A DNA stretch of 24,434 bases. Source: an uncultured Bacilli bacterium (lineage in GTDB: Bacteria > Bacillota_I > Bacilli_A > RF39 > UBA660). Shown one piece after another: positions 1 to 24,434 of the stretch (position 1 is the first letter of the stretch; each line of letters begins with the position of its first letter). The stretch lies in NCBI GenBank assembly GCA_947630885.1, contig CANRJI010000001.1, positions 1 through 24,434 on the forward strand, given 5' to 3'. Below the pieces are notes generated by a model. It ran no database searches, had not been told where the DNA came from, and was given only the letters and a program-made list of their open reading frames with translations. The position numbers and the translations under genes are program-made.

Positions 1-2
1 AC

Positions 3-842
3 GATGAACTCGGCGATCCCCTGCTGAATGAATATCACGCGCTTGCGCTGAATCTTGCAACCGCGGAAGAAATTAAGGAAATACCAGTCGCTGATATTAG
101 ACCAAATCCTTATCAACCACGAAAAACTTTTAATGAAGAAGCACTTAATGAACTTGCTCAATCAATTAAAAACTTTGGTGTATTTCAGCCCATTATTGTT
201 AAAAGAAGTATCAAAGGTTATGATTTAATCGCAGGTGAGAGAAGACTTAGAGCTAGTAAAATCGCGGGTATGGAAACGATTCCTGCAATTGTAAAAGATT
301 TTACTGACGATGAGATGCGAGAAATATCACTACTAGAGAATATTCAAAGGGAAAATTTAACCGCTATCGAACTTGCTTGGGCATATAAGGGTATTATTGA
401 TAATTTGGATATTAGACAAGAAGATTTAGCACAAAAGATTGGTAAAAGTAGAAGTCATATTACGAATACTTTAGGTCTCTTAAATTTACCTGAAGATGTT
501 CAAAAGATGATTTTAAATGGCGAAATATCAATGGGTCATGCAAGAGTTTTGAGTAAGATGGAAGATACAGAAGAGGTATCAGAATTAGCAACAAGAGTTA
601 CGAAAGAGAATATGAGTGTTCACGAACTAGAAAATATTAGTAAATCGGAAGAAATTAAGAAGAGAGCACCTATTACGAGAAGAAATCCTAGTACCTCTAA
701 CAATTATGCACACGTCGAAAATGAAATGCGTGAGATACTTGGAACAAGAGTTAAAATTGACGATAAAAAGGTTTGTATTTATTTTGAAAACGTCAATGAT
801 TTGAATAGAATTTTGGAAATTATGAATATTGAAATTAAGTAG
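3..842 (+). CDS. parB: ParB/Spo0J chromosome partitioning protein, 5'-truncated by the window edge
   Basis: The frame is open from position 3, well upstream of the track's ATG at 270. It reads EEIKEIPVADIRPNPYQPRKTF...GVFQPIIV...LIAGERRLRA (ParB boxes I/II), then LLENIQRENL and an HTH (QEDLAQKIGKSRSHITNTLGLL). The first ~55 nt may not be native (see findings). Confidence 0.95.
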   Translation, partial: DELGDPLLNEYHALALNLATAEEIKEIPVADIRPNPYQPRKTFNEEALNELAQSIKNFGVFQPIIVKRSIKGYDLIAGERRLRASKIAGMETIPAIVKDFTDDEMREISLLENIQRENLTAIELAWAYKGIIDNLDIRQEDLAQKIGKSRSHITNTLGLLNLPEDVQKMILNGEISMGHARVLSKMEDTEEVSELATRVTKENMSVHELENISKSEEIKKRAPITRRNPSTSNNYAHVENEMREILGTRVKIDDKKVCIYFENVNDLNRILEIMNIEIK

Positions 843-858
843 ATTTTGCTACTTTTTT
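837..858 (+). terminator. Intrinsic terminator after parB
   Basis: AAGTAG-attttg-CTACTT stem overlapping the TAG stop, followed by a T run. Confidence 0.55.
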
Positions 859-1030
859 CTTTTTGCCTATTGATTTGTTTACATCCTGTTAACGTTTTTA
901 GTTTTATCATGATAATTTAGTCATAAATTTGTAACTAATTAGAGATATAAAATAGTAAATGTTATGATAAACGTGCGTGCAGGTTAGTTCAGTAGCAAGA
1001 ATGATGTCGATTTTTGTTTTACTTAATTGT

Positions 1031-1060
1031 TTGCAAATCACTAGGCAGTTATATTATAAT
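1031..1060 (+). promoter_or_regulatory. Sigma-A-like promoter of the cold-shock gene
   Basis: TTGCAA (1031-1036), 18-nt spacer, TATAAT (1055-1060). This implies a short 5' leader. Confidence 0.55.
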
Positions 1061-1094
1061 ATTCTTGTACGAAAGAACAGAAAGGTAAGGTGGT

Positions 1095-1310
1095 ATGATG
1101 CAAGGAAGAGTTAAGTGGTTCAACAACGAAAAAGGCTATGGATTTATTGACTACCCAGAAGGTGAAGATATATTTGTACACTATTCCGCAATTAAGCAAG
1201 ATGGATACAAGACATTATCCGAAGGACAAGTCGTTGAATTTGACCTTATTGAAACAGCTAAAGGATTACAAGCTATTAATGTTTCAGCTGTTACTAATGT
1301 TAAAGCATAA
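1095..1310 (+). CDS. Cold-shock domain protein (CspA/CspD family)
   Basis: [15 protein letters not shown] (RNP-1) and DIFVHYSAI (RNP-2); SD-like AAGGTGGT upstream. Confidence 0.97.
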
Positions 1311-1323
1311 GACCAAAATTAGT

Positions 1324-1358
1324 AAGATAGCACGTAGTATTAACTATCTTCTTTTTTT
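1324..1358 (+). terminator. Probable intrinsic terminator after the csp gene
   Basis: AAGATAG ... CTATCTT stem with a 13-nt loop, followed by cttttttt. Confidence 0.5.
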
Positions 1359-1371
1359 ATGTGAGGGTATA

Positions 1372-2058
1372 ATGAGATATTTAGGAAAATTAATTGGATC
1401 GTTAAAAGAAATTTTTTTGGTAACAATCGGGCAATATATTCTTTTATTTATGACTTTTGTTATTTTTGGAGAAGAAAAAGCAATAATGGTAGGAAGCATC
1501 ATTCTTCTCTTATTTCAAATGGGATATATTTATTGGAAACTTCGAAAGAGGAAAGCAATAAGAAGGAAAGGAAGATATTTTCCATATGTTTTATTGGGAA
1601 TAGGTATAGTAACTTCTTTTACGATGATAACTTGGAATCAAGGTATGAGTAATATTAGTCAAAATGATTATCCGCTTATTCTTAATATTTTGGCTTCAGG
1701 AATTGTCGGTCCAATATATGAAGAAGTTCTTTTTAGATATAGTTTAATAGATAAACTTGAAAAATTTAATAAAAAGAGAGTAGTCGTTATTCTTTTAGCA
1801 AGTGTTATTTTTGGTTTAGCTCATACGGGTCTTTGGAAAATATGGTATGGACTAATAATTGGAATAATTAATTCTTTTATATATACGAAAGATAAAGATT
1901 TATTAAAGCCAATATTTATTCATATGTCGGCGAATGTATTTGCTAATATGCTTGTTTGTTATAATGTTTGGATCTTCTTTCTAGCGGTTATTCTACTTAT
2001 TATGAGCTTCTTAATTATTAGAAGAGATAATAGGGTACTAGAAAGAAATAATTTTTGA
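1372..2058 (+). CDS. CPBP (CAAX protease/Abi) family intramembrane glutamic endopeptidase
   Basis: Motifs EEVLFR (EExxxR), FGLAH and HMSAN (HxxxN), with many hydrophobic helices. Start moved from 1138 to ATG 1372 (SD GAGGGT), because 1138 overlaps the csp gene and its terminator. Confidence 0.88.
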   Translation: MRYLGKLIGSLKEIFLVTIGQYILLFMTFVIFGEEKAIMVGSIILLLFQMGYIYWKLRKRKAIRRKGRYFPYVLLGIGIVTSFTMITWNQGMSNISQNDYPLILNILASGIVGPIYEEVLFRYSLIDKLEKFNKKRVVVILLASVIFGLAHTGLWKIWYGLIIGIINSFIYTKDKDLLKPIFIHMSANVFANMLVCYNVWIFFLAVILLIMSFLIIRRDNRVLERNNF

Positions 2059-2150
2059 CTAATAAGATAACTATGAAAGATTGAAAGATAAATATTAAAA
2101 GGTATAGGAAAAAAGCAAAGAAAATGGTAAAATTTTGGGCACTCTTTTTC

Positions 2151-2179
2151 TTTACTTTTTATTTTTTTTATTATACAAT
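2151..2179 (+). promoter_or_regulatory. Sigma-A-like promoter of the dnaB-dnaI-dnaE-gmk cluster
   Basis: TTTACT (2151-2156), 17-nt spacer, TACAAT (2174-2179); SD AAGGGGA follows. Confidence 0.5.
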
Positions 2180-2202
2180 AGACGTGAGAAAGGGGATAGG
2201 GG

Positions 2203-3489
2203 ATGGAAAAAAACAACTTGATGCCCGCTGACAGCTACGTCGTTATCAATAAGACGATTTTGCATGATGAAGACCGAAAGATTTTATCAACTTTATATTT
2301 ACCGGTTATTGGAATAGAAGCGACTACTTTATATTTGACTTTATGGGCTGACTTAGATAATGCACAGATAGTAAGTAGAGACTTTTCTCATCAGAAACTG
2401 GTGTCAGCACTTCGAATGACAATTGGTGAAATTGAAAATGCGAGACATAAACTTGAGGCCATTGGTTTAATTAAGTGCTATGTTAAAAAGGGAAATATTA
2501 ATAACTATGTATATGAGCTATATTCGCCAGTTAGTGCAAGTGAGTTTTTATCGCATCCTGTTCTCAATATTGTCTTATATAGTAATATAGGAAAGACAGA
2601 ATATGATAATTTGATTAAATCTTTTAAATTACCAAGATTTAATATGACTAATTATACAGATATTACAAAGAGTTTTGATGATGTCTTTGAATCGGCAAAT
2701 CTTACTTCTTATGATTTGTCACTCGAAGATATTCGTAAATATAATAAACTCAAACTCAATATTAATAGTAACTTCGACTTTAACTTTCTTATAGGAGCAA
2801 TGCCTAGGAATATTGATACGGGAAGAGTATTTACAAAAGATATAAAGGAACTTATTATCAATTTGGCTTTTATATATGATATCGATGCTGTTAAAATGGC
2901 TAATATTGTTAAAGGATCTTTTAATGAAAGGGGAACTATTAATAAAGAGGAATTAAGAAAGAGTGCTAGAAATTATTATCAATTTGATAATGGAGGAATT
3001 CTTCCAACGATTATCGATAATAGTCAACCTGAATATTTGCGAAAACCAATTGGTGATACATCGAAGAAGGCAAGAATGATTTATACTTTTGAGACGATTT
3101 CGCCAAAGGAATTACTAGTTAGTAAGAATAAAGGTAGTGAACCGACGAGAAGAGATTTAAAATTAGTTGAAGATCTTCTTATCGACTATCAATTGAAACC
3201 TGGTGTCGTCAATGTTTTAATCGACTACATTTTGAATATTAATGAAAAGAAACTTACCAGAAATCTTGTCGAAACACTCGCAGGAGAATGGCAAAGACTC
3301 GGTATTGAAACGGTCGAGGAAGCAATGAATATTGCTGAAAAGGAATTTAAAAAGCGAAATAGAAAAAATGTTCGAACGGAAACAAAAATTAGTAACACTC
3401 CCGATTGGTTTGATAAAGATATTACCAAAGATAAGATTAATGATGGCGAAGAAAATCAGTTAGAAGAATTACTAAAGGAGTATAAGTAA
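2203..3489 (+). CDS. dnaB: Replication initiation and membrane attachment protein DnaB (Firmicutes type)
   Basis: N-terminal LSTLYLPVIGIEATTLY and LEAIGLI; C-terminal DnaB_2-like PGVVNVLIDY...LAGEWQRLGIETVEEAM. Its stop overlaps the dnaI start (TAATG). Confidence 0.92.
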   Translation: MEKNNLMPADSYVVINKTILHDEDRKILSTLYLPVIGIEATTLYLTLWADLDNAQIVSRDFSHQKLVSALRMTIGEIENARHKLEAIGLIKCYVKKGNINNYVYELYSPVSASEFLSHPVLNIVLYSNIGKTEYDNLIKSFKLPRFNMTNYTDITKSFDDVFESANLTSYDLSLEDIRKYNKLKLNINSNFDFNFLIGAMPRNIDTGRVFTKDIKELIINLAFIYDIDAVKMANIVKGSFNERGTINKEELRKSARNYYQFDNGGILPTIIDNSQPEYLRKPIGDTSKKARMIYTFETISPKELLVSKNKGSEPTRRDLKLVEDLLIDYQLKPGVVNVLIDYILNINEKKLTRNLVETLAGEWQRLGIETVEEAMNIAEKEFKKRNRKNVRTETKISNTPDWFDKDITKDKINDGEENQLEELLKEYK

Positions 3490-4400
3490 TGAATGATGTA
3501 AAAGATATAGTTAAAAATAAGTATAAAGTAAGTGCTAGAGAATTAGAAGATAGATTTGATGAGGCTCTAGAAGATGCTACTTTTCGAAAGGTTATTAAGG
3601 GAATTAATCTTCCAAAGGAAGAACTTATTAAATATACTTCTTTATTTCAAGATGCCGCACGAGAAGTAAAAAATTGTTCAGGTTGTAAAAATATTATGGA
3701 ATGTAAAAATGCAGTAATAGGGCACGTTTACTATCCAAGTATGGAACAAGATAATCTAGTTTTTTCTTATAATGCCTGCAAATACAAAAAGAAAGTAGAT
3801 AAGGATACTGCTTATCAAAATAATGTCTTTCTTCTCGATATGCCTAAAGAAATAATTAATGCTTCAATGAAAGACATCTATACTGATGATAAAAAAAGAT
3901 TGGAAACAATTAAATGGCTTACGACTTTTATTAAAAAAAGTGAATTGGGAGAAGAAAGTAAGGGATTATATCTTACAGGAAACTTTGGATGTGGTAAAAC
4001 TTATTTAGTGGCAGCAATGATGAATGAACTAGCTAAAAAAGGAAAGAAGATTGCTATTATTTATTATCCTGAATTTTTAAGAACTTTAAAAGAACAATTT
4101 GCAGATGACTTTAGTGATTTATTTAATAGAGTTAAAAGAGCTGATTTGCTCCTTCTAGATGATATTGGAGCGGAGACGACAACGAATTGGAATAGAGATG
4201 AAATATTAGGAACTATTTTACAATATAGAATGCAAGAAAAACTTCCTACTTTCTTTACATCAAACTTATCGATGGAAGAACTTGAAAGACATTTAGTAGG
4301 AAATGATAGTGAAGGTAAAATTAAAGCAAGAAGAATTATTGAGAGAATTAAATATTTAACTGATAATATAACGATGATTGCGGAAAATAGAAGAAAGTGA
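3489..4400 (+). CDS. dnaI: Primosomal helicase loader DnaI
   Basis: Walker A GNFGCGKT, Walker B LLLLDDIGAE, RDEILGTILQYRM, FFTSN, N-terminal Cys cluster (CSGC...C...C); follows dnaB. Confidence 0.95.
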   Translation: MNDVKDIVKNKYKVSARELEDRFDEALEDATFRKVIKGINLPKEELIKYTSLFQDAAREVKNCSGCKNIMECKNAVIGHVYYPSMEQDNLVFSYNACKYKKKVDKDTAYQNNVFLLDMPKEIINASMKDIYTDDKKRLETIKWLTTFIKKSELGEESKGLYLTGNFGCGKTYLVAAMMNELAKKGKKIAIIYYPEFLRTLKEQFADDFSDLFNRVKRADLLLLDDIGAETTTNWNRDEILGTILQYRMQEKLPTFFTSNLSMEELERHLVGNDSEGKIKARRIIERIKYLTDNITMIAENRRK

Positions 4401-4409
4401 GGAAGAAAA

Positions 4410-4670
4410 ATGGTAGAAAAAAGTTTTAAAGACAATAATGGTACTTCAAAAGTAAAAATTGAAGGAAATGATGCCCCTTTAGGTGGAGACTTTGAAAGAG
4501 AAAACTATGTTATTGCCAATAGACCAAGAAAAGATAGTAAAGTTAAAGCACCAGAATTTCTTACAAAGAATATTGGTATTGGAAGTCCCGGTTTCGCTGG
4601 TGTAGCATCACTTGCGGCAATTATTGCAGTCGCGGGAGTTATTATTGCTTATTTAACACTTAGATATTAA
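4410..4670 (+). CDS. Small hypothetical protein with a single C-terminal membrane helix
   Basis: 86-aa ORF filling the dnaI-dnaE gap, SD GAGGAAG; hydrophobic tail GFAGVASLAAIIAVAGVIIAYLTL. Confidence 0.75.
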   Translation: MVEKSFKDNNGTSKVKIEGNDAPLGGDFERENYVIANRPRKDSKVKAPEFLTKNIGIGSPGFAGVASLAAIIAVAGVIIAYLTLRY

Positions 4671-4689
4671 TTTTAAAGGAGGAAATAGC

Positions 4690-7611
4690 ATGCTTACGGC
4701 TTTAGAAGTTAAAACTTGTTATTCTATTTTGAGTAGTTTAAATAGAATAGATAAACTAACAGAAAAGGCTCGAGAAGTGGGCTATTTTTCTTTAGCTATT
4801 ACTGATACTAACAATATGTTTGGAACTTATGAGTTTTATTTGGCTTGTCAAAAAAATAATATTAAACCTATTATTGGTATGGAAATTTTAAATAATAATG
4901 ATAGATTTGTATTACTAGCCAAGAGTAATGATGGGTATAAAAATTTAATAAAACTAGCAACTTTAGTATCAGAAAGAGCTTTAACAGATGATGATTTAAA
5001 AGAATATAAAAAAGATTTAATTTTGATTATGCCTTTTAGTCATTATAATCGTAATATTGTAAGTATTTTTGATGAATATTATGTCGGCTATAGGAATGGG
5101 GAAGAAAGAGATAAGATTACCGAAAAAAAGGTTCTTATAACGGACGTATCTTATTTGGAAAAAGATGACTATAGATATTTAGATTATTTATTAATGATTA
5201 AAGATGATAAAAAGATAGGGGAAATGGAACTTAATACTCATAAAGGAAAACATCTTTTAAGTAAAGAAGAATTTGATAATTTAACAGATGATGATACGAT
5301 TAAAAATATGAAAGAAATTACAGATAAATGTAATGTGACAATGGAGTATCAAAAAGGACTTCTTCCCGTATATGATGAAAAAATTAATTCATTTGATTAT
5401 TTGAAAAACTTATGTCTTAAGGGAATTAACAGAAGACTCGGGGGAAATGTTCCTAATGAATATTTGGAAAGATTAGAGTACGAATTAGATGTAATTAATA
5501 AGATGGGCTTTTGTGATTATTTTTTAGTTGTTTGGGACTATGTTAAATATGCGAAATTTAATAATATTCTCGTGGGGCCAGGAAGAGGTAGTGCCGCGGG
5601 AAGCTTAGTTAGTTATGCAATTGGTATTACTGATGTCGATCCTATTAAGTACGATTTGTTATTTGAAAGATTTTTGAACCCGGAAAGAGTTACGATGCCC
5701 GATATTGATATTGATTTTGATAGTGAAAAGAGAAATCTTGTAACAGACTATGTAATGGATAAATATGGTAGTAAAAAAGCGGTCGGTATTATTACTTTTA
5801 ATACACTAGGAGCTAAACAAGTTATTAGAGATGTCGGAAGGTGTATGGATATATCGCTACCTATTATCGATGATATTGCTAAGGCAATTACTTCAAAAGA
5901 TTTAAAAGATTCGTATGTTAAAGATTCTAAATTTTACCGATTAATTAATGCAAAAGAGGAATATAAAAGACTTTATCTTACTTCTCTTAAACTAGAAGGA
6001 TTACCAAGACATATATCGATTCATGCAGCAGGTATTGTTATGAGTAAGTATGATATCGATACGATTATTCCTTTATATAAAAATCCTCTAGGAATATATA
6101 CTTCAGCTTTTTCAAAGGACTACTTAGAGCCTTTAGGACTACTTAAAATGGACTTTTTAGGTCTTGATAACTTAACTTTAATTAGTAATGTTATCGAAGA
6201 AATTAGAGAGAAGGAAAAAATTAATATTAGTTTTGAGAAAATACCTCTCGACGATAAAAAAACTTTAAAGGTATTTTATGATGTCGATACGGATGGAATA
6301 TTTCAGTTTGAATCGGCGGGAATGAAGAAATTTCTAGCTAAATTAAAGGTTAATAGTTTTGATGATATTGCTCTTGCGCTTGCCTTATATCGTCCGGGAC
6401 CAATGGATAATATCGACAGTTTTATTGCAAGAAGAAATGGGCGGGAAAAAATAGATTATATTCATCCTGATTTGGAAGATATTTTAAAACCAACTTATGG
6501 TATTATTATCTATCAAGAGCAAATTATGCAAATTGTAAGAACACTTGCTGGTTATTCTTATGGAGAAGCTGATGTACTAAGAAGAGCAATGTCAAAAAAG
6601 AAAGAGCAAATTATTCTTAATGAAAAGCCTAAATTTATCAAAGGATGCTTAAAGAATGGTTACAGTGAAGAAATGGCTAATCAGGTCTATAACTTAATTT
6701 TGAAATTTGCAGACTATGGTTTTAATAAATCTCATTCGGTTGCTTATGCTATTGTTGCTTATAAAATGGCCTTTATTAAGACATATTTTCTTAAGTATTT
6801 TATATCGGGATTACTTACAAATGCTATTGGTAATGAAGTTAAAACTAGTACATATATCAATAGGGCGAGAAGAAGTGGAATTAAAATACTATCTCCTGAT
6901 ATTAATGAGAGTACTAATAAATATTTTGTTATAGATAATGCAATTAGATGTCCTTTAGCAATTATTAGAAATGTTGGAACGGCGGTTTCAAACGATATTA
7001 TTAAGGAAAGAGAAAAGGGTAAATTTACTGATTTTAGTGACTTTATCGTCAGAATGTATAGTACTGGTATCAATAGGAAAGTTATTGTTAGTTTAATTAA
7101 TGCGGGAAGTATTTCTTTTGGCTACAATAAAAAGACACTGATAGAAAACCTTGACAATGTTATTAATTATGCCGAAATTGCTAAAGATGCTGGACTAATT
7201 GAAATTGAAAAACCAGAAATAGAAAGATATGAAGAATATACAAAGAGTGAACTTGCCTTACTAGAACTTAAAAATATTGGCTTTTATTTGACTGATCATC
7301 CGGTAAGTAAATATAGAGAAAATAGTAATATTAATACTTCTAATGTCATCAACTACTTTGATAGAAATGTTAAAATGATTGTGATGATTAGTAATATTAA
7401 GGAAACGACAACCAAAAATAATGATGTTATGGCTTTTGTAACAGGAAATGATGAATTTGGAGAAATTCCTTTGATATTTTTTCCAACGACATATCAAAGA
7501 TTTAATAATATTAAAGTAGGAATGGTTGTGGAAATTAATGGAAGAGTAGAAAGAAGATTTGATAAATATCAAATTGTCGTAGGAAATCTTAAAGTATTGG
7601 AGGAATCTTAA
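4690..7611 (+). CDS. dnaE: DNA polymerase III alpha subunit (DnaE)
   Basis: PHP-like N-terminus (LAITDTNNMFG), GPGRGSAAGS, FERFLNPER, catalytic PDIDIDF, KMDFLGL, YGFNKSH, C-terminal OB fold; SD AAGGAGG. Confidence 0.98.
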   Translation: MLTALEVKTCYSILSSLNRIDKLTEKAREVGYFSLAITDTNNMFGTYEFYLACQKNNIKPIIGMEILNNNDRFVLLAKSNDGYKNLIKLATLVSERALTDDDLKEYKKDLILIMPFSHYNRNIVSIFDEYYVGYRNGEERDKITEKKVLITDVSYLEKDDYRYLDYLLMIKDDKKIGEMELNTHKGKHLLSKEEFDNLTDDDTIKNMKEITDKCNVTMEYQKGLLPVYDEKINSFDYLKNLCLKGINRRLGGNVPNEYLERLEYELDVINKMGFCDYFLVVWDYVKYAKFNNILVGPGRGSAAGSLVSYAIGITDVDPIKYDLLFERFLNPERVTMPDIDIDFDSEKRNLVTDYVMDKYGSKKAVGIITFNTLGAKQVIRDVGRCMDISLPIIDDIAKAITSKDLKDSYVKDSKFYRLINAKEEYKRLYLTSLKLEGLPRHISIHAAGIVMSKYDIDTIIPLYKNPLGIYTSAFSKDYLEPLGLLKMDFLGLDNLTLISNVIEEIREKEKINISFEKIPLDDKKTLKVFYDVDTDGIFQFESAGMKKFLAKLKVNSFDDIALALALYRPGPMDNIDSFIARRNGREKIDYIHPDLEDILKPTYGIIIYQEQIMQIVRTLAGYSYGEADVLRRAMSKKKEQIILNEKPKFIKGCLKNGYSEEMANQVYNLILKFADYGFNKSHSVAYAIVAYKMAFIKTYFLKYFISGLLTNAIGNEVKTSTYINRARRSGIKILSPDINESTNKYFVIDNAIRCPLAIIRNVGTAVSNDIIKEREKGKFTDFSDFIVRMYSTGINRKVIVSLINAGSISFGYNKKTLIENLDNVINYAEIAKDAGLIEIEKPEIERYEEYTKSELALLELKNIGFYLTDHPVSKYRENSNINTSNVINYFDRNVKMIVMISNIKETTTKNNDVMAFVTGNDEFGEIPLIFFPTTYQRFNNIKVGMVVEINGRVERRFDKYQIVVGNLKVLEES

Positions 7612-8181
7612 ATGAAGAAAGGAATATTTATTGCGATATCAGGTCCTAGTGGTGTCGGAAAGAATACGATTGCCGATATTCTTACCGAAAGAGGGTATGG
7701 TATCTATTCGGTATCTGCGACGACAAGAAAGATGCGTGATGGAGAAAAAGATGGAAAAGATTACTTTTTTATCTCAACTGAGGAATTTGAAAAGAAAATT
7801 GCTAATCAGGAATTTATTGAGTATACGAAATATAATAATAACTATTATGGTACTTTAAAAAGTTTTGTTCAAGATAGGCTTGATAATGGGGAAAATGTAA
7901 TTGCCGTTATTGAAATACAAGGTGGTATGAATATTAAAAGGATTTTCCCAGAAGCGGTGTTAATCTTTATTATGCCTCCTTCTTTTGAAGAACTAGAACA
8001 AAGACTAAGAAAAAGAAATACGGATAGTGAGGAAGATATTTTAAAGCGAATGGAAATTGCTCGAATGGAAATTGATTATAGAACTAAATACGACTATACT
8101 GTCGTTAATAATGTACTTGAAGACACAGTAGAAGAAATAGTAGATATTATCAAAAAAGAAATCGAAAAGAGAGATATTTAA
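7612..8181 (+). CDS. gmk: Guanylate kinase
   Basis: P-loop GPSGVGKNT, SATTRKMRDGEKDGKDYFF, NYYGT, FIMPPSFEELEQRLRKR. Confidence 0.97.
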   Translation: MKKGIFIAISGPSGVGKNTIADILTERGYGIYSVSATTRKMRDGEKDGKDYFFISTEEFEKKIANQEFIEYTKYNNNYYGTLKSFVQDRLDNGENVIAVIEIQGGMNIKRIFPEAVLIFIMPPSFEELEQRLRKRNTDSEEDILKRMEIARMEIDYRTKYDYTVVNNVLEDTVEEIVDIIKKEIEKRDI

Positions 8182-8251
8182 AGATAGAGATAATGAAATT
8201 AGAAAGATACTGCTAGTTGGGGAAGTAAAAATATTATTATTTAGATGAAAG

Positions 8252-8277
8252 AACTGCTGAAATGAAGGCAGTTTTTT
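8252..8277 (+). terminator. Intrinsic terminator after gmk
   Basis: AACTGC-tgaaatgaag-GCAGTT followed by tttt. Confidence 0.65.
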
Positions 8278-8288
8278 ATTTATCACTA

Positions 8289-8317
8289 TTGAAAAATAAA
8301 GGATTTTATTATATACT
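8289..8317 (+). promoter_or_regulatory. Sigma-A promoter of the HD-like/valS pair
   Basis: TTGAAA (8289-8294), 17-nt spacer, TATACT (8312-8317). Confidence 0.65.
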
Positions 8318-8349
8318 TGTATTAATTAATTATGGAAGTGGAGGAAGTT

Positions 8350-9099
8350 ATGAAAAGTAGTAGAATTATGAAAATATTTGAACAGTATGTAAGAAAATAT
8401 GATATGAATAATATTAATATTAAATCGAAATATTTTCATTCACTAAAAGTTATGGAAATTGTTAGAGATTTAGCGAATGGACTAGGTATTTTTTCGGAAG
8501 AAGAACTTGCCGTCTGTGAACTTATTGGTCTATTCCATGAAATTGGTAACTTTTCTAAAACTCCAAATTACCATATTGATGATGATAGTAGTGATTGTTA
8601 TGAAAGGACAATCGATGTACTATTTAATAAAAATTTAATTAGAGAAATTAGTAAGGAAACAAAATATGATAATATTATTAAGATGGCTATTTACTCTTAT
8701 GATAAGATGGGATTCCCTGAAGATATTGATGAAAAGACAAAGCATATTTGTGCTATTATAAAAGATGCTCATAACTTGGACTCGTTTAGATTATTTATTA
8801 ATTATCCTTATGTCGATACAAGAATTTCTTGTTATCCTAGTACACTCGTATACAATGACTTTAAGAATTTTAAGACAATAAGTCCAAAAATGAGTGAGAA
8901 TGCTTCAGATAGTGTCCTTGTCGTACTATCTAATATGTATGCCTTTAATTATAGATATTCTTATTACTTGTTAAAGGAAAATAAGTATATCGAAAAGATT
9001 TTTGATTCACTTACGTTTGACAGTGATGAGTTTAAAAACTTTTATAAACAGTTGATGACTGTTCTTAACGATTATGTAGATAAAAGGATTGGTGGTTAA
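8350..9099 (+). CDS. HD-domain-like protein with degenerate metal-binding motifs
   Basis: YFHSLKV...LIGLFHEIG...IKDAHNLD follows the H...HD...D layout of HD phosphohydrolases but has HE in place of HD. The likely start is ATG 8350 with SD GGAGG at 8340; the track start is 8332. Confidence 0.75.
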   Translation: MKSSRIMKIFEQYVRKYDMNNINIKSKYFHSLKVMEIVRDLANGLGIFSEEELAVCELIGLFHEIGNFSKTPNYHIDDDSSDCYERTIDVLFNKNLIREISKETKYDNIIKMAIYSYDKMGFPEDIDEKTKHICAIIKDAHNLDSFRLFINYPYVDTRISCYPSTLVYNDFKNFKTISPKMSENASDSVLVVLSNMYAFNYRYSYYLLKENKYIEKIFDSLTFDSDEFKNFYKQLMTVLNDYVDKRIGG

Positions 9100-9100
9100 A

Positions 9101-11530
9101 ATGCTCGATAAAAAATATGATCCAAAAGAGAAGGAAAAGAAATGGTTAGATTATTGGGAAAATAATAGTATTTATAAATTTGTACCAGATGAAAGAAAAA
9201 TATATTCAATTGATACTCCTCCTCCAACAGTAAATGGGAAAATTCATATAGGTCATATTTTTTCTTATTCACAAACAGAAATGATAGCAAGATATAAAAG
9301 ACTACGAGGATATAATATATTTTATCCATTTGGCTTTGATGATAATGGATTACCTAGTGAGAGATTGGTTGAAAAAGAACAGGGAAAGAAAGCTCACGAA
9401 ATAGGTAGAGAAAATTTTTCAAAACTATGTTATGAAACAACTGATAAATATGAGAAAGAATTTCAAACTTTATTTAGTAAAATGGGGGTAAGTACAGATT
9501 GGGATATACATTATAAAACGGTTAGTCCTTCGACGATTAAAATTAGTCAATTATCATTTCTAGATTTAATTGAAAAAGGGCATTGCTATCATAAAGAAAG
9601 TCCTGCTTTATGGTGTAATGAATGCTTAACATCTATTGCACAAGCAGAACTTGAAACGAAAACAATAAAAACAACATTTAATTATGTTAATTTTAAAACA
9701 GTTGAAGATGATGAAGAATTTACTATTGCTACAACAAGGCCAGAGTTATTACCCGCGATAGTTTGCGTATTTGTAAATCCAAATGATGAAGTTCATAAGC
9801 ATTTAATTGGAAAAACGGCTCATATTCCAGTAATTAATGTTGATGTCCCTATTATGGCAGATGAAAAAGTTGCTATTGATAAAGGTACTGGTGTTGTTAT
9901 GTGTTGTACCTTTGGAGATCAAACAGATATTGAATGGTGGAAAAAATATAATTTACCTTTAAAATATATTTTTACTGATGATGGAAGAATCGCTTCTGAA
10001 GTTCCAAATTATGGCGGAATGAAAATTAAAGAAGCTAGAAAACAAATAATTGAAGATTTACAAAATGGTGGATATGTAGTTAAAATTGAAGAATTGGAAC
10101 ATGAGGTTCAAACACATGAAAGATGTGGTAAAGAAGTAGAATACACGGTTATGAAACAATGGTTTATAGATATTATGAATCATAAAGAAGATTTCTTAAA
10201 AATTGGTAACAATATTAAATGGCATCCAGAACACATGCATACTAGATATGAGGAATGGGTAAATAATATTGCTTGGGATTGGTGCATATCAAGGCAAAGA
10301 TATTTTGGTGTTCCTTTTCCTGTTTGGTATTGTAAAGAATGTGGAAAACCAATTTTTGCTAAAAAAGAAGATTTACCTGTAAATCCCCTAGTTGATAATC
10401 CTAGTGTAAGTGAGTGCCCTAAATGTAAATGTAAGGAATTTTTACCTGAAACAGATGTTATGGATACATGGGCAACTTCTTCAGTAACTCCTTTAATCAA
10501 TATGAGATATGGCGAAGAAAATAATTATGAAAATTTATTAAAACCGATGAGTCTTAGGACTAATGCTTCAGAGATTATTAGAACATGGGATTTTTATACT
10601 ATTGTAAAAAGTTTTTATCATTTTGGTATTCGTCCATGGGATAATGTAATGATTTCAGGATTTGTTATGGCAGACAAAGGGGAAAAAATTAGTAAATCAA
10701 AAGGAAATAGCAAAGTAGAGCCTACTCAATTGATAGAAGAATATTCCGCTGACGTAATTAGATATTGGGCAGGATCAGGAAGACTTGGAACAGATATTGT
10801 ATTTAGTGAAGAAACGCTTTTGAGAGGAAAAAAATTACTAAATAAAATATGGAATGTATCTAAATTTATTGAAATGCATTTAGCAGATTATGAAGATAAA
10901 GACTTTAACAATTATGAATATGTAGATAAATGGATTTTAGGAGCATTCCAAGAAATGGAAAAAGGATTCATTAAATATTTAGACGAATATGAAGTTGGAT
11001 TAGCATTAAATCACTTGGAAAAATTCTTTTGGAATTTCTGCGATAACTATATAGAAATAGTAAAACATAGATTATATAGGCCAGAAGAATTTGGTGAAAT
11101 ACCAAGATATTCAGGTCAAAAAACTATTTACACGATTCTTTATAAATTATTACAAGACTTTAGTATTTTCTTCCCATTTATTACAGAAGAAATATATCAA
11201 GAATTATATCATAACAATAAATCAATACATTTAACAGAAATTAAACCTCTTGAGTTTGACTTTGATAAAGAAAGAAAAAATGGTAATGATATGATTGATA
11301 TTATTAGTCAAGCTAGAGGAGAGAAATCAAATAAAAATGTTTCCCTAAAAACATCAATTAAGAATTTAACTTTAAATTTGAATAAGGAATTAAAAGAAGC
11401 AATAGAATTATCAATGAAAGATTTTAAAGCAACATTATTTATTGAGAATTTAGAAATTAATGATGTACATAATGGATACTCTATCAATAAATTAGAATTG
11501 AATTTAGAAACAACAGAAAATAAGGAATAA
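9101..11530 (+). CDS. valS: Valyl-tRNA synthetase, short archaeal-like (type 2) form
   Basis: DTPPPTVNGKIHIGH (HIGH), FGFDDNGLPSERLVEK, editing domain ATTRPELL...GTGVVMCCTFGD, WDWCISRQRYFG, DVMDTWATSS, KISKSKGN (KMSKS site). No C-terminal coiled-coil arm. Start ATG 9101 lies 1 nt after the upstream TAA. Confidence 0.96.
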   Translation: MLDKKYDPKEKEKKWLDYWENNSIYKFVPDERKIYSIDTPPPTVNGKIHIGHIFSYSQTEMIARYKRLRGYNIFYPFGFDDNGLPSERLVEKEQGKKAHEIGRENFSKLCYETTDKYEKEFQTLFSKMGVSTDWDIHYKTVSPSTIKISQLSFLDLIEKGHCYHKESPALWCNECLTSIAQAELETKTIKTTFNYVNFKTVEDDEEFTIATTRPELLPAIVCVFVNPNDEVHKHLIGKTAHIPVINVDVPIMADEKVAIDKGTGVVMCCTFGDQTDIEWWKKYNLPLKYIFTDDGRIASEVPNYGGMKIKEARKQIIEDLQNGGYVVKIEELEHEVQTHERCGKEVEYTVMKQWFIDIMNHKEDFLKIGNNIKWHPEHMHTRYEEWVNNIAWDWCISRQRYFGVPFPVWYCKECGKPIFAKKEDLPVNPLVDNPSVSECPKCKCKEFLPETDVMDTWATSSVTPLINMRYGEENNYENLLKPMSLRTNASEIIRTWDFYTIVKSFYHFGIRPWDNVMISGFVMADKGEKISKSKGNSKVEPTQLIEEYSADVIRYWAGSGRLGTDIVFSEETLLRGKKLLNKIWNVSKFIEMHLADYEDKDFNNYEYVDKWILGAFQEMEKGFIKYLDEYEVGLALNHLEKFFWNFCDNYIEIVKHRLYRPEEFGEIPRYSGQKTIYTILYKLLQDFSIFFPFITEEIYQELYHNNKSIHLTEIKPLEFDFDKERKNGNDMIDIISQARGEKSNKNVSLKTSIKNLTLNLNKELKEAIELSMKDFKATLFIENLEINDVHNGYSINKLELNLETTENKE

Positions 11531-11564
11531 AATATATATTGCATTTAGTTTATAGTGATATGTA

Positions 11565-11667
11565 TATTTTGTGTTGGTAAAGTTCAAGAAAATAGTATGT
11601 AAAAGAAAGAGAAAACTTAGAAAAAGAAAAATTATTATTAAAAGATATAGTAGAAAAGCTAAAGTAA
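11565..11667 (+). pseudogene. Candidate decayed 3' remnant of a canonical (type 1) valS coiled-coil arm
   Basis: With a few small indels it reads YFVGKVQE-IV(C)KERENLEKEKLLLKDIVEKLK*, resembling the Val_tRNA-synt_C pattern F-V-x-K-A-P-x-x-V-V-x-x-E-(R/K)-x-x-L. It ends in TAA followed by a T-rich tract. Alignment was by eye. Confidence 0.5.
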
Positions 11668-11823
11668 TTTCGTTTTTCTTTTTTTATAATGTCATTACTG
11701 TGAATAAGGTAGATATAATTTAATTTTTAATTGTTACTTCTTGAATTTTGGAAAAATTATCTTTTTTCTTTATATATAGCTTTCAATTTTGATGATTGCT
11801 TTTTTTCAATTTTAAAAATTTAA

Positions 11824-11852
11824 TTTACAAAATATGTATTTAGTGGTACAAT
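11824..11852 (+). promoter_or_regulatory. Sigma-A promoter (extended -10) of the TM2-DUF2752 genes
   Basis: TTTACA (11824-11829), 17-nt spacer, TGg-TACAAT (11847-11852). Confidence 0.6.
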
Positions 11853-11877
11853 TTGTTTAAAGAAGGGAGAATTTGAT

Positions 11878-12216
11878 ATGGCTAAATTTTGTCAAAACTG
11901 TGGAGCAGAGCTTAATGAAAATCAAGATATTTGCTTAAAATGCGGAATTAAAATTAAAAAGGAGAGCGAAGTTAATAATGATCCTAATGCCAAATCGAAA
12001 GTAGCTGCTGGATTATTAGGTATCTTTTTAGGTGCTTTCGGTGTACATAATTTTTATTTAGGATACACAGGAAAAGCTGTAGCACAACTTTTACTTTCAG
12101 TTTTATCTTGTGGTTTTTTGGCTGTTGTGTCTGAAATTTGGGGATTAATTGAAGGCATTATGATTTTAGCAGGAAGTATTGATAAAGATGCTAATGGTAA
12201 TCTATTAAAAAATTAA
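11878..12216 (+). CDS. Zinc-ribbon plus TM2-domain membrane protein
   Basis: FCQNCG...CLKCG zinc ribbon; TM2 motif KSKVAAGLLGIFLGAFGVHNFYLGYTGKAVAQL; SD AAGGGAG. Confidence 0.92.
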   Translation: MAKFCQNCGAELNENQDICLKCGIKIKKESEVNNDPNAKSKVAAGLLGIFLGAFGVHNFYLGYTGKAVAQLLLSVLSCGFLAVVSEIWGLIEGIMILAGSIDKDANGNLLKN

Positions 12217-12584
12217 TGAAAAGAATTATTAATATTTTAATTATTGCTTTTAGTTTATTATTTATATATCTAGCAGTAGATAATAAAATTAGTTCAGTAT
12301 GTGTTATGAAAAATCTATTTAATATTAGGTGTCCAGGTTGTGGATTAACGAGAAGTTTTTGGGCAACTCTTCACTTTAACTTTATAGAAGCTTTTCATTA
12401 TAATATTCTTGGAATTCCTTTGTTTATCGGGTTTGTTTTAGCTATTATATTTATGTTTTACGATATTTTTAAAAATAGAACCAAGACAATTTCTTTTATT
12501 CTTAAATTTTTAGAAAAATACAATATTGCTATAATATTACTACTTGTGTTATCGATGATTATTAACAATATAAGAGGTATATAA
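12216..12584 (+). CDS. DUF2752 family membrane protein
   Basis: C...RCPGCGLTRS...AFHYN motif; coupled to the TM2 gene by TAATG. Confidence 0.9.
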   Translation: MKRIINILIIAFSLLFIYLAVDNKISSVCVMKNLFNIRCPGCGLTRSFWATLHFNFIEAFHYNILGIPLFIGFVLAIIFMFYDIFKNRTKTISFILKFLEKYNIAIILLLVLSMIINNIRGI

Positions 12585-12624
12585 AAATTAAAACGTCTCA
12601 TAATAAGAGTGAGGTGTTTTATTT

Positions 12625-13335
12625 ATGCACGATTTTATCTTGATTTGTTTTAGAAGTTTATTAGTTTTAATTTTATTATTTTTTATTGCTAAATTATTAG
12701 GTAAAAGGCAGGTATCACAGCTTAATTTATTTGACTATGTCGTTGGAATTACGATTGGGTCAATAGCAGCGGATATTTCTTTAGATTTAGAAAAAGATTT
12801 GCTCGCGGGAATTGCTTCTTTATTTATTTATGGAATAGTTGCCTACTTTATTTCATTTATTACGCTTAAAAGTATTAAAGCGAGAAGAATATTTACGGGT
12901 GTACCCACAGTTCTTGTGGAAAAAGGAAAACTTATTGAATCAGGGCTTCGAAAAGCAAAAATTGATGTTAATGATTTACTTTCAGAAGCAAGAGTCGCAG
13001 GATATTTTGATTTAAGTGAGATTAACTATGCAATTATGGAAGTAAATGGCGATATTAGTTTTCTTCCAATGGAAGAAGATAAACCGGCCACTAAAAAAGA
13101 TATGAAAATCAAATGTGATAAGGGAGGACTTACGGCGAACGCTATAATTGATAGTACATATATGAAAAATAATGTTATGGCAATGCATAAAGATAAGAAG
13201 TGGCTCGACCATGAATTAAAAGTACTTGGATATGATAATTACGATAATATTTTGCTAGCAACTATTGACGATAAAGAGAAAGTTACGGTTTATGAAAAGA
13301 ACGTTAGACCAGATAAAAATACTGTTTTAGAATAA
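12625..13335 (+). CDS. DUF421/YetF family membrane protein
   Basis: LLGKRQVSQLNLFDYVVGITIGSIAA, PTVLVEKGKLI, YAIMEVNGDISFLP, IIDS; SD GAGGTG. Confidence 0.92.
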   Translation: MHDFILICFRSLLVLILLFFIAKLLGKRQVSQLNLFDYVVGITIGSIAADISLDLEKDLLAGIASLFIYGIVAYFISFITLKSIKARRIFTGVPTVLVEKGKLIESGLRKAKIDVNDLLSEARVAGYFDLSEINYAIMEVNGDISFLPMEEDKPATKKDMKIKCDKGGLTANAIIDSTYMKNNVMAMHKDKKWLDHELKVLGYDNYDNILLATIDDKEKVTVYEKNVRPDKNTVLE

Positions 13336-13347
13336 AAAGTTGACAGC

Positions 13348-13385
13348 CTGAGTGGAAAATAAATAATTTTCTATTCAGCTTTTTT
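13348..13385 (+). terminator. Intrinsic terminator after the DUF421 gene
   Basis: CTGAGTGGAAAAT-aaata-ATTTTCTATTCAG stem (two G-T pairs), followed by c and a T run. Confidence 0.65.
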
Positions 13386-13440
13386 AATTAGATTAATCAT
13401 CTTAAGTTATGCGTGATATAATATTTGTAGGAGTAAGCAA

Positions 13441-14826
13441 ATGAAGAAGTGGAAAATATTTTTGGTCTTTTTAATAATAGTTTTTTGTTTTGATTTATCA
13501 ATTTTATTTTTATATCCAGTTATTCATATCAACAATACGGTTGTTACTTATAATAGTAATTACGAACCAAAAATTTTAGCAAAAAATGTATTTGTAAACT
13601 TATCTGATAAGGTTACATGGACAAGCAATGTCGATACGAGTAAAATAGGAAAATATAAAGTAATATGTAAAATTAAATATTTAATATTTAATTTAAAAAA
13701 GAGTATTTCTATTTATGTTGTCGATAAAGATAAACCAACAATTACTTTAGAAGGATTGGAGAATGTTAAGTTATGTCCTCATGAATTATATAAAGAAGAA
13801 GGATTTACAGCTTTTGATTTTTATGATAAAGATATTACTGACAAGGTTAAAAGATACGAAATTGATAATAATATTTTCTATGTAGCTACAGACAGTTCAG
13901 GTAACAGAATAACTGCACGTAGGACAATTACTTATGGTGATGATGAAAATCCTGCAATTACTTTAAATGGCAATAGTGAAATGTATGTTTATTTGGGAAA
14001 TAGTTTTACGGACCCAATGTATACTGCTAGTGATAACTGTGATGGCGATATTACCGATAAAGTTATATCAACAGGTACTGTGGATACAAATAAATTAGGT
14101 AGCTATGATATTACTTATGAAGTTAGTGATTCAAAAGGAAATAAAACACAAGCGACAAGAAGAGTAACAGTTATAAGTAGACCAGTTCCAAATAATTCTT
14201 ATGGCAATGGTTATATTTATTTAACTTTTGATGATGGACCTAGTAATTTAACTAATATGGTACTCGATATTTTAGATGAAGAAAATGTCAAGGCAACGTT
14301 TTTTGTAACAAGTGCTAATGAGGCAACGAGAAGAGCATATAATTCGGGACATACAATTGCTCTTCACAGTTATACTCACGACTATAGTTATGTTTATTCA
14401 AGTAGTGAAAATTATTTTGATGATTTAAATACAGTTAGTAATAAAGTTTATGAAGTTATTGGAATTAGACCTACGATTATTAGATTTCCAGGAGGTAGTT
14501 CGAATACGATAAGTAGGAATTATAAAGCAGGGATTATGACTTATTTAACTAGTGAAGTATTACGAAGAGGATATAATTATTTTGATTGGAATGTTGACTC
14601 AAACGATGCAGGAAGTGATATTTATAACAGTAGTAACATTTATTTAAATGTCATCAATAATCTATCACATAATAAAACAAATATTGTTCTCATGCACGAT
14701 TCAGGTAGTCATAGTGCTACGGTTAATGCTCTTCGTGATATTATTAGATTTGGTAAAAATAATGGTTATACATTTAGGGCAATAACGAATGATACACCAA
14801 GTGTCAGACACCGTGTTGCCAATTAA
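13441..14826 (+). CDS. Membrane-anchored polysaccharide deacetylase (CE4, PgdA-like) with Ig-like (DUF5011-type) repeats
   Basis: N-terminal TM helix; repeats DK.KPTITL.G and D.ENPAITLNG...YTASDNCDGDITDKV; intact CE4 motifs LTFDDGP, HSYTH, RFPGG, DWNVDSND, LMHD; TGaTATAAT at 13414-13422 upstream. Confidence 0.92.
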   Translation: MKKWKIFLVFLIIVFCFDLSILFLYPVIHINNTVVTYNSNYEPKILAKNVFVNLSDKVTWTSNVDTSKIGKYKVICKIKYLIFNLKKSISIYVVDKDKPTITLEGLENVKLCPHELYKEEGFTAFDFYDKDITDKVKRYEIDNNIFYVATDSSGNRITARRTITYGDDENPAITLNGNSEMYVYLGNSFTDPMYTASDNCDGDITDKVISTGTVDTNKLGSYDITYEVSDSKGNKTQATRRVTVISRPVPNNSYGNGYIYLTFDDGPSNLTNMVLDILDEENVKATFFVTSANEATRRAYNSGHTIALHSYTHDYSYVYSSSENYFDDLNTVSNKVYEVIGIRPTIIRFPGGSSNTISRNYKAGIMTYLTSEVLRRGYNYFDWNVDSNDAGSDIYNSSNIYLNVINNLSHNKTNIVLMHDSGSHSATVNALRDIIRFGKNNGYTFRAITNDTPSVRHRVAN

Positions 14827-14830
14827 TTAT

Positions 14831-14855
14831 AAATTGCTCGAAAGGGCAATTTTTT
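14831..14855 (+). terminator. Intrinsic terminator after the deacetylase gene
   Basis: AAATTGCTC-gaaa-GGGCAATTT followed by T's. Confidence 0.75.
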
Positions 14856-14890
14856 ATTATACATCTGTTTGTTTTTTACTTTATTTATTA

Positions 14891-14919
14891 TTTACTTATA
14901 TAATAATTTATGCTATACT
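14891..14919 (+). promoter_or_regulatory. Sigma-A promoter (extended -10) of rmuC
   Basis: TTTACT (14891-14896), 17-nt spacer, TGc-TATACT (14914-14919). Confidence 0.6.
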
Positions 14920-14946
14920 TTGAATAGAAAAGGTAGGTGATATTAA

Positions 14947-16017
14947 ATGATGGATTATATTATTATTGGACTACTAGGAGTTGTAATTATTCTTGTTATC
15001 GTAGCTATTGTTAAAAATGTTAACGAAGGAAAAATTACGGAAAGAATAGGAAACTTGGAAACGAATACGGTTAAAGAATTATCTAAATTTCAGATTGATA
15101 TTATGAAGACAATGAATGATAACTTTAATGGTTTAAATGAAAGAATGGAAAGAAAACTTGACCAAATTAATAATAAAGTTAACGAAAGATTAGATGATAA
15201 TTTTGCTAAAACGAATAAGACTTTTACTAATATATTGGAAAGATTATCAAGAATTGATGAAGCACAGAAAAAAATTGATACGTTATCCACAGATATTGTT
15301 TCTTTACAAAGTATTTTAACAGATAAAAAGAGTAGAGGTATATTTGGAGAAATTAATCTTAAACATATTCTTGTCAGTATCTTTGGAGAGAAGAATGATA
15401 AAGTATATGCTCTTCAGTACAGTTTTCCTAATAATACAATTGCCGATGCGGTTATCTTTGCTCCCGCTCCACTAGGGACAGTGGCTATTGACTCAAAATT
15501 TCCTTTAGAAAATTATCAGAGAATGGTCGATAAAAATCTTCCACAGGTCGATAGAAATATTGCTGAAAAGGAATTTAAGATCGATGTTAAAAAGCATATT
15601 GATGCTATCAGTAGTAAATATATTATCCCTGGTATTACTTCAGATCAAGCGATTATGTTTTTACCAGCAGAAGCATTATTTGCAGAAATTAATGCATATC
15701 ACAGTGATTTAGTTGAATATGCACATAAAAAGAGAGTTTGGATTTGTTCGCCAACAACATTAATTTCAACATTTACTATTATTGAAGTTCTACTTAAAAA
15801 TATGGAAAGAGATAAATATGCAAGTATTATTCATGATGAGCTTAATAAGCTTGGAGTAGAATTTAGTAGATATAGGGAAAGATGGGATAAACTAGCTCGA
15901 AGTATGGAAACGGTAAACAAAGATATTGAAAATATTCATGTAACTACTGATAAAATTAGTAAACGTTTTGATTCGATAAGCCGTGTTGAAATTGAAGATA
16001 AAGATACGACATCATAA
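14947..16017 (+). CDS. rmuC: DNA recombination protein RmuC
   Basis: N-terminal TM helix plus coiled coil, KSRGIFGEINL, AIDSKFPLENY, AIMFLPAEALFAEI, VWICSPTTL. Confidence 0.95.
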   Translation: MMDYIIIGLLGVVIILVIVAIVKNVNEGKITERIGNLETNTVKELSKFQIDIMKTMNDNFNGLNERMERKLDQINNKVNERLDDNFAKTNKTFTNILERLSRIDEAQKKIDTLSTDIVSLQSILTDKKSRGIFGEINLKHILVSIFGEKNDKVYALQYSFPNNTIADAVIFAPAPLGTVAIDSKFPLENYQRMVDKNLPQVDRNIAEKEFKIDVKKHIDAISSKYIIPGITSDQAIMFLPAEALFAEINAYHSDLVEYAHKKRVWICSPTTLISTFTIIEVLLKNMERDKYASIIHDELNKLGVEFSRYRERWDKLARSMETVNKDIENIHVTTDKISKRFDSISRVEIEDKDTTS

Positions 16018-16067
16018 AAACTCTTAATAATATCTTACCATTTGAATAAAGTTTAATGAGGGATATT

Positions 16068-16289
16068 ATGGTAAGAGTTTTTTTCTTTTTACTTGGATTT
16101 GGTCTCATGGTTATTGGATGCAGTTTTATTATTTTATATTTAAACTTAACGACAATTGGGTATAATTTTATTGATTATGTCAATTTTATTAGCAGGAGAA
16201 TAGAGTGCTATTTTAGCATTATTGGACTTATAATGATGATTCTGTCAATGTCAATAAAAGGAGATATGAAAGATGAATTTTATATATGA
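16068..16289 (+). CDS. Small hypothetical membrane protein (two helices)
   Basis: FFLLGFGLMVIGCSFIILYLNL...FSIIGLIMMILSM; SD GAGGGA before ATG 16068 (track start 16056); overlaps the next gene. Confidence 0.7.
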   Translation: MVRVFFFLLGFGLMVIGCSFIILYLNLTTIGYNFIDYVNFISRRIECYFSIIGLIMMILSMSIKGDMKDEFYI

Positions 16290-16899
16290 TATAGTGCTTA
16301 ATTTTAATAAGGAATATTATAATTTTTTTGAATGGAATAGGAAAGATAATATTATTAATATTAAAAAAATCCCTTTTTTTATGGTCGATAATGAGACTTT
16401 TTTAACAATGAAATATGATCAGGTTACAGTATCAACAGCCTTTGTTGATATGATTAAAGATAAAACTTTTACTTATTCTAAATATAAAGTAGGTCCTTCT
16501 TGCCTTCTTACTAATGGGAAAGAAGTAATTGGTGTTCTTTTTAATGAAAGGGGAATGCTAGTTAAGAGAAGTTCTCTTCTTTTAGATGAAGAAGATGAGG
16601 TTTTAGAAGAAATGGATAGTGACAGTGTATATAAAATAGACATAGTTAAAATTAAAAAAGTTAAGCCTTCAAATATTAATAGAATGGAAAGAGAAAAGAA
16701 AGAGTTTTTAATTAAGTATATTAATAAAGAGAATAGTGAAATTAATTTAAAATATTTATTTTATGATTACTTTGAAAGAGATGAAGATAATATTAATAGT
16801 ATTAAAGAAATATTAATTAAAGAAATTAAGAATAATTGGAATGAAAAATTTAATAAATTTTATGAGACAGTTAAGATATTTAATAAAATTAAAAGTTAG
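16273..16899 (+). CDS. DUF3603 (YjbA-like) family protein
   Basis: N-terminus YDIVLNF...FFEWNRKDNI..IKKIP and later KRSSLLLDEEDEV resemble DUF3603, recognised from memory; SD AAAGGAG. Confidence 0.65.
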   Translation: MNFIYDIVLNFNKEYYNFFEWNRKDNIINIKKIPFFMVDNETFLTMKYDQVTVSTAFVDMIKDKTFTYSKYKVGPSCLLTNGKEVIGVLFNERGMLVKRSSLLLDEEDEVLEEMDSDSVYKIDIVKIKKVKPSNINRMEREKKEFLIKYINKENSEINLKYLFYDYFERDEDNINSIKEILIKEIKNNWNEKFNKFYETVKIFNKIKS

Positions 16900-16932
16900 T
16901 TAGTATTTATAAGAATTGTTTAATATAAAGAG

Positions 16933-16968
16933 ACAAAAAAACAAAATGAATGATTTTGCTTTTTTTGT
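16933..16968. terminator. Probable bidirectional terminator between convergent DUF3603 and AraC genes
   Basis: ACAAAAAAACAAAAT-gaatg-ATTTTGCTTTTTTTGT imperfect hairpin with A and T tracts. Confidence 0.5.
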
Positions 16969-16971
16969 TTG

Positions 16972-17442
16972 CTAATGAAAAATAGATAATTTTCGGATGG
17001 GATTAGTCGTTGGTTTAAGATGATTGCGATACTTTTGAACTTTCTCTAGTAATATTTCAATAGATGTCATATTAGTTATAATAGTTAAACGAAGGTCATC
17101 ATTAACAGATTCATCGTTATGACAGAATTTTTTAAAAAGGCTGGGACTCACACCAATAATGGCTTTAAAGGTTTCGGAAAAGTACTCTAAAGAATAAAAG
17201 CCATTATTTATCGAAACATTGGTATAGGTATGATTTGTCATACGAATTTCTTTTAATGCATTATTAATACGTAAAGTGTTAATGTACTCAAAAATGGTTA
17301 TGCCTATTTCTTTTTTAAATAGTTTCATAAGGTAATATCTATTATAATAAAACTTTTTTGATAGGTCATCAATAGTTATTTTGCTATTTAGATTTAAATC
17401 GATGTAATCTAAAATATCACATACTAATTTATTTGAATACAT
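16972..17442 (-). CDS. AraC/XylS family regulator, DNA-binding domain only, plus a ~50-aa C-terminal extension
   Basis: ILDYIDLNLNSKITIDDLSKKFYYNRYYLMKLFKKEIG...LRINNA...GFYSLEYFSETFKAIIGVSP (double HTH); SD GAGGTG. Confidence 0.92.
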   Translation of the reverse strand: MYSNKLVCDILDYIDLNLNSKITIDDLSKKFYYNRYYLMKLFKKEIGITIFEYINTLRINNALKEIRMTNHTYTNVSINNGFYSLEYFSETFKAIIGVSPSLFKKFCHNDESVNDDLRLTIITNMTSIEILLEKVQKYRNHLKPTTNPIRKLSIFH

Positions 17443-17459
17443 AGCTTGTCACCTCTTAC

Positions 17460-17488
17460 ATTATACACAAAAGATGATATTTTAGCAA
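17460..17488 (-). promoter_or_regulatory. Sigma-A promoter of the AraC gene
   Basis: Minus strand: TTGCTA (17488-17483), 17-nt spacer, TATAAT (17465-17460). Confidence 0.6.
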
Positions 17489-17558
17489 ATTTAGCCACTA
17501 TTGTTTAAACTATTTTGCTTTTTTAATGATAAATTATTGGTGAAAGGAGAAAAAAAAT

Positions 17559-18932
17559 ATGAAAAAAACAAATTGGTGTACAAAAGAAGAAATGAAAAAA
17601 ATACTTACATCTGTCGATGTAAAAGGGGAAAATGTTAAGGCTGGCATTCCTGTAATGTATGACGATAACTATTTATATGTTAACGATAAAGTTGAACATA
17701 CTTTGGTTATTGGTTCATCTGGTAGTGGGAAAACACAGACAACTATTTTGCCAATGCTTAAACTGGCTATGAAGGCAGGTGAATCGATTGTTCTAAATGA
17801 TGTTAAGGGTGATATTTACAGAATGACCGCCAAAGAGTTGGAAAGGAATGGTTATAAAACAGTAGTTTTAGATATTGAAAATCCTAATTTAGGTAATTCT
17901 TGGAATCCATTTGCTCTTCCTTACAAATTATATAAAGAAGGTATGGTTGACAAAGCAATGGAGCTTCTTGAAAACATTATATACTACTTATTTAATGATC
18001 CTAAAGACAAATCGGCAAATATTGATCCATTCTGGACAAATACTTCAATTGATTATCTTACTGGTATGTCACTATATTTGTTTAGTGTCGCTAAAGAAGA
18101 AGAAATTAATTTAAAAAGTATATATGAACTTGCTATTACGGTATCAGGCTCTGAAGAAAAAGTGATTAAGGAATTTTTATCTAAAGTTGATAAAACGTCA
18201 AGTGTTTACTTTAACATCTATGGAACTTTAAGCACTCCTGTCGAAACGAGAAGTGGTATTATTGCAACTTTAAATAGTAAGATTAGACCTTATGTTTCAC
18301 GTGATAGTCTATCTAACATGATGGGGGCTACAGACTTTGATATAGAAAATATTGGTAATGAAAAGATGGCTATCTTTATTGTAAGTGGTAATACAGAGTA
18401 TAGTGATAATTTAATTCCTTTATTTGTAAATCAGGTTATTGACTGTGTCGATATTTATGGAAAAAGAGAGAAAAAAATTAATGTGTTATTAGATGAATTT
18501 GATTCATTACTTCCAATTAAGAATTTTTCAAAACTAATTAGTTATGCTAAAGGATTAAATATTAGATTTATAGCGGTAATTAAAAGCTATGTCAGTCTAA
18601 TGAATACTTATGGTAAAGATGGTTTAGAAATTATTAAAATGTGTTTTGGTAATGTTATCTATCTATTATCTAATGATATATACACTCTCGAAGAAGTTAG
18701 CAATTTGTGTGGAAATGTAACTGATGAAAAAGGTAATAGCACACCTTTAATATCAACTCAAGAACTTAAAATGATGGATAATTTTGAAGCTATTATTGTA
18801 ATGCCAAGAACTATGCCTTTTAGAACTCATCTTCTTCCTGATTATAAAATTGATTGGGGATTTGAAGACTCTTTGGTCGACATTCCTAAAAGAAAAGAGA
18901 ATGTAATTAATGTATATGATTGCACTAAATAA
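17559..18932 (+). CDS. VirD4/TraG-like type IV coupling ATPase lacking an N-terminal membrane anchor
   Basis: HTLVIGSSGSGKT (Walker A), SIVLNDVKGDIY, GNSWNPF, DPFW, Walker B VLLDEFDSL, YGKD...GNVIYL; strong SD GAAAGGAG. Confidence 0.88.
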   Translation: MKKTNWCTKEEMKKILTSVDVKGENVKAGIPVMYDDNYLYVNDKVEHTLVIGSSGSGKTQTTILPMLKLAMKAGESIVLNDVKGDIYRMTAKELERNGYKTVVLDIENPNLGNSWNPFALPYKLYKEGMVDKAMELLENIIYYLFNDPKDKSANIDPFWTNTSIDYLTGMSLYLFSVAKEEEINLKSIYELAITVSGSEEKVIKEFLSKVDKTSSVYFNIYGTLSTPVETRSGIIATLNSKIRPYVSRDSLSNMMGATDFDIENIGNEKMAIFIVSGNTEYSDNLIPLFVNQVIDCVDIYGKREKKINVLLDEFDSLLPIKNFSKLISYAKGLNIRFIAVIKSYVSLMNTYGKDGLEIIKMCFGNVIYLLSNDIYTLEEVSNLCGNVTDEKGNSTPLISTQELKMMDNFEAIIVMPRTMPFRTHLLPDYKIDWGFEDSLVDIPKRKENVINVYDCTK

Positions 18933-18955
18933 ATTTTTGCTTAACAAGGTGATTT

Positions 18956-19651
18956 ATGAAAAAGAAAAATAATATAATATATGTACCGGTCGATGTCGTT
19001 TACGATGACCCTGATTATGTAGCAAGTTCTTATTTGAATTGTTCTTATGGGCTTGCTCCAGTAGGTTTATTTGTAAGAGACTATCATGCTTGGGAACAGA
19101 ATTTTGCAAATTTTAAAGCAGATATTACGGACATTCCATTTAATTATAGTCCTGATGTATGGAGTCCATACTTTGAAAAAGGAACTTTTAAACATCGTGG
19201 TCAGCAATATAAATGCGTTAAAATCTCAGATAATGATATGTGCTCTATTAATAATGTATTATCCGGCTTTAATATGGAAGCTAAGCAAAAAGAGTTACCC
19301 GCGATTAGGGCTACCGATTTAACAGAACTTACAATTGATAATACAACATACATTTTTCTTAGCAATACTAGCAATATTAATTTAAATGTAATTACTGACT
19401 TATATGTTGTTACAGGTGATGAATCATATACTCCAAGAGAAGCTCTCGAAAGGTTTTTATCATTTGAACTTCCAGTTGGGTATAAAACTTTTGAACTTCT
19501 TCCGGGAGTAGATGCTATTGGATATACGAAAGATACAGAAATTGCTGTACTTCGCTATAGTAATAAGAAAAAAGATGAAAAAATTGCAGAGTTATCGAAA
19601 AAAATTTACGGCAAAAGTAAACCTAAAGTTCGAGTTCTTACAAAGGAATAA
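18956..19651 (+). CDS. Hypothetical protein, probably co-transcribed with the VirD4-like gene
   Basis: 231-aa ORF 23 nt after the VirD4-like stop, SD AAGGTGA, followed by a terminator; no family recognised. Confidence 0.8.
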   Translation: MKKKNNIIYVPVDVVYDDPDYVASSYLNCSYGLAPVGLFVRDYHAWEQNFANFKADITDIPFNYSPDVWSPYFEKGTFKHRGQQYKCVKISDNDMCSINNVLSGFNMEAKQKELPAIRATDLTELTIDNTTYIFLSNTSNINLNVITDLYVVTGDESYTPREALERFLSFELPVGYKTFELLPGVDAIGYTKDTEIAVLRYSNKKKDEKIAELSKKIYGKSKPKVRVLTKE

Positions 19652-19658
19652 ACTTGAT

Positions 19659-19685
19659 AAAGCATACTAAAACGGTATGCTTTTC
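19659..19685 (+). terminator. Intrinsic terminator after the hypothetical gene
   Basis: AAAGCATAC-taaaacg-GTATGCTTT followed by t, c, t. Confidence 0.7.
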
Positions 19686-19747
19686 TATTATAAGTTTTTA
19701 TTTTTATTGAAATTATAATGTGTAATTAAAACTATTAAATAAAGAAA

Positions 19748-19769
19748 AAGACTACTAATTTGTAGTCTT
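19748..19769 (-). terminator. Distal copy of the prsA terminator hairpin (retains the U tract); left target-site duplication
   Basis: AAGACTAC-taattt-GTAGTCTT. On the minus strand it is followed by TTTTCTTT (plus-strand aaagaaaa, 19741-19747). Confidence 0.75.
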
Positions 19770-19960
19770 CAGACTGTTGACAAACTACATTTTTAGTAAA
19801 AACCAAAATTTGAAAATTCTAAAAGTGGAAGAGAAAGTTAAAAATTGAGTGTTATTTGATATTAAAAATTCAAATTCACTCTTTTTTTAGTACTAAAGTG
19901 GGAGATTAAAAAAGCCGATTGACAAAGCCGGTTTGAAAAACCGACTTTGTCAACGGCCTG
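19770..19960. mobile_element. 191-bp non-autonomous element (MITE), IS1182-family-like ends
   Basis: Terminal inverted repeats CAGACTGTTGACAAA (19770-19784) and TTTGTCAACGGCCTG (19946-19960) match at 13/15. Flanked by an exact 22-bp direct repeat. Subterminal hairpin at 19919-19953. No transposase ORF. Confidence 0.8.
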
Positions 19961-19982
19961 AAGACTACTAATTTGTAGTCTT
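19961..19982. repeat. Right copy of the 22-bp direct repeat (duplicated terminator hairpin)
   Basis: AAGACTACTAATTTGTAGTCTT, identical to 19748-19769. Confidence 0.95.
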
Positions 19983-19990
19983 AATTTTGT

Positions 19991-21115
19991 CTATTTATAT
20001 TGATCCATATAAACTTCATATTTCTTTTCAAGTGAGGTATCAGAGAACTTTAATCCTGCATCTTTTCTCATTTTATCTAAACTGTTACCATATAGATTCT
20101 TATCATCAGTAAGCTTTTTGTCACCAAGAGTATCTAATATTTCTTTTTTAACATCTTCAAGAGCAGGTTTTTCTTTTTGGTCTATACGATAAACAACGTG
20201 ATAGCCATAAGAAGTTTTAACTGGAGTCTTACTATAACTTCCATTAGAAAGTGCTTTCATTTCATCCATGTATGCTGATTCAAGAGAAGCATTATAAGCT
20301 TTATAACCTAATTCTTCATAAGTTATTCTATCAGCATATTCTTCTTTTACTTCATCAAAACTCTTACCTTCATCTAGTTTAGATATTATTTCTTTAGCTA
20401 AATTTTCAGCTTCGGTTTTTTCTTCGGTAGTTGCGGAACTATCAACTTTAACTAACATATGTTTAGTATTGATATCACCAAATACTTCTTTTTCATAGTA
20501 GTCATTTATTTCGTTATCCGTTACTAAAGATTTAGCATAATCTTTGGAATATTTATCTCTTCGATATTGAAGTTTTAAATATTCAAGGAAGGATGCTTCA
20601 CTTGCAAAACCATAATTAGCTAAAAATTCTTCTTTGGTGTAACCATAATATTGGTCATTAACACTGTAGTAATTTTCGGCTTCACTTTGAACTTCATCAA
20701 TCATCTCATCATTTTCGGGATACTTTTCAGTAAGAATTTTATTATCTATTTTATCAAGTAGAGCTGAGATAGAATAGATAACTTTCATATCTTCATATAA
20801 ATCATCAGCAGTTACGACCATTCCTTCAATTTCAGCGACTGGTTCAGTTCCATCTTCTAACTTAGCAATTCTTTCAGGCCAAATAAGAACGGTAACAAGT
20901 GATGTTATAAGTATACCTCCAACTAAACCATAAATAGCCAAACGATATTTGTCAAAGAAAGCAAAAAATTTAAAAATTGCTTCATCGCTGTTTCTCTTAG
21001 TTTTTGCTTTATTATTATCTTTTCTTTCTTTTACTTTGTTTTTTTCTTTTACTAATTTATTTGTTTTAACTTCTTTTTCTTCTGTCTTTTTTGTATCATT
21101 TTTTTTCTTTGCCAT
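19991..21115 (-). CDS. prsA: PrsA-like parvulin peptidyl-prolyl isomerase/foldase, membrane-anchored
   Basis: Parvulin motifs TKHMLVK, GKSFDEVKEEY, SKTPVKTSYGYHVV; SurA-like N-domain; one TM helix. Start moved to ATG 21115 (SD GAAAGGAG); track start is 21148. Confidence 0.85.
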   Translation of the reverse strand: MAKKKNDTKKTEEKEVKTNKLVKEKNKVKERKDNNKAKTKRNSDEAIFKFFAFFDKYRLAIYGLVGGILITSLVTVLIWPERIAKLEDGTEPVAEIEGMVVTADDLYEDMKVIYSISALLDKIDNKILTEKYPENDEMIDEVQSEAENYYSVNDQYYGYTKEEFLANYGFASEASFLEYLKLQYRRDKYSKDYAKSLVTDNEINDYYEKEVFGDINTKHMLVKVDSSATTEEKTEAENLAKEIISKLDEGKSFDEVKEEYADRITYEELGYKAYNASLESAYMDEMKALSNGSYSKTPVKTSYGYHVVYRIDQKEKPALEDVKKEILDTLGDKKLTDDKNLYGNSLDKMRKDAGLKFSDTSLEKKYEVYMDQYK

Positions 21116-21143
21116 TTTATTTCTCCTTTCAATGTACATTAAT

Positions 21144-21172
21144 ATCATAGCAAAATTAAGGAAAAATTACAA
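21144..21172 (-). promoter_or_regulatory. Sigma-A promoter (extended -10) of prsA
   Basis: Minus strand: TTGTAA (21172-21167), 17-nt spacer, TGc-TATGAT (21149-21144). Confidence 0.6.
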
Positions 21173-21253
21173 TATTAATTTGTAATTATGGGTTATTTAC
21201 CATAATTTTTTGGCTTTATATTAGTGATAAATAATAAGGTGGGTAATAAGGCG

Positions 21254-21282
21254 ACACCTTTTTTTAGTTTTACCATAAAATA
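21254..21282 (+). promoter_or_regulatory. Candidate sigma-K (mother-cell sporulation) promoter
   Basis: ACAC at 21254-21257, 16-nt spacer, CATAAAATA at 21274-21282, matching the AC-N16/17-CATAnnnTA consensus; lies upstream of the YjcZ-like genes. Confidence 0.4.
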
Positions 21283-21313
21283 TTGTGAATAGAAAAAAAA
21301 GGAGGAATGTATT

Positions 21314-21394
21314 ATGGGTAACTGTGGTTCTTCAGCAGCAATCGTTTTAGTTTTATTCATTCTATTAATAATCATACTAGGCGCTTGGATATAA
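21314..21394 (+). CDS. YjcZ/SscA-family tiny sporulation membrane peptide (26 aa), absent from the ORF track
   Basis: SD GGAGG at 21301; MGNCGSSAAIVLVLFILLIIILGAWI*, carrying the family's A-x-I-x-V-L-F-I-L-L-I-I-x-G motif. Confidence 0.85.
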   Translation: MGNCGSSAAIVLVLFILLIIILGAWI

Positions 21395-21410
21395 AAAGGA
21401 GGTGTTAACT

Positions 21411-21524
21411 ATGTCTGGAAATAGTTCTTGTAATGGTTCTACCAATAGTGGGAATGGCTTCTTAATAGTGGTTGTTCTATACATACTACTTGCTATTATA
21501 CTAGGTTCTGCTTTCTTATTCTAA
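21411..21524 (+). CDS. Second YjcZ/SscA-family peptide (37 aa), absent from the ORF track
   Basis: SD AAGGAGGTG at 21396-21404; MSGNSSCNGSTNSGNGFLIVVVLYILLAIILGSAFLF*, with a Gly/Ser/Asn-rich head and an F-x-I-V-V-V-L-Y-I-L-L-A-I-I-L-G helix. Confidence 0.85.
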   Translation: MSGNSSCNGSTNSGNGFLIVVVLYILLAIILGSAFLF

Positions 21525-21541
21525 AATTTTTTACTTTTGAG

Positions 21542-21566
21542 AAACTATCTTCGGATAGTTTTTTTT
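21542..21566 (+). terminator. Intrinsic terminator after the YjcZ-like pair
   Basis: AAACTATC-ttcg-GATAGTTT (cUUCGg tetraloop) followed by a T run. Confidence 0.85.
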
Positions 21567-21623
21567 GTAAAAAGAACTTGCATTTTAAGATACAAGTCCT
21601 TTTAAATTTAATATAGATTTTCT

Positions 21624-21980
21624 TTATTTTAATTTATTATATACTTCTCCAAGAGATATCTTACTTTCTTCTTTATACTTAGGAATTAAATGTAAATGAT
21701 AGTGCTTTACCTCTTGACCAAGACCATTATTTTGACACATTGAAATACCATCATAATTTAATCTTTCTTTTAATAGTTTAGCAATATCTTTAGCAACTTT
21801 GTATACATGCATAAGGGTATCTTCGTCTATATCAAAAAAATCTTGATAATGCTTTTTAGGGACGATTAGGGTGTGTCCATTGTGATTAGGGTTGACATCT
21901 AAAAAGACTTTGACAATATCATCTTCATATAAGGTATATGAAGGAATTTCATTATTAATTATTTTACAAAATATGTCCAT
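21624..21980 (-). CDS. hit: HIT family nucleotide hydrolase (HinT)
   Basis: DIFCKIINNEIPS, FLDVNP...GHTLIVPKKH, histidine triad HYHLHLIP; SD GGAGG. Confidence 0.95.
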   Translation of the reverse strand: MDIFCKIINNEIPSYTLYEDDIVKVFLDVNPNHNGHTLIVPKKHYQDFFDIDEDTLMHVYKVAKDIAKLLKERLNYDGISMCQNNGLGQEVKHYHLHLIPKYKEESKISLGEVYNKLK

Positions 21981-22134
21981 TACTTACCTCCAAGAATAGT
22001 ATAACAAAAAAGAGAAAATAAATAAATATCTTCTCTAATGAATATCTGCGAATATTCTAATTTTATTATGTAAAATTTGTGGATATTTTATTCAAAATAT
22101 TAACTTTTTATGGTTTATTTGATATAATTTAAGT

Positions 22135-22806
22135 ATGAGAAGTATGAAAAAAATATTAATTATTTTAAGTATTTTAATTGTAAGTATAAATACGGTTTAT
22201 GCTAAAGAAGTAGTAAAATTTTCGAAATGTGTCGATGGTGATACGATTAAAGTAGAAATTGATGGAGAAGTTAAGACAGTTAGATTTCTAGCGGTCGATA
22301 CACCAGAATCAGTTCATCCAACAAAGGGAATGGAATATTATGGTAAGGAAGCTAGTAACTATACTTGTGAAGCAGTAACAAAGGCTAAAAAAATTGAACT
22401 TGAATATGATGACAATAGTGATAAAGAAGATAAATACGATCGATTACTTGCTTGGGTTTGGGTTGATGATGTACTTCTTCAAGACGAACTAATTAAAAAT
22501 GGTTATGCAGAAGTTACTTATTTATATGGAGACTATAAATATACGTCTCTTCTTCAAGATCATCAAGCGATAACAGAAGCAAAAAAGATTGGTATATGGA
22601 ATGAAGAAGCAAGAAAGGAGTATGATTCGGCAGCATCTGAAAAAGAAAATAATAGTGATGACAATAGCAAAGAAAATGATGATATTGATTTTAAAAATAT
22701 GTCAACAAAAGAAATGATTACATTAGCTATTGGATTACTTATTTTTGTATTATTTGGATCAACAATAAAGAAATATAAAAGAAAACTTAAAAATTTAATG
22801 AAATAA
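22135..22806 (+). CDS. Thermonuclease (SNase) family nuclease with signal peptide and C-terminal membrane anchor
   Basis: VDGDT, VRFLAVDTPE and DKYDRLLA catalytic motifs; signal peptide ending VYA; C-terminal hydrophobic helix plus basic tail. Confidence 0.92.
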   Translation: MRSMKKILIILSILIVSINTVYAKEVVKFSKCVDGDTIKVEIDGEVKTVRFLAVDTPESVHPTKGMEYYGKEASNYTCEAVTKAKKIELEYDDNSDKEDKYDRLLAWVWVDDVLLQDELIKNGYAEVTYLYGDYKYTSLLQDHQAITEAKKIGIWNEEARKEYDSAASEKENNSDDNSKENDDIDFKNMSTKEMITLAIGLLIFVLFGSTIKKYKRKLKNLMK

Positions 22807-22865
22807 AATTTAATCTTGCTTAAGGCTATTATAATATATCAAAGTGAAAGGAATGGGTAAACTAA

Positions 22866-23783
22866 ATGAATAAAGATGTAACATTAGTTATTTTAGCAGG
22901 TGGCATGGGAAGTCGATTTGGCGGTTTAAAACAAATTGCACCAATGGGACCAAATGGAGAATTTATTATCGACTATTCAATATACGATGCGATAAAAGCT
23001 GGTTTTAATAAGGTTGTATTTTTGATTAGAAAAGAAAATTTTGAAATTTTTAAGGAAACAATTGGAAGTAGAGTTGAACCACATATAAGGGTAGAATATG
23101 CTTTTCAAGAGTTTGATGCAGTTCCTTGTGCGGTAAATATTCCTAGTGAAAGAGTTAAACCTCTTGGAACAGCACACGCAATATTATGTGTAAAGAATTT
23201 TGTTCATGAACCTTTTGCCATAATTAATGCCGATGATTTTTATGGAAGAGATGCTTTTGTAAAGGCCTATAATTACTTAAATACAGTCGATGTTAATTCT
23301 AACGACTATGGAATGATTGGTTATCGTGTTGGAAATACGCTTACAGAAAATGGATCGGTTAAAAGAGGTGTCTGTCAAGTTCAGGATAATGGATATTTAG
23401 TTAACATAACGGAAAGTAAAGTTGAAAAGGTTAATGATGTTATTACGGCTAGTCCATTAGACGGAAGAAAAGAGTTTGTCGTTAAATCTACTGACCCTGT
23501 ATCGATGAATTTTCTTTTGTTTACTCCAACAATATTTAAATATTTAGAGGAAGAATTTGCAGACTTTTTAAGAAATAAAAATACAGATTTACTTACTTCA
23601 GAATATTTAATCCCAGACGTTTTACAGAAACTTATCGATGAAAGGGAAGCGACCGCTAGAGTAATTGAGACGGAAGCTAATTGGTATGGCGTTACGTATA
23701 AGGAAGATACTCCGGTAGTAAGAAAAGCAATTGCTAATTTTGTTAAAGATAATGTTTATAGCAATGAATTATGGAAAAATTAG
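22866..23783 (+). CDS. Sugar-phosphate nucleotidyltransferase (NTP_transferase family)
   Basis: LVILAGGMGSRFGGLKQ, IIDYSIYDAIKAGF, KPLGTAHA, INADDFYG. Confidence 0.88.
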   Translation: MNKDVTLVILAGGMGSRFGGLKQIAPMGPNGEFIIDYSIYDAIKAGFNKVVFLIRKENFEIFKETIGSRVEPHIRVEYAFQEFDAVPCAVNIPSERVKPLGTAHAILCVKNFVHEPFAIINADDFYGRDAFVKAYNYLNTVDVNSNDYGMIGYRVGNTLTENGSVKRGVCQVQDNGYLVNITESKVEKVNDVITASPLDGRKEFVVKSTDPVSMNFLLFTPTIFKYLEEEFADFLRNKNTDLLTSEYLIPDVLQKLIDEREATARVIETEANWYGVTYKEDTPVVRKAIANFVKDNVYSNELWKN

Positions 23784-23864
23784 TTAAATTGTGGTATTTA
23801 CAAATTTCTATTTTTATTGCAATTGATATTTGATATAATTATATTGTAAGAAAGGAATGATATA

Positions 23865-24392
23865 ATGAGATACAATATTCGTGGAGATAAAATGGTGGTT
23901 ACTGATGCAATTAAGGATTATGCAGAAGAAAAATTAAGTAGATTGGAAAAGTATTTTAAAGATGATGAGGTGACGGCGAACATCCTTGCGAGAGTAAAAG
24001 GTAATTCACAAATTGTGGAAGTTACGATACCCACTAGTAAGTTTGTGCTAAGAAGTGAAGAAGAAAATGAAGACTTATATGCTGCGATTGACTTGGTTAG
24101 CGATAAGTTAGAAAGACAAATTAGAAAAAATAAGACACGTCTTAGTAGAAATATGAAAGAAAGCGTTAAAGAATTTAATTTTGATTTTGATATTGAAGAA
24201 GAAGAAAAGCCAGAAGAGAAAATTGTTAAGAGAAAGAATATTGAAATGAAGCCAATGGATGAGGAAGAGGCTATTCTCGAGATGGAATTACTTGGTCATT
24301 CATTCTTTGTATATAAAGATATGGAAACAAATAATATTTGTGTTTTATATAAAAGAAAAGATGGAGATTACGGATTAATCGAAACGAAATAA
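23865..24392 (+). CDS. hpf: Ribosome hibernation promoting factor, long form (HPF/RaiA)
   Basis: VTDAIKDYAEEKL, DLYAAIDLVSDKLERQIRKNK, C-terminal S30AE domain KPMDEEEAILEMELLGHSFFVY; TGaTATAAT upstream. Confidence 0.96.
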   Translation: MRYNIRGDKMVVTDAIKDYAEEKLSRLEKYFKDDEVTANILARVKGNSQIVEVTIPTSKFVLRSEEENEDLYAAIDLVSDKLERQIRKNKTRLSRNMKESVKEFNFDFDIEEEEKPEEKIVKRKNIEMKPMDEEEAILEMELLGHSFFVYKDMETNNICVLYKRKDGDYGLIETK

Positions 24393-24434
24393 ATAGTTAA
24401 AAAAGAATAATGAGTTTAGAATATAAATTATTCT

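What the first reader, a model, noticed from the sequence alone, without database searches (positions are those of the whole stretch)
11565..11667. Fossil of the original valS directly behind the replacement gene: candidate in-situ xenologous displacement
The AT-rich gap after valS contains an AUG-less coding-like stretch: tat ttt gt(gt)t ggt aaa gtt caa gaa a ata gta tgt aaa (a) gaa aga gaa aac tta gaa aaa gaa aaa tta tta tta aaa gat ata gta gaa aag cta aag TAA. It reads YFVGKVQE-IVCKERENLEKEKLLLKDIVEKLK*. This resembles the end of the type 1 ValRS coiled-coil arm (F-V-x-K-A-P-E-x-I/V-V-x-K-E-R-E-x-L); KVQE is two single-base changes from KAPE (gct>gtt, cca>caa). That arm is exactly what the intact type 2 gene lacks. 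Inference: an incoming archaeal-type valS replaced the native gene at its own locus and left the old 3' end to decay. Three small indels must be assumed, and the alignment was by eye.
Basis: partly seen in the sequence, partly recalled or inferred. Interest (0 to 1): 0.7.

Follow-up and report, generated by a model that had tools for sequence, protein, structure and literature searches.

The report
Relic of displaced valS gene
Behind an intact archaeal-type valyl-tRNA synthetase gene lies a 72-base dead remnant of the bacterial-type gene that relatives still carry at that spot, so an essential gene was swapped in place by horizontal transfer.

Summary
Window 11596-11667 (22 sense codons plus TAA, one frame, no start codon) is the 3' end of the genus-native type-1 valS. 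A profile of 16 congener type-1 C-termini ranks this fragment first of 41,221 six-frame fragments of the genome (21.5 bits, E=3e-4; next best 11.2 bits). Its stop codon aligns base for base with that of congener G009.

The resident valS (9101-11530) is a complete PRK13208 archaeal-type enzyme. Nineteen congeners carry type-1 valS directly after the HD gene; in the 18 whose contig reaches past valS, TM2 follows.

The case is one of many. Five of 30 species in the genus carry type 2. Four have it at this locus, with different junctions and non-sister positions. Other gut Bacilli MAGs show intact type-2/type-1 tandems and type-1 remnants of graded length.

Likely route (inferred): type 2 inserted at the valS start, using the shared ribosome-binding-site and start sequence. 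Type 1 was then deleted, leaving variable 3' stubs.

This is a well-documented new example of in-situ xenologous (homeoallele) displacement, not a new kind of system.

The parts
8332..9099 (+). HD-domain gene, the conserved upstream neighbour of valS in the genus
   Evidence: Pfam HD hit. It is 66-84% identical to the gene directly upstream of valS in all congeners examined.
9101..11530 (+). Intact type-2 (archaeal-type, PRK13208) valS, the replacement gene. Its first codons (ATGCTCGATAAAAAATATGA) match the native type-1 start.
   Evidence: NF009687 scores 1001 bits against a cut-off of 738, over profile 4-793/801. The HIGH (GKIHIGH) and KISKS motifs are present in the translation. Codon 2 is CTN as in native type 1, whereas type 2 elsewhere uses TTA. 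No T-box leader was found.
11531..11595 (+). Gap of uncertain origin.
   Evidence: The protein-profile score is below the null mean. The DNA profile is best at offset -1 but negative. There is no similarity to sequence downstream of type-2 valS in the nearest donor-like loci.
11596..11667 (+). Relic F1: the last 22 codons plus TAA of the native type-1 valS (the end of the C-terminal coiled-coil arm). It has no in-frame start codon and is single-copy.
   Evidence: It is 76.9% nt identical to the G009 type-1 3' end, ending on the stop codon. It occurs once in the genome.
11668..11817 (.). Spacer of unknown origin between the relic and the TM2 promoter. Relatives whose type-1 gene has the short ending have only 12-23 nt here.
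   Evidence: No hit in any fetched locus.
11818..11852 (+). Promoter-like site for the TM2 gene (TTTACA, 17 nt, TACAAT, preceded by TG). It resembles the arrangement in congeners where the -35 box lies inside the last codons of type-1 valS (..AAATTTACAAAATAA). This may be a second very short remnant and is tentative.
   Evidence: Promoter scan. Alignment of the regions upstream of TM2. blastn flank homology extends 13-23 nt into the type-1 valS end of G019, G017 and G002.
11878..12216 (+). Zinc-ribbon/TM2-domain gene, the conserved downstream neighbour of valS
   Evidence: Pfam TM2 and zinc-ribbon hits. Synteny in congeners.

Best explanation
Window 11596-11667 is a non-functional relic of the type-1 (bacterial) valS gene that this lineage once carried between the HD gene and the TM2 gene. 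A horizontally acquired type-2 (archaeal-type, PRK13208) valS now occupies that slot and supplies ValRS activity. The old gene was destroyed except for its last 22 codons and stop.

Most likely route (inferred, not shown for this genome): the type-2 gene integrated at the very start of the resident valS. It used the roughly 20-50 nt of ribosome-binding-site and start-codon sequence (ATG-CTT/TTA-GAT-AAA-AAA-TAT) that both gene types share. This gave a tandem type-2 > type-1 pair in which type 2 took over the native expression signals. The redundant type-1 copy was then removed by an illegitimate deletion whose 3' end fell short of the stop codon.

The same replacement has happened several times in this genus and in related gut Bacilli.
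For: Shown:
- The resident valS is complete type 2. No type-1 valS or PF10458 domain exists elsewhere in the 76%-complete genome.
- The relic is specific. It ranks first genome-wide at E=3e-4, first of 20,800 windows, scores +43 bits at the collinear offset only, and its stop codon aligns with G009's.
- Type-1 valS follows the HD gene in 19 congeners. TM2 follows it in the 18 whose contig reaches that far.
- Type 2 occurs in 5 of 30 genus genomes. RpoB and DnaE trees put the type-2 species apart: G004 with type-1 G010 and G042 (support 100), G020 with G008, and G000 next to type-1 G003, G013 and G024.
- G004 against its sister G010: nucleotide homology stops 10 nt into valS and resumes 34 nt before the type-1 stop. 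This independent replacement left stubs at both ends.
- G020 keeps about 40 nt of the type-1 3' end; G008 keeps none.
- Intermediates exist in other MAGs: intact tandem type-2 > type-1 (L162, L193, L200), a 246-aa C-terminal remnant (L148), a 32-aa remnant (L160) and about 13 codons (L126).
- The tandems carry a direct repeat of the RBS and start region in front of both genes: 33 nt exact in L200, about 50 nt with 2 mismatches in L162.
- Type-2 genes at the HD locus start ATGCTN like native type 1. Type-2 genes elsewhere start ATGTTA.
- The window's type-2 protein is 91% identical to those of rabbit-gut MAGs with other gene contexts, but only 82-84% to congeners. Monophyly of the genus type-2 genes has AU p=0.035.
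Against: - The relic is short (72 nt), A-rich and K/E-rich. A DNA-only genome-wide search is borderline (E=0.07), and the general Pfam model does not detect it.
- No tandem intermediate, and no second copy of the start region, survives in this genome. The insertion-then-deletion route is therefore extrapolated from other lineages.
- The 65 nt before the relic and the 150 nt after it are unexplained.
- All genomes are MAGs. This one is 76% complete, so a second valS on a missing contig cannot be strictly excluded.
- The AU test group was named after the tree had been seen.
Confidence: 0.85

Rival explanations
1. The relic is genuine type-1 valS sequence, but the displacement happened in another species of the genus or family. 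The block 'type-2 valS + relic' then entered this lineage in one step, by homologous recombination in the conserved HD and TM2 flanks. This is homeoallele exchange without a two-copy stage.
For: - The type-2 genes of the genus are not monophyletic.
- A related genus (L125) has the same HD > type-2 > TM2 order with a type-2 protein 89% identical.
- The window may hold a second, very short type-1-end remnant at the TM2 promoter, as expected if an imported block landed inside a resident type-1 gene.
- Flank-mediated replacement is a described route for aaRS homeoalleles (PMC3191353).
Against: - The relic is most like type-1 ends of the window's own clade: G009 at 76.9% nt with the short ending.
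- The closest type-2 relatives (L121-L126, 91%) lack this relic and this synteny.
- In G004 the flanks are sister-like right up to the gene, so no flank was co-transferred there.
Confidence: 0.1
2. The match is a chance resemblance. An A-rich intergenic stretch happens to translate into a K/E/L-rich coiled-coil-like peptide.
For: - The region is 22% G+C.
- The nhmmer DNA profile gives only E=0.07 genome-wide, with a large composition-bias term.
Against: - It ranks first of 41,221 fragments with a 10-bit gap to the next.
- Only the collinear offset scores positively, +43 against -30 bits.
- Strand, syntenic position and stop codon are all correct.
- Comparable relics occur at the same place in G004, G020, L126, L148 and L160.
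Confidence: 0.02
3. The stretch is a functional element kept by selection, such as a small peptide gene, a 3'-UTR structure or a terminator for valS, rather than a decaying relic.
For: - Its divergence from G009 (76.9% nt identity) is no greater than that of the functional neighbours, which are 67.6-80.9% identical.
- It is followed by a T-rich run.
Against: - There is no ATG, GTG or TTG in frame after the preceding stop.
- The only listed ORF (11571-11723) is in another frame and has no family match.
- The predicted fold is no better than shuffles, z=-0.54. No terminator-like site was found.
- Other type-2 species keep different lengths of it, or none.
Confidence: 0.02
4. The arrangement is an artefact of metagenome assembly or binning: a chimeric contig joining a foreign valS to this organism's locus.
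For: The genome is a 100-contig MAG. G041 shows a type-1 valS split across two contigs, plus a type-2 gene on a third.
Against: - The same HD > type-2 > TM2 order is assembled independently in G004, G008, G020 and L125.
- Composition is uniform across the junctions.
- Logan contigs of a rabbit-gut run reproduce 11605-12000 exactly, although that run may be the source sample and none bridges 11530-11605.
Confidence: 0.01

Closest known systems
Xenologous gene displacement in situ (Omelchenko et al. 2003, Genome Biology, cited from my own knowledge) and aaRS 'homeoalleles' (Andam and Gogarten; PMC3191353, read)
   Same: - A divergent gene of identical function replaces the resident one in the same syntenic slot.
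- The two types are patchily distributed among close relatives.
- The gene tree conflicts with the species tree.
- PMC3191353 names two routes: addition, coexistence and loss, or recombination in conserved flanks.
   Different: - The displaced gene's remains are still visible here. PMC3191353 does not mention remnants or pseudogenes (0 occurrences of either term).
- The coexistence stage is a head-to-tail tandem at the same locus rather than 'another part of the chromosome'.
- A duplicated RBS and start segment points to integration at the gene's own 5' end.
Archaeal-type ValRS in bacteria, such as Rickettsia (Woese, Olsen, Ibba and Söll 2000, from my own knowledge); NCBIfam NF009687 / PRK13208
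   Same: A bacterium uses the shorter ValRS type that lacks the C-terminal coiled-coil arm. The model passes its cut-off only in archaea among the 14 control genomes.
   Different: The replacement is recent and repeated within one genus of gut Bacilli. Intermediates are preserved, unlike an ancient transfer fixed in a whole lineage.
Type-1 ValRS C-terminal coiled-coil domain (Pfam PF10458, Val_tRNA-synt_C)
   Same: The relic corresponds to the last helix of this domain as it occurs in congeners, where PF10458 scores E=1e-6 to 1e-11.
   Different: Only about a third of the domain remains, without the KAPE-type segment. The Pfam model itself does not score it.
Mupirocin-resistant second IleRS genes (MupA/MupB, NCBIfam 'exception' models)
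   Same: A divergent class-I synthetase of another phylogenetic type spreads horizontally among Firmicutes.
   Different: No inhibitor is known that would select for type-2 ValRS here. No plasmid or mobile-element genes were seen next to it. It replaces the native enzyme rather than supplementing it. This is an analogy only.

Membership tests
Type-2 / archaeal-type ValRS (NCBIfam NF009687, PRK13208) - the resident gene | Equivalog model score above the curated cut-off, over the full length | tested here: met
   1001 bits against a cut-off of 738, profile 4-793/801. The bacterial-type NF004349 scores 541 bits, below its cut-off of 704.
Type-2 / archaeal-type ValRS (NCBIfam NF009687, PRK13208) - the resident gene | Class-I catalytic motifs (HIGH and KMSKS) present, and no C-terminal coiled-coil domain | tested here: met
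   GKIHIGH and KISKS are in the translation. There is no PF10458 match in the ORF or the genome.
Type-1 ValRS 3' end (relic at 11596-11667) | Significant similarity to the type-1 C-termini of close relatives | tested here: met
   Genus HMM: 21.5 bits, E=3e-4, rank 1 of 41,221. blastn against congener type-1 3' ends: E down to 2e-8.
Type-1 ValRS 3' end (relic at 11596-11667) | Match to the general Pfam model PF10458 (Val_tRNA-synt_C) | tested here: not met
   No hit on the relic at E<=10, either in the six-frame genome search or for the 23-aa peptide. The fragment covers only about 22 of 66 model positions.
   The frameshift-aware profile score for 11531-11596 is below the null mean. The DNA profile is negative at every offset.
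In-situ xenologous displacement / homeoallele replacement | Relatives carry the other gene type in the same syntenic slot | tested here: met
   HD > type-1 valS > TM2 in 18 congeners, and HD > type-1 valS in one more whose contig ends there. HD > type-2 valS > TM2 in G000, G004, G008 and G020.
In-situ xenologous displacement / homeoallele replacement | Distribution of the two types conflicts with the species tree, and the incoming gene groups with genes of other taxa | tested here: met
   RpoB and DnaE trees need at least 2-3 changes of type. The window's type 2 sits in a starred clade with MAGs of other gene contexts. AU p=0.035 against genus monophyly.
In-situ xenologous displacement / homeoallele replacement | An identified donor lineage | tested here: inconclusive
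   The closest type-2 genes (91%) come from unnamed rabbit-gut 'uncultured Bacilli' MAGs. The direction of transfer and the actual donor are not resolved.

The most novel reading that the evidence does not exclude
The type-2 valS behaves as a recombinase-free mobile cassette. Its first codons and ribosome-binding site are near-identical to those of type-1 valS in these AT-rich Bacilli. It could therefore integrate, Campbell-like, at the start of any resident valS, giving a tandem flanked by a 30-50-nt direct repeat. It could pop out again as a circle by recombination between the repeats, and become fixed when the type-1 copy is deleted. This would explain why an essential gene has been replaced again and again at exactly the same base-pair position across gut Bacilli. 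The sweep might be driven by a selective agent such as a natural ValRS inhibitor, or by escape from T-box control.
Probability: 0.3. Interest if true: 0.75.

Novelty: new member of a known kind. Interest (0 to 1): 0.55.

Why it matters
Replacement of essential translation genes by horizontal transfer is usually inferred only from trees. Here the event is recorded in the DNA itself. A dated-by-decay stub of the old gene lies behind the new one. Sister species define the swapped segment to the base. Other genomes preserve every stage, from intact tandem to no trace.

This makes the route of an essential-gene swap directly testable: insertion at the gene's own start, a two-copy stage, then deletion. 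It also shows that valS type is not a stable taxonomic character within this gut lineage.

For annotation, the 50-aa ORF called across the relic is spurious.

Tried and rejected
- Truncated type-1 gene whose own tail is the 'fossil': rejected. The ORF matches the type-2 model end to end.
- General Pfam PF10458 on the relic: no hit in the six-frame genome search or for the peptide. The first attempt failed because one peptide was too short.
- nhmmer with a 150-nt DNA profile, genome-wide: only E=0.07, rank 2, swamped by A-rich bias. An unfiltered blastn with word size 7 gave many spurious AT-rich hits and was not used.
- Frameshift-aware extension into 11531-11595: no gain.
- Terminator or structured RNA in 11590-11700: the fold is not better than shuffles, and there is no terminator-like site.
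- T-box leader in the window: none at the gathering threshold.
- rpoB as a species marker for the window's genome: the gene is missing from this 76%-complete MAG. DnaE, which is linked and lies 1.5 kb away, was used instead.
- The search for homologous proteins: the top 120 hits were all unnamed close relatives at 83-91% identity, which says nothing about deeper origin.
- Public runs: only short Logan contigs from rabbit-gut and other gut metagenomes were available. They reproduce 11605-12000 exactly but do not bridge 11530-11605. The best holder may be the source sample, so this is no independent support.
- Similarity of the 65 nt after the valS stop to sequence downstream of the nearest type-2 genes: none seen.
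- Spacer 11668-11817: no match in any fetched locus.

Full report
**What is in the window**

The window is contig C1 of a 0.9-Mb, 100-contig, 76%-complete MAG with about 29% G+C. Public runs holding parts of it are rabbit-gut and other gut metagenomes.

The gene order around the finding is:
- dnaE, 4690-7611
- gmk, 7612-8181
- an HD-domain gene, 8332-9099
- valS, 9101-11530
- a 347-nt gap
- a zinc-ribbon/TM2 gene, 11878-12216
- DUF2752, YetF and a polysaccharide deacetylase

The valS product scores 1001 bits on NCBIfam NF009687 (PRK13208; cut-off 738) over profile positions 4-793 of 801. It scores only 541 bits on the bacterial-type NF004349, whose cut-off is 704. Among 14 control genomes NF009687 passes its cut-off only in the four archaea. 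The gene is therefore a complete archaeal-type ('type 2') ValRS, not a truncated type-1 gene. HIGH and KISKS motifs are present. The genome has no other valS and no PF10458 domain.

**The observation**

One frame of the gap reads ...W*SSRK*YVKERENLEKEKLLLKDIVEKLK* at 11596-11667. That is 22-23 sense codons with no start codon, closed by TAA.

I fetched the valS loci of 19 congeners and one genome of a sister family. The type-1 ValRS proteins of the genus end ...NYV(S/N)KAPxxIVxKERExLxKEKxLLxxxLxK(FTK)*. G009 ends DKERENLEKEKNLLNDILVKLN*.

Four tests support the core:
- An HMM of the last 50 residues of 16 congener type-1 enzymes, searched against all 41,221 six-frame stop-to-stop fragments of this genome, puts the 23-residue fragment first. 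It scores 21.5 bits (E=3e-4); the runner-up scores 11.2 bits (E=0.5).
- A frameshift-aware profile alignment that I wrote ranks the region first of 20,800 genome windows, at 54.5 against a mean of 19.2 and sd 3.9.
- A position-specific DNA profile gives +43 bits at the collinear offset and -30 at the next best.
- blastn of the entire gap against about 1 Mb of related loci gives 16 hits. Fourteen lie in congener loci. Where I had the valS coordinates the hit falls on the type-1 3' end, and for G009 it ends on the stop codon.

The stretch is single-copy.

- Allowing frameshifts adds nothing.
- The segment alone scores below the null mean.
- At DNA level the expected offset (-1) is the best of 51, but it is negative and barely ahead of an unrelated offset.

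The demonstrable relic is therefore 11596-11667. Anything upstream is at most suggestive.

**The interpretation**

Type-1 valS (842-847 aa) sits directly after the HD gene in 19 congeners (16; G001, G012 and G023). In all but G001, whose contig ends there, the TM2 gene follows. That is the slot type 2 occupies in the window.

**The wider pattern in the genus**

The genus holds 30 species genomes, and type 2 is found in five: G000, G004, G008, G020 and G041.

- On an RpoB tree the type-2 species are not one group. G004 groups with type-1 G010 and G042 (support 100), G020 with G008 (99), and G041 with type-1 G011 (100).
- The window's genome lacks rpoB. On DnaE it sits next to the type-1 species G003, G013 and G024. 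Members of that clade have the short type-1 ending that the relic resembles.
- The junctions differ between type-2 species.
  - G004 against its sister G010 shows 85-92% nucleotide identity in both flanks. Homology stops 10 nt into valS and resumes 34 nt before the type-1 stop. G004 therefore has a 69-nt foreign leader plus type 2, bracketed by stubs of type 1 at both ends.
  - G020 keeps about 40 nt of the type-1 3' end. G008 keeps none.
- G041 has type-1 valS at the HD locus, split by a contig break. It also has a more divergent type 2 (75%) behind a T-box leader on another contig. This is a possible two-copy state, with the usual MAG caveat.

**Beyond the genus**

The genome collection holds 537 stretches encoding relatives of the window's type-2 enzyme. 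The best 80 are 82-91% identical. They come from many gut MAG species, including Candidatus Onthousia faecipullorum, Candidatus Ventrenecus avicola and Firmicutes bacterium CAG:822.

- The window's protein is 91% identical to those of rabbit-gut MAGs that have different neighbours, but only 82-84% to its congeners.
- In the type-2 tree the genus sequences are scattered. Forcing G000, G004, G008 and G020 together costs 115 log-likelihood units (AU p=0.035). The group was named after the tree had been seen.
- Type-1 identities follow taxonomy: 75-82% within the genus and 65-71% to L162, L193 and L200.

These loci preserve a decay series:

| Locus | Type-1 state next to type 2 |
|---|---|
| L162, L193, L200 | intact gene (847-848 aa) 20-30 nt downstream |
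| L148 | 246-aa C-terminal remnant |
| L160 | 32-aa remnant |
| L126 | about 13 codons abutting the type-2 stop |

About a dozen loci, including L150 and L151, instead keep an 830-nt type-1 5' fragment upstream of type 2.

**Mechanism (inferred)**

- In the tandems, the ribosome-binding site and the first 20 nt or so of valS are directly repeated in front of both genes. The repeat is 33 nt exact in L200 and about 50 nt with two mismatches in L162.
- Both enzyme types start MLDKKY(D/N) with near-identical codons.
- Type-2 genes at the HD locus use CTN for codon 2 like the native type 1. Type-2 genes with their own leaders use TTA.

This fits integration of type 2 at the resident gene's start through this short homology. 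Type 2 would thereby inherit the native expression signals (there is no T-box here). Illegitimate deletion of the redundant type 1 would then follow, with end points that vary between lineages.

None of this is shown for the window's own lineage. One-step import of a 'type 2 + relic' block through flank recombination remains possible. That is the homeoallele route described in PMC3191353.

**What the relic is not**

- It has no in-frame start codon.
- The listed 50-aa ORF (11571-11723) is in another frame and matches no family.
- The RNA fold is not better than shuffles, and no terminator-like site was found.
- Its nucleotide identity to G009 (76.9%) lies within the range of the neighbouring functional genes, 67.6-80.9%. 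The deletion is therefore not ancient relative to the divergence of these species.

**Comparison with what is known, and verdict**

This is a case of xenologous gene displacement in situ, or aaRS homeoallele replacement. Both are established concepts (PMC3191353; Omelchenko et al. 2003 and Woese et al. 2000 from my own knowledge).

What is unusual is the preservation:
- a relic in the window;
- base-pair-resolved swaps between sister species;
- tandem intermediates with a start-region repeat.

I rate it a new, well-documented member of a known kind, of moderate interest. The cassette-like spread is the most novel reading still open.

Noticed in passing
window 11818-11852; congener loci L054, L056, L059, L061, L064, L066-L069: In about half of the type-1 congeners the -35 box of the TM2 gene's promoter (TTTACA) lies inside the last codons of valS (..K-F-T-K*), followed by TATGATAAAAT. 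The window has a similar TTTACA-17-TACAAT site 26 nt upstream of TM2. This may be a second, selected remnant of a type-1 end.
   Followed up: partly
L102 (G041:C23) 79-291; also L121, L148, L150, L160, L162, L193, L200: T-box leaders (Rfam RF00230, 94-135 bits) precede the valS region in these lineages, sometimes with an HD-like gene between leader and valS. None is present in the window, where valS follows the HD gene with a 1-nt gap.
   Followed up: partly
G041: C1:56028-58383, C44:5-985, C23:413-2815: One congener MAG seems to hold both valS types: type 1 at the native HD locus (broken across two contigs) and a divergent type 2 elsewhere. The type 2 lies next to an LD-carboxypeptidase gene, a GNAT gene and an ASCH-domain gene. 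This could be a true two-copy stage, strain heterogeneity or a binning error.
   Followed up: partly
L150, L151, L156, L159, L181, L183, L194-L196, L198 at about 3001-3830; also L144, L161, L190: In many other gut MAGs, including Ca. Onthousia faecipullorum and Ca. Ventrenecus avicola, an approximately 830-nt fragment resembling the 5' third of a type-1 valS lies directly upstream of the intact type-2 gene. This is the mirror image of the 3' relic in the window.
   Followed up: no
G014:C1:124595-125354 and 127722-127862: In a single-contig, 69%-complete congener assembly, the HD gene and the valS region are riddled with in-frame stops, and only a 54-aa frame covers the valS C-terminus. This looks like an error-rich long-read assembly rather than biology.
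   Followed up: no
window 11668-11817: A 150-nt AT-rich spacer between the relic and the TM2 promoter has no counterpart in any fetched locus. Relatives whose type-1 gene has the short ending have only 12-23 nt between valS and TM2.
   Followed up: partly
window 11571-11723: A 50-aa GTG-started ORF spans the relic in a different frame. It has no family match and is most likely spurious.
   Followed up: yes

Follow-up and report, generated by a model that had tools for sequence, protein, structure and literature searches.

[quoted passage not shown] What, then, is the function of a soluble T4CP relative encoded in a 24,434-nucleotide stretch of DNA (the window) in which we found no T4SS gene, and in which no ORF of at least 100 aa carries a relaxase, VirB4 or integrase domain? 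The window comes from a family of uncultured gut Bacilli with small genomes (0.6-1.6 Mb). The original prediction, made from the window alone, was that the gene is a domesticated orphan in a housekeeping region, whose product has a non-conjugative role, such as that of an effector-recruiting adaptor or of a regulatory or hetero-oligomeric partner for a T4CP from another locus.

The gene proved to be a real, intact ORF, preceded by a Shine-Dalgarno sequence and encoding a VirD4/TrwB-type protein that begins at the W-x-T-x-x-E segment (Table 1). The protein matched the Pfam families T4SS-DNA_transf (PF02534; 140.3 bits against a cut-off of 20.1, E-value 1.1e-40, profile positions 22-395 of 468), TraG-D_C (PF12696; 55.6 bits against 22) and TrwB_AAD_bind (PF10412; 47.9 bits against 20.5), and scored below the equivalog cut-off of NCBIfam NF045973 (195.9 against 250 bits). 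These matches, together with a hydropathy profile that revealed no membrane segment (maximum KD19 1.07, no value of at least 1.6), confirm that this is a soluble, anchor-less T4CP, as had been proposed. The absence of an anchor is not a truncation peculiar to this genome, since relatives likewise lack an upstream TM segment: the best 120 of more than 900 relatives of the short T4CP are 438-488 aa long, and those that were aligned share the start motif. In addition, a lost TM exon would not fit into the 116-bp spacer that separates the gene from a divergent gene encoding an AraC-type regulator.

Table 1. Positions of the features discussed, in window coordinates except where contig C13 is named.
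Feature	Position	Strand	Remarks
Left flanking block (rmuC, orf77, orf208)	14850-16910		collinear with congeners G019, G010 and G020
3.07-kb insertion	about 16911-19985		relative to G019, G010 and G020
AraC-type regulator, 156 aa	16972-17442	-	Pfam HTH_18 and HTH_AraC
Divergent control region	17443-17558		promoter-like site and Shine-Dalgarno
Promoter-like site for AraC-type gene	17488 to 17460	-	TTGCTA-N17-TATAAT
Conserved 14-bp box CCACTATTGTTTAA	17495-17508	+	family consensus AAAAAG[CT]CAyTwTTGTTTAA
Shine-Dalgarno GAAAGGAG	17542-17549		precedes short T4CP gene
Soluble type IV coupling protein paralogue	17559-18932	+	457 aa; NBD plus all-alpha domain
Walker A GSSGSGKT	17712-17735		residues 52-59
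Walker B D312-E313	18492-18497		within LLDEF, residues 310-314
K331	18549-18551		aligned with TrwB R375
K342	18582-18584		aligned with TrwB Q386
orf231, ORFan	18956-19651	+	starts 24 nt past the T4CP stop
Terminator-like hairpin	19659-19683		after orf231
MITE-like element	19748-19982		right edge of insertion
Right flanking block (prsA-like, HIT)	19986-21993		collinear with G019, G010 and G020
Full-length T4CP, 710 aa	contig C13, 6037-8169		NF045973, 280.3 bits against a cut-off of 250

The predicted structure of the short protein (pLDDT 91.8, pTM 0.91) places helices 119-254 as an insertion in a RecA-like NBD, as in TrwB. Its best PDB matches were Cagbeta of Helicobacter pylori (8DOL) and TrwB of R388 (1GKI, 1E9R), with TM scores of 0.66-0.76 and Foldseek E-values of 1e-15 to 1e-19. 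Sequence identity to these two proteins, which in contrast to the short T4CP carry a membrane anchor, and which belong to working secretion systems, is only 14-19%, and a single-sequence phmmer search against PDB sequences gave no match at E<=0.01; the TrwB residue equivalences given below come from a profile alignment, a single-sequence search being insufficient. The GC content around the gene is the same as that of its surroundings, in agreement with the chromosome-like composition noted originally, and Rfam gave no match in the window. A search of sequencing runs returned DNA runs with partial word overlap from rabbit-gut and other gut metagenomes, and listed no RNA run as carrying the sequence.

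Analysis of the catalytic site revealed both retained and altered elements. Walker A and Walker B are intact in the window protein and in most of its close relatives, and the segment that reads R-S-x-G-I...Q-S in canonical proteins is altered to AKGLNIRFIAVIKS (residues 330-343), both in line with the original prediction. The canonical P-loop and the Asp-Glu pair of Walker B indicate that the window protein may still bind, and perhaps hydrolyse, ATP. Two lysines, K331 and K342, align with TrwB R375, the trans arginine finger (PMC9886983), and with TrwB Q386. The finger position is Arg in 30 of 31 relatives and Lys in the window protein, whereas the Q386 position, which is Gln in every long (31/31) and ICE (9/9) T4CP, varies throughout the short clade (Lys in 16, Arg in nine, Asn in three, Gln in two and Met in one). 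Two residues past the finger, long and ICE T4CPs invariably have an Arg, which is replaced by a hydrophobic residue in 31 of 31 short forms. The P-loop itself is destroyed in 9 of 33 short-clade clusters (50% identity). Conservation has also shifted, in that the half of the NBD best conserved among long T4CPs (80% identity) ranks among the least conserved regions between short and long forms (35%), while the all-alpha domain is the region best retained (41%). Judged from these alignments, the ATPase centre of the short clade is remodelled, and in many lineages dead.

The genome that carries the short gene also carries a Gram-positive T4SS. An operon on contig C13 encodes pilin-like, VirB6-like and VirB4-like proteins, an M23/lysozyme hydrolase and a 710-aa T4CP, and runs off the contig at its upstream end. 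The long T4CP has two TM helices at about residues 8-42 and 58-83 (maximum KD19 3.07) and is assigned to NF045973, 'VirD4-like conjugal transfer protein, CD1115 family'. It is 36% identical to the short protein over residues 4-454, and the two have in common the W-x-T-x-x-E motif that opens the soluble part (RWATDSEF after the TM helices of the long protein, NWCTKEEM at residues 5-12 in its short counterpart), the layout of an NBD plus an all-alpha domain, and the GN.WNP, DPFW and YG motifs. The long protein differs in its TM helices, in a tail of about 150 aa, acidic and disordered, that the short protein lacks, in its setting within a T4SS operon, and in an invariant R-S-R...Q...Q that the short form does not keep. 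It is also the closer of the two to its nearest relatives in protein databases (83-86% identity versus 63%). A search for relaxases (PF03432, PF03389, PF02486) gave no Pfam match in this 76%-complete MAG, and the chromosomal T4SSs of the family, which are related to those of Mycoplasma ICEs, are apparently relaxase-less.

Phylogenetic analysis places the short proteins next to these chromosomal T4CPs. All 31 short proteins group in a single clade (SH-aLRT 100) that is sister to the long T4CPs of the family, with a stem of 0.79 and branches longer than those of the long clade; short and long forms together are separate from the ICE-type T4CPs that are also present in genomes of the family (SH-aLRT 99). 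A survey of 350 genomes from 29 other families of the class turned up no short form. The TM-anchored sister paralogue in the T4SS operon provides a concrete candidate for the partner that the original prediction placed at another locus. Co-occurrence is a poor guide, because nearly every genome of the family has a T4SS: 288 of the 299 genomes had a close T4CP match (E<=1e-60), in nearly every case a long form, and the short gene and its AraC-type neighbour were present in none of the 11 genomes without such a match, compared to about one expected.

The AraC-type gene, which had been taken as context in the original prediction, turned out to be a constant companion of the short T4CP gene. Its product resembles MarA and SoxS in having a double HTH, no N-terminal ligand-binding domain and a length of about 150 aa; it matched HTH_18 (PF12833; 56.3 bits against a cut-off of 33.6) and HTH_AraC (PF00165; 55.7 bits against 26.6) and was below every NCBIfam equivalog cut-off. 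In the model of the protein (pLDDT 92), the MarA-like domain (residues 5-107) has seven helices and, unlike in MarA and SoxS, is followed by an extra long helix (residues 115-140). The protein ends in a basic tail that is disordered yet conserved, with the consensus KP..VKKLSIFK. Also unlike MarA and SoxS, it is strictly linked to a T4CP-like gene: the divergent AraC-type gene and a 14-bp box in the spacer accompanied the short T4CP gene in 35 of 35 cassettes examined and were found beside none of 40 long or ICE T4CP loci. A full-length homologue was present in 25 of 301 genomes, including all 22 with a listed short T4CP, and the other three each have a second, unlisted T4CP match. The distance between the box and the T4CP start is 54-60 nt in every one of 31 cassettes, within a spacer that otherwise varies. 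Both the AraC-type gene and the box were still present in four of four P-loop-less cassettes examined. We presume the box to be the operator of the AraC-type protein. A genome-wide search for a wider regulon found no second exact copy of the box in the 0.9-Mb assembly, and matches with one mismatch were unconvincing; the 76%-complete MAG, in which the upstream end of the T4SS operon is off the contig, thus shows no regulatory connection between the two loci.

Comparison of the window with three congeners showed that the gene pair lies in a 3.07-kb insertion, on either side of which the blocks from rmuC to orf208 and from the prsA-like gene to HIT are collinear and, in the congeners, only 22-170 bp apart. 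The description of the gene as an orphan in a housekeeping region holds for the window alone: the gene lies within an insertion, and a T4SS with a full-length T4CP is encoded on C13. Downstream of the short T4CP gene is orf231, which is probably co-transcribed with it. This ORFan belongs to no Pfam, NCBIfam or PADLOC family, has no Atlas match, and is without homologues both in the 300 family genomes searched and beside other cassettes, so that a three-gene module with basic tails that included orf231 was rejected. On its right edge the insertion has a MITE-like element with a 22-bp hairpin, AAGACTACTAATTTGTAGTCTT, directly repeated at both ends, and inverted arms of 47 nt. At the two edges of the insertion, 16915-16938 and 19985-20008 form a 24-nt imperfect inverted repeat, which overlaps the end of the prsA-like CDS and may be due to chance in AT-rich DNA.

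Elsewhere in the family the pair behaves as a 2.0-kb cassette. Copies from different genera share 86-99% identity, against dS values of 1.2-3.1 for the long T4CP genes of those genera. The similarity breaks off precisely at the two stop codons, beyond which the flanks are unrelated and share no mobile-element terminal repeats. The copies have only the two CDSs in common, and no small membrane-anchor gene is co-inherited. Serine-recombinase or IS30 fragments often adjoin the cassette islets in other genomes. The pair is patchy, occurring in about 8% of species, and both genes are under purifying selection (dN/dS 0.07-0.21 for the short T4CP gene and 0.03-0.18 for the AraC-type gene) and diverge in parallel, to about 45-50% identity. 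In sum, the cassette is horizontally mobile between genera of the family and entered the genome studied here in the 3.07-kb insertion, and the notion of a domesticated orphan gives way to that of one half of a mobile accessory cassette. Literature searches on RF39 bacteria with a T4SS, and on orphan or AraC-linked T4CPs, found nothing relevant.

We propose, tentatively, that the short T4CP, one half of this two-gene cassette, acts in the cytoplasm on the resident T4SS as a modulator, adaptor or competitor and not as a motor. The cassette, of about 2 kb, consists of the MarA-like AraC-type regulator, the divergent control region with its invariant 14-bp box and the soluble paralogue of the lineage's own chromosomal T4SS coupling protein. 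The paralogue arose once, shedding both TM helices along with the acidic tail and keeping the fold while its ATPase centre was remodelled. The AraC-type protein would control expression through the box, and the soluble protein would use its retained surfaces to bind the membrane T4CP, giving mixed rings, or that T4CP's substrates, and would not itself pump substrates. The link to the T4SS is drawn from ancestry, retained fold and co-occurrence.

Several of the same features could equally be those of a conflict module apart from host secretion, in which the short protein would be a decoy or sensor directed against incoming conjugative elements or phage DNA, or a stand-alone NTPase defence gene; we consider this rather unlikely. 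The patchiness, the inter-genus transfer, the faster evolution relative to the long paralogue, and the insertion as small islets often near serine-recombinase or IS30 fragments fit conflict or defence as well as they fit a modulator, and the ICE-type T4CPs in the same genomes mean that potential targets exist. However, the gene is not accompanied by any nuclease, toxin or other effector domain, PADLOC gave weak P-loop-level matches alone (mad8, 33 bits; HerA, 12-15 bits), the nearest relatives are host chromosomal T4CPs rather than ICE T4CPs, and the short form was not found in the 350 genomes sampled outside this family with its core T4SS.

It is unlikely that the short protein is an active alternative coupling protein, that is, a hexameric ATPase with its own substrates that docks via another membrane protein, as proposed for TraJ and TraI of pIP501. 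This reading corresponds to the effector-recruiting adaptor of the original prediction. T4CPs lacking a TMD are a recognised class (Llosa and Alkorta 2017, class iii, cited by PMC7431656; PMC12857230), and TraJ, also from a Firmicute, has a VirD4-type NBD without a TMD. TraJ is encoded inside a tra operon, interacts with the relaxase TraA and has the small membrane protein TraI as its proposed anchor (PMC12857230). The short T4CP shares with it the absence of a TMD, but not the tra-operon setting, since its sole conserved neighbour is the AraC-type gene; it has no co-inherited anchor or relaxase, and differs further in its dedicated regulator and remodelled catalytic site. The intact Walker motifs, the Arg at the finger position in nearly all relatives and the retention of the all-alpha domain, with which T4CPs recognise their substrates, favour activity. 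Against this, the Q386 equivalent and the second invariant Arg are lost clade-wide, the window protein has Lys in place of the finger, the P-loop is destroyed in over a quarter of the clusters that keep the cassette, no anchor gene travels with it, the acidic C-tail is missing, and no relaxase was detected in the 76%-complete MAG. The clade-wide loss of catalytic residues and the repeated loss of the P-loop also make an active effector-recruiting ATPase less likely.

Two further readings give the AraC-type protein a larger part. A doubtful one is that the short T4CP is a pseudo-ATPase receptor for the AraC tail, for T4SS substrates or for the long T4CP, which would couple the state of the T4SS to transcription or throttle the T4SS. 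By analogy, and with the same reservation, such a receptor would be a type IV counterpart of the type III chaperone/AraC secretion-sensing circuits, carried on a horizontally spreading cassette. The other, which seems to us quite unlikely, takes type III secretion, with its chaperone/AraC pairs, as its analogy and would make the T4CP-like protein a transcription co-regulator that binds the disordered C-terminal tail of the AraC-type protein, sequestering or co-activating it, such that occupancy by ligand or substrate sets transcription. The strict co-inheritance, matched divergence and joint transfer of the two genes, the unusual extra helix and conserved basic tail, and ATPase motifs that are dispensable in many lineages are consistent with a co-regulator. 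However, the pairing is just as well explained by a divergent regulator that does no more than control the adjacent gene, and, the box being unique in the assembly, the cassette itself is the only visible target.

Finally, that the gene is the decaying remnant of an integrated conjugative element, named at the outset as an outcome that would overturn the prediction, is highly improbable, for although the distribution is indeed patchy, recombinase fragments adjoin some copies and internal stop codons occur in 2 of about 21 short T4CP copies in an order-wide sample (G266 and G240), selection is not relaxed, the regulator and box are strictly conserved, the best 120 relatives keep a narrow size range and, where aligned, the same start motif, the short proteins stand together in a single clade apart from ICE T4CPs, and the structure model is complete and of high confidence.

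The locus thus presents a soluble T4CP with a remodelled ATPase site and a private regulator that is kept by selection and is spreading among reduced genomes of about 1 Mb. Annotating such genes as 'conjugal transfer protein' would falsely imply a mobile conjugative element. If the short protein is indeed a modulator of the resident T4SS, it would represent a natural case of T4SS regulation or interference by a coupling-protein decoy, and would offer a way into the role of a conserved T4SS in an abundant uncultured gut lineage.

Analysis of the 457-aa protein showed that it is a soluble homologue of type IV coupling proteins (T4CPs). It matched the Pfam coupling-protein models T4SS-DNA_transf (1.1e-40), TraG-D_C and TrwB_AAD_bind, retained an intact Walker A (GSSGSGKT) and Walker B (LLDEF), and contained no membrane segment by hydropathy (maximum 19-residue Kyte-Doolittle mean of 1.07). 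The full-length chromosomal paralogue of the same genome (the long form; 710 aa) reached a maximum of 3.07, with two helices at approximately residues 8-42 and 58-83 that are followed by the block RWATDSEF; the equivalent W-x-T-x-x-E block, NWCTKEEM, lies at the start of the short protein, bearing out the original prediction of an anchor-less start at this block behind a Shine-Dalgarno sequence. The gene and a divergent AraC-type gene lie just 116 bp apart, so no upstream transmembrane exon was overlooked. An AlphaFold model, resting on 33 relatives, was confident (pLDDT 91.8, pTM 0.91) and predicted an NBD into which an all-alpha domain is inserted; among solved structures, the closest were Cagbeta (8DOL) and TrwB (1GKI, 1E9R), followed by HerA and DotL. 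Taken together, the Pfam matches, hydropathy, motifs and model confirmed the sequence-based observation.

The catalytic site of the short family has been remodelled. The segment reading AKGLNIRFIAVIKS at residues 330-343 was altered just as originally described, and profile alignment to TrwB placed the Walker B DE at D312-E313, R375, the trans arginine finger of TrwB (PMC9886983), at 331 and Q386 at 342. We compared 31 long, 9 ICE-type and 31 short-clade proteins. Position 331 was R in all long and ICE-type proteins and in 30 of the 31 short ones, the window protein having K; position 333 was R in all long and ICE-type proteins and hydrophobic in every short one (31/31); position 342 was invariably Q in the former and K (16), R (9), N (3), Q (2) or M (1) in the latter; and position 346 was Q in 39/40 long and ICE-type proteins and never Q in short ones. 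The Walker B Glu, present in all long and ICE-type proteins, was D in 10/31 short proteins. Moreover, the P-loop was unrecognisable (e.g. GSDDKENLE, TEDDIQKEN) in 9 of 33 cluster representatives of the short family, all full-length ORFs (proteins P0245, P0247, P0250, P0254, P0255, P0271, P0275, P0278 and P0291), and the four P-loop-less forms traced to contigs were intact ORFs that all kept the AraC-type gene and its box. The C-terminal NBD half, the most conserved region among long forms (80% identity), had diverged most between short and long forms (35%), the short C-terminal end excepted, whereas the all-alpha domain was retained best (41%). Judged from these sequences, selection on the short family does not require canonical motor chemistry in many lineages.

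The short gene forms a two-gene cassette with its regulator. The divergent AraC-type gene (~155 aa) was always found upstream of the short gene, in 30 fetched loci and the window; the 40 loci of long or ICE-type T4CPs all lacked such a gene. Full-length regulator homologues occurred in 25 of 301 genomes, including all 22 with a listed short form; the remaining three each have a second T4CP match that is not among the matches listed. The otherwise variable intergenic spacers all contained AAAAAG[CT]CAyTwTTGTTTAA, 54-60 nt from the T4CP start, and the box occurs once in the assembly. The regulator model comprised a MarA-like domain (5-107), an additional long helix (115-140) and a disordered yet conserved basic tail.

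Within the window, the cassette lies among housekeeping genes (parB, dnaD-like, dnaI, dnaE, gmk, a class I aminoacyl-tRNA synthetase, rmuC, prsA-like, HIT and hpf). In three congeners, the collinear counterparts of the two flanking blocks lie 22-170 bp apart, which identifies the intervening DNA as an insertion. Since orf77 and orf208 fall within the collinear rmuC block, they are conserved core genes outside it. For orf231, inside the insertion, we found no family match, no Atlas match and no homologue in 300 family genomes.

Coordinates of features in the window and in related genomes (G, genome; C, contig; L, locus; G000 is the window's own genome)
Feature	Location	Strand	Size	Remarks
Class I aminoacyl-tRNA synthetase	9089-11530		813 aa	Pfam tRNA-synt_1, Anticodon_1, weak Leu-type editing-domain match only
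Collinear block, left (rmuC)	14850-16910
orf77, orf208	16056-16899			orf77, two hydrophobic segments; orf208, no family
Insertion	16911-19985		3.07 kb	regulator, short T4CP, ORFan, MITE-like element
AraC-type regulator	16972-17442			divergent from short T4CP gene
Conserved box	17495-17508		14 bp	adjoins -35 of good predicted promoter for AraC gene
Short T4CP	17559-18932	+	457 aa	ribosome-binding site GAAAGGAG upstream
orf231	18956-19651			ORFan; begins 24 nt past T4CP stop
MITE-like element	19748-19982			right edge of insertion; 22-bp hairpin directly repeated at both ends; inverted arms 47 nt
Collinear block, right	19986-21993
T4SS operon	G000 contig C13, L018:6037-16022	minus		also at L088 (G301)
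Stop-bearing short T4CP	G266:C5:20438-21757 (L035)			three stops
Stop-bearing short T4CP	G240:C1:26496-27797 (L034)			one stop
Serine-recombinase / IS30-like transposase fragments	L078:6166-6750; L081:15110-16321; L082 left flank ~8900-9170; L080:12914-13825			near cassettes

Of 299 other family genomes sampled (>120 genera, 0.6-1.6 Mb), 288 gave a T4CP match at E<=1e-60; with few exceptions these matches were long forms, whose open frames span 660-900 aa. Among the matches listed, 21 of these genomes carried the short form, two with internal stop codons, indicating that some lineages are losing the gene. It was present in 12 of 24 species of the window's own genus and was not found in 350 genomes from 29 other families of the class. 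In a 5.8-billion-protein collection, each of the best 120 of >900 relatives had a length of 438-488 aa and an identity of no more than 63%; the nearest relatives of the long paralogue showed 83-86% identity. An exhaustive search of 50%-identity representatives returned ~30 short-form clusters, then long forms. Both cassette genes are under purifying selection: Nei-Gojobori estimates on pairs of related copies put dN/dS at 0.07-0.21 (short gene) and 0.03-0.18 (regulator).

The cassette has also moved horizontally. Copies from five different genera shared 91-99% DNA identity (dS 0.004-0.32), compared with dS of 1.2-3.1 between the long T4CP genes when the same pairs of genomes were taken, and the shared DNA of ~2.0 kb ends at both stop codons, with unrelated flanks. 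These flanks are ordinary chromosomal genes, some copies being adjoined by serine-recombinase or IS30 fragments; the large serine recombinase and IS30-like fragments in such housekeeping surroundings hint at how the cassette moves.

In a tree built by maximum likelihood from 71 core regions (a quick search, with long branches flagged), the 31 short proteins grouped as a single clade (SH-aLRT 100) whose stem was long (0.79), and the short and long chromosomal T4CPs together split from ICE-type T4CPs encoded in the same genomes (SH-aLRT 99). By this sequence-based tree, the short family is derived from the chromosomal T4CP stock of the lineage rather than from ICE genes; resolution was poor at the node that separates the short and long clades (SH-aLRT 38), which limits the claim to descent from that stock.

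The short T4CP had been described as an orphan in a housekeeping region. The other window genes indeed include no relaxase, VirB4 or integrase, but a second T4CP and a T4SS are encoded on another contig, C13, of this genome (a 0.90-Mb MAG, 76% complete). The C13 operon reads, on one strand, T4SS-pilin-like gene(s), VirB6/TrbL-like (674 aa), two small genes, VirB4-like ATPase (594 aa), M23-peptidase/lysozyme hydrolase (537 aa), a gene for a 289-aa product and finally the T4CP of 710 aa; rhodanese, yunB, sufB and ssb come next. The long T4CP passed the NCBIfam CD1115-family cut-off of 250 bits (280) and the short one failed it (196). The VirB4-like and VirB6-like proteins were nearest to Mycoplasma ICE families, the former to the Mbov_0397 family, both scoring under the cut-offs of these families. 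Relaxase domains PF03432, PF03389 and PF02486 were not found in this 76% complete assembly, and a Pfam scan of ten ORFs flanking the core T4SS genes of a single-contig relative detected no relaxase.

We propose that the AraC-type protein would control both divergent promoters through the box, and that the soluble paralogue may act as a non-motor modulator, adaptor or competitor of the resident T4SS. Engineered T4CP variants are dominant-negative, and mutants lacking the transmembrane domain (TMD) are non-functional in conjugation assays (PMC7431656); by analogy with these, interference by the short protein is plausible. TMD-less T4CPs are a recognised class, exemplified by pIP501 TraJ, for which TraI is the proposed anchor (PMC7431656, PMC12857230), but these are encoded within transfer operons, whereas the short T4CP stands alone; a limited literature search did not turn up any stand-alone T4CP paralogue described as having its own linked regulator and a degenerate catalytic site. 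A rival reading, in which the protein serves in conflict or defence and has no connection with host secretion, agrees with the patchy, mobile pattern. Alternatively, the short protein could be an active alternative T4CP, a reading to be set beside both the intact Walker motifs of the window protein and the substitutions elsewhere in its active site, or a co-regulator binding the tail of the regulator. A decaying ICE remnant, or a transmembrane segment lost only here, had been raised as a caveat; the distribution is patchy, but the gene is not decaying, the truncation is not unique to this genome, and a remnant is rejected by the dN/dS values and by a single clade apart from ICE T4CPs.

In sum, modulation of a resident system would take place in a family in which a T4SS with a normal T4CP is present throughout. 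This T4SS is apparently core, relaxase-less and situated among housekeeping genes, and a core T4SS without a detected relaxase in genomes of ~1 Mb merits separate study.

Follow-up and report, generated by a model that had tools for sequence, protein, structure and literature searches.

A 191-bp MITE of IS1182 type flanked by two copies of a terminator-like hairpin in an uncultured gut Bacilli genome

We found that the terminator-like hairpin behind a prsA-like gene of an uncultured Bacilli bacterium occurs twice, once on each side of a 191-bp element that has no transposase of its own. We put at about 93% the probability that a MITE of the IS1182 type landed on the terminator hairpin behind this gene and duplicated it in full, with one copy now on either side. 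This reading is built on the anatomy of the element, its copy number, the hairpin duplication seen at every copy, the identity of the transposase in a partner element, and the empty orthologous sites of related genomes. Positions given without a contig name refer to the window, the whole stretch of 24,434 nucleotides that we analyzed.

Results

The element occupies positions 19770-19960 (191 bp, + strand) and is bracketed by two 22-bp hairpin copies (19748-19769 and 19961-19982) that are 100% identical and consist of an 8-bp stem and a 6-nt loop each. An exact direct repeat of 22 bp within a 751-bp stretch is far beyond chance. The element starts with CAGACTGTTGACAAA and ends with TTTGTCAACGGCCTG, which are complementary at 13 of 15 positions and make up its 15-bp TIRs. 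The left TIR (19770-19784, + strand) is identical to both ends of a full-length IS in another uncultured Bacilli genome (locus L102, below), and the right TIR lies at 19946-19960 on the - strand and reads CAGGCCGTTGACAAA as the reverse complement. Between the TIRs the element is AT-rich, and 19770-19960 contains no ORF that reaches 40 aa. This order of parts, from a 22-bp hairpin through TIR, AT-rich core and TIR to the same hairpin again, is exactly what the first-pass annotation had claimed, and the sequence confirmed it.

Folding of the interior revealed a + strand hairpin (19847-19881) with arms GAGTG/CACTC and further inner pairs, followed by T7 (the whole feature spanning 19847-19888). 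Its stem region and T-run are kept in relatives, and it looks like a terminator for readthrough from the left. On the - strand, a consensus scan identified a strong, inward-facing terminator-like hairpin (19908-19954, with the stem-loop at 19954-19918) of 17 pairs with a 3-nt loop and the tail CGGCTTTTTT; in this structure, the right TIR is paired with an internal inverted copy of itself, and a T-run comes next. A consensus scan for a sigma-70-type promoter inside the element found none. A repeat listing also brought out the heptamer AAAGTGG, which occurs twice on the + strand of the MITE (19822-19828 and 19895-19901) and is conserved in relatives. In most of the full-length IS elements compared (L112-L129), AAAGTGG words stand right after the TIR (GACAAAGTGG) at the end where the transposase stops. 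The heptamer may be a subterminal transposase-binding site, for which we regard it as a candidate.

The gene to the right encodes a PrsA-like PPIase of 385 aa (19991-21148, - strand; ORF with a Pfam Rotamase match), and its terminator hairpin is the target of the insertion, with 8 bp between the end of the gene and the hairpin. Both hairpin copies were terminator-like in a consensus scan of the window. The left copy (19748-19769) was called on the - strand (19770-19747) and is followed by a T-run, which makes it the terminator that the prsA-like gene had originally, together with the T-tract; the right copy (19961-19982), proximal to the gene, was called on the + strand. The left neighbor is a 231-aa ORF without Pfam hits (18956-19651), which has a separate terminator-like hairpin outside the element (19659-19683, + strand; consensus scan). 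Together with a gene for a VirD4/TraG-type coupling protein (Pfam T4SS-DNA_transf), this ORF makes up the left flank (17559-19651). Genomes of the same genus match only the prsA side of the locus (from about position 19980 onward), and a DNA search that included 19100-19651 of the left flank found no counterpart of that part in them. The MITE may lie at the border of an integrated remnant of conjugative origin.

The genome that contains the window is represented by a 76%-complete assembly of 896,865 bp in 100 contigs with 29% GC. We found 13 full-length copies of the element in it at 99.5-100% identity, nine of them identical and four with a one-base difference. Five contig ends stop inside the element. 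Two of these (C54-3′ and C87-5′) are halves of one copy, and the remaining three partial copies have three different flanks, so that the genome holds at least 17 insertion sites (13 full copies and at least 4 at contig ends). All 13 full copies lie within a perfect direct duplication of 22-32 bp that is different at every site and folds as a hairpin each time (-4.1 to -11.6 kcal/mol), and the flanks still match at all 13. Perfect duplications and near-identical copies fit a recent burst, in agreement with the recent event proposed in the first-pass annotation. The same annotation had taken the element for a multi-copy MITE and a non-autonomous derivative. Both views held: the partial copies are as similar as the full ones, the element has no ORF, and searches of the assembly with Pfam models DUF772 and DDE_Tnp_1_6 and by tblastn with two IS1182-type transposases detected no IS1182-type transposase. 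The properties of a MITE are thus all present, in that the element is small, non-coding and bounded by TIRs, with site-specific duplications and dispersed near-identical copies, an autonomous element with matching ends in a related genome, and empty sites in relatives. Searches of a plasmid collection and a phage collection gave no match to the MITE.

All 13 sites adjoin at least one ORF 3′ end. The orientation of the element relative to the neighboring genes is approximately random: the gene is faced by the right end only at five sites and by the left end only at four, and the other four lie between convergent ORFs. The empty sites, as reconstructed, consist of an A-tract, a stem-loop and a T-tract. 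All 13 copies, like 12 related elements, have a duplication that is symmetric about the palindrome's dyad, and the palindrome reaches at most 0-5 A·T pairs past the duplication. From position and consensus, we infer that the target hairpins are intrinsic terminators; the earlier proposal that the element targets such terminators agrees with the terminator-like hairpins found at gene 3′ ends. At several sites, a stop codon lies inside the hairpin, and since the whole hairpin is duplicated, each gene keeps an intact end. We also observed sites at which the stop codons of convergent genes lie inside a shared hairpin (G000 C14:8877-9117, L013; also C33, C41, C5 and C43), which means that the genes overlapped within one terminator in the empty site. 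After insertion at sites of the C14 type, each convergent gene has a full hairpin copy.

We then compared the insertion sites with genomes of the same genus, which are other species with flanking genes about 75% identical. Behind prsA, these genomes have one hairpin, with a sequence of its own, and the element is absent. At the site orthologous to C14, a gap of 37-117 bp with a single hairpin separates their convergent genes, compared with a gap of 250-300 bp in the window's genome. One rabbit-gut contig, which matches the prsA end at 179/180 positions, also has one hairpin, followed by non-MITE sequence that resembles the left flank. The first-pass annotation had called for empty-site alleles with one hairpin in related strains. 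Such sites, with one hairpin and no element, were found at the two orthologous positions in same-genus genomes, but a strictly conspecific allele was not recovered: an exact-pattern scan of metagenome contigs gave no match, and exact-protein look-ups with two flanking genes led to no record for one and to an identical filled contig for the other. Rabbit-gut contigs aligned to the window showed no joint across the element in the parts with cover.

These comparisons bear on the idea that the two hairpins belong to a conserved ncRNA or regulatory structure of the prsA locus, held at fixed spacing and non-mobile. The 235-nt stretch comprising the element and both hairpins folds far better than shuffles (z about -9), and the element has terminator-like hairpins inside it, both of which speak for such a structure. 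However, most of the strong fold comes from the duplicated hairpins and the TIRs, which pair trivially, and there is no match in Rfam, where a scan of 19400-20300 at a permissive E-value returned only a chance snoRNA match (E = 0.92). Moreover, the same 191 bp stand at 13 or more unrelated loci with different flanking hairpins each time, and the orthologous sites in relatives have one hairpin and lack the insert. Relatives with both hairpins at conserved spacing, which the first-pass annotation had named as the finding that would count against a MITE, were not seen, since same-genus relatives carry a single hairpin without the element. The number of copies, each with a duplication specific to its site, already refutes a conserved RNA, and we assign it practically no probability.

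At 72-90% identity, related elements measuring 190-191 bp are found in further genera of this bacterial family; they share the ends and architecture of the MITE and have hairpin duplications of 22-28 bp. Similar MITEs are also present in gut metagenome contigs. The element at L102 (G391:C11; contig CAJUNF010000011, from an uncultured Bacilli MAG; L112 is the same place) is 1667 bp long, has perfect 15-bp TIRs identical to the left TIR of the MITE, and is flanked by a 19-bp hairpin duplication. Its 494-aa ORF contains the domains DUF772, DDE_Tnp_1 and DDE_Tnp_1_6 and scored 413.9 bits on NF033551 (IS1182 family transposase; cut-off 270), an assignment that applies to the partner element, on which it was tested, and not to the MITE itself. 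The full-length partner with the same ends that had been anticipated was thus found in related genomes, complete with the same 15-bp TIR, an IS1182-family transposase and a hairpin duplication, but was not found in the MITE's own, 76%-complete assembly.

A scan of species-representative genomes revealed 44 related loci, mostly in gut Bacilli/"Tenericutes" MAGs from mouse, rabbit and human. At 18 of these (L112 and 17 others), both ends could be paired to give a full-length element. Perfect hairpin duplications of 19-33 bp flank 10 of the 18. In gut MAGs they measure 19-27 bp, and in two Bacillaceae elements, which have a TIR ending in GAGAAA, 32-33 bp. One further locus has a 7-bp duplication only, and seven have none, although four of these seven begin at a contig end, so that the left flank lies beyond comparison. 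At the end where the transposase starts, the full-length elements have a TIR, an inverted TIR copy and a T-run, which is the architecture of the right end of the MITE. This end architecture and the 15-bp TIR are all that the MITE and the recovered full-length elements have in common. The nearest annotated plasmid-borne IS1182 transposases are at most 50% identical.

Could a transposase of another family that duplicates inverted repeats have mobilized the MITE? IS1630 of Mycoplasma fermentans, an element of IS30 type, duplicates inverted repeats (Calcutt, Lavrrar and Wise 1999, J Bacteriol 181:7597, as cited in PMC3317919), and the duplications reported for it, according to that citation of the 1999 paper, measure 16-26 bp. 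The MITE's host belongs to a small-genome, low-GC Bacilli lineage, and its own assembly has no detected transposase, both of which would suit such a source. As a known system, IS1630 differs from the MITE in its IS30-family transposase, in its ends and in being a full-length IS. However, the full-length elements with exactly this 15-bp TIR and hairpin duplication encode IS1182-family transposases (18 loci), and none from any other family turned up with such ends. We consider mobilization by an IS30-type transposase very improbable and retain an IS1182-type transposase as the agent.

The search for a closer parent gave further observations. Among metagenome contigs, the left subterminal sequence of the MITE led to no full-length IS; where the other end was found, the elements were only MITEs of 189-192 bp. 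A 1734-bp rabbit-gut metagenome contig agrees with the left end of the MITE over the first ~38 nt alone (3 mismatches) and diverges beyond them; this contig may represent a full-length IS that has the subterminal sequence of the MITE, i.e., the true parent. We also considered a second IS1182-like element, at G038:C63:1-2198 (L048), as the partner. It has a 536-aa ORF with DDE_Tnp_1_6 and 187 bits on NF033551 (below the cut-off of 270), and its inverted repeats are long and of quite different sequence, starting with AAGCAAAAAGGGGCTGAGTAG. We rejected it because its ends differ from those of the MITE. The genome G038 (same family, ~1.4 Mb) contains 42 exact TIR matches with at least five different subterminal sequences, and most of these matches lie 38-54 bp from contig ends (e.g., L050-L057). 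Contigs of G038 and G085 are broken by a multi-copy IS whose interior was absent from those assemblies. In G038, the pattern suggests that several IS1182-type elements have expanded greatly and thereby fragment the assembly.

Among older MITE copies in metagenome contigs, about half are flanked by two different hairpins (L163, L169, L172, L181, L184 and others), and in one contig, which appears under the entry name ODUU01000030.1, the halves of one hairpin pair are split between different MITE copies. Recombination between MITE copies, through inversions or other rearrangements, would produce such mismatched flanks. These exchanged flanks, together with the terminator-like hairpins in both directions and the conservation of length and hairpin architecture across genera at 72-90% identity, could also be read to mean that the copies are mobile in origin but have been domesticated and are kept as portable bidirectional terminator cassettes or recombination sites. 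Against this, inward-facing terminators are ordinary self-protection of IS ends and are present in the full-length elements too, and the near-identical copies in the window's genome indicate a recent burst rather than long retention. We therefore hold domestication to be improbable, though a little less so than an IS30-type origin, and regard the copies as recent insertions of an IS1182-type MITE.

Discussion

The targeting of stem-loops by the IS1182 family, which the first-pass annotation had cited as established, has indeed been described. Some IS1182 members target palindromes according to Siguier et al. 2015, as that work is cited in PMC5678879 and PMC4923244. ISCbo5 (Skarin et al. 2011, PMC3098183) inserts at inverted repeats that fold into hairpins at gene ends; the hairpins were taken as transcription stop signals, and the element was said to be "surrounded" by the hairpin. 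ISCbo5 and ISBma2-like elements (Clostridium botulinum group III and C. novyi-NT) resemble the MITE in belonging to the IS1182 family, in their gene-end hairpins, and in being intergenic and of high copy number. However, ISCbo5 is a full-length autonomous IS of Clostridia, whereas the element here is a transposase-less 191 bp in small-genome gut Bacilli.

The staphylococcal elements IS1272 and TnSha1 likewise choose terminator hairpins for their structure, but the hairpin is deleted on insertion (Furi et al. 2016, PMC4923244; Wan et al. 2017, PMC5678879), and several target hairpins of IS1272, TnSha1 and TnSha2 were confirmed as terminators by RNA-seq (PMC4923244, PMC5678879). IS1272 and TnSha1/TnSha2 thus share with the MITE both the IS1182 family and targeting by structure and not by sequence. 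In contrast to the perfect whole-hairpin duplication at 13 of 13 full copies here, IS1272 deletes or replaces the hairpin without a target duplication. Since the best-studied member, IS1272, behaves in this other way, behavior is not uniform within the family.

A close likeness also exists to the L102/L112 IS and its gut-MAG relatives, which have the identical 15-bp TIR, hairpin duplications of 19-27 bp, and a TIR, inverted copy and T-run at one end, and which come from the same bacterial family and the same gut habitat as the host of the MITE. They differ in their length of 1.65-1.68 kb, in the 494-aa transposase, and in a subterminal sequence unlike that of the MITE beyond the TIR. The element described here is a further IS1182-type terminator-hairpin element, in uncultured gut Bacilli and in a miniature form that duplicates the whole hairpin; the principle was already published.

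For the way in which the insertion proceeded, the cut positions, the recognition of a cruciform and the effect on termination are our inference. A DDE transposase supplied in trans would bind the TIRs and recognize the palindromic hairpin or cruciform by its shape and not by its sequence. Gap repair across the long stagger would then copy the whole hairpin, and the duplication would consequently be as long as the hairpin itself (22 bp here and 19-33 bp elsewhere). This scheme would correspond to "pathway b" as modeled by Wan et al. 2017 (PMC5678879), where the whole stem-loop becomes duplicated once the ends are joined at the 5′ feet; IS1272 actually joins at the 3′ feet, and the hairpin is lost (PMC5678879). 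As for the genes, the duplication of the whole hairpin and the inward-facing terminator-like hairpins of the element would leave no gene end damaged, and the insertion is probably near-neutral. With the proximal hairpin now lacking its T-tract, the prsA transcript probably stops just inside the element, as far as can be judged from the arrangement of hairpins and T-runs.

In a more far-reaching version of this scheme, an IS1182-type transposase would recognize the cruciform once it is extruded and make symmetric cuts at the foot of the stable stem or close to it. The shape of the target would then set the size of the duplication, and the MITE, with terminator-like hairpins both ways, would act as a self-insulating cassette tolerated at high density in the small genomes of gut Bacilli. 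Cleavage measured by structure was modeled as pathway b by Wan et al. 2017 (PMC5678879), in that paper without biochemical demonstration for the IS1182 family. We regard the combined proposal as speculative and on the whole doubtful. If it were true, each insertion would record the length of a terminator stem.

The element reveals no new principle. What it does provide is a clean natural collection of insertions, at least 13 of them recent and with perfect junctions, to which relatives add dozens. Annotators should not read the doubled hairpins of such elements as regulatory RNAs, and the elements explain why contigs break and terminators appear in duplicate when genomes of these uncultured gut Bacilli are assembled. 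For the IS1182 family, the insertions show that this subgroup duplicates whole terminator hairpins symmetrically about the dyad, in contrast to IS1272, which deletes them; biochemical tests of structure-directed target choice could build on this difference.
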